IMG/VR virus record: IMGVR_UViG_3300012664_000377
Span: 1-37,534 of that record
Source of the DNA: a virus
Strand: one strand, 5' to 3'
Length of the DNA: 37,534 nucleotides
The notes beneath the pieces were generated by a model. The model saw only the letters and a list, made by a program, of their open reading frames with translations, made no database searches and was not told the DNA's origin. Shown in pieces: positions 1-37,534 of this stretch. The position numbers and the translations under genes were made by a program. Position 1 is the first letter of the stretch. Every line of letters starts with the position of its first letter.

Positions 1-51
1 TTTAATTCATTCTAAACTACACCCACCTATTGCGTAAAACAAAGCAATAGA
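1..51. repeat. Terminal direct repeat, copy 1 (identical to 37484..37534)
   Basis: The first 51 nt (tttaattcattctaaactacacccacctattgcgtaaaacaaagcaataga) recur exactly as the last 51 nt, so the unique unit is 37,483 bp. Confidence 0.95.
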
Positions 52-60
52 TTAATTTTG
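29..60 (+). promoter_or_regulatory. Bacteroidota-type promoter candidate (-33-like ATTG 29..32; -7 box TAATTTTG 53..60)
   Basis: Matches the TTTG / TAnnTTTG two-box consensus known for Bacteroidetes primary-sigma promoters. Spacer is 20 nt and the ATG at 84 is 23 nt downstream. Confidence 0.5.
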
Positions 61-83
61 ATAAACTTTAAAAAATAGAAATT

Positions 84-302
84 ATGGAAAAATTAATAAA
101 CAAAAGAGTTTTAGTATCTACAAAAGATAATAGTTGGAGTTCTAATCAGTCGATAAAAGAATTTAAAGTATTAGAATTAAGTCCATCAAAAAGATGGATA
201 AAAGTAATGAATAGCAATGGTCAAAAAATATGGCTTGATGCTTCTAATTTTACACCTATTGAAATATTAGAAGATTTAGAAAAATATCCTAAAAATAACT
301 AA
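84..302 (+). CDS. hypothetical protein (72 aa)
   Basis: ORF track. First ORF after the promoter-like boxes. No motif recognised. Confidence 0.6.
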   Translation: MEKLINKRVLVSTKDNSWSSNQSIKEFKVLELSPSKRWIKVMNSNGQKIWLDASNFTPIEILEDLEKYPKNN

Positions 303-306
303 ACCT

Positions 307-477
307 GTGCAACAATCATTTATTGACTTCTGTAACGAAGTAAGCGGATATACATTCCACAACAAAAGAACTAAACAACAAGTGTATCGATTTCAAATGT
401 ATTGGAATGGTTTAACACCTTATCAATGCTTTCAGAATTATGATACTAAAGTAATTGTTAAACAACATAATGTATGA
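307..477 (+). CDS. hypothetical small protein (56 aa, GTG start)
   Basis: Hand-translated and absent from the track (no ATG). It fills the 303..473 gap, and its TGA overlaps the next ATG (ATGA at 474..477). The start codon is uncertain. Confidence 0.3.
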   Translation: MQQSFIDFCNEVSGYTFHNKRTKQQVYRFQMYWNGLTPYQCFQNYDTKVIVKQHNV

Positions 478-650
478 TAGCTCCAGTAGAAGAAATGATA
501 GCAATTGTACAGATCTACATACACCATCGTAAAGATAAAGAAGTGCAAATACAAATCAGAAATGGTAGAGATTTAATTCTTTTACAAAAAGCGTACACAA
601 CCGCTGTAAATTGGTTAAATAATAACGGATTTAAACAGATAATAGAATGA
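474..650 (+). CDS. hypothetical small protein (58 aa)
   Basis: Hand-translated ATG..TGA ORF just below the track size cutoff. ATGA overlaps at both ends link it to its neighbours. Confidence 0.45.
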   Translation: MIAPVEEMIAIVQIYIHHRKDKEVQIQIRNGRDLILLQKAYTTAVNWLNNNGFKQIIE

Positions 651-865
651 GTTCAAAAGAATATTTCTTAAAGTTATCGGAGCAGATTTACAACGATTTG
701 CCCGATAACGAAAAACTTTATCTTAATCATTTAGGATTAGAAGTTAGACAATTACCAACAAATGACGATTTACAAAACGATGAGAAAGTAAAATTTTACA
801 AGAAAGAAATTGCTAAAAATTATCAAAGTTTAAACGATTATTTGTTTGATATTAGAAATAAATAA
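647..865 (+). CDS. hypothetical protein (72 aa)
   Basis: ORF track. ATGA-coupled to the upstream ORF. No motif recognised. Confidence 0.6.
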   Translation: MSSKEYFLKLSEQIYNDLPDNEKLYLNHLGLEVRQLPTNDDLQNDEKVKFYKKEIAKNYQSLNDYLFDIRNK

Positions 866-874
866 TTATCTTTA
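845..874 (+). promoter_or_regulatory. promoter candidate (-33 TTTG 845..848; -7 TATCTTTA 867..874)
   Basis: Two-box match with an 18-nt spacer. The last base of the -7 box deviates from consensus (A for G). It lies upstream of the SSB-like gene. Confidence 0.35.
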
Positions 875-939
875 CAATATCATAATAACAGATGCAAGGT
901 TTGGGCATCATAATTTCAGACCATAAATAAATAAAAATT

Positions 940-1617
940 ATGAGTAATCGTAGACAAGCGTTTCAAACGCCACAAAGTAATCCAGCTACTAAATTTATCG
1001 ACTGGAAATCAAATGACAAATGTTTCTCATTCTACAACAAAGAAACAAGTTCAAATGAACAAATACCTTTACCATTTAAGTTTTTAGTTCTTGACGAAAT
1101 GCACTGCATTAAAGGTTGGAATGATGCAACACAATCAGCTATTTTTTCAAATGAAGTGAAATTTATTTCACAAGAAACAATTATTGTAAAACCATTTAAA
1201 GGGAATGAAATTGCAAAAGGACTTTACAAAGACATTAAAGAGAAAGTTAAGTCCGCTGGTGGTCATTATGTAAAATCTATTTACATTATGTTAGAAGATG
1301 GAACTTTAGCAAACTTACAACTTAAAGGTTCAAGTGTTCAAGCGTGGGGAGAGTTTACCCAAAAAACACGTTCCCGTTTAGCTGATGAATGGATTGAGGT
1401 TAAAACTGCTAAAGATGGTAAAAAAGGAGCGGTTAAGTTTTCAATTCCAGAATTTACATTTTTACGTTCTATTTCAGATTCAGAAGCAGAACAAGCGGAT
1501 GAGGTTTTCAATACTTTAGAAGCGTATCTTAAAACGTATTTAGCAAAAGCGGAAGTTCCAGTAGTTGAAACAGAAACAGATACTTCTGAAAGTACAGATG
1601 AAGATTTAGATTTTTAA
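940..1617 (+). CDS. putative single-stranded DNA-binding protein (T7 gp2.5-like organisation)
   Basis: 225 aa, first gene of the replication module. The C-terminal tail is strongly acidic (ETETDTSESTDEDLDF) and ends in Phe, as in the tails of gp2.5 and bacterial SSB. The fold was not verified. Confidence 0.5.
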   Translation: MSNRRQAFQTPQSNPATKFIDWKSNDKCFSFYNKETSSNEQIPLPFKFLVLDEMHCIKGWNDATQSAIFSNEVKFISQETIIVKPFKGNEIAKGLYKDIKEKVKSAGGHYVKSIYIMLEDGTLANLQLKGSSVQAWGEFTQKTRSRLADEWIEVKTAKDGKKGAVKFSIPEFTFLRSISDSEAEQADEVFNTLEAYLKTYLAKAEVPVVETETDTSESTDEDLDF

Positions 1618-1640
1618 TACTAAACAATACACAACTAATT

Positions 1641-1667
1641 AAACCACCTATTAAGGTGGTTTTTTTA
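1641..1667 (+). terminator. intrinsic terminator after the SSB-like gene
   Basis: AAACCACCT-ATTA-AGGTGGTTT forms a 9-bp stem and runs into a T tract. It closely resembles the terminator at 32558..32582. Confidence 0.8.
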
Positions 1668-1670
1668 TTT

Positions 1671-1686
1671 ATAACCTTAAGGTTAT
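1671..1686. repeat. perfect 16-bp palindrome ATAACCTTAAGGTTAT
   Basis: Self-complementary by inspection. It sits at the left edge of the iteron region. Confidence 0.9.
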
Positions 1687-1706
1687 AGTCAATAAATTTA
1701 ATTTTT

Positions 1707-1986
1707 AAAGTGCGAAGTTTATTTCTACTATATACCCTACTAAAAAGAAAAATAAAAAATAAGGGTAGGGGGTAAAAATTAAAAAAAACTTCGCACTTTC
1801 GTACTTTTAAATAAAAATCCTATATTTTATAATACTTAACAAAGGTCGAAGTTAAATTTAAACTTCGCACTTAAAAAAAACTTCGTACTATTGTATTTTA
1901 TATAGTATTTATTATTATCTTTGTATCACTTCGACAATTAATAGAAAACATTATATAAAAGGGATAATGAAACCAGTGTCGAAGTT
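1707..1986. repeat. cluster of 8 ACTTCG(C/T/-)AC boxes in both orientations (candidate origin iterons or operators)
   Basis: + orientation: 1788..1796, 1795..1804 (variant ACTTTCGTAC), 1862..1870, 1880..1888, 1928..1935. - orientation: 1710..1718, 1845..1852, 1978..1985. The pair 1847..1853 / 1861..1867 forms a perfect inverted repeat CGAAGTT-N7-AACTTCG. Confidence 0.7.
1890..1923 (+). promoter_or_regulatory. promoter candidate for the primase-helicase gene (-33-like ATTG 1890..1893; -7 TATCTTTG 1916..1923)
   Basis: TAnnTTTG match flanked by ACTTCG boxes at 1880..1888 and 1928..1935. Confidence 0.5.
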
Positions 1987-2016
1987 GGTGGATTTATCCC
2001 TTTTACCTTTTTACTT

Positions 2017-4389
2017 ATGAAAGATACACAAATTTCAGTTTTTAAGGAGTTACTAAAAGCACAAGATGTGCCTTATATCATTCCGTTATGGAAATGCTTT
2101 GAACGTATTAAACAAGGGAAATCAAAAGAACTTGTAGAATTAGTACGAAAAGCAGAAACAAAAGAAATAGCTGATAAGTTAAAACAAAAACTACCATGTA
2201 TTGTTTTTGGTGGGGAGTTTAAAGAACGTAATAAAGATGGACTTGTTAACCATAGCGGGTTAATGGTTGTTGATTTTGATAAATACCCAAATGATGAGGT
2301 AATGTTTGACCACTTACACGAACTTAAAAAGAATAACCACTTTGTTTCTTTATTTATTTCTCCAAGCGGTAAAGGAATAAAGGGAGTTGTAAAAATTCCA
2401 GTGTGTAATAAGATTGAACACGAAAAATATTTTAAAGCATTTAATAACCATTACCAATATGATTATTTTGATAAATCAAATTGTAATGTAGATAGGGTAT
2501 GTTTCGAAAGTTACGATGCTGATATTTATATTAATTACGATGCGCAAACTTATGAACCTACTTTAATAGATGAGGGTTTTGATATTAAAGATAGAGTTCC
2601 TTTAATTCCAATAAATGATGAAGAAGTAATTATTGAAAAAATAATGAAATTCAATTGGAGCAAGGATTTTGTAGAGGGTGAGCGTAATAGTTTTATTTTT
2701 GATTTAGCTGGTGCATTTTGCGAATATGGTGTATCTGAAACAACCGCATTAGGTTACATACAAAACAATGTAGTTTATGGTGACTTTTCAGAAACCGAGT
2801 GTAAAAACACAATTAAGTCCGCTTATAAACGACGTTCTTTTAATTCCAAATACTTTGAGAATTACCAACAGATTGATAAAATAAAAAGCGATTTAAAGAA
2901 AGGTAAAAAAGAAGTGCTTGAAAAATATAACATTGAGGAGGATGTTTATAACGAAATAAAGGAAGCCGAAGAAGCCGAAGACTTTTGGTACATTATCGTA
3001 AACGAAAAAACAGGTAAAGAAAAAATAGCTATAAGTCCATTAAAATATAAATACTTTTTAGAGCGTAATGGATTTAAAAAACATTTTCCAAACGAAAGCG
3101 ATAAACCACAATTTGTATCAATACAATCAAATAAAGTTAAATTAACCTCAACATCAAAGATTAAGGATTTTGTTTTAGACTTCTTAATGGATAGAAAAGA
3201 GTTTGATGTTTGGAACTATTGTGCAAACTATCAAAATTTATTTAGTGAACAGTTTTTACTTATGTTAGAAAGCATTGATTTAATAATGTTAAGTGACAAT
3301 AGACAAACTTCTTATTTGGCTTTTAAAAATGGAATTTTAGAAGTTACAAAAGATGAAATTAAGTTAGTAGATTATATTGATGTTGATGGTTATATTTGGG
3401 AGAGTCACATATTAGATAGGGATTTTATTCAATTAGAAAAATTTGAAAATGACTATCAAAAATTTATTAATAATATATCAGCAAATGAGCCTTTTCCTAT
3501 TGAGGTTACTATTGGATATTTAGTTAGTACTTACAAGAATAGAAGTAACAATAAAGCGGTTATTTTAAATGATGAGATTATTTCAGATAATCCTGAGGGC
3601 GGTACTGGTAAAGGTTTATTTGTGCAAGGTTTAAGTCAGATTAGAAATACATCAATTATTGATGGTAAACAATTTGATAGTAAGAAGTCATTTGCTTATC
3701 AGACAGTTTCTTTAGATACAAAAATATTAGTATTTGACGATGTTAAGAAGAACTTTGACTTTGAGGATAAGTTTAGTTTGGTTACAGAGGGAATGACTTT
3801 GGAGCGTAAAAACAAAGATGCTATTAAATTAAATGTACACGATTCACCAAAAATAGTTATGAGTACAAATTACGCTATTAAAGGTGAGGGAAACTCACAC
3901 AATAGACGTAGGCATGAAATAGAAATAGCTCAATATTATGGTAAGGATTTAACGCCTGATGAAGAATTTGGGAAGCAGTTATTTGATGAGTGGGAAATTG
4001 AAGATTATCAAAGATTTGATAACTATATGGTTTATTGTTTACAAATGTATCTTAAGTCGGGACTTGTTAAGCAAAATGCTAAAAATATTAAATTGCGTAA
4101 ATTCATAGCTGAAACAAATATGGATTTTTACGAATGGATTATCGATAGTGAAAACTTCCCGATTAATACACGAAATGATAAGAGCCAATACTTTAATGCG
4201 TTTGTTAATGATAACAAAGATTTTGACAAATGGTTAAAAAGAAACCGATTTAATATTTGGATTCAGAAATACGCAAACTATAAAGAGTTTAGATTTGAAC
4301 AAGGTTCAAGTAATGGTTTGAAATGGTTTGGTATTTTTGAAAAGAATGTTGAAAATAAAGTTGAAGATAACGACGATATAGATTTCTAA
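2017..4389 (+). CDS. primase-polymerase / SF3 helicase fusion (VirE/D5-like replication protein)
   Basis: The N-terminal region has the acidic motif MVVDFDKY typical of primase-polymerase (VirE/BT4734-type) domains. The C-terminal half has Walker A NPEGGTGKG, Walker B ILVFDDV and SF3 motif C MSTNY. The tail is acidic and ends DNDDIDF. Confidence 0.8.
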   Translation: MKDTQISVFKELLKAQDVPYIIPLWKCFERIKQGKSKELVELVRKAETKEIADKLKQKLPCIVFGGEFKERNKDGLVNHSGLMVVDFDKYPNDEVMFDHLHELKKNNHFVSLFISPSGKGIKGVVKIPVCNKIEHEKYFKAFNNHYQYDYFDKSNCNVDRVCFESYDADIYINYDAQTYEPTLIDEGFDIKDRVPLIPINDEEVIIEKIMKFNWSKDFVEGERNSFIFDLAGAFCEYGVSETTALGYIQNNVVYGDFSETECKNTIKSAYKRRSFNSKYFENYQQIDKIKSDLKKGKKEVLEKYNIEEDVYNEIKEAEEAEDFWYIIVNEKTGKEKIAISPLKYKYFLERNGFKKHFPNESDKPQFVSIQSNKVKLTSTSKIKDFVLDFLMDRKEFDVWNYCANYQNLFSEQFLLMLESIDLIMLSDNRQTSYLAFKNGILEVTKDEIKLVDYIDVDGYIWESHILDRDFIQLEKFENDYQKFINNISANEPFPIEVTIGYLVSTYKNRSNNKAVILNDEIISDNPEGGTGKGLFVQGLSQIRNTSIIDGKQFDSKKSFAYQTVSLDTKILVFDDVKKNFDFEDKFSLVTEGMTLERKNKDAIKLNVHDSPKIVMSTNYAIKGEGNSHNRRRHEIEIAQYYGKDLTPDEEFGKQLFDEWEIEDYQRFDNYMVYCLQMYLKSGLVKQNAKNIKLRKFIAETNMDFYEWIIDSENFPINTRNDKSQYFNAFVNDNKDFDKWLKRNRFNIWIQKYANYKEFRFEQGSSNGLKWFGIFEKNVENKVEDNDDIDF

Positions 4390-4391
4390 TT

Positions 4392-5738
4392 ATGAAAAAA
4401 GAATTAAGAGATTATCAGATAAGACTTTCAAGCGATGCTTCCGAAATATTAGAGCGTAAAAAGTTAGTATGCTTATTTATGGAAGTGAGAACGGGAAAAA
4501 CGACAACCGCTTTAGAAACTTGTAAAAAAGTAAATGCTAAACGAGTTTTATTTATTACAAAGATAAAAGCTTTTTCAAGCATTGAACAAGACTATTGGGA
4601 TTTCGGTTATTTAGATAAGTTTGACTTGACTATTATCAATAGAGAAAGTTTACATAAAGTTGAAACAAACGATTTTGATGTGGTTATTATTGATGAGGTG
4701 CATGGATATACTTCTTATCCTAAACCATCAAAGTATCATAAAGATATTAAACAACGTTTTGGAGATATTCCTATGATTATGTTAAGCGGAACACCAACAC
4801 CTGAAAGTTACAGCCAATATTATCATTTATTTACACTTTCAAATCATAGTCCATTTAAAGAATATACTAATTTTTATAAGTGGGCTAATGAATATGTGAA
4901 TATAAAATTAAAATATTTAGGTTATGCACAAGTTAAAGACTATTCAGATGCACGTAAGAATGATTTTTGGCATCATATAAGATATTATATTCTAACATTC
5001 ACACAAGAACAAGCTGGATTTACAACCGATGTAAAAGAGAACATTTTAAAGGTTAAAATGAAACCTATCACTTATGCGATAACCGAAAAGTTAATTAAGG
5101 AATTAGTAGTTACATCAAAGTCAAGCGGTAAGCAAATAATAGCCGATACTGGTGTTAAACTTCAACAAAAGATACACCAACTATTTAGTGGTACTATTAA
5201 GTATGAGGATGGTACTACTCAAATAATTGATAACTCAAAAGCCGAGTTTATAAAAGAAAAGTTCAAAGGTAAAAAAATAGCAATTTTTTATAATTTTGTT
5301 GCGGAGCTTGAAATGTTAAAACAAACATTTGGAAACGATTTAACAACCGACTTAAATGAGTTTAATGCAAGTAGTAAAAATATAGCTTTACAAATTGTAA
5401 GTGGGCGAGAGGGTATTAGTTTATCAAAAGCCGATTATCTAATATTTTTAAATCTACAATTTTCAGCAGTTAGTTATTTTCAAGCAAAAGACCGATTGAC
5501 CACAATGGAGCGAAAATCAAACGATATTTACTGGATATTTGCAGAGAATGGAATTGAAGAAAAAATATACGATAGAGTGTTAAATAAAACAGATTACACG
5601 TTATCTACATTTTGTAAAGATTTTAAAATTAATAAAAAATCTTTTGAGCCAATTATAACATTTAAAGGATTAGATATGTTTACTAAAAATGGAGTTAATG
5701 AAATACAAATGGGTTCAAGAAGATATAAATTAAAATAA
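4392..5738 (+). CDS. SF2 helicase, SNF2/DEAD-like
   Basis: Motif I EVRTGKT, motif II IIDEVH, motif III LSGTPTP, and a C-terminal helicase lobe (QIVSGREGISL). Confidence 0.8.
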   Translation: MKKELRDYQIRLSSDASEILERKKLVCLFMEVRTGKTTTALETCKKVNAKRVLFITKIKAFSSIEQDYWDFGYLDKFDLTIINRESLHKVETNDFDVVIIDEVHGYTSYPKPSKYHKDIKQRFGDIPMIMLSGTPTPESYSQYYHLFTLSNHSPFKEYTNFYKWANEYVNIKLKYLGYAQVKDYSDARKNDFWHHIRYYILTFTQEQAGFTTDVKENILKVKMKPITYAITEKLIKELVVTSKSSGKQIIADTGVKLQQKIHQLFSGTIKYEDGTTQIIDNSKAEFIKEKFKGKKIAIFYNFVAELEMLKQTFGNDLTTDLNEFNASSKNIALQIVSGREGISLSKADYLIFLNLQFSAVSYFQAKDRLTTMERKSNDIYWIFAENGIEEKIYDRVLNKTDYTLSTFCKDFKINKKSFEPIITFKGLDMFTKNGVNEIQMGSRRYKLK

Positions 5739-5739
5739 T

Positions 5740-6000
5740 ATGATTTTAGAATCAAAAATACAATCAAAGATAATAGCCAAACTTCAAAAAGAGGGTTGGC
5801 TTTGCATAAAACTAATTAAGACAAACTTTAATGGAGTTCCTGACTTATTATGTTTACGTCAAGGAGTTACAATGTTTATCGAAGTTAAACGAGAACAAGG
5901 CAAACTTTCAGAGTTACAGAAAGTAAGAGTTAAGCAATTAAGAGAACAAGGATTTGAAGTAAAAATATGGACTGATTATGATACAGACTTTAAATATTAA
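5740..6000 (+). CDS. VRR-NUC domain nuclease (PD-(D/E)xK)
   Basis: 86 aa with GVPDLL...MFIEVK. It is adjacent to the SNF2 helicase, a common phage pairing. Confidence 0.75.
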   Translation: MILESKIQSKIIAKLQKEGWLCIKLIKTNFNGVPDLLCLRQGVTMFIEVKREQGKLSELQKVRVKQLREQGFEVKIWTDYDTDFKY

Positions 6001-6217
6001 CGGATTTAAACTAAACATTAACTTTGAACCTCAACTCTCAAAGAATGGTCAAGAAATACGATTAAGTGGAATAGCAAAGAATTGCACACTTCCTGAAAAA
6101 TACGTCGATAAAACTTATAAAAACCACTGGATTTACACATTTCGTTATATCGGAACTGATGACTTTGTTAGTTTTGAATTTGATTATTATGGTAAGTTTG
6201 TAGGTATTAAAAAATAA
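5978..6217 (+). CDS. hypothetical protein (79 aa)
   Basis: ORF track. Overlaps the upstream gene by 23 nt. Confidence 0.5.
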   Translation: MIQTLNINGFKLNINFEPQLSKNGQEIRLSGIAKNCTLPEKYVDKTYKNHWIYTFRYIGTDDFVSFEFDYYGKFVGIKK

Positions 6218-6288
6218 ATAACGATAGGGATAATCCAAAAGTTAAGGAGTTACAGAGGGACGTATATCTGTTTTATTACGGAATAGTT

Positions 6289-6306
6289 ATTTAGAACAAT
6301 TATAAA
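6289..6306 (+). promoter_or_regulatory. conserved upstream box ATTTAGAACAATTATAAA (16/18 match to the 29512/29853 repeat)
   Basis: It ends 35 nt before the -7 box at 6342, the same spacing as the copies at 29512 (36 nt) and 29853 (35 nt). Confidence 0.55.
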
Positions 6307-6318
6307 TTAGCTTAAAAG

Positions 6319-6349
6319 TTTGGTAGTATAAAAAATTATACTATCTTTA
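6319..6349 (+). promoter_or_regulatory. promoter candidate (-33 TTTG 6319..6322; -7 TATCTTTA 6342..6349) with an embedded palindrome
   Basis: 19-nt spacer. The spacer holds the inverted repeat AGTATAA-AAAA-TTATACT (6325..6342). Confidence 0.55.
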
Positions 6350-6376
6350 CGTCATAATAATAAACAAATAGTAATT

Positions 6377-6550
6377 ATGACAACTCAAGACTACAACAAC
6401 AAAGCAAACGAATTAAACTCAAAATATCCAAATTTAAAAGCAGAAATAGTAAAAAATTGGGATGGTAGTAGATTAGAAATAAAAGTTTGTAGCTCTGATA
6501 AAGCAAAAACATTAAGAGAAATGTACAGAAACTTTAACTTCACTTTCTAA
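6377..6550 (+). CDS. hypothetical small protein (57 aa)
   Basis: Hand-translated ATG..TAA ORF below the track cutoff. It follows the promoter at 6319..6349. The hairpin CACTTTC-TAAAT-GAAAGTG spans its stop codon. Confidence 0.45.
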   Translation: MTTQDYNNKANELNSKYPNLKAEIVKNWDGSRLEIKVCSSDKAKTLREMYRNFNFTF

Positions 6551-6584
6551 ATGAAAGTGGAGTTTATTAAAAATAAATAAGATT

Positions 6585-6800
6585 ATGAATTTAAAATCAA
6601 AAGAGATATTGTCTAAAAAGTTAGACTTCATATTTGATTACATGACACAACAAGAGTTATCTGTAATTTTAGATATTAGTCAATGGTTACTTTTGAAAAA
6701 AATAAAAGATAATTCTTTTGATAAAAATGAACTTACAACTATTAGTAAAATTTATAGATATTTATATTTACAAAAATTTAAAACAATAAACAACCAATGA
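6585..6800 (+). CDS. small putative HTH DNA-binding protein (71 aa)
   Basis: The segment TQQELSVILDISQWLLLKKIKDN looks like a helix-turn-helix. Assessed by eye only. Confidence 0.4.
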   Translation: MNLKSKEILSKKLDFIFDYMTQQELSVILDISQWLLLKKIKDNSFDKNELTTISKIYRYLYLQKFKTINNQ

Positions 6801-6988
6801 TATACAACCACCTATTCAACCAAACAAATCATTCTAACTACAAATTAGGGCAAATTTTAAACGTTTCTACAAGTTCGGTAATATCCTTTAGAAAATCAAA
6901 AACAATCAACTACGAGCGTTTAATTGAGTTTATGGTAAAACTAAATATTAATAAATTAGAATACAAAAAAATAAAAATAGAGTTATGA
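6797..6988 (+). CDS. small putative HTH DNA-binding protein (63 aa)
   Basis: YKLGQILNVSTSSVISFRKSK resembles a Cro/C1-type HTH. ATGA-coupled to both neighbours. Confidence 0.4.
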   Translation: MIYNHLFNQTNHSNYKLGQILNVSTSSVISFRKSKTINYERLIEFMVKLNINKLEYKKIKIEL

Positions 6989-7821
6989 GAAATATACACA
7001 CATTACCAACGCATAAATCGAGCAGGTTAGTAAGAAATGATTTAGGAATGGCAATTAATGAAAATTATCATAAGTCAATTTTAGACTTAATACAAGCTAA
7101 ATTTATAAACATATACATCACTAATGATGAAGAAATTAAAGATGGAGATTGGTGTTTAGATATTATTTCTAATTACTTATACAAAGCTAATATTACACCA
7201 AAAACAAATTGGGAAAATCAAAAAAAAATAATCCTAACAACAGACCAAGACTTAATCAAAGATGGTGTACAAGCTATTGATGATGAGTTTTTAGAATGGT
7301 TTGTTAAGAACCCAAGTTGTGAGAATGTTGAAGTTAAAGACTACATGAAAAAAGTCGGAACTGAAACTGATGCAAATGGGTATAGAGAGATGGATGTTTT
7401 AAAAACAATGTACAAAATAATCATTCCAAAAGAAGAATGGTTATCTCCGATGCAAGAGTTAAAATTAAAAGAAGAACCTAAACAACAATGCGAACATATA
7501 AAAGAATATGGTTGTATTAAAGATATTTGTACTTGTAATAAAGTAAAACAAGAAACTATTGAGGAAGTTGCTGAGAGAGAAGCAGAAGCAAGATATCCTG
7601 TATCAACACATAGAAATCCTAATGATAGCCCTTACAAAGGTATAAAGAAAACTTTCATTCATGGTGTTACTTTTGGCTACAATTTAGCACAACAACAAAA
7701 CAAGAATTTGTATAGTGAGGAGGATATGGTAAATTTTGCTTATGACTATATGGAGGAAAGAAAAAATAAAGGAGCAAGAGCTTTAACACCAGAGTTATTA
7801 ATTAAACAATTTAAAAAGTAA
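6985..7821 (+). CDS. hypothetical protein (278 aa)
   Basis: ORF track. No motif recognised. Confidence 0.65.
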   Translation: MRNIHTLPTHKSSRLVRNDLGMAINENYHKSILDLIQAKFINIYITNDEEIKDGDWCLDIISNYLYKANITPKTNWENQKKIILTTDQDLIKDGVQAIDDEFLEWFVKNPSCENVEVKDYMKKVGTETDANGYREMDVLKTMYKIIIPKEEWLSPMQELKLKEEPKQQCEHIKEYGCIKDICTCNKVKQETIEEVAEREAEARYPVSTHRNPNDSPYKGIKKTFIHGVTFGYNLAQQQNKNLYSEEDMVNFAYDYMEERKNKGARALTPELLIKQFKK

Positions 7822-7827
7822 TAAGAA

Positions 7828-8115
7828 ATGTCAAAAAAAGTAACAAATAAATTATTAAAGCTAACTACCAAATTTATGTTAGGAATTCCAAAACATAAAG
7901 ATTTAGCAAAATTTCAAAATACTATTATAGATGAAATTAAAAATAGTATTCCTGATATGTTTGAAATAATGGTAGAACAAAAAATAAAAGAAATACAAAA
8001 AGAAATAAATAATTGTAGAAATCCAATGCGTGAATACAATTTAGGCAAACAATTAAGTAATTTATTTGAACTTAAAGAAAAAATATTTAGTGGTTATTAT
8101 AACGCTTCTTATTAA
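7828..8115 (+). CDS. hypothetical protein (95 aa)
   Basis: ORF track. Confidence 0.6.
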   Translation: MSKKVTNKLLKLTTKFMLGIPKHKDLAKFQNTIIDEIKNSIPDMFEIMVEQKIKEIQKEINNCRNPMREYNLGKQLSNLFELKEKIFSGYYNASY

Positions 8116-8140
8116 TAAGAAATTTAAAAAGAAATAAATT

Positions 8141-8380
8141 ATGAAACAAACAGCAGTAGAATGGTTAGAGAGTAAATTTGATGAATTTGAAACAATTCAC
8201 GATAGCTTACCAGCAGGGTTGTATGAATATACTCAACAAGCCAAAGAAATGGAAAAACAACAGATTTTTGATGCTTATTACGAAGGGGATACAAACGGAG
8301 CTATAAGAGTATATAATAGAAGTATGAGAGATGATAAATCAGCAGAAGAATATTTTAACGAAACATTTAAACAAAAATAA
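8141..8380 (+). CDS. hypothetical protein (79 aa)
   Basis: ORF track. Confidence 0.6.
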   Translation: MKQTAVEWLESKFDEFETIHDSLPAGLYEYTQQAKEMEKQQIFDAYYEGDTNGAIRVYNRSMRDDKSAEEYFNETFKQK

Positions 8381-8382
8381 CA

Positions 8383-8559
8383 ATGAATTTAGTCGAAGCA
8401 ATAGTTACTAAAGTTTTAAGAGAACCATTTGAAGATTATAATAAATGGTGGGTTAAAGTAGAATATATTTGTTATGGTTCTAAATCAGAAACAGAATTAA
8501 TGTTTAAAACAAAAGAAGAAGCTGAAAAGGTAAAAATAGGTTATAAATTTTTAACATAA
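8383..8559 (+). CDS. hypothetical small protein (58 aa)
   Basis: Hand-translated ATG..TAA ORF starting 2 nt after the previous stop. Below the track cutoff. Confidence 0.45.
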   Translation: MNLVEAIVTKVLREPFEDYNKWWVKVEYICYGSKSETELMFKTKEEAEKVKIGYKFLT

Positions 8560-8600
8560 TAACAATGGAAACACGAAACATTAAAAGTTTATTAAGTTAA

Positions 8601-8633
8601 TTTGTGTTTGTAAAGAAAAAATAACTAATTTTG
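8601..8633 (+). promoter_or_regulatory. promoter candidate (TTTG at 8601 and 8607; -7 TAATTTTG 8626..8633) abutting the terS start
   Basis: Two-box match. The ATG at 8639 is only 5 nt past the -7 box, which implies a leaderless or near-leaderless mRNA if the promoter is real. Confidence 0.35.
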
Positions 8634-8638
8634 TTTTT

Positions 8639-9094
8639 ATGGCTTACTCGATTGAAGAAATAAATAAAATATTTGAACATATCTGTATTGAAATAGAATC
8701 AGGGAGGTCTTTACGTTCTATTTTAAAGCAAGATGAAAATATGCCAAGTAGTTCAACTTTCTTTATTTGGCTTACAGAAGATGAGTTAAAATCGAAACGA
8801 TACGAGTTAGCAACCAACTTAAGAACCGATGCTTTATTTGATGAAATAGTAGAAATTGCCTATAATACAGAAGAGGGAGAAACTACAAAAGTAAATTCAA
8901 AAGGAGAAATAGAAACTACTACTGGCGATATGTTGGGGCATAGAAGATTGAAAATTGACGCTCTTAAATGGTCATTATCTAAACTTAATCCTAAAAAGTA
9001 CGGAGAAAAAACAGATATAACAAGTAATGGCGAAAAAATACAATCAGCACCAACTACTATTCAAGTAGAAATTACAAAACCAAATGAAGATTAA
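8639..9094 (+). CDS. terS: terminase small subunit
   Basis: The N-terminal pattern ICIEIESGRSLRSILKQDENMPSSSTFFIWL and the downstream RRLKIDALKWSLSKLNPKKYGEK match the widespread terS family layout. It lies immediately upstream of terL and overlaps it. Confidence 0.8.
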   Translation: MAYSIEEINKIFEHICIEIESGRSLRSILKQDENMPSSSTFFIWLTEDELKSKRYELATNLRTDALFDEIVEIAYNTEEGETTKVNSKGEIETTTGDMLGHRRLKIDALKWSLSKLNPKKYGEKTDITSNGEKIQSAPTTIQVEITKPNED

Positions 9095-10277
9095 TGCTAC
9101 ACCAGTATTTGAAAAAAACTGGAATGCTTTACAAAGCCAAAAATATAAATATATTATAAACTCAGGGTCTTCACGTTCAAGTAAGACCTTTAGTATTTTA
9201 CAGATATTTTGGATATTAGCATGGACAACACCACGAACTAAATTAGCGGTTTTTCGTAATACTAAAAAAGATTGTAAAGATACTATTTTGCAAGATATGT
9301 TAAAATACTATCCTACTTTAGATAATTACGATAGTATTAAATTCAATAAAACAGAAAGTGTTTTTACTTTTCCTAATGGTTCTACTATTAATATCGAGGG
9401 TACAGATGACGAGTTGAAAGTACACGGATATCATTCTGACTATCTTTGGTTTAATGAGTTCTATAAAATGCCAAAAGAAACATTTGACCAATTAGATATG
9501 CGTTGCAGTATTGCAGTGTTTATGGATTACAACCCAGTTGGTAAACTTTGGAGTGATGACTTGGTAAAACAAGATAATGCTATTTTAATTCATTCAACTT
9601 TTAAAGATAATCCATTTGTTCCTTTAGAGCAAAAGAAAAAAATACTATCATACGAGCCAACAGAATATAATATACAACAAAACACCGCTTCTGATTATAT
9701 GTGGATGGTTTACGGATTAGGATTGAAAGCAGAAAAACCTAATAGAATATTCAAAGGTTGGAAAATTATAAGCGATGAAGAATTTGAAACATTACCTTAT
9801 CCTAACTTTTACGGAATGGATTTCGGTTTAAGCGCACCAACAACACTTGTTGAAATGAAATTCGATGGCGACCAAACGTTTTTCTTCAAAGAATTGCTTT
9901 ACAAACCTATGAATGTAATGAATGGTACTTTATCAGATGAATTGCATAACTTAGGAATAGACAAACGTAAAGAGTTAATAGTTGATAGTTCCAACGAAAT
10001 AAATAAAACAGAGGGGCAAAAGCTACGTAATAGTGGATTTAATGTTATATTTGCATTAAAGGGTAAAGGTAGTGTAATAAGCGGAATTGAATTACTACAA
10101 AAGAAACAAGTATATTACACTAAAAGCTCTACTAATTTAGAACAAGAGTACGAAAACCATAGTTGGAGAATAGTCCAAGGTGTTCAATTAGATGAACCTG
10201 AGCAAGGTAATGACCACGCTATAGATGGATGTAAATATGTTAGTAGTTGGTACGCACGAACAAGATATTTAACTTAA
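9084..10277 (+). CDS. terL: terminase large subunit (PBSX-like)
   Basis: Walker A-like NSGSSRSSKT, Walker B-like DYLWFNE, and the C-terminal nuclease motif GNDHAIDGCKY. Confidence 0.85.
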   Translation: MKINATPVFEKNWNALQSQKYKYIINSGSSRSSKTFSILQIFWILAWTTPRTKLAVFRNTKKDCKDTILQDMLKYYPTLDNYDSIKFNKTESVFTFPNGSTINIEGTDDELKVHGYHSDYLWFNEFYKMPKETFDQLDMRCSIAVFMDYNPVGKLWSDDLVKQDNAILIHSTFKDNPFVPLEQKKKILSYEPTEYNIQQNTASDYMWMVYGLGLKAEKPNRIFKGWKIISDEEFETLPYPNFYGMDFGLSAPTTLVEMKFDGDQTFFFKELLYKPMNVMNGTLSDELHNLGIDKRKELIVDSSNEINKTEGQKLRNSGFNVIFALKGKGSVISGIELLQKKQVYYTKSSTNLEQEYENHSWRIVQGVQLDEPEQGNDHAIDGCKYVSSWYARTRYLT

Positions 10278-10319
10278 AAATTAAAATAATCACTAATTTA
10301 TACACAATCTAAATAAATA

Positions 10320-10333
10320 TTATTATATTTGTA
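10320..10333 (+). promoter_or_regulatory. late-type promoter candidate TTATTATATTTGTA (-7 TATATTTG 10324..10331)
   Basis: The identical 14-mer recurs at 16677..16690. Neither copy has a clear TTTG -33 box. Confidence 0.45.
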
Positions 10334-10341
10334 GCAATTAA

Positions 10342-10361
10342 TTGATGTGAAGTCGCATCAA
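10342..10361 (+). other. leader hairpin TTGATGTG-AAGT-CGCATCAA
   Basis: 8-bp stem (one G-U pair) with a tetraloop, lying between the promoter-like box and the terminator. Confidence 0.5.
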
Positions 10362-10399
10362 ACTATTACAAATGAACGTAAACACTAATTTAATATTAA

Positions 10400-10434
10400 A
10401 GTCTTAATCGATTAATTTCGGTTAAGGCTTTTTT
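10400..10434 (+). terminator. intrinsic terminator 8 nt upstream of the portal start
   Basis: AGTCTTAATCG / CGGTTAAGGCT forms an 11-bp stem (2 G-U pairs) with loop ATTAATTT, followed by TTTTTT. Confidence 0.7.
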
Positions 10435-10442
10435 GCTTTAAT

Positions 10443-11651
10443 ATGGTTATAAAATCAGTTAGCTTATTTGGTAGAGAGTTATTTAGAGTAGAACGTAATA
10501 GAAGCGGTCAATTTTCCTATACTTTTTTAGATGGTAATTCATTTGTTGATAATGGCAAGTATATGGAATTTTACTTATCAAATCCAGTACTTTCTACAAT
10601 AGTAAACTTTTCAGCTACTTACTACTCTCAAATGAGAATAACTCATATTGGTAAAGATGGTAAAGTAATTGAAAATTCAGATTACATTAAACTATTATAT
10701 AATCCTAACTACTTTCAATCAAAAGAGGATTTCTTTTTTCAGCAAAATGTATTCTTGTCGGTTACTGGGAATGATTACATATATCAAATTAAACCATTTA
10801 GTAACTCAGTACCTAATGCTATTTATAATCTTATTCCTAATGAAATAGATTTTAATAACGTTAACAAAATAGACAAATTTATTATTACAAAAAATAATAA
10901 AATGGCTATCGAAGAAAAGATTATTAAATATAATTTAGATGGTGTAACGCATAATTTACCATTAAAATCAATTATTCCTACTTATGACTTAACTAACGGA
11001 TTAGTTGGTAATTCATTGCTTACATCACAAAGTAGAGTTAAGGCGATTGCACCAGTACTTTACAACATTAATAAAAATCTTATTTCTAAAGGTATTAACC
11101 TTGAAATGTCATCAAAGTACTTAGGTAAAAACGAAAGTACTGGAAACGAGGCGCAAATACAACAAGGAGATAGAAGTTCAATCGAAAACACTTTAGGGAG
11201 CAAATCACTTATTTTAACTAATGCTAATGTTGACGTTAAGCATTTAGTTAGTGATATGAAGAAATTGTTTTTAGATGAGCAATATGCTGAGGATTTCAAT
11301 AAGTGTTTATTAGCTTTTGGAATGAATAAGAATGTAATTAATCCGTTTTCAAGAGATTCAACATTTGAAAATCAATCGCAAGGTTTAATATCATACATTC
11401 AAAACCAAATACAGAATACCGCTGACAATACAATGAACTCGCTTTCTCAAAGTTGGGGATTGTTTGAAAAAGGAGAAAAGTTAAGAGCGTCATTTGACCA
11501 TTTGCCAGTTATGCAGTCGGTAATTAATGAAAAGATTAAAACGTTAACAGATTTTCAGAATATGGTTAAGTTAGCAAAAGAAAACGGCACAATGAATGAT
11601 AACGAAGCTAACCAAAAAACAAAGGAATTAATGACTAAACTAAATTTATAG
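10443..11651 (+). CDS. portal protein
   Basis: 402 aa, the first large ORF after terL and followed by protease and capsid genes. Called on size and synteny. Confidence 0.6.
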   Translation: MVIKSVSLFGRELFRVERNRSGQFSYTFLDGNSFVDNGKYMEFYLSNPVLSTIVNFSATYYSQMRITHIGKDGKVIENSDYIKLLYNPNYFQSKEDFFFQQNVFLSVTGNDYIYQIKPFSNSVPNAIYNLIPNEIDFNNVNKIDKFIITKNNKMAIEEKIIKYNLDGVTHNLPLKSIIPTYDLTNGLVGNSLLTSQSRVKAIAPVLYNINKNLISKGINLEMSSKYLGKNESTGNEAQIQQGDRSSIENTLGSKSLILTNANVDVKHLVSDMKKLFLDEQYAEDFNKCLLAFGMNKNVINPFSRDSTFENQSQGLISYIQNQIQNTADNTMNSLSQSWGLFEKGEKLRASFDHLPVMQSVINEKIKTLTDFQNMVKLAKENGTMNDNEANQKTKELMTKLNL

Positions 11652-11653
11652 TT

Positions 11654-11773
11654 ATGAGTACTAAATTAACACCTAAAGAAATAGAAAACCAAATTAGCAA
11701 AGAACAAATAGAGAAAGCTAAAAAGGAACTAAATAAAAGATTACAAAACAACGATAAAGAAGTAAAAAAATGA
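11654..11773 (+). CDS. hypothetical small protein (39 aa)
   Basis: Hand-translated. Fills the portal-protease gap and overlaps the next gene by ATGA. Confidence 0.35.
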   Translation: MSTKLTPKEIENQISKEQIEKAKKELNKRLQNNDKEVKK

Positions 11774-12615
11774 TTTGGAAATCAACTAACACACAAGGAG
11801 AGCATACCTTTTTTGATTCAAAAGAAGAATTGTTTAAGCACATTAGAGAAAATAAAGATATTCTAATTGATGCTAAAAAGTCAGTTATTCAAAAATCAGT
11901 TGATAAAGGAAGTGCAGTTGTATCTAAATGTTTGGATTTACTAAAGTTTACCGACCAATTAAAAGGTATAAAAATCGATGACAATTTCTATTACATAGCA
12001 GTTAATTCAACTATGATTTTAGATAGTCACGATGATATGCACGATAACGGAATATGGAAAAAATCAGTACAAGAAACGCAAGGCAAAAACTATTTAGTTT
12101 GTGACCATGAATTAGAAGTATTACAAACAATAACACGCAAAGAACATATTGAAATATTTACTGCTAAAATTCCTTTTTCATTAATCGGACAACCTTATAA
12201 TGGTGAAACAGAAGTTTTGGTTTATAAAGTACCAAAAGACCAAATTAAAATTGAAGCGGTTAAAGAATGGTTAGATAGTGGCGATAGTATTGAGGCTTCT
12301 GTAAGAATGCGTTATGTTACTATTTTACTTGCAATGGATTCTAATAATCCTGAGGACGTAACAGAAAAAGCTAATTATGACGCTTATATTAATAAAATAG
12401 CTAATAAAGATGACTTCGAGTACATTCCTTATTTCTATATCATTAAAGAAGCGCAAAACGTAAGAGAAAGTAGTTTAGTTGTAGCTGGTAGTAATCACGC
12501 AACTGGATTAATAAATAATAATAAAGGTCAAGCCGAGAAATCACTTGAAGAAATCGAAGCCGAGAAATCACTTCAAACAACTGAAATGTTAAAACAATTA
12601 TTAAACAAATTTTAA
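11770..12615 (+). CDS. prohead (maturation) protease, HK97-type candidate
   Basis: Positioned between the portal and capsid genes. ILDSHDDMHDNG resembles the conserved D-x-H-G-D region of S78/U35 prohead proteases. The C-terminus carries a duplicated AEKSL motif. Confidence 0.55.
   Translation: MIWKSTNTQGEHTFFDSKEELFKHIRENKDILIDAKKSVIQKSVDKGSAVVSKCLDLLKFTDQLKGIKIDDNFYYIAVNSTMILDSHDDMHDNGIWKKSVQETQGKNYLVCDHELEVLQTITRKEHIEIFTAKIPFSLIGQPYNGETEVLVYKVPKDQIKIEAVKEWLDSGDSIEASVRMRYVTILLAMDSNNPEDVTEKANYDAYINKIANKDDFEYIPYFYIIKEAQNVRESSLVVAGSNHATGLINNNKGQAEKSLEEIEAEKSLQTTEMLKQLLNKF
12530..12573 (+). repeat. 17-nt perfect direct repeat AAGCCGAGAAATCACTT x2 (12530..12546, 12557..12573)
   Basis: Seen directly. 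Encodes AEKSL-EEIE-AEKSL at the protease C-terminus. Confidence 0.9.
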
Positions 12616-12620
12616 AGAAA

Positions 12621-13808
12621 ATGACACAAGAAGAAATCATTAAAGCGTTAGGAGATAAAATCGACGCAATGAAAAACGAAAGCGTTTCTAAAGCGGAACT
12701 TATCGAAGTATTATCGCAAGTTAAGGAATTAGAAACTAAAGGAGCTGAAGTTTCAACTATGAAAACAAACGTAGAAGAAATCGCTTTGAGAGTATTGGAA
12801 TTGGAAACTAAAGGAGTTCCAAGTAACACACCTGAGAATTTAGGTAGCTTATTGGCTGAGAAATCAGACGAATTAAAAGCTATGAAAGACAAATCAGGTG
12901 CAAGTGTGCAAATCCAACTTAAAGCGGTTGGTACAATGGCTGAAAGCACTAACATTACTGGTCAAGTACCACAAGCTGAAAGAGAAAGTGGAATTACAAG
13001 AATTGTAACTCGTAACCCTTTTATTCTACAATTGGTAAACGTTGGGCAAATTATGTCAAATGTTTGGGAATGGGTAGAGCAAAAAAATAGAGAGGGTGGC
13101 GCTGCAATGACTGCTGAGGGTGCATCTAAATCACAAGCTGACTTTGATTTAGTAGTTGCATCTGCAAACGTTAAAAAAGTAACTGCATACATCAAAATTA
13201 CAAAAGAGATGCTTGATGATGTTGCTTTAATGCGTTCAGAAATTGACCAAGAATTAACTGAGTTAATCAACTTGAAAATTGATGAGCAATTATTGAGTGG
13301 GTCAGGTTCTGGTAATAACTTAACTGGTATCACAACTAACGCTACTGCTTGGTCGGCTGGTGCTTTTGCTTTAGCTATTCCAACACCTACAAAATGGGAC
13401 GTATTAAGAACTGCTTTAAACCAAGTTAGAGTTAATTTGTTTGAGCCTAACTATATTGTTATGCACCCAACAGATGTAACTTCTATGGAATTATCAAAAG
13501 ATTCTACAGGTCAATACATTATGCCTCCTTTCACTTCTGTAGATGGTACAGTTGTAAGTGGCGTTAGAGTTGTTGCAAATACTGGCGTTACTATTGATAA
13601 ATTCTTAGTAGGGGATTTCTCTAAAGCTGGTGTACGTTTCAAAGAGGGGTTAACTATCAATGTAGGTTACGAAAATGATGACTTTACTAAAAACCTTGTA
13701 ACTATCTTAGCTGAGGCAAGGTTAGTACAAAGAGTAAAATCTAATCACTACGGAGCTTTCGTTTATGGTGATTTCTCTGATGCTATTACTGCATTAACTA
13801 AAGCGTAA
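12621..13808 (+). CDS. major capsid protein, HK97 fold
   Basis: 395 aa. The N-terminal coiled-coil delta-like domain has duplicated ELETKG. The GSGSGNNLTGI motif and the overall size and order are typical of the HK97 family. Confidence 0.8.
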   Translation: MTQEEIIKALGDKIDAMKNESVSKAELIEVLSQVKELETKGAEVSTMKTNVEEIALRVLELETKGVPSNTPENLGSLLAEKSDELKAMKDKSGASVQIQLKAVGTMAESTNITGQVPQAERESGITRIVTRNPFILQLVNVGQIMSNVWEWVEQKNREGGAAMTAEGASKSQADFDLVVASANVKKVTAYIKITKEMLDDVALMRSEIDQELTELINLKIDEQLLSGSGSGNNLTGITTNATAWSAGAFALAIPTPTKWDVLRTALNQVRVNLFEPNYIVMHPTDVTSMELSKDSTGQYIMPPFTSVDGTVVSGVRVVANTGVTIDKFLVGDFSKAGVRFKEGLTINVGYENDDFTKNLVTILAEARLVQRVKSNHYGAFVYGDFSDAITALTKA

Positions 13809-13812
13809 TAGT

Positions 13813-13941
13813 ATGGGACATTATTTAGAAACTACAGTAGAAGTTACCTATAATGGTAAAACTACAAGAGTAGCGAAAGAAGATGCGCACCTATACAAAG
13901 ATAAAGAGGTAAAAGAAGTTAAACCGAAAAAAGAAAAATAA
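13813..13941 (+). CDS. hypothetical small protein (42 aa)
   Basis: Hand-translated. Its TAA shares a base with the next ATG (TAATG). Confidence 0.35.
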   Translation: MGHYLETTVEVTYNGKTTRVAKEDAHLYKDKEVKEVKPKKEK

Positions 13942-14582
13942 TGCCTAATATAATTGATTTATCATACTTTCAACAAGCTAATGCATTAAACATTCCTTTG
14001 AGTGTTCAAATGATAGTAGCTAATCCAACTTTGGAAACTCCGAATAGTGCAACTGCATTAACGGAATTAATTACGAAAGTAGAAAAATCATTATTATTAA
14101 ATGCGTTAGGTTTAACAACTTATAATGAACTACAATTAGCAATAGAGGATAGTTTTACTAATCCTCTATATGCTAAATATCAAAAGTTAGTAGAGGGTGA
14201 AGAATATGATGGAAAAATATGGCAAGGATTGAATTATGAGTATAGTTTAATCGCTTGTAAAATCCAACAAGAGTTTTTATTCAATACTAACCAACAATTA
14301 ACTGGAATAGGAAATGTTGAGGTTAAACCACAAGGAGCAAATTTAGTAACACCAGCTTATAAAATAGCTAATGCAAATGCTAATTTCATTCAACAATATC
14401 AAGGCGGTTATATGAAATATCCTATTATTTATAATAATGGCGAGTTCATAGATTGGTTTGGTTGCAATGATGAAATAGAAGTTAGTTTATATCGTTATTT
14501 AACTGACAAAAAAGCTGATTTTACTGATGTTAATTTAGAAAACTTCAAAGTGTACGAAACTTATAATTCTTTTGGAATATGA
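13941..14582 (+). CDS. head-tail connector / structural protein (213 aa)
   Basis: Called only on position between the capsid and tail-tube genes. Confidence 0.4.
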   Translation: MPNIIDLSYFQQANALNIPLSVQMIVANPTLETPNSATALTELITKVEKSLLLNALGLTTYNELQLAIEDSFTNPLYAKYQKLVEGEEYDGKIWQGLNYEYSLIACKIQQEFLFNTNQQLTGIGNVEVKPQGANLVTPAYKIANANANFIQQYQGGYMKYPIIYNNGEFIDWFGCNDEIEVSLYRYLTDKKADFTDVNLENFKVYETYNSFGI

Positions 14583-15088
14583 TAGTTTTTGAAGACCAAT
14601 TAGCAAGAATAGTTGAAGTATTGCCTGATGTGGTTGTAGGTAGTCAAACCGCTACTTTAAACTATGGTTGGGGAACTAAAGAGGTTCTTACTGAGTACTT
14701 AACTTTGAAAGGTAAATTAAGTTTCCCTTTAATTTGGTTAGAGGAGGGTCAGGATAGTAACGATTTAAGAGAACCAAGCGTTAAACGTAATTCTCGAATA
14801 GTTATTTTACACGAAAGTCAAGCACCGAGTGAGTTTAATCCTTATCAACACGAGTACGATTTTAAACTAATCTTACAACCTATTTTAGATAATTTATTAA
14901 TAGCATTAAGTCAAAGCGGAATAAGTAGATATGATGACTCTAATTTTAGAACACAAAGGATAAAAAACTATTCTATGCGTGAAGAAGATAATAGTTTAGT
15001 ATTTATTTGTAACGCTATTGTATTAGATGCAGAGATTACATTTAGCGGTCAATCGACTTGCTTACAAACAATTCAATTTAACAATTAA
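14579..15088 (+). CDS. head-tail joining / tail completion candidate (169 aa)
   Basis: Called on position only. ATGA-coupled to the upstream gene. Confidence 0.4.
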   Translation: MIVFEDQLARIVEVLPDVVVGSQTATLNYGWGTKEVLTEYLTLKGKLSFPLIWLEEGQDSNDLREPSVKRNSRIVILHESQAPSEFNPYQHEYDFKLILQPILDNLLIALSQSGISRYDDSNFRTQRIKNYSMREEDNSLVFICNAIVLDAEITFSGQSTCLQTIQFNN

Positions 15089-15099
15089 ACAATAATCAA

Positions 15100-16026
15100 A
15101 TGGTTTTATATAATCAAAAAGATTGTCTTACTACACGTAAGAATTTAGGCTTATCCGACTGCATTTTGCAAGAGGGTAGACTAACTGGGAAAATATTAGT
15201 TCCTAAAGGATGGTCAATTAACTTAACAACTGACGTATTCGATAAAGACTATGTAAACGAACAAATCCAATTAGGTAATTTTATTCCTATTTTGGGAGCA
15301 GTTGAAGCTACAAACAACACACCAGAAGCAACAACAGAGGAGTATCAAGGTGGTGTTATGTCAGTAGTTCGTAATGGATTGCCACAATTTACTTTTAAAT
15401 ATTTAAGAGGTTGGTTATTTGCAAATGCGTTATCAACTTATAACTCATTCCAAGCGTATGATGTTCTTTTCGTATTTTCAAGTGGCGCAATAGCTGGAGC
15501 AACTAACGGAACTACTTTTAGTGGTTTTGATTTAGGAATGTTGAACGCTGGAACATATATGTTTACAGATGGCTCTACTTCCGCAAGTGTTAGTACTACT
15601 ATTCAATTAATGAACGAAACTCAATTTAATAGAGATGTAGCTATTTTGGATGCTTCTGTTTTAGATTTTAACGTGAACGCTGATATTTTCCCGATTACAG
15701 ATATTGTAATGACTGGACGTGCTGACGTTTCAGAAGGTAAAGTTTACTTTAAAGCTAAATTTGCTACTAATCAAAGTTCAGTTTTAGGTGGTATTGCTAT
15801 TCCAAACTTAAGAGTTACCGTATCGGGGACTGCTGACACTATTCAAGCTGGTACTTTAACTTACAATTCAACTACACAAGAGTATGAATTTGAGCCAACT
15901 GCAACATTAACAACTTCTACACCAGTTGTGGTACAATTGTATGATTCTGTTAATTCAGTAGCTTGTGCTAAAATTGGTAATAAGTATTACAAAGGTGCAA
16001 CTGATTCAATTACTCCAGTAGCGTAG
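15100..16026 (+). CDS. major tail (tube) protein candidate
   Basis: 308 aa, the last structural gene before a strong terminator and upstream of the tape-measure block. Called on position. Confidence 0.5.
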   Translation: MVLYNQKDCLTTRKNLGLSDCILQEGRLTGKILVPKGWSINLTTDVFDKDYVNEQIQLGNFIPILGAVEATNNTPEATTEEYQGGVMSVVRNGLPQFTFKYLRGWLFANALSTYNSFQAYDVLFVFSSGAIAGATNGTTFSGFDLGMLNAGTYMFTDGSTSASVSTTIQLMNETQFNRDVAILDASVLDFNVNADIFPITDIVMTGRADVSEGKVYFKAKFATNQSSVLGGIAIPNLRVTVSGTADTIQAGTLTYNSTTQEYEFEPTATLTTSTPVVVQLYDSVNSVACAKIGNKYYKGATDSITPVA

Positions 16027-16050
16027 TAAATTAGAATAATTCTAAATTAA

Positions 16051-16079
16051 AGCCTTAATGTAAAAGTTAAGGCTTTTTT
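16051..16079 (+). terminator. intrinsic terminator after the major tail protein gene
   Basis: AGCCTTAA-TGTAAAAG-TTAAGGCT followed by TTTTTT. It is preceded by the palindrome TTAGAATAATTCTAA (16031..16045). Confidence 0.85.
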
Positions 16080-16108
16080 GTTTATTTTTGGGTTTAAAAT
16101 AAATTTTT

Positions 16109-16366
16109 ATGACAAAGAAAATAAATTTAGAAATCAATAGCTGTTCAGAATGTCCTTATTATGGATATAATAATGAAGTTGATGAAAAGAAATGCAATTT
16201 ATTAGATAAATTATTATTTTATTCTGATACACACATAAATGATAAAGAAGTAGTTTTTAAAGATTGTCCTTTAGAAAATAGTTGTGAATGTAAATGCATA
16301 TATGTTCAAAAATTAGGTAAAAGTTATAAAGTTTTTGAATGTGATAATTGTAAAAAAAATAAATAG
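16109..16366 (+). CDS. Cys-rich small protein (85 aa), moron-like
   Basis: CSECPYY..C..C..CECKC..CDNCKK suggests zinc binding. The coding sequence is visibly more AT-rich than the flanking structural genes. Confidence 0.55.
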   Translation: MTKKINLEINSCSECPYYGYNNEVDEKKCNLLDKLLFYSDTHINDKEVVFKDCPLENSCECKCIYVQKLGKSYKVFECDNCKKNK

Positions 16367-16368
16367 TT

Positions 16369-16659
16369 ATGAAAAACAACCGAAAAAATAGAAAGCTAAA
16401 TTTTATAAAAGCTAAAAATAGTTTACGTTTAGGATTTGGAAAATACAAATGTTATCAAAGGTTTTCTAATGAATTATTAAAAGAAGAATACAAAGAAACA
16501 TATAAAGAACTAATTGATAGTCTTATTTTGGACACTAAAAATAGTTTATTTAAACGATATAAATTAAAATTAAATAGTGTTGAATTAGTTCAAAGCTATT
16601 CACCTGATGATTTTATAAAAGACTTACATACGAATATGATAGTTTTAAGTTTAAAATAA
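16369..16659 (+). CDS. hypothetical basic protein (96 aa), moron-like
   Basis: ORF track. Very AT-rich. Lies between a terminator and a promoter inside the tail module. Confidence 0.5.
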   Translation: MKNNRKNRKLNFIKAKNSLRLGFGKYKCYQRFSNELLKEEYKETYKELIDSLILDTKNSLFKRYKLKLNSVELVQSYSPDDFIKDLHTNMIVLSLK

Positions 16660-16676
16660 CCAACATAACAATTAAT

Positions 16677-16690
16677 TTATTATATTTGTA
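16677..16690 (+). promoter_or_regulatory. late-type promoter candidate TTATTATATTTGTA (-7 TATATTTG 16681..16688)
   Basis: Same 14-mer as at 10320..10333. Confidence 0.45.
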
Positions 16691-16733
16691 AAGTCATAAT
16701 GAATTTTTTTTTATTGGGGGATAAACAAGGATG

Positions 16734-16772
16734 AAATGCAATCAATTAATTTTTGGTTGCATTTTGTTTTTT
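16734..16772 (+). terminator. intrinsic terminator 13 nt upstream of the ATG at 16786
   Basis: AAATGCAATC / GGTTGCATTT forms a 10-bp stem (1 G-U pair) with loop AATTAATTTTT, followed by TGTTTTTT. Confidence 0.7.
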
Positions 16773-16785
16773 AAACAAGTAAATA

Positions 16786-17082
16786 ATGGAAATATTTAAT
16801 AAGCATATATTCGGAAGCGATGCGGATTACTTCAAACAATTAAGCGTAATTGAGCAAGTTGCATGGATTAAAAAACATACAAATCAGCAAAACGATGATT
16901 TAATTAATGAGTTTTTAAGTAACATACCCGAAAATAACGATAAAAATTGTATAGATTGTGGGAATAAGCGCAAAGGAATATCAAAAGAGATTGAATCCAA
17001 TACTGAATCAGTCGGTAATGGAATCGTTAGTACAGAAGATAATATTAAGCGACCAAAAAAATCTAAAAGAAGAAAAGATTAG
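16786..17082 (+). CDS. tail-module protein (98 aa), possible upstream part of a frameshift pair
   Basis: ORF track. Basic C-terminus. An A7 run (17055..17061) lies 8 codons before the stop, inside a 125-nt overlap with the next ORF. Confidence 0.55.
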   Translation: MEIFNKHIFGSDADYFKQLSVIEQVAWIKKHTNQQNDDLINEFLSNIPENNDKNCIDCGNKRKGISKEIESNTESVGNGIVSTEDNIKRPKKSKRRKD

Positions 17083-17416
17083 CGAGTTTGAAAGAGGTTT
17101 GCGACCTGATAACAAACGTATAGGAGGTTATCAAAGTGGCGAATATGCAAACGAAAAAAATCAAATGAATCCTTTAGCTGGTTTTGGTAACGTCGATTTA
17201 ATTTATAGCGGTGCTTTTGTTTCTAAATTATTTGTAAAACCATTAACACAAAACGGATTTATTTTCGATAGTTCAGATAGAAAAACTGGGAGTTTGGTAG
17301 TTAAATATGGTCAAGCTATTATGGGACTAAACCAAGTTTGGTTTGATAAAAGACAAAGCGAAATATACCGATTAGTATTGCAACAACAAATAAAACAAAT
17401 TTATAAAATAGCGTAA
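16958..17416 (+). CDS. tail-module protein. Own start (GTG 16958 or ATG 17018) or a +1/-2 frameshift extension of 16786..17082
   Basis: The frame is open from 16955 and is +1 relative to the upstream ORF. The track start is GTG, and the first ATG is at 17018. Confidence 0.5.
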   Translation: MGISAKEYQKRLNPILNQSVMESLVQKIILSDQKNLKEEKISEFERGLRPDNKRIGGYQSGEYANEKNQMNPLAGFGNVDLIYSGAFVSKLFVKPLTQNGFIFDSSDRKTGSLVVKYGQAIMGLNQVWFDKRQSEIYRLVLQQQIKQIYKIA

Positions 17417-17418
17417 AT

Positions 17419-17655
17419 ATGGATAATGATAAAAACATAAGTGACCTTGACTTTGCACACGAATACTATGAAAAAGTAACAAAGGAATCTAATATAAAAG
17501 TTTGGAGTTATACGTCAGAAAATTTAACTAAAGAACATAATTTTAAATCATTTAGTTTAAACCATTATTGCAGATTATTGGAAATGATTAATAATAAAGA
17601 ATTATTATTTAGCGAAGAATATAAAGAAGAAATTGATAAATTATTAAATGCCTAA
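17419..17655 (+). CDS. hypothetical protein (78 aa), tail assembly chaperone candidate by position
   Basis: One of the two ORFs immediately upstream of the tape-measure gene. Confidence 0.35.
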   Translation: MDNDKNISDLDFAHEYYEKVTKESNIKVWSYTSENLTKEHNFKSFSLNHYCRLLEMINNKELLFSEEYKEEIDKLLNA

Positions 17656-18247
17656 ATACAACGAAATATCAAACATTCCAGCAAAAGTTTTCTTTGAGAT
17701 ATTGAAAACTAAAAACTATCAATTGCTTAAACCAAAACCAAAAGAAAAAGGTTTAGAAGAAATATTCATATCAATTTACGATGAGTTTTTCATTAAATCA
17801 GATAATTTAGAAGCGAAACGATATTTGGAGTTGAATAAGAATATTGCTTTTTTAAATTATAAAATAGCAGTTATTAAGCAAACTTTAGCATTTTTATACT
17901 ATTCAACTACAACTCGACAAATGCGAATTGACTATTTAGAGGCGTTAAAAATAGGGTGCGGAATAGAAATAAATGTTGATGTAGAATTTAGCGATGAGGT
18001 TAAACGTATTTTAACAGAAAATATAGGTTGGATTGAAAATGATTTAGCTTTTGATGAGCAAGAGTTAAAAGAAATGCTTAATAAAAGCCAAAATAAAGAT
18101 TATGATTATTATGATAGTATCGGGGTTTTAAGTAATATTTTACCAAATAACTCACTATTAAAAGAGGATATGAATTTAGCGGTTTATATTACTTTAGAAA
18201 AATTAGCACAAAAAGTACAATCACAACAAAATAAAAAAGTAGCATAA
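17648..18247 (+). CDS. hypothetical protein (199 aa), tail assembly chaperone candidate by position
   Basis: Directly upstream of the tape-measure gene and coupled to it by TAATG. Confidence 0.35.
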   Translation: MPKYNEISNIPAKVFFEILKTKNYQLLKPKPKEKGLEEIFISIYDEFFIKSDNLEAKRYLELNKNIAFLNYKIAVIKQTLAFLYYSTTTRQMRIDYLEALKIGCGIEINVDVEFSDEVKRILTENIGWIENDLAFDEQELKEMLNKSQNKDYDYYDSIGVLSNILPNNSLLKEDMNLAVYITLEKLAQKVQSQQNKKVA

Positions 18248-20943
18248 TGGCAAACGAATTTATAGAGATTCTTTCACCCTCAGCTTTAAAAGATTTACAG
18301 ACTGCAAATAGCGAGGTTTTAACTCTTATCAAAAATATTGATAACGCTGGAAAATCTATGCAAAATATCAAAACTCCAAGCGGTTCAGATAGTGCTATTA
18401 AGGATTTAAACGCTCAATTACTTAAACAACAAGATTTATACGCAAAAGTACAAATACAATTAGAACGTTATGCACAATCGCAAAACAGAACTAAAATAAG
18501 TAATAATGCACTTGAAAAGTCTGAAATAAGTTTAGAGCAATCGAGATTAAGAAATGAAAAGGCTTTAGATAGAGAGATTGCTAAGTTAGAGGCAAGTCAA
18601 CAATTATACAATAAAGTTCAACAAAAGCTAAACGCTTTATCAAATGAGTATAAAAATTTAGCGGTTAAAAAAGAATTAAGCGGTAAATTAACAGATGCAG
18701 AGGCTAAAAGATATGATTTTTTAAGTAGCAAAATAACTAAATATGATGCTACTTTAAAAGCAGTTGATGCTTCTATGGGTAAATACCAACGTAATGTAGG
18801 TAATTATTCAAGCGCTTTCAATCCATTATCCAATTCAATTAACCAGTTAACTCGTGAAATGCCAGCTTTTGCAAATAGCGTACAGACTGGATTTATGGCT
18901 ATTTCAAATAACTTACCTATATTTTTTGATGCAATGCAACAGGCTATTGCGCAACAAAAAGAATTACAAGCACAAGGAGAACCGAGTAAAAATGCTTTAC
19001 AAGTTTTAGCTGGTGGATTCTTTACTTTAGGAACTGCATTATCTGTAGGGGTTACACTTTTAACATTGTTTGGACCAAAAATAATCGATGCTATTTTTAA
19101 TACAGAAAGAAAGAAAAAAGCAGATGAAGAAGCTAAATTAGCTATTGAGGCAAAAGATAAAGCAGAGAAAGATTATATCGATACAATGGTAAAAGCTGGA
19201 AGTGAAGAAATTTCACGTTCACAAATACTATTTGAAAACGCAAAGAACGTTAATATGTCGATGCGTGACAGATTAGATGCTATTAAACAATTAAAAGAGC
19301 GTTATCCTGATTATTTAGGTCATTTAACAAATGAGCAATTTTTATCAGGTAAAACCGCAGATGCTGAAAATAGATTGAATGACGCGTTAATGAAACGAGG
19401 CGTTGCAATTGCTTTACAATCAAAACTAACAGAGCAATATAATAAATTATCAGCAGTTTTAATTAACATATCAGAAACGCAAGCTAAAAGCCAAGAGTTA
19501 ACTAAATCAGATATCGAGTTAGGTAAAAAATTAGGAATTACACAAGCACAACAATTAAAAGACAAAATTTATATTGGAAATTTACAACTTGCACAATTTG
19601 CAAAAGAGAAAAAAGCAATAGAAGACCAAATAGATAGTATATTTAAACTTTTCAATCAATATTCTCCTTTTATAAGTGCAGTTAATGAGAGCACAAGTGC
19701 AAACGATAAAAACACGAAAGCATTAAAAGAAAATAATAAAGAGTTAGAAAAAAAAGGTGAGTTTTTATCAAAAGCATATTTAGAAAATCAAATATCAGAA
19801 CTTGAAAAAGAACTTACCTTAATTAGTAAACTTAATCCTAACTATCAGTTATTTAATACTACTTTAAACCAAACTAAAGCGTTATACGATGCTTTGTATG
19901 GTGATGGTAAAATTAAAAAAGGTCAAGAAGATTTAGTAAAAGGAATTGAACTAACAGATGAAGCGGTTTACGCTGATTATTTTGCGTGGTTAAAATTAAA
20001 AGAAGCTACTGATAGTTATCTTAAAACTATTTCAAGTGATGCGTTTAATAAAGCATTTAATAATATTGGTTTAGCAAGCGCAAAAATGTTCTTTGATTTT
20101 GATAAAGATGGAAAAAGTACTTTTGATAAATTAATGGAAGGTGCGGATAGTTTAAAAGAAAAATTTGCTATTACTTTTCAAGCGGTCGGCGATGTTGCAC
20201 AAGACGTATTTAATAAAATTACAGAACTTTCAAACCAACGTTTTGAAAATGAAAAAATAAATCTACAAAAAGAAAAAGATATAGCTATTTTATTCGCTGG
20301 AGAAAGTGCAAGTGCAAAAGAAGAAATTAATAGACAATATGATGTAAGACAGAGAGAAATAAGAACAAGAGAGGCAAAAGCTAAAAAGCAACAAGCAATA
20401 TTTAATATTCTTATTGACACCGCACAAGGAGTTGTTAGTGCTTTAGCGTCTACACCGCCAAACGTTCCTTTGTCTATTGCAATTGGTGTTATCGGTGCGT
20501 TACAAGCGGGAATAGTAGCATCACAACCAACGCCACAATTTTACAAAGGTACAGACAACGCTCCTGAGGGTTGGGCGTGGACACAAGAAAAAGGCGCAGA
20601 GGTTATTACTGATAAAAACGGAAAACTTAAATCAACTGGAAGTAATAAAGGTGCGCAAATGACTTACTTAAATAAAGGTGATAAGGTATTTACTGCTGAA
20701 AAATCGAAATTAATGTTTGATAATGGTTTAAACAATATACTTTCTTCTAATGGTATTTCAATGCCTAAAATAGAAGTAAATTCACCTAATATCGATGTAA
20801 GCGGAGTTATTAAAGCAATTGAGAATAAACCGAGCGTAATTAACCAAATTGATAAAGGCGGTTTTAGACAATTATTATCTAATGGTCATGGAATTAAAGA
20901 AATCACTAACAGACGTATAAACGGAATAGGACAAAATGTATAA
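18247..20943 (+). CDS. tail tape measure protein
   Basis: 898 aa with long Q/K/E/L-rich coiled-coil stretches and an internal hydrophobic segment (ALQVLAGGFFTLGTALSVGVTLLTLFGP). Canonical position in the tail module. Confidence 0.85.
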   Translation: MANEFIEILSPSALKDLQTANSEVLTLIKNIDNAGKSMQNIKTPSGSDSAIKDLNAQLLKQQDLYAKVQIQLERYAQSQNRTKISNNALEKSEISLEQSRLRNEKALDREIAKLEASQQLYNKVQQKLNALSNEYKNLAVKKELSGKLTDAEAKRYDFLSSKITKYDATLKAVDASMGKYQRNVGNYSSAFNPLSNSINQLTREMPAFANSVQTGFMAISNNLPIFFDAMQQAIAQQKELQAQGEPSKNALQVLAGGFFTLGTALSVGVTLLTLFGPKIIDAIFNTERKKKADEEAKLAIEAKDKAEKDYIDTMVKAGSEEISRSQILFENAKNVNMSMRDRLDAIKQLKERYPDYLGHLTNEQFLSGKTADAENRLNDALMKRGVAIALQSKLTEQYNKLSAVLINISETQAKSQELTKSDIELGKKLGITQAQQLKDKIYIGNLQLAQFAKEKKAIEDQIDSIFKLFNQYSPFISAVNESTSANDKNTKALKENNKELEKKGEFLSKAYLENQISELEKELTLISKLNPNYQLFNTTLNQTKALYDALYGDGKIKKGQEDLVKGIELTDEAVYADYFAWLKLKEATDSYLKTISSDAFNKAFNNIGLASAKMFFDFDKDGKSTFDKLMEGADSLKEKFAITFQAVGDVAQDVFNKITELSNQRFENEKINLQKEKDIAILFAGESASAKEEINRQYDVRQREIRTREAKAKKQQAIFNILIDTAQGVVSALASTPPNVPLSIAIGVIGALQAGIVASQPTPQFYKGTDNAPEGWAWTQEKGAEVITDKNGKLKSTGSNKGAQMTYLNKGDKVFTAEKSKLMFDNGLNNILSSNGISMPKIEVNSPNIDVSGVIKAIENKPSVINQIDKGGFRQLLSNGHGIKEITNRRINGIGQNV

Positions 20944-23665
20944 ACACGAATTAGAAATAGTTGGAATTGGTGCGCCTTTAATGTACGAGATTAGCGAGCC
21001 TATCGGATTTGATGGTTTACAATTTGAAACAGAACAAGAAAGTAAACGTTTTGCACGTTCTATTAATTTCGGTGCATTAGATAAAATTGAATTTGTTAAT
21101 GCAGTTGGAAATTTAGCAACTACACCACAAGTAAAAAATCAATTTGGCGATGTATCAGAATATTTAGATTATGGTTTAGAATGGCTTTTATACGGATTAG
21201 AGCAAAGAGGTTTTGAATTAGAAGCCTATTATCATTTATCAAAAGATGGTGTTTATTTTCCAAAAATGCAATTAGATTTTAGCGAAAAAGATATAACTGA
21301 TGGTAAAACCTATGTTAGTTGTAAACTTATCGATATAGGTGTTATAATGGATTACAAACGTCAAGGAACTGAAATCTTTAACGCATTTAGCGACAAAGAT
21401 TTTAAAGGCAATACCATTACACCATTGCCTACTTTTAACTATTTAAGACGTGCTACACCAGTAACACAAATAAGTAAGTTTAGAGGTAATAACTCGCCAG
21501 TAACTGCACAAGCCTATGAAACATCGAGAAGTATTGAGGGATTTAATCTATTAGCTAATAATTCAAATGTAGTTGAGCAATACGGAATAGATAATACTTT
21601 ATCGTTCTTAAGTCCAACTTTTACTAAAGGTTTAGCGTTTGATAATAATGGAGTTTTACAACCGATACCAGTAGATAGCGGTTCTTTTCAATTTTTAGAA
21701 GCAAAAAACGACTTATCAAATTTAACTTTTAATTTTTCTAATATAGTAGCGCAAGTAAGAGCGGTTAAATCTGATTTTTTCGGAACAACTGTTGTTACTG
21801 CAATTGGGAAAGCACGTTTATTAATGATAATAGGGGGTGTTGATTTAGCAACAGAGGGTTTTGACACTTATGAGTTATGGAGTAAAGATTATGCAGATAT
21901 TACAGGTTTTAATTCCGTTTATACAAGTGTTCCAAGTTCTTTAAATATTTCAATTCCTTTTATTGAAAGAAGTAAAAGGGTTTATATTTTCTTTGCAAAT
22001 GATTGTACTGCCACTTTTAGTAATACTGACCATTCATTAGCTAATGCAAGAGTTGAAACTTTAATAAATGGAATGACTATTGAAATAACCGCAACATCAA
22101 CTGCTATTGATTCAGTTATTAAGGCGGTTAATTGGATTGACTTAATTAAACAAAGTTCAAAGTATATTAGTAATTTATCGATTGATGCACCTAAATTCGA
22201 TGTAGGTGGTGAACATTATAATAACGTAGTTTTCAATCGTCGAATGGTATCACAAAAAACTGACTATTTTAATGTCAAACCAAATGATGTTTTTGGAAGT
22301 GTTGAGGAGGTTTGCGCTGATTATGAAATTAATCGTAATGAAATATTTATCGATAGTTATGATAAGTATTATACCAATAGCGAAATTGGAGTTTTTCAAA
22401 TAATCCCAAGTAAAGATTATCAAAGATATTACAACGACAGAGCGATGTTAAAATCGTTTAAATATGGTTATAAAACGTATGAGCAAGAACGTACTGCAGT
22501 AGGTACAAGTAACTCCATTAGTACAGAAAGCGAATGGTTACTACCTAATTTATTAGCTGATAATACAAAAGAAATTAATAATAATTTTGTACGTGATGCT
22601 TACGCTATACAATCGATAATAGATTTAGAAATTAAACAACCTACAACATCGACAAATGAAGACGATAAGGTTTATATTGAGGAATATGTAGCGTTGCAAC
22701 CTAATAGTTTTGGAACTTTCGGAGCAAGATTGTTAATGCGTTTAAATGGTAGTAATTTAGAAATACTAAACCGAGATAGCAATGGTGATAGCGGAAGCGT
22801 TGTGATTAATTGGGCTATTTTAGGTTTTAATGTAGGTGATAACTTTGAAATAACAAGCGGTGTAAATGTTGGTAATTATAGTGTTTTAGCTATTACAAAT
22901 AGTGTATTAACTTTGCAACCGATAGGTTTTACACCATTGTTTTCAGGTGATGGATATATTAAAGTTAAATACTTCTACTCAAATGTAGCATATCAAACCA
23001 GATTAACACAAGGTGTTATTTTACCAATTAATAACACGCTTTCAAGTATAAACTACTCAATCAAACGAAATATTTTACGTTGGGGTTCGTGGATAGCTAC
23101 TGCAATGCTATATAATAAAACAATATTAAAAAATACATTCTTTAAAAATAATGGAGCTTTCACAAGTCAATTAGTTGGAGAAAATGCACCGATAACAGAA
23201 AACGCAAACGTAAATTATACCGATTTAGACGAGCCAATTATTAACGCAAACGTTCATAATTTAAGTTTAGTAGCAAGTTATGAAAGCGTTGTTGATTATA
23301 TGAACGCTTACGCTAACGACAGAGGATTTGTACGTTGTTATGATATGCAAGGAAATATAATCAAAGGCTACATTCAAAAAAACGCTTATAATCCATTTAC
23401 AAAAGAATTTAACGTAACATTAGAAGAAAAATATTATACGCCTTATTTGACTTTAACTTTTGCAAATGGAATACTAAATGTCGACGGAACTGATTACGAT
23501 TTAGGGGGTGTTGCTAATTGGTGGATATTTGAAAACGACTTTTTTAAAGTATATGATAAAAATTCTATTGCTATTTGTAATGATTATAAATATAATTTCG
23601 TAATTTTGAACGGAACAAGTTATACAACAAAGTTAGATTTACAAAATGCCTTAATAGCATTATAA
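20936..23665 (+). CDS. distal tail / baseplate hub protein (909 aa)
   Basis: Large ORF directly after the tape-measure gene. Called on synteny only. Confidence 0.5.
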   Translation: MYKHELEIVGIGAPLMYEISEPIGFDGLQFETEQESKRFARSINFGALDKIEFVNAVGNLATTPQVKNQFGDVSEYLDYGLEWLLYGLEQRGFELEAYYHLSKDGVYFPKMQLDFSEKDITDGKTYVSCKLIDIGVIMDYKRQGTEIFNAFSDKDFKGNTITPLPTFNYLRRATPVTQISKFRGNNSPVTAQAYETSRSIEGFNLLANNSNVVEQYGIDNTLSFLSPTFTKGLAFDNNGVLQPIPVDSGSFQFLEAKNDLSNLTFNFSNIVAQVRAVKSDFFGTTVVTAIGKARLLMIIGGVDLATEGFDTYELWSKDYADITGFNSVYTSVPSSLNISIPFIERSKRVYIFFANDCTATFSNTDHSLANARVETLINGMTIEITATSTAIDSVIKAVNWIDLIKQSSKYISNLSIDAPKFDVGGEHYNNVVFNRRMVSQKTDYFNVKPNDVFGSVEEVCADYEINRNEIFIDSYDKYYTNSEIGVFQIIPSKDYQRYYNDRAMLKSFKYGYKTYEQERTAVGTSNSISTESEWLLPNLLADNTKEINNNFVRDAYAIQSIIDLEIKQPTTSTNEDDKVYIEEYVALQPNSFGTFGARLLMRLNGSNLEILNRDSNGDSGSVVINWAILGFNVGDNFEITSGVNVGNYSVLAITNSVLTLQPIGFTPLFSGDGYIKVKYFYSNVAYQTRLTQGVILPINNTLSSINYSIKRNILRWGSWIATAMLYNKTILKNTFFKNNGAFTSQLVGENAPITENANVNYTDLDEPIINANVHNLSLVASYESVVDYMNAYANDRGFVRCYDMQGNIIKGYIQKNAYNPFTKEFNVTLEEKYYTPYLTLTFANGILNVDGTDYDLGGVANWWIFENDFFKVYDKNSIAICNDYKYNFVILNGTSYTTKLDLQNALIAL

Positions 23666-23666
23666 T

Positions 23667-24770
23667 ATGAATATAGACAAAAGTTTTATTAAACTTTACT
23701 TAAACGACTTCGTAAAGGCAAAGAGTGGTGGCAATCCAAATATCACTACTCTACTTTACGATGGTTTTATAGTTCAATTACCTAACGAAACTTTTGTACA
23801 AGAAACCAATAGCGATGTTTATATAGCTTTCGCTGGCGGTATTCAAATCGATTTAATTAATGGTTGTGGCAATGTTGTTAAAAACATTGACAATAACTTT
23901 GCTTATACATCATTTATAAATAGTCAAGGAATTGAACAAATAAGATTTGAATTTGGTTTAATAAACGATAACTTTTATACTACACCATTATATTTGAAGA
24001 TTACTGATTTAATTAATGGTAACATTTACTATTCAAATAGTTTTTTGGTAACTGATTATTATAGCAAAACTACAACAAGAGTAGACTATTTTAATAATGG
24101 CGATGTAGTTAAAAAATCTATTCGTTTAAACAACTGCTATTATCACACACCACAAAATAAACTTGACTTAAAAAGCTATACAACTACTCAAGGCTTTCAA
24201 ACAACATACCAAAATACACCGACTTATTTACAAAAATATTTGATTGATAGGTTAGATTTTTTAGTAAATGATAGTGTTACCGATATGTTATGTAACGAAA
24301 TAGTTTATATTAATAATGTACGTTCAACTATTTCAGAATACAAAGCAGATGAACGTATTGGAACTACTAATTTCTTAAGTGCTGAATTTTTAGTAAATCC
24401 TTTAAACCAATTAAAGAATTGGAATTTACAAATATTACCAACATTTACGTTAGTTTCTTCTATTCCAGTTAACACAAGTATATCAACTACTTTTAACGGA
24501 TTAGTTTCGTTTACTTTTAATAAAAATGTAAGTACTACAACGTCGGTTAAATTATACAACGGAACTACTTTAGTAGCAACTGAAATAGGTACTATTACAA
24601 ACAATGTTATTGATGTAGATTTTAGTGCATATACTTTCGTAAATGGTAATTACACGTTAATAATTGATTTAGTAACAAGTAATTCAGAAAGCACAAATGT
24701 TAATACAACTTTTGAAATAGCAACGGGACAATACAATAGTTCTCAATATAGTAATGATTATTTAATTTAA
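23667..24770 (+). CDS. tail/baseplate structural protein (367 aa)
   Basis: Position in the tail module. N/T/S-rich, beta-type composition. Confidence 0.45.
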   Translation: MNIDKSFIKLYLNDFVKAKSGGNPNITTLLYDGFIVQLPNETFVQETNSDVYIAFAGGIQIDLINGCGNVVKNIDNNFAYTSFINSQGIEQIRFEFGLINDNFYTTPLYLKITDLINGNIYYSNSFLVTDYYSKTTTRVDYFNNGDVVKKSIRLNNCYYHTPQNKLDLKSYTTTQGFQTTYQNTPTYLQKYLIDRLDFLVNDSVTDMLCNEIVYINNVRSTISEYKADERIGTTNFLSAEFLVNPLNQLKNWNLQILPTFTLVSSIPVNTSISTTFNGLVSFTFNKNVSTTTSVKLYNGTTLVATEIGTITNNVIDVDFSAYTFVNGNYTLIIDLVTSNSESTNVNTTFEIATGQYNSSQYSNDYLI

Positions 24771-24774
24771 AAAT

Positions 24775-25215
24775 ATGGCAACAACTAAAGCAAGTTTAAT
24801 TTCAACAATAAATGGTTTTATAACCGCAGTTATTGACGTTACAAAACATCGTAATTCGATGTTGGAACTTATAAATACATTCTTTTCAACAACAATAACA
24901 AAAAGCAATACTGCTGGAGCAAATCAATTTACATATAACCTTAAATTCAACAAAAAAGGTAATATGGTACATTGTAGCGGTTTTGTTAAAAATGACTATT
25001 CAATAATCAAAGGTAACGAGAATATATTTGTGCAAACAGATACAGAGTTATACGCAAAAACAGGTCAAGATACAACCGCTTACGGAATGAACTCAACATC
25101 ATTATCGAGTCAGAGTACAATGCTTATTTTTAACAACGCAAATATATATCTAAACGGAGCGTTCCAAGTAGGAGCAATTATTTATATTAACGCATCATAC
25201 CAAGTAAACGACTAA
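24775..25215 (+). CDS. tail structural protein (146 aa)
   Basis: Position only. Confidence 0.4.
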   Translation: MATTKASLISTINGFITAVIDVTKHRNSMLELINTFFSTTITKSNTAGANQFTYNLKFNKKGNMVHCSGFVKNDYSIIKGNENIFVQTDTELYAKTGQDTTAYGMNSTSLSSQSTMLIFNNANIYLNGAFQVGAIIYINASYQVND

Positions 25216-25218
25216 ATT

Positions 25219-26220
25219 ATGGCACAAAATTTAATATATCTTCAAGGGAACTTACATATATCAGATAACTTACTTCCAAAAGAGTATAGTTTTGATGTAA
25301 ATGGTAATTTCACAACTGCTGGTGGTAGTGGTGGCGTTTCTTACAATACAACTCGATATGCTGGTGAAAGAAGTTTATCTATTTTAAATACTGATTATCA
25401 AAATACTGATTATAGCTTTTGGATAACAGACAAAGAGATAGTTCCTTTAGTAAATGGTAAAGTTATATTTTCATTATTTGTAAATAGCGACAATACAGAA
25501 AATACAAATTGTGCTATTGAAATGTATTTCGGTGGCGTTTTAGCTGAAACTTATAATTTCACTATTGATGTAGTAGGACAACCATATACCGCAACAGATA
25601 AATGGAAAAGATTTGGTCAAACATTTTCAACTTATGTAGGTCAAGATGTTACTTTTAAATTTATCTTAAAACATAATAGTTCAAGTGCTTTTACAGAAAG
25701 AGAGTTATTAATTGATGGTTTAAAGTTAGAACAAGACAATAAAGGAGTTGGATTACCTACTGCTTATATACAACCTACATTAAACTATTTCGAGTGGCAA
25801 AGTAGAGTTGACACAACAAATACACAATCGTTAACCGCAAATACTGATAATGCTTTTGGATTTGCTGGTACTTCTGAAAAAAACAACGACTTTGAAATAT
25901 TAGATGATACAGGACTTGTAACACCTTTGAAAGAAAAAGATGTAATTACTATTGACTATTCTTTTATATTAGTTACACCGAGCGGAACAGACAGATTTAT
26001 AGACGTTCATTTAATTTGCGATGGTGTTACTTATCGAGGTTGTACATATTCACTAATAAGAGGAAGTGGCAATAATCAACATATAAGTGGCTCTTTTACT
26101 TTACCAATTGGAGCAACTTTTTTAACAAGTGGAGCGAGATTATATCTAAATCCAAACTCGGCTTGTAATATTAATAGTAGATATATTTCAGTAGTTGAAC
26201 ATTCAAACCCAATATTATAA
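25219..26220 (+). CDS. tail fibre / receptor-binding candidate (333 aa)
   Basis: Position in the tail module. The N-terminal half resembles a jelly-roll carbohydrate-binding module (..FKFILKH..LLIDGLKLEQ), judged by eye. Confidence 0.4.
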   Translation: MAQNLIYLQGNLHISDNLLPKEYSFDVNGNFTTAGGSGGVSYNTTRYAGERSLSILNTDYQNTDYSFWITDKEIVPLVNGKVIFSLFVNSDNTENTNCAIEMYFGGVLAETYNFTIDVVGQPYTATDKWKRFGQTFSTYVGQDVTFKFILKHNSSSAFTERELLIDGLKLEQDNKGVGLPTAYIQPTLNYFEWQSRVDTTNTQSLTANTDNAFGFAGTSEKNNDFEILDDTGLVTPLKEKDVITIDYSFILVTPSGTDRFIDVHLICDGVTYRGCTYSLIRGSGNNQHISGSFTLPIGATFLTSGARLYLNPNSACNINSRYISVVEHSNPIL

Positions 26221-27638
26221 TGTTTAAAATAATAAAAAAAGGTAGTAATAATTTTTGGCACGTTTTTAACGATGGCGCTAAAAATGTTTCTATTAGTGAT
26301 TTTGAAGTAGTTTTAGACGATGTTTTAAACACATTTGTAATAGTATTACGAAATGGTGCAAACATTCCTCAAATAGCGTTAAGCGTTTTAGATATTATTG
26401 TAATTGACGAAACCGCTTCAAGTGTTGAAGAAACATTTTTAACCGCTTCACAATTAAGAGCGAGATTAGTTGTTTTAGGTTATACTGCTTATTTAGGAGC
26501 TGGAAATGCAGATAGTATTACGGGTTTAATTTCAGATGGTACAAACGTTACAATAACTGGAAGCGGAACTTTAGCAGACCCTTATGTAATTAGTTCGAGT
26601 GGCGGAAGCGGAACAACCCCAACACTTCAAGAAGTGACAACAGAGGGGAATTATACTCCTATTGATATTCAAATAGATTACGGAAATGGAGCTTCTTTAA
26701 AATTTGTAGATGGTCAAGATAATGTGTTGTCAACAATTTCAGCTAATGGAGGATTATTTATATTTAATGACGAAAGTACAGGTAATAGTTTTACAACTGA
26801 TAGTAGTGAATTATCAGGTGGAGATAAAATATTAGCTACTCGTGAATGGACTACTGACCAAATCCCAACAACACCAGACGAAGTAGGTGCTTTAGCAATA
26901 GACGGAAGTAATGCTAATGTTGATGTTGATTTAAGTGCTTTCGGTATTAGAGCTGGCGAGGTAGTTACTCAAACCAATGGTACTACAAAGAAAATGACTT
27001 TAAAGTCAACTAATGTTAACACCGACCACACCGCAGAATGGCAAGATAAAGACTACACCGCTATTGCAGACGTATCTGATATTACAGACGCTTTAGCTAC
27101 TTTTAAAACGGATGAGTTTTTAGATGCTACAAGTTCAATTCAAACTCAATTAGATAGTAAACAATCTTTACTAACTTATATACCTTATAAGTTTGTTCAA
27201 ACATCACAAACGGCACACACTGGGACAACCGCAAAAACAATTGTAGCAACCGCAACAATAACGGCAAATAGTTTTAGTGTTTCAGATGTTGCAAAAGCTA
27301 TTTTTGGAATTAATAAACCAGCAACCACAAGTGCTTACACTATAAGATTAGATATTAACACCTCTAATACTTTGTCAGGTGCTACAACAATTGCGACTTT
27401 TACGGGTTCGGCAACTGCACAAGTAGCCGTAATGACACGTAAATATTCATTATTCGGTGGCGATTTGTATGGTTATCCTTTTACAACCTCGCAACTTTCA
27501 GATTCCGCAGCATTATTGGCAGGAACTTTAGGAAGTACTGCTTTTGATACTACAAATACAATTTATATGTTTTGGACCATTCAATTAGTCAATTCAGCAG
27601 ATAGCGTAACACCAAATTTAGCAACATTATCAAATTAA
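26220..27638 (+). CDS. tail fibre protein (472 aa)
   Basis: SITGLISDGTNVTITGSGTLADPYVISSSGGSG is a motif typical of phage fibre shafts. T/S/A-rich. It is the last large structural gene. Confidence 0.6.
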   Translation: MFKIIKKGSNNFWHVFNDGAKNVSISDFEVVLDDVLNTFVIVLRNGANIPQIALSVLDIIVIDETASSVEETFLTASQLRARLVVLGYTAYLGAGNADSITGLISDGTNVTITGSGTLADPYVISSSGGSGTTPTLQEVTTEGNYTPIDIQIDYGNGASLKFVDGQDNVLSTISANGGLFIFNDESTGNSFTTDSSELSGGDKILATREWTTDQIPTTPDEVGALAIDGSNANVDVDLSAFGIRAGEVVTQTNGTTKKMTLKSTNVNTDHTAEWQDKDYTAIADVSDITDALATFKTDEFLDATSSIQTQLDSKQSLLTYIPYKFVQTSQTAHTGTTAKTIVATATITANSFSVSDVAKAIFGINKPATTSAYTIRLDINTSNTLSGATTIATFTGSATAQVAVMTRKYSLFGGDLYGYPFTTSQLSDSAALLAGTLGSTAFDTTNTIYMFWTIQLVNSADSVTPNLATLSN

Positions 27639-27640
27639 TT

Positions 27641-27790
27641 ATGATAACAATAGTAGACAAAAACACAGAAGAAGTTCTTTACTCAACACATTTTGAAGTT
27701 GAGCTTTTAGAAAATGAAATTGCAGTCGATGGATTAAGTGGCGACTTTACGCATTACAATTTAGTAACCAAAGAATTTTATAATAAATGA
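27641..27790 (+). CDS. hypothetical small protein (49 aa)
   Basis: Hand-translated. Overlaps the next gene by ATGA. Confidence 0.4.
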   Translation: MITIVDKNTEEVLYSTHFEVELLENEIAVDGLSGDFTHYNLVTKEFYNK

Positions 27791-28050
27791 GAAACTTTAT
27801 AAAAAACAATTACGACAGACATTTACTTTATACATTTGTAATATTCTTTTTTGCATTATTTAGAATGAATTTAAAAGATGCTGAATGGTTTGGAGTATTA
27901 TTTATTTCTACATTATTTGCTTTTATTTTAAATTTAGGTAGAGAAATGTATTATGAGAAATTCCACGAAGCTCCGTTCGATATTTACGATGCTATTTATG
28001 GGGGCTTAGGTGGTTTATTAGCTGGAATATTATTTTTAACATTTATATAA
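27787..28050 (+). CDS. membrane protein, holin candidate (87 aa)
   Basis: Three hydrophobic helices (LLYTFVIFFFALF, WFGVLFISTLFAFILNL, GGLGGLLAGILFLTFI). First gene of the lysis block. Confidence 0.5.
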   Translation: MRNFIKNNYDRHLLYTFVIFFFALFRMNLKDAEWFGVLFISTLFAFILNLGREMYYEKFHEAPFDIYDAIYGGLGGLLAGILFLTFI

Positions 28051-28052
28051 TT

Positions 28053-28181
28053 ATGAAAGAATTAACAGAAGAAGAACAAAAAGCGGTAAAAGATGCGTTA
28101 GACTTATTAGATAGCGTTGGATTAGTAGATTGTGTAATTGTTCCATCAATCGGTGCGCCACGTCCTCACAAACCAAAATAG
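28053..28181 (+). CDS. hypothetical small protein (42 aa)
   Basis: Hand-translated. Its stop abuts the next ATG. Confidence 0.35.
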   Translation: MKELTEEEQKAVKDALDLLDSVGLVDCVIVPSIGAPRPHKPK

Positions 28182-28517
28182 ATGAAAAATTTAGGAGCGT
28201 TTATATTACTTTATAATTTAGTTTGTATTTTAATAATGCAAACCAATTGGTATTCTAATAATTGGCAAATTATAGATAGTATAGACACTCCTTTTTACGT
28301 TGCATCCGCTATTATAGTGCTTTATATGTATCGTAAATTAAACGTTTTTCAAAAGCAATGTTATCTATTCGCTTTTATTTTTTTAGTGTTTAAACTAATC
28401 GATTTAAACTATCCTATTGATTATGTTAATTACAAGTTTTGGAGCATTTTAATAATCACAACACCGATTATATTACTAATTGAGCGAAATATAAATTATG
28501 ATAGGTTTAATAAATGA
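28182..28517 (+). CDS. multi-pass membrane protein (111 aa)
   Basis: Several hydrophobic helices. Lies in the lysis block. Confidence 0.55.
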   Translation: MKNLGAFILLYNLVCILIMQTNWYSNNWQIIDSIDTPFYVASAIIVLYMYRKLNVFQKQCYLFAFIFLVFKLIDLNYPIDYVNYKFWSILIITTPIILLIERNINYDRFNK

Positions 28518-28728
28518 TACCTTAAAGAATAAGGATAAATGGAGTCAAAAACGTTTACTAACTTTTAGTAGCTTTTTTGTTGCCACTTGTTATGCTTTTA
28601 TTCCAATTTTTTTACCTACTTTTGAAGTTAAAGAATTTGTTTTTTTGGGTTTCTTAGGAGTTGGTGGTTTTTCAATTTATAGAACACAAAAAACAAACGA
28701 AAATATTAATACTAATTTAGAACCATAA
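28498..28728 (+). CDS. membrane protein, 2 TM (76 aa)
   Basis: LLTFSSFFVATCYAFIPIFL and FVFLGFLGVGGFSIY. A size typical of holins or antiholins. Confidence 0.5.
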   Translation: MIGLINDTLKNKDKWSQKRLLTFSSFFVATCYAFIPIFLPTFEVKEFVFLGFLGVGGFSIYRTQKTNENINTNLEP

Positions 28729-28736
28729 TCCTTACT

Positions 28737-29051
28737 ATGGCAACAACAGACGAAAGATTGAAAGCACTCGAAGTTAAAGACGAAAGACGTGATTTACATA
28801 TTAAAGATATAAGAGAAAACGTTAAGAATATTGCTGAAATGCAAAAAGAAATATTAATAGTTTTAGGCGGTTCTGAACTAAACAAAAACAAAGGAGTTAT
28901 TTCGATGCTTGACGATGTGAAATCAAAAGTAGAGGGTTTACAAATTAAGTCTGAAAGCCATGCAAAGGATATTGATAGTGCTAAATGGTGGGGACGTGGA
29001 ATAGCTGGAGCGTTAATAATTACTATTTTTAAAATAATAACAGATAAATGA
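28737..29051 (+). CDS. coiled-coil protein with a C-terminal TM anchor (104 aa)
   Basis: Charged helical N-terminus and the C-terminal segment [18 protein letters not shown]-coupled to the endolysin gene. Confidence 0.5.
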
Positions 29052-29512
29052 TAACAACTACACAAGCTACTCAAAAATATGGTGTACCGAGTAAGAACCC
29101 AAACTATTTAACTACTTTAAATTTACCTTATCCAATGCGTTTATCTTGGGATAAAAACATTAAAGTAAATAAAATACAATGTCATAAATTAGTAGCTGAC
29201 AAATTAGGTAAAATATTTACCGAGTTATTAGAAGTTTATGGCTATGAAAAAATTGTTGAGTTAGGTATTGATTTATTTGGAGGTTGTTTTAACTTTCGTG
29301 CAATGCGTGGTGGAACTGCACCGAGTCGTCATAGTTGGGGAATAGCAATTGACCTTGACCCTGAAAGAAATCAATTAAAAGAAACATCAAAAACTGCAAG
29401 ATTTGCACGTGCTGAATATAAACAAATGATTGATATTTTCTATAAACACGGATTTATTAGTTTAGGGCGTGAAAAGAATTATGATTGGATGCATTTTGAG
29501 GTTAAGGATTAA
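29048..29512 (+). CDS. endolysin, LAS/M15-type zinc peptidase
   Basis: [12 protein letters not shown] (H-x6-D) and DWMHFE (distal His) are the zinc-ligand motifs of VanY / L-Ala-D-Glu peptidase-like enzymes. Confidence 0.85.
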
Positions 29513-29529
29513 TTTAGACTAATTATAAA
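29512..29529 (+). repeat. 18-nt direct repeat ATTTAGACTAATTATAAA, copy 1
   Basis: Identical to 29853..29870. It ends 36 nt before the -7 box of the tmRNA promoter. Confidence 0.95.
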
Positions 29530-29542
29530 TATTGCTTAAGGT

Positions 29543-29573
29543 ATTGTTTATTTGAAAATAAAAATTATATTTG
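29543..29573 (+). promoter_or_regulatory. promoter of the tmRNA-like gene (-33-like ATTG 29543..29546; -7 TATATTTG 29566..29573)
   Basis: Two-box match with a 19-nt spacer. Confidence 0.55.
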
Positions 29574-29577
29574 CATC

Positions 29578-29639
29578 AGTTCATTGACGTATTAATGAAA
29601 TCTATTTGGACGTGGGTTCGAATCCCACCGCCTCCACAA
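29578..29639 (+). ncRNA. tmRNA acceptor piece (P2 3' strand, T-arm, acceptor 3' strand)
   Basis: TCTATT-TGGAC-GTGGG-TTCGAAT-CCCAC-CGCCTCC-A-CAA. The 3' CCA is not fully encoded (CAA). The 5' end is inferred from the promoter. Confidence 0.65.
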
Positions 29640-29746
29640 CGCAAAACGTTTATAGTTTGATAAGTGGTCATACAAGTGATATATTGGGGGCGCACGGCAA
29701 TTGACAATAGAAAAGTAGGTAATATTGAGAACTAAAAAAAATAACC

Positions 29747-29794
29747 GCAAAAGTTATACAAATGAATACTACACCATTAAGAATGGCTGTATAA
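29747..29794 (+). other. candidate tmRNA tag reading frame AKVIQMNTTPLRMAV*
   Basis: The GCA resume codon is preceded by TAACC (compare E. coli UAGUC-GCA). There are 15 sense codons, the stop TAA is at 29792..29794, and the C-terminus is hydrophobic (MAV). The frame choice is tentative. Confidence 0.5.
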
Positions 29795-29818
29795 TTCCGT
29801 AAAAAGAACGAAATCTTT

Positions 29819-29852
29819 AAAACTCCTTAATTAACTTTAAGGAGTTTTCTTT
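29819..29852 (+). terminator. intrinsic terminator of the tmRNA-like gene
   Basis: AAAACTCCTTAA-TTAACT-TTAAGGAGTTTT forms a 12-bp stem and runs into TTTTCTTTATTT. Confidence 0.85.
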
Positions 29853-29870
29853 ATTTAGACTAATTATAAA
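29853..29870 (+). repeat. 18-nt direct repeat ATTTAGACTAATTATAAA, copy 2
   Basis: Identical to 29512..29529. It ends 35 nt before the -7 box at 29906. Confidence 0.95.
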
Positions 29871-29879
29871 CTACACCAT

Positions 29880-29913
29880 ATTGTTATTAATATCAAAATA
29901 AATGCTATATTTG
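29880..29913 (+). promoter_or_regulatory. promoter candidate for the small-ORF block (-33-like ATTG 29880..29883; -7 TATATTTG 29906..29913)
   Basis: Two-box match. The region from 29853 onward is a diverged copy of the tmRNA promoter region. Confidence 0.55.
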
Positions 29914-29933
29914 TGCTTATTAATTTAAAAGAA

Positions 29934-30338
29934 ATGGAAACTAAAAAATGTACTTGTTGTAAAAAAGAATATCCTAAAAATAATGATTACTTTTTTAAAA
30001 AAGTAGTCAAACAACAAAATAAAAGTGGATTAGCAATTTATCATTCATTTAGGTCTATTTGCAAAAGTTGTAATAATAAAAAAGGAGAGGAAAATAGAGT
30101 TAAAAAACGATGTAAAGAAATGAATTGTGATGTTTTAAATTATAGGGAAAATTGGAAAAAACAATATTCAGAAACAAGAACTAAATATAAAACAGAAACA
30201 ACAAAAAGTAAATACCATTCTAAAAACTTAACAGATACTTATATTAAACAATTATATCGTTCATTAAAAGTGCCTAAAGAAATGATTGAAACAAAAAGAT
30301 TATTAATTGAACTAAAAAGAACATTAAAAAATAACTAA
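29934..30338 (+). CDS. zinc-ribbon-like basic protein (134 aa)
   Basis: The start is moved to ATG 29934, because the track's GTG 29913 lies inside the -7 box. CTCC...CKSC cysteine pairs. Lys/Arg-rich. Confidence 0.6.
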   Translation: METKKCTCCKKEYPKNNDYFFKKVVKQQNKSGLAIYHSFRSICKSCNNKKGEENRVKKRCKEMNCDVLNYRENWKKQYSETRTKYKTETTKSKYHSKNLTDTYIKQLYRSLKVPKEMIETKRLLIELKRTLKNN

Positions 30339-30340
30339 TT

Positions 30341-30562
30341 ATGGAAGCTAAAAGAGATTTGAATTTTGAAGTAAAAAACGCAAAACAATTAAATGAAATG
30401 TTAACTGGTGTTTTAATGGATGTTAGACGTGGTAATATTGACCACGAAACAGTTAAAAGCATTACTCTTGTTGCAGATAAGATTAATAAAAACAATGTAA
30501 ATATGCTTGAGTATAAAAAATTAACCAAGCATAAAAAAGATATTAATTTTTTAGAAGATTAA
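30341..30562 (+). CDS. hypothetical protein (73 aa)
   Basis: ORF track. Confidence 0.6.
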   Translation: MEAKRDLNFEVKNAKQLNEMLTGVLMDVRRGNIDHETVKSITLVADKINKNNVNMLEYKKLTKHKKDINFLED

Positions 30563-30564
30563 CT

Positions 30565-30717
30565 ATGCCACCACCAAAGAAAACAACAACACGGGTAAAT
30601 ATAGTATTTATGCCTTATCAGAAGTCAAGTAAAAGTTATAGTTTTCACATAAACGAAAACTTAACCAAAGAAGAAAAAATAAAACAAATTAATCAATTTT
30701 TAAAAGAAGTGTTATGA
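30565..30717 (+). CDS. hypothetical small protein (50 aa)
   Basis: Hand-translated. Overlaps the next gene by ATGA. Confidence 0.4.
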   Translation: MPPPKKTTTRVNIVFMPYQKSSKSYSFHINENLTKEEKIKQINQFLKEVL

Positions 30718-30941
30718 AAGGAAATCTAAACGGGTTACAAGTTATTAATAAAAATCAATTTGAGAAAATATATTTTCTTCTTAGAAGTGCGAATACAATG
30801 AGTTTAAGCGAATGGTTAGAAAAATATAATATACCTAGCTTTCCAATATACTTAGAAAAAATAGGTTATTCATACGGATATACTACATATCCTAAATATG
30901 ATATAATTGAGTTTGATGAAAAATTACTAACCAAGAATTAA
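30714..30941 (+). CDS. hypothetical protein (75 aa)
   Basis: ORF track. Confidence 0.6.
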   Translation: MKGNLNGLQVINKNQFEKIYFLLRSANTMSLSEWLEKYNIPSFPIYLEKIGYSYGYTTYPKYDIIEFDEKLLTKN

Positions 30942-30951
30942 ATATAGAACT

Positions 30952-31230
30952 ATGATACTAACCGATAAATGCAAAGAGGAGTTTTTGAAAAATTATATGT
31001 TTGATAACGAAAGTTTTAATTATTATCCATCGATGTATCAAAACGCACTTATAATCGAGTTTTTTGATAATATTGGGCTTTATATTTTTATCGATAGGAG
31101 TTTCTTTTTTGATGATTGGTCTTGTAAAATAATAGGACATTATAAAGAAAATCATTTTAATTCACGCTCAGAAGCAACACAAAGCGCACTCACTAAGGCA
31201 AACGAAATTTTTAATAACTTAAATAAATAG
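30952..31230 (+). CDS. hypothetical protein (92 aa)
   Basis: ORF track. Confidence 0.6.
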   Translation: MILTDKCKEEFLKNYMFDNESFNYYPSMYQNALIIEFFDNIGLYIFIDRSFFFDDWSCKIIGHYKENHFNSRSEATQSALTKANEIFNNLNK

Positions 31231-31233
31231 AGA

Positions 31234-31494
31234 ATGAGTAAAGTAAAAGAATATAATTTAACAACTATTGAAGATATATGTAGGTTAGCTACAAAAGAAA
31301 ACTTCAAAAGTTTAACTAATGATTTAGTTCATTGTATCGCGTTTCATATTAGTTTAAAAAATAAATTAACAAAAAAAGAATATAAGGAATTAAGAATTGG
31401 AAGTATAATTTGGAAAGATGATGGTATTGAAGGTCTGACATCTTTAAAAGTAAATGGAGAAATAATTCAAATAAAACCTAAAAATGAAAACTAA
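31234..31494 (+). CDS. hypothetical protein (86 aa)
   Basis: ORF track. Confidence 0.6.
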   Translation: MSKVKEYNLTTIEDICRLATKENFKSLTNDLVHCIAFHISLKNKLTKKEYKELRIGSIIWKDDGIEGLTSLKVNGEIIQIKPKNEN

Positions 31495-31738
31495 ACTAAT
31501 CCTATTATCAACTATTTTACTATTTAGTTGTAAACAACAAGAGTATAATTTAAAGTATAAATTTAAATCAGGAGATAAAGTTTATATTAAATTAGATAAT
31601 AGACCTTGTATAATTCAAAGACAAGCTAATTTAGATAGTATTCCATCTTATTTAGTATTTTTTATGAATAGAAATGAGTACCAAACAGAATATATTTATG
31701 AATATAATTTAATAAAAAACAAAAATGAAAAAAATTAG
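31484..31738 (+). CDS. putative lipoprotein (84 aa)
   Basis: Signal peptide with lipobox: MKTKLILLSTILLFS-C. Confidence 0.65.
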   Translation: MKTKLILLSTILLFSCKQQEYNLKYKFKSGDKVYIKLDNRPCIIQRQANLDSIPSYLVFFMNRNEYQTEYIYEYNLIKNKNEKN

Positions 31739-32210
31739 TCTATTATTATTGATACTTACTTTGGTTAGTTGCTCTGGCACAAGACGAGTAAACAAATCAG
31801 ATACCAAAGAAGAAACGCAAATCGCAATACTCGATACAAGTAAAACTGAAACGAAAATAGATACTAATATTAAAGTTATCGATTGCACTGATACTGATGA
31901 ATTATTAATAGTTCCAGTTGATAACACAAAAGAAATTGTAGTAAATGGAAAAAAATATTTCAACGTATCTTTAAAGCATCGAAAAGTTAAAAACAATATA
32001 ACTACTAACAAAGTTGAGAAAGTAGCTAAAATCGAGCAAAAAGGCGTTTCATTTAAAGAAGAAAGTAAAAAAGCAGTTGCAGTTAAGCAATCCGAATCAA
32101 CTAAAGGTAATTTTTGGAATTGGGTATTGTTAATAATCTGTATTACTGCTTTTATATTCTTTGTAATTTGGAGCAGAAAATACGTAAAAAAAGAAAGTGG
32201 AGAGGTATGA
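31725..32210 (+). CDS. lipoprotein with a C-terminal transmembrane helix (161 aa), unimolecular-spanin-like architecture
   Basis: Lipobox MKKISLLLLILTLVS-C at the N-terminus and WNWVLLIICITAFIFFVIW near the C-terminus. Confidence 0.6.
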   Translation: MKKISLLLLILTLVSCSGTRRVNKSDTKEETQIAILDTSKTETKIDTNIKVIDCTDTDELLIVPVDNTKEIVVNGKKYFNVSLKHRKVKNNITTNKVEKVAKIEQKGVSFKEESKKAVAVKQSESTKGNFWNWVLLIICITAFIFFVIWSRKYVKKESGEV

Positions 32211-32443
32211 GTGCTTTAATAAATTGTAAAACACAATTAGGTTTAAAATATGTGACTTTTTGTGAAGCTAAAGTATTTTATAATAAATATGTAGACAAAA
32301 TTATTGATTATGAATTTAGAGGTCATAGTTCTCATAATAATTTTAAGTTTACTTTTAATATAAATATGCAAAATGAAATACTTGATTATTGGGATAATAA
32401 TAACTTTTGTAATTTAACATTAAACTTTATAAATGACAGATAA
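32207..32443 (+). CDS. hypothetical protein (78 aa)
   Basis: The start is moved from the track's 32114 to ATG 32207, which overlaps the upstream stop by ATGA. Confidence 0.5.
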   Translation: MSALINCKTQLGLKYVTFCEAKVFYNKYVDKIIDYEFRGHSSHNNFKFTFNINMQNEILDYWDNNNFCNLTLNFINDR

Positions 32444-32537
32444 TGAAATTGACAGATTAATTGAAATATATGAAAATCAATTAAAAAAACCTATAAGTGA
32501 TATAGATAGGGAATTTATAAAAAAATATTTAGTCTAA
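32433..32537 (+). CDS. hypothetical small protein (34 aa)
   Basis: Hand-translated. Last ORF before the terminator at 32558. Confidence 0.3.
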   Translation: MTDNEIDRLIEIYENQLKKPISDIDREFIKKYLV

Positions 32538-32557
32538 ACCCCAACACCACAACTACT

Positions 32558-32582
32558 AAACCACCTTAATCGGTGGTTTTTT
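32558..32582 (+). terminator. intrinsic terminator
   Basis: AAACCACC-TTAATC-GGTGGTTT running into a T tract. Near-duplicate of the terminator at 1641. Confidence 0.8.
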
Positions 32583-32585
32583 ATT

Positions 32586-32603
32586 ATTTAGAATTAATAT
32601 AAA
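32586..32603 (+). promoter_or_regulatory. conserved upstream box variant ATTTAGAATTAATATAAA (15/18 match)
   Basis: It follows a terminator and precedes a promoter, as at 29853. Confidence 0.45.
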
Positions 32604-32626
32604 TTGTATAAATAATTAATTAAATG

Positions 32627-32657
32627 TTTGCACAATTAAAATAACCTCGTATATTTG
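32627..32657 (+). promoter_or_regulatory. promoter candidate (-33 TTTG 32627..32630; -7 TATATTTG 32650..32657)
   Basis: Consensus two-box match with a 19-nt spacer. Confidence 0.6.
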
Positions 32658-32702
32658 TACTCAGATAACAACAACGAAGTTATTGTCTTAATTTTTTTTA
32701 TT

Positions 32703-32873
32703 ATGAAAGCAACATTTGAACAATTAAATTTTATTGAAAACGTTAAAAAAAATTTTAACGTTAATTATTTAGGTGATTATGGTTTTTATTCTAATGGTAG
32801 GATTGGAGTTAAATGTAAAGATCAATTTGGGGAATTTTCAATTTGCGTGGATATTAATGGTAATACTATATAA
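32703..32873 (+). CDS. hypothetical small protein (56 aa)
   Basis: The start is moved to ATG 32703, because the track's TTG 32655 lies inside the -7 box. Confidence 0.5.
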   Translation: MKATFEQLNFIENVKKNFNVNYLGDYGFYSNGRIGVKCKDQFGEFSICVDINGNTI

Positions 32874-32875
32874 TT

Positions 32876-33067
32876 ATGAAAAAAAACGAACGTAACGCTG
32901 GTGCAAAGCCTAAATTTCCAAACCAAGAAACGGAAATTTTGCACATAAGAAAAAAAGTACCGAAAGGCAAAGCAATTGAAATCAAACAACAAGTAAACAA
33001 TTTTATCAACCAACTACAATCCGAAGCGTTGAAAAAATGTGCGGATGAGAGTTTAAAAAACAAATAA
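32876..33067 (+). CDS. hypothetical basic protein (63 aa)
   Basis: ORF track. Confidence 0.55.
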   Translation: MKKNERNAGAKPKFPNQETEILHIRKKVPKGKAIEIKQQVNNFINQLQSEALKKCADESLKNK

Positions 33068-33068
33068 T

Positions 33069-33332
33069 ATGAAACTAAAAATTAAAAAAACAACCGAAGA
33101 AATTGTAGAAATTAATCTACCAGCATATTATAAAACTATTTGTCACTACATTAAAATCTATTCAGATGATAAATGTATATGCGTTACTGATTCATTTGAA
33201 AATTATGAAATAGGAATTAAGCATTCTGAATTAGCTTTTAATACAAATGCAGTAGTTAGCACTAAAGAAGAATTTGAATTATATTTTAATAAATTACAAA
33301 TAGAAATAAATAATATTTATGAAAGCAATTAG
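33069..33332 (+). CDS. hypothetical protein (87 aa)
   Basis: ORF track. Confidence 0.6.
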   Translation: MKLKIKKTTEEIVEINLPAYYKTICHYIKIYSDDKCICVTDSFENYEIGIKHSELAFNTNAVVSTKEEFELYFNKLQIEINNIYESN

Positions 33333-33468
33333 AGAATTTTACATTTGGACAAAAGAAAAATCATACGAAGATAAGATTTTTAAAACAGAATTAGAAGCGA
33401 AAAATTACGCTAAAAAATTAAAATTAGAAAATTACAAAATAGGTTCAACTTATCAATTTACAAAATAA
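33319..33468 (+). CDS. hypothetical small protein (49 aa)
   Basis: Hand-translated. Coupled to the next gene by TAATG. Confidence 0.4.
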   Translation: MKAIREFYIWTKEKSYEDKIFKTELEAKNYAKKLKLENYKIGSTYQFTK

Positions 33469-33677
33469 TGAAAGAAACAATTAATTTTAGAGGGTTCGAG
33501 TTTGAATATAAATTCAGTTACCAACCAGAAGAAAGAGCAACTTTAGAATATGGCGGTTGTGGTGAAGAATTTGAAATTTATGATATTACATTAAATGGAA
33601 TTGATGCATCATGGTTATTAGAAAATTGCATTGATGAATTTGAAATGGAAGTAGTGGATAATCTAAAAAGTAGATAA
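33468..33677 (+). CDS. hypothetical acidic protein (69 aa)
   Basis: ORF track. Confidence 0.6.
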   Translation: MKETINFRGFEFEYKFSYQPEERATLEYGGCGEEFEIYDITLNGIDASWLLENCIDEFEMEVVDNLKSR

Positions 33678-33679
33678 TT

Positions 33680-33952
33680 ATGAAAAAAACAATTTTTAAT
33701 GTTTACGTGGTTATGGAATCACAAGAACAATGCGACAGAATGAAACAAGTTTGTATTGATAATGGGTTAGATTATTGGAAAGAACTAAGCAATCCATATT
33801 ATCCTTTTAAATTTGAATCTGAAGAATATAATCCAGTTTTTGAATGGAATAATGAATTTGGTATTTGGAATGGTGGCGGAGAACCAAGTTTCACCCAAGT
33901 ACCCGAAAAACAATTTATGAACCTTTTAAAAGAGTATAAAGATGGAAAATAG
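33680..33952 (+). CDS. hypothetical protein (90 aa), paralogue of 34222..34485
   Basis: Shares the N-terminus NVYV.M.SQ.QCDRMKQVC.DNGL and the C-terminus F..LLKEY with 34222..34485. Confidence 0.65.
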   Translation: MKKTIFNVYVVMESQEQCDRMKQVCIDNGLDYWKELSNPYYPFKFESEEYNPVFEWNNEFGIWNGGGEPSFTQVPEKQFMNLLKEYKDGK

Positions 33953-34220
33953 TTTTTATGATGAGCGTTTCGATGCAGTTCCGCAAACAGATGAACCAAT
34001 TGAAGAAAACGAGCCAACAACACTAACCGAGTGTATGCAATTCGCTAAAGATAACGACGATTTCGAGCCATTAGAAAGCGTAATCTATACAACCGAAAAG
34101 AATATAGCCGAAGCGATTGAAGTACTTTTATTTATTCGAGATACAGCACAAGCATCGGGTAGAAGTGATTTCTACATTAAACAGAGTAACAAAGCATTAA
34201 GAATTTTAAATAGAAAATAA
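33942..34220 (+). CDS. hypothetical acidic protein (92 aa)
   Basis: ORF track. Confidence 0.55.
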   Translation: MENSFYDERFDAVPQTDEPIEENEPTTLTECMQFAKDNDDFEPLESVIYTTEKNIAEAIEVLLFIRDTAQASGRSDFYIKQSNKALRILNRK

Positions 34221-34221
34221 G

Positions 34222-34485
34222 ATGAAAACAATTTATAACGTATATGTTCTAATGACTTCGCAAAAACAATGCGACAGAATGAAACAAGTTTGTGTTGATA
34301 ATGGGTTACCTTATGAAAGAGGCGCTTATGATTTTACATATGATAAAACAAGAAATTTTGAAGACAGAGACGTTTTTAGATTTTCTGAATCATTTAAAAC
34401 TTTTGATGTTTGGCTCTTTGATGAAATATTAAATTTTACCGAAGTAACTGAACAAGAATTTATAAAACTTTTAAAAGAATACTAA
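34222..34485 (+). CDS. hypothetical protein (87 aa), paralogue of 33680..33952
   Basis: See 33680..33952. Confidence 0.65.
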   Translation: MKTIYNVYVLMTSQKQCDRMKQVCVDNGLPYERGAYDFTYDKTRNFEDRDVFRFSESFKTFDVWLFDEILNFTEVTEQEFIKLLKEY

Positions 34486-34488
34486 ACC

Positions 34489-34617
34489 ATGATAACCGAT
34501 AACGAAATATTAGATTTCATAAACAAACCATCGATAAATAGAATTAGTTTAGTAGGAGCAAAATTAAAAGAAGTAGTAATTGAAATATTAACTGATAAAA
34601 AGAGAAATAATGAGTAA
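34489..34617 (+). CDS. hypothetical small protein (42 aa)
   Basis: Hand-translated. Overlaps the next start by 8 nt. Confidence 0.35.
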   Translation: MITDNEILDFINKPSINRISLVGAKLKEVVIEILTDKKRNNE

Positions 34618-34915
34618 TTTTAAAATAGGTGAGAAAGTTGTTTGTATTGGTAATTTTGAAAAAAGACCAAATGAAATTGACCCTATTAAAGGAGAAATTT
34701 ACACCATTAGAGAAATAATACAAAACAGACCAAATGATGGTAAAACTGGATTAAAATTTGAAGAAATAATTAATTTACCACAAAAATATAACGAAGGATT
34801 TTCTGAATGTAACTTTCTTTCTGATAAATTCCGCAAACTCGACCATCAATTTGCAGATAAAATTTGCGCTGAAATTATTGAAAGTTTAAAAGTAGAAGTA
34901 GAACAACTAAATTAA
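34610..34915 (+). CDS. hypothetical protein (101 aa)
   Basis: ORF track. Confidence 0.6.
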   Translation: MSNFKIGEKVVCIGNFEKRPNEIDPIKGEIYTIREIIQNRPNDGKTGLKFEEIINLPQKYNEGFSECNFLSDKFRKLDHQFADKICAEIIESLKVEVEQLN

Positions 34916-34920
34916 ATATT

Positions 34921-35130
34921 ATGCAATCACAAATAAACGAATGGCAAAAAGAGTGCGAAAACTTTCAAACGTGGTTTTCTTCACTCGGTGGAAATATTGC
35001 AAATTATGAGCAAATGTCAGAAGCATTTAGACGTATTGAAGCAAAAAAAGTAAGTGATAATAAACTATTTGAACTACTTGAAAACGATAAAGCTAACGAC
35101 ATCGAAGTAAACGATTTTAAACAATTATAA
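34921..35130 (+). CDS. hypothetical protein (69 aa)
   Basis: ORF track. Confidence 0.6.
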   Translation: MQSQINEWQKECENFQTWFSSLGGNIANYEQMSEAFRRIEAKKVSDNKLFELLENDKANDIEVNDFKQL

Positions 35131-35133
35131 GTT

Positions 35134-35943
35134 ATGGAAACACCAAGTATTGAGCAAGTCAAAAAGCATTTTGAAAATGCGAAATTAGTAAGATTTGATG
35201 ATTATTGTTATGAAGTTGAGGATATAAGTGATTTATTAGGAAATTGTAGTAAAGGAAATAAAGATATTAATGATATTTATACTGAATTTTCAAATAAAGG
35301 CATTAGACATTTACTTTATGAATCAAGCAATAACAAATACGCCGAAATAATATCCTACAAAGAAAAAACATACACTTTAACAGAAACATTCGTTAAAGAA
35401 CTTTGCAAAGAGCCAAATATTAAAGAGGCGTTTGTTAGAGAGGGGATTGTTGAAGAAGAAAAGTTGGAGGTCGGTAAATGGTATAAAAGCAGAGCTAATA
35501 GATTAATATATCGAACTGGAAACTATGATAACTATGGTTTTTGTAGGAATATGATATGGAAAACAGACTTAATGTGCTATGAGCCATCAAATTGGAAATT
35601 AGCCACACCACAAGAAGTAAAAACTGCTTTAATTTCGGAGGCTAAAAAGAGAGGGTTAACTCCTGAAAATTTAAAAAATATTAATTGTGTATCAAAATGG
35701 AATAATGGTGATAAACAAGAATATTATAATGAATTATCTAAATTTAAGTATGAACACTCAACTAATAGTTTATGGTTAGTTGATGGTAGTTATTTATCTA
35801 TTTGCTTATTTCAAAACGGAACTTGGGCTGAAATAATCGAAGAAACCCGCACAATCGAAATCCCTTTAAAAGATATTTTAGCAACTCCGAATGATTTAGA
35901 GTTAGGCGAAATGGTTAGAAAATTAGCAAATCAGAAGTTATGA
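35134..35943 (+). CDS. hypothetical protein (269 aa)
   Basis: ORF track. No motif recognised. Confidence 0.65.
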   Translation: METPSIEQVKKHFENAKLVRFDDYCYEVEDISDLLGNCSKGNKDINDIYTEFSNKGIRHLLYESSNNKYAEIISYKEKTYTLTETFVKELCKEPNIKEAFVREGIVEEEKLEVGKWYKSRANRLIYRTGNYDNYGFCRNMIWKTDLMCYEPSNWKLATPQEVKTALISEAKKRGLTPENLKNINCVSKWNNGDKQEYYNELSKFKYEHSTNSLWLVDGSYLSICLFQNGTWAEIIEETRTIEIPLKDILATPNDLELGEMVRKLANQKL

Positions 35944-36287
35944 GTAAAATGTCAAATGTCGATAAAATAACTACAAGTGTTATGAGTTGTCAAATAGCAT
36001 TAAATCAACTTGAAGCTATTAAATATACTCCTTACTATAAACAATCGCTTAAAAACAAAATAAACGCTATTATACCCGAGTTAATCAAAGCGGAACAAGA
36101 TAATTATGATAAGTTTTTTGAAAGTAATTCAGATAGTACCGACCATGTTTACAAAGTTTTTGAGTTGTTTATTAAAAGAATTTCAGAAGTGCCAATTTAC
36201 GACATGGAAAATATCTGTTATATGATTGATGCATACGATAAAGATGCTAAAAGTATGAACGGAATAACTAATAAAATATTAAGGTAA
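35940..36287 (+). CDS. hypothetical protein (115 aa)
   Basis: ORF track. ATGA-coupled. Confidence 0.6.
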   Translation: MSKMSNVDKITTSVMSCQIALNQLEAIKYTPYYKQSLKNKINAIIPELIKAEQDNYDKFFESNSDSTDHVYKVFELFIKRISEVPIYDMENICYMIDAYDKDAKSMNGITNKILR

Positions 36288-36448
36288 TGGAATTTAAAAT
36301 AGTAGAATATTGGTTACGAAATAAAGAAAATACTTATACCGAAATAGCTGGTTATTTTAAAACAACAGCTTATTATGTACAAACTGCAATAGATAAGTAT
36401 TTAAAAGAACCTTATATTATTCGACAAAGCAAACTTAACAATGACTAA
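36287..36448 (+). CDS. small putative HTH protein (53 aa)
   Basis: Hand-translated. TYTEIAGYFKTTAYYVQTAIDKY looks like a helix-turn-helix. Coupled to the upstream gene by TAATG. Confidence 0.4.
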   Translation: MEFKIVEYWLRNKENTYTEIAGYFKTTAYYVQTAIDKYLKEPYIIRQSKLNND

Positions 36449-36557
36449 AGCCGAAAAAACTCGCATTTGGTACGCTAAAAATAAAGAGCGTAAAAAAGAA
36501 TATAACCGAGAGTATTACAAACGAAAATTAATTTTAAAAATATTGTTTAAAGAATGA
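36441..36557 (+). CDS. hypothetical small basic protein (38 aa)
   Basis: Hand-translated. Overlaps the next gene by ATGA. Confidence 0.3.
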   Translation: MTKAEKTRIWYAKNKERKKEYNREYYKRKLILKILFKE

Positions 36558-36787
36558 AAACATTTCTAACATCATTTATGCAAGTAGGATGCGTAGCTAT
36601 AAATACCTACTTTATAACACAACTCAATTGGATTGGTATATTTATAGCATCGTTTACTATTAGTTTATTGTGGGCGTTCAATGTATCAAAAATTAGTGTA
36701 TCAACAACAAATCAAAAACTTACTTATGCACTTGGTGCTGGATTCGGTGCTATTGTTGGATTAGTTTTAGTAAAAATTATATTATGA
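36554..36787 (+). CDS. membrane protein, about 3 TM (77 aa)
   Basis: Hydrophobic helices throughout. ATGA-coupled to the methyltransferase gene. Confidence 0.6.
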   Translation: MKTFLTSFMQVGCVAINTYFITQLNWIGIFIASFTISLLWAFNVSKISVSTTNQKLTYALGAGFGAIVGLVLVKIIL

Positions 36788-37488
36788 GTTTAATGATTAC
36801 AAATGAGGATAATATGCTATTAATGGCTCGTTATCCTGATAACTATTTTGATTTAGCAATAGTTGATTTAGAATATGGAATAGGAGCAAGCAAACCAAGT
36901 ATTAAACCAAATACTGCAGTTCAAAAAAACGGAAATAAATTAAATATTAAACAGCCAAATTATGTTCCAAAAGATTGGGATTTTAAAAAAAGTGATGAAA
37001 ATTATCTTAATGAATTATTTCGTGTAAGTAAAAACCAAATAATATTTGGAGCTAACTATTATGGATTAGTTGGGGGCATGATTATTTGGGATAAATTGAA
37101 TGGAGAATCAGACCAAATGGATTGTGAAATTGCTTACTGCAGTTTAAATAATCGTTGTGATTTAGTTTATTTTATGTGGGCAGGAATGTTTCAAGGCATT
37201 TATTGCGGAAAAGATGTAAGAAAAGCGTTAACGCAACAAGGTAATAAACAACTAAACGAAAAAAGAATACACCCAACACAAAAACCAGTTGCATTATATA
37301 AATGGCTACTTGACAAATACGCTAAACAAGGCGATAAAATACTCGACACGCATTTAGGAAGCGGAAGTATTGCAATAGCTTGTCACGATTACGGATTTGA
37401 GCTAACTGCTTGTGAATTAGACAAAGAATATTACGACAAAGCAATTGAAAGAATAAAAAATCACGTTTCACAACAGAAGTTATTTTAA
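36784..37488 (+). CDS. DNA methyltransferase (beta-class N6A/N4C family) with a non-canonical motif IV
   Basis: HPTQKP...GDKILDTHLGSGS (AdoMet-binding motif I region) and ELDKEYY are typical of the N6_N4 MTase family. The N-terminal catalytic tetrapeptide position reads DLEY (36865..36876) instead of (D/N/S)PPY. Confidence 0.75.
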   Translation: MSLMITNEDNMLLMARYPDNYFDLAIVDLEYGIGASKPSIKPNTAVQKNGNKLNIKQPNYVPKDWDFKKSDENYLNELFRVSKNQIIFGANYYGLVGGMIIWDKLNGESDQMDCEIAYCSLNNRCDLVYFMWAGMFQGIYCGKDVRKALTQQGNKQLNEKRIHPTQKPVALYKWLLDKYAKQGDKILDTHLGSGSIAIACHDYGFELTACELDKEYYDKAIERIKNHVSQQKLF

Positions 37489-37534
37489 TTCATTCTAAAC
37501 TACACCCACCTATTGCGTAAAACAAAGCAATAGA
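37484..37534. repeat. Terminal direct repeat, copy 2 (identical to 1..51)
   Basis: Exact 51/51 match to the start of the window. Confidence 0.95.
37510..37533 (+). terminator. stem-loop CTATTGC-N10-GCAATAG after the methyltransferase stop (also at 27..50)
   Basis: 7-bp stem. The downstream sequence is ATTAATTTTG (only a weak T tract), and the hairpin overlaps the -33 region of the first promoter. Confidence 0.35.

Follow-up and report, generated by a model that had tools for sequence, protein, structure and literature searches.

A probable two-piece tmRNA gene in the complete genome of a small Bacteroidota-type siphophage

Does a small phage of the Bacteroidota encode a tmRNA of its own, and one made in two pieces? 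The question is raised by a stretch of 37,534 nucleotides of viral DNA (hereafter the window, meaning the whole stretch that was analysed), in which a sequence-only reading had placed a phage-encoded, permuted tmRNA gene. Standard tmRNA is present in 24,380 of 24,454 Bacteroidota genomes. That phages can carry tmRNAs is long established (PMC4131195), and the tmRNA database, with 97,179 sequences in all, holds 79 phage sequences as well as 48 permuted matches in Bacteroidota assemblies, 23 of them "beta" and 18 "alpha" (PMC11915505). Permuted tmRNAs have been published for the OM43 phage Melnitz, the Pelagibacter phages HTVC008M and Mosig, phiCbK-like phages of Caulobacter, and Synechococcus myophages (PMC9004378). 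Here we report that positions 29566-29852 of the window are very probably a self-contained transcription unit for a two-piece tmRNA, lying in a complete phage genome and presumably acting in trans-translation. The core of the earlier reading thus stands: ARAGORN and the Rfam model RF04321 agree with it, and homologues on other contigs covary and keep the tag frame.

At 37.5 kb and 29% GC, the window represents a complete circular phage genome, its ends overlapping exactly over 51 bp. Its genes all lie on the + strand and include those for a primase/helicase, a helicase, the small and large terminase, portal, major head protein, tape measure, endolysin, and a DNA methyltransferase, which bears out the view that the carrier is a phage. 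Neither an integrase or recombinase gene nor an SmpB gene was found among all listed + strand ORFs of at least 100 aa. The nearest nucleotide matches of the window are Flavobacterium phages, and the carrier is apparently a lytic siphophage of Flavobacterium type. The tmRNA unit adjoins the endolysin gene on its 3' side.

The features of the unit are collected in Table 1. They run in the order promoter, P2 strands, T arm, acceptor 3' strand, spacer, acceptor 5' strand, and D-loop analogue, followed by the P2 partner strands, a 13-nt linker, a 15-codon tag frame, and the terminator. The coordinates proposed from sequence for the T-arm/acceptor module, the GGGGGCG pairing, G3-U70, the D-loop analogue, and P2a were all verified. 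GGGGGCG (29686-29692) pairs with CGCCTCC (29629-29635) at 7 of 7 positions, with G3 opposite the U at 29633 (G3-U70), and sequence inspection upstream of the T arm found no 5' acceptor strand complementary to CGCCTCC. After the discriminator A the genome has no CCA; the letters there are CAA. P2a is given by the complementarity of AATAGA (29706-29711) to TCTATT (29601-29606), and the two further P2 complementarities that had been put forward tentatively were also found, at 29720-29725 with 29589-29594 and at 29729-29733 with 29578-29582.

Table 1. Features of the tmRNA unit and of the promoter block repeated downstream of it
Feature	Position	Strand	Remarks
Predicted promoter block, copy 1	29508-29573	+	Bacteroidota-type -7 box TAtaTTTG at 29566-29573
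Acceptor piece	29578-29636	+	Basis: RF04321 alignment, ARAGORN
P2 strands of acceptor piece	29578-29582, 29589-29594, 29601-29606	+
T-arm/acceptor module	29607-29639	+	TGGAC-GTGGG-TTCGAAT-CCCAC-CGCCTCC-A-CAA, read from sequence
GGAC linker	29608-29611	+
T arm	29612-29628	+	5-bp stem and 7-nt loop
Acceptor 3' strand CGCCTCC	29629-29635	+	Discriminator A at 29636
Intervening spacer	29637-29685	+	49 nt; presumably removed by processing, as judged from known two-piece tmRNAs
Acceptor 5' strand GGGGGCG	29686-29692	+	Coding piece starts here; its opening section is 29686-29705
D-loop analogue CACGGCAATTGAC	29693-29705	+	Ends in UUGACA
P2 partner strands	29706-29733	+	AATAGA 29706-29711, TAATAT 29720-29725, GAACT 29729-29733
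Linker with resume context AAAAAAAAUAACC	29734-29746	+	A-rich, single-stranded, 13 nt
Tag frame GCA...GTA TAA	29747-29794	+	15 codons, encodes AKVIQMNTTPLRMAV; stop TAA 29792-29794
Intrinsic terminator	29819-29852	+	12-bp stem (29819-29848), 6-nt loop, T-rich tail
Predicted promoter block, copy 2	29849-29913	+	Belongs to downstream gene block; right edge of 341-bp cassette

The frame running from GCA 29747 over 15 codons to TAA is present as proposed, and ARAGORN gives the same tag. It opens at a resume codon of the usual GCN or GGN type, with neither a start codon nor a Shine-Dalgarno sequence, and closes with a hydrophobic C-terminus. By our own arithmetic, a 15-codon open frame has a chance of roughly 0.3 in DNA of 29% GC and is not significant alone. 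The tag ends in ...MAV and not in ...AA, and its final GTA (Val) is one C-to-T transition away from GCA (Ala). The 13-nt linker leaves no space for the pseudoknot PK1, and downstream of the tag there is only the terminator. A promoter and terminator proper to the unit had also been claimed, and both were located (TAtaTTTG at 29566-29573; 12-bp stem at 29819-29848). The TAtaTTTG box ends 5-6 nt ahead of the RNA start; the + strand has 45 TAnnTTTG boxes where 22 would be expected. The terminator stem is a 100% complementary inverted repeat (I7), and 29819-29852 is the only terminator-like site in 28500-31000.

Detection programs agree that the gene is permuted. On the 37.5 kb, the permuted-mode search with ARAGORN that had been suggested gave one call, a permuted tmRNA (tmRNA*) with the tag AKVIQMNTTPLRMAV, and no tRNA gene. 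Among the Rfam 15 models, RF04321 (tmRNA_permuted) matches 29579-29794 with 60.5 bits (E = 1.8e-9) over its full length, model positions 1-213. The gathering threshold is 47 bits, 13 bits below this score, and no other Rfam model, including any riboswitch, gave an above-threshold match in the window. The suggested search with standard and lineage-specific models was borne out in part: RF04321 passed, but the alpha, beta, and cyanobacterial models did not. For RF01850 (beta_tmRNA), RF01849 (alpha_tmRNA), and RF01851 (cyano_tmRNA), with gathering thresholds of 84, 50, and 70 bits, nothing was reported from the window up to E = 10; a match to any of the three would lie below the overlapping partial match to the standard model RF00023. 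The latter is 3'-terminal (model 182-374) and scores 36.2 bits, under its gathering score of 47.

Homologous RNAs were sought by pattern, profile, and exact-sequence searches. A generic permuted-tmRNA pattern matched at least 118 IMG/VR contigs, on 109 of which ARAGORN calls a permuted tmRNA, and most of these contigs have tags of ANDxxxALAA type. A narrower family pattern matched 12 metagenome loci and 9 IMG/VR contigs, with no match in 185,579 species genomes. In all, ∼20 related permuted tmRNAs were found on phage-like contigs (L156/L212, L213, L205, L216, L207, L206, L208, L168, L170, L210, and L268-L272), which code for portal, head protease, helicase, and methyltransferase, and all homologues scored with Rfam exceed the RF04321 threshold. 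By nhmmer, the locus nearest to the window is L156, which lies on a 38-kb contig (E = 1.3e-9 over ∼250 nt). It was also recovered by an exact-sequence scan with TTGACANNAGANNAGTAGGTA, together with three chance matches inside coding sequence and nothing else; a scan with GGGGGCGCACGGCAATTGAC gave no match. Exact scans with the T-arm/acceptor 29-mer matched one-piece tmRNAs only, and when the tmRNA was compared by blastn with 50,697 phage records, the only matches were the size of the T arm. A match in the Polaribacter phage Leef_1, adjoining its integrase gene, was rejected: it is a chance similarity of AT-rich sequence, in which ARAGORN finds neither a tRNA nor a tmRNA.

The homologues have a common architecture, in which ∼33 nt of P2 strands lead through GGACG to the T arm, and the acceptor 3' strand, with an A after it, is followed by a spacer, GGGGnnG, the D-loop analogue, P2 partners with linker, the tag frame, and a hairpin. 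Spacers vary from 37 to 60 nt and are unconserved in sequence, and the distance from GAC to the resume codon is 37-45 nt in all ten homologues compared (exactly 41 nt in six). The window agrees with them in its 41-nt spacing and its resume context, AAUAACC before GCA AAA. A hairpin follows soon after the tag stop in all homologues, with a T run after it in most. Tags of the group are AKVIQMNTTPLRMAV (window), VKGNIFKMFTPQVRLAA, VKGKNNVIQFTPQVRLAA, GKTLFMPQRLSLAA, GKSISMTQPLLRAAA, GTIIPLFGTQLRAAA, GETPVLQMWSTGLRAAA, GKLIAFGRPAVKAAA, and GNSYQMKAAA; those of the homologues end in ...RLAA, ...RAAA or ...KAAA and that of the window in ...RMAV, and the conserved ending is ...R-[A/L/M]-A-[A/V]-stop. 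Between L212 and L213 the length of the tag frame changes by 3 nt, in frame, and the substitutions are synonymous.

Folding and covariation were assessed on the window and ten homologues. An unconstrained fold of 29579-29852 recovered the T arm, the acceptor stem, P2a, a hairpin at the stop codon, and the terminator, with an MFE of -57.5 kcal/mol (z = -2.14) and an equally good fold in 2 of 200 shuffles. The two-piece cofold, a further check that had been suggested, formed the acceptor stem, T arm, and P2a in the window at -30.1 kcal/mol, compared with -27.4 for the canonical three-helix structure. This MFE structure has a local hairpin in the acceptor piece, UUCAUUGA/UUAAUGAA, in place of outer P2, whose helices (P2b and P2c) are ∼2.7 kcal/mol weaker than the competing hairpin. 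The same alternative is seen in the genuine beta-type gene L092. Cofolding gave the T arm, an intermolecular acceptor stem, and P2a in 11 of 11 sequences and a three-helix P2 in 8 of 11; when only duplexes were allowed, a nested three-helix P2 formed in all 11, with z-scores that are modest across the set (-0.5 to -3.6; -2.0 for the window).

Covariation was read from alignment A1, which was made with MAFFT from ten sequences after their spacers had been taken out. The acceptor stem and the T arm are 100% paired in the 10 homologues, each with compensatory changes on both sides at 2 positions, G3-U70 is invariant in 10 of 10, and both-side changes occur at 5 of the 6 pairs of P2a. For the structure as a whole, 80.5% of the cells are paired, compared with 68.8% in shuffles, a value reached by none of 500 shuffles. 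The outer P2 helices are partly off register in the MAFFT set and ∼60% paired there, and P2 was therefore judged sequence by sequence, by the cofolding and duplex folding above, because MAFFT had misaligned them.

The gene sits in a slot that appears to have been filled in different ways. Copy 1 of the promoter block matches 29849-29913 (direct repeats D1/D2), the two ∼65-nt blocks being spaced 340-341 nt apart; copy 1 is the predicted promoter of the tmRNA and copy 2 that of the next gene block. No tmRNA was found near the endolysin gene in 80 IMG/VR loci with a related endolysin (up to 98% identity), and searches via the downstream ORF yielded no relatives. On four contigs (L004, L005, L006, and L007), the same slot is filled by other short promoter-terminator units, each insert finishing at a common TTTCTTTATTTAGACTAATTATAAA junction. 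The promoter block also lies 3' of the endolysin-proximal inserts on these four contigs, and in L006 the same variant of the block precedes a different insert. Since relatives lack the tmRNA and other units occupy the same slot, the gene is regarded as an accessory cassette in a mosaic slot. Its absence from the closest relatives (98% endolysin identity) shows that it is dispensable.

The sequence-only reading knew of one-piece tmRNAs in some large phages and of no permuted one in a phage of this kind. One-piece genes do occur in flavobacterial phages, but two-piece tmRNAs have already been published in phages too (PMC9004378), and the claim of novelty narrows to the divergent form in a small Bacteroidota-type siphophage, which seems not to have been described before. 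Because two-piece tmRNAs are already known in other phages, the gene is a divergent member and not a new kind of element. Like the window gene, the published phage examples are permuted ssrA genes encoded by the phage. They group with alpha or cyanobacterial lineages in the tree (PMC9004378), and the phage lineage type may differ from that of the host, Melnitz having an alpha-type tmRNA in a host of beta/gamma type (PMC9004378). Their carriers are large, mostly 90-320 kb, compared with 37.5 kb for the window, and the Melnitz tmRNA comes with a glutamine riboswitch, whereas the window gene stands alone as a promoter-terminator cassette, matches no riboswitch, and has a non-canonical tag. One-piece tmRNAs are found in the Bacteroidota phages Calle and phi38:1 of Cellulophaga, MA9V-3 of Chryseobacterium, and crAss-like phages. 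These share with the window the host phylum and resemble it in the tRNA-like domain (UUGACA in Calle, similar T arms), but their gene order is the standard one and those that were tested match the standard model; the phage genomes measure 72-103 kb, with 20 tRNAs in Calle. The sole earlier listing of a permuted tmRNA in a Bacteroidota phage that was found, in Cellulophaga phi4:1, spans three tRNA genes, has no RF04321 match, and appears to be an ARAGORN artefact.

That the window call might be of the same sort, with ARAGORN joining unrelated tRNA-like pieces and the covariance model matching AT-rich DNA marginally, is made conceivable by the phi4:1 case, which demonstrates that such artefacts occur. 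We consider this refuted by the comparative data and its residual probability negligible: no tRNA is called in the window, the Rfam match is full length and 13 bits over threshold, and homologues found by pattern independently show the same architecture, covariation, and tag. About as improbable, and close to refuted, is an attP-type fragment of a host ssrA 3' end with coincidental matches downstream, a possibility that the sequence-only reading had itself raised. tmRNA genes are often integration sites and ssrA 3' fragments are frequent in phages (established knowledge; PMC9004378), but the genome is complete and the + strand ORFs of at least 100 aa include no integrase or recombinase. The 29-mer occurs in 45 of 185,579 species genomes, most of them from other phyla, with one Bacteroidota MAG and no named Flavobacterium genome among them, and ARAGORN gives 36 one-piece and 0 permuted calls on these genomes. 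On these counts the refuting case named in that reading fails. The full permuted model is matched as well, and across the homologues the 5' strand of the acceptor stem, lying downstream, covaries with its 3' partner upstream.

More weight, albeit still little, is given to a decayed or repurposed copy in which the tRNA-like domain is intact and the mRNA function is lost, leaving a pseudogene or an SmpB-binding decoy that would damp host trans-translation. The main argument for such a copy is the tag ending in V and not A, joined by the weakness of the outer P2 helices relative to the local hairpin and by the absence of the cassette from the closest relatives. There is also a precedent in the mycobacteriophage DS6A, for whose tmRNA, made up of the tRNA-like domain only, such a decoy role has been proposed. 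This derivative is, like the window gene, reduced and without pseudoknots, and a DS6A-like molecule consisting of that domain strongly inhibits tmRNA (PMC4131195; PMC11915505). However, the tag reading frame is absent from DS6A, whereas the window gene retains a conserved resume context and tag frame. Resume context, 41-nt spacing, and the ...R-x-A-x-stop ending match the homologues, the frame is unbroken with a hairpin around its stop codon, and promoter and terminator are intact. These features make loss of the mRNA function unlikely.

As to lineage, the most likely origin is the beta-type two-piece lineage, of which the gene would be a divergent offshoot spread by phages. RF01850 is the best lineage-specific model for the relatives (42-54 bits), the alpha and cyanobacterial models giving only 32-34-bit cyano fragments in L268 and L269. 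The IMG/VR permuted genes to which ARAGORN assigns a tag fall into two classes by GAC-to-resume distance: most have 62-72 nt and nine have 36-45 nt, the short class taking in the genuine beta types L092, L107, and L115 (99-114 bits) at 41-42 nt. These three also have the UUGAC motif in the 5' region of the acceptor piece (UUGACG in L092). UUGAC occurs too in the genuine beta-type L096/L214 (116 bits). Further likenesses to the beta type are the gene order, the short tail with a terminator after the tag, and the resume context, which reads AUAAAC before GCA AAC in L092 and AUAAAU before GCA AAC in L115, compared with AAUAACC before GCA AAA in the window. The differences are that the window scores below 36 bits and the relatives 42-54, against the beta gathering score of 84, that beta-type tags read ANDE(T/S)FALAA and not AKVIQMNTTPLRMAV, and that the beta type sits in betaproteobacterial chromosomes, whereas this gene lies in a phage that has 29% GC and a Bacteroidota host.

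An origin by independent permutation of a Bacteroidota-type one-piece tmRNA, which would make the group a new permuted lineage and not a beta offshoot, is rather improbable. It would account for the UUGACA ending of the D-loop, which is also found in the one-piece genes of the L236 MAG, Cellulophaga phage Calle, and IMG/VR L001-L003, while 35 tmRNAs of other phyla have UCGAC instead. One-piece L002/L003 have the identical 29-mer and GGGGGCG..TTTTGACAAT, many group tags begin with G, like GNNYAMAA, no lineage-specific model is passed, and the family pattern is absent from the 185,579 species genomes. The similarity of L002/L003 and L236 is biased, because these were selected through the 29-mer search, and identity in the tRNA-like domain does not discriminate between the origins. 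Independent permutation was downgraded because UUGAC, including that of L096/L214, and the 41-nt spacing turned up in genuine beta-type genes, which share the resume context as well; beta is, besides, the best lineage model of the relatives. A wider proposal can be offered tentatively, as a whole and with odds somewhat against it: the window and its ∼20 relatives would form an unrecognised, phage-restricted lineage of minimal, pseudoknot-free two-piece tmRNAs, derived either from a fourth independent permutation (of a Bacteroidota-type one-piece gene) or from radical reduction of a beta type, moving between Bacteroidota phages as a promoter-terminator cassette, with tags in ...RMAV, ...RLAA, and ...KAAA that would redirect rescued polypeptides and not merely top up host trans-translation.

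Taking the unit as a functional two-piece tmRNA gene, host RNA polymerase would make one precursor from the TAnnTTTG promoter. RNase P would cleave 5' of G29686, a 3' nuclease would trim after A29636, and the CCA-adding enzyme would finish the end, the two RNA pieces remaining base-paired. Host AlaRS would charge the molecule via G3-U70, and host SmpB and EF-Tu would bring the charged RNA to ribosomes stalled on broken mRNAs, where translation would resume at GCA 29747 and add AKVIQMNTTPLRMAV. The likely benefit to the phage is added ribosome-rescue capacity during infection, as host ssrA transcription falls and mRNAs are cut. The tag is unlike the typical ...ALAA tags of the host, and proteins bearing it may meet a different fate.

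For the Bacteroidota, whose own tmRNA is nearly always one-piece, there is now a checked example of a phage with a two-piece tmRNA. The carrier is unusual, being a Bacteroidota-type siphophage of 37.5 kb that holds the gene as a swappable 341-bp cassette with a non-canonical tag. At ∼215 nt from the first P2 strand to the tag stop, and with no room for pseudoknots, the gene and its relatives are compact natural tmRNAs, which could help to set the minimal requirements for placing the resume codon. Because the slot is prone to swapping and close relatives are without the tmRNA, isogenic comparisons could test what a phage gains from a ribosome-rescue RNA of its own.

The mosaic slot that separates the endolysin gene from the next gene block differs in its contents, various short units occupying it among the relatives, including three related contigs that lack a tmRNA (L004, L005 and L006; see the table). 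Every short slot unit in the relatives has a TAnnTTTG box and a terminator, and these units are candidate small RNAs. An identical junction, TTTCTTTATTTAGACTAATTATAAA, bounds each slot unit and has the appearance of a module serving in recombination or as a promoter. The first open reading frame 3' of the cassette in the window encodes a Lys-rich product with CxxC...CxxC motifs; it had no Pfam or PHROG match, and a pattern search of IMG/VR yielded no relatives. The ends of the window are an exact direct repeat, and the window is an assembly closed as a circle of about 37,483 bp.

Positions of the features discussed
Feature	Sequence	Position	Remark
Slot	window	29508-29573 and 29849-29913	
Slot	L004	3468-3584	
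Slot	L006	3469-3770	
Slot	L005	3465-3533	
ORF	window	29913-30338	ATG probably at 29925; ~137 aa
Terminal repeat	window	1-51 = 37484-37534	51 bp
tRNA-Met	L213	114-188	
RF02979 match	L207	121-179	40.8 bits against a threshold of 72
ARAGORN call, phi4:1	L265 (KC821632)	40420-41081 (record 89919-90580)	662 nt

Cellulophaga phage phi4:1 has been entered as carrying a "permuted tmRNA" (PMC9004378 Table S1). The ARAGORN call in this phage covers tRNA-Tyr, tRNA-Ser and tRNA-Asn genes, and no match to the Rfam permuted tmRNA model RF04321 was found in the region; the entry is most likely a false positive. Permuted tmRNAs flanked by tRNA-Asn and tRNA-Leu were found within tRNA arrays of four IMG/VR contigs of 20-176 kb (L268, L269, L270 and L272), with the tags ADGEFALAA or ANDNFALAA. 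ARAGORN overlooked three of these array-embedded copies and misassigned that of L270 as a 474-nt tmRNA overlapping adjacent tRNA genes, and the L268 and L269 copies passed RF04321.

The IMG/VR permuted tmRNAs (L084-L201) show a bimodal spacing between the D-loop GAC and the resume codon, mostly 62-72 nt with a minority at 36-45 nt, and genuine beta_tmRNA (RF01850) matches are among the short class.

In the ~90 nt directly upstream of its tmRNA, the relative L212 (minus strand) carries a tRNA-like element (acceptor GGGGAAG...CTTCCCC, T loop GGTTCGAATCC) that was not called by ARAGORN; the equivalent position in L213 holds a tRNA-Met. In L207, the "freshwater-1" RNA model matches below its threshold ~280 nt upstream of the permuted tmRNA.

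A pseudoknot-like motif, CGCUAAC-CCGU-CGC-GUUAG-U-ACGG, is conserved in the spacer between the tmRNA pieces of five relatives (L212, minus strand; L213; L208; L205; L216) and is absent from the spacer of the window's own tmRNA. Stem 1 is formed by CUAAC/GUUAG and stem 2 by CCGU/ACGG, the latter altered to CGGC/GCCG in L216. The motif is possibly a processing signal.
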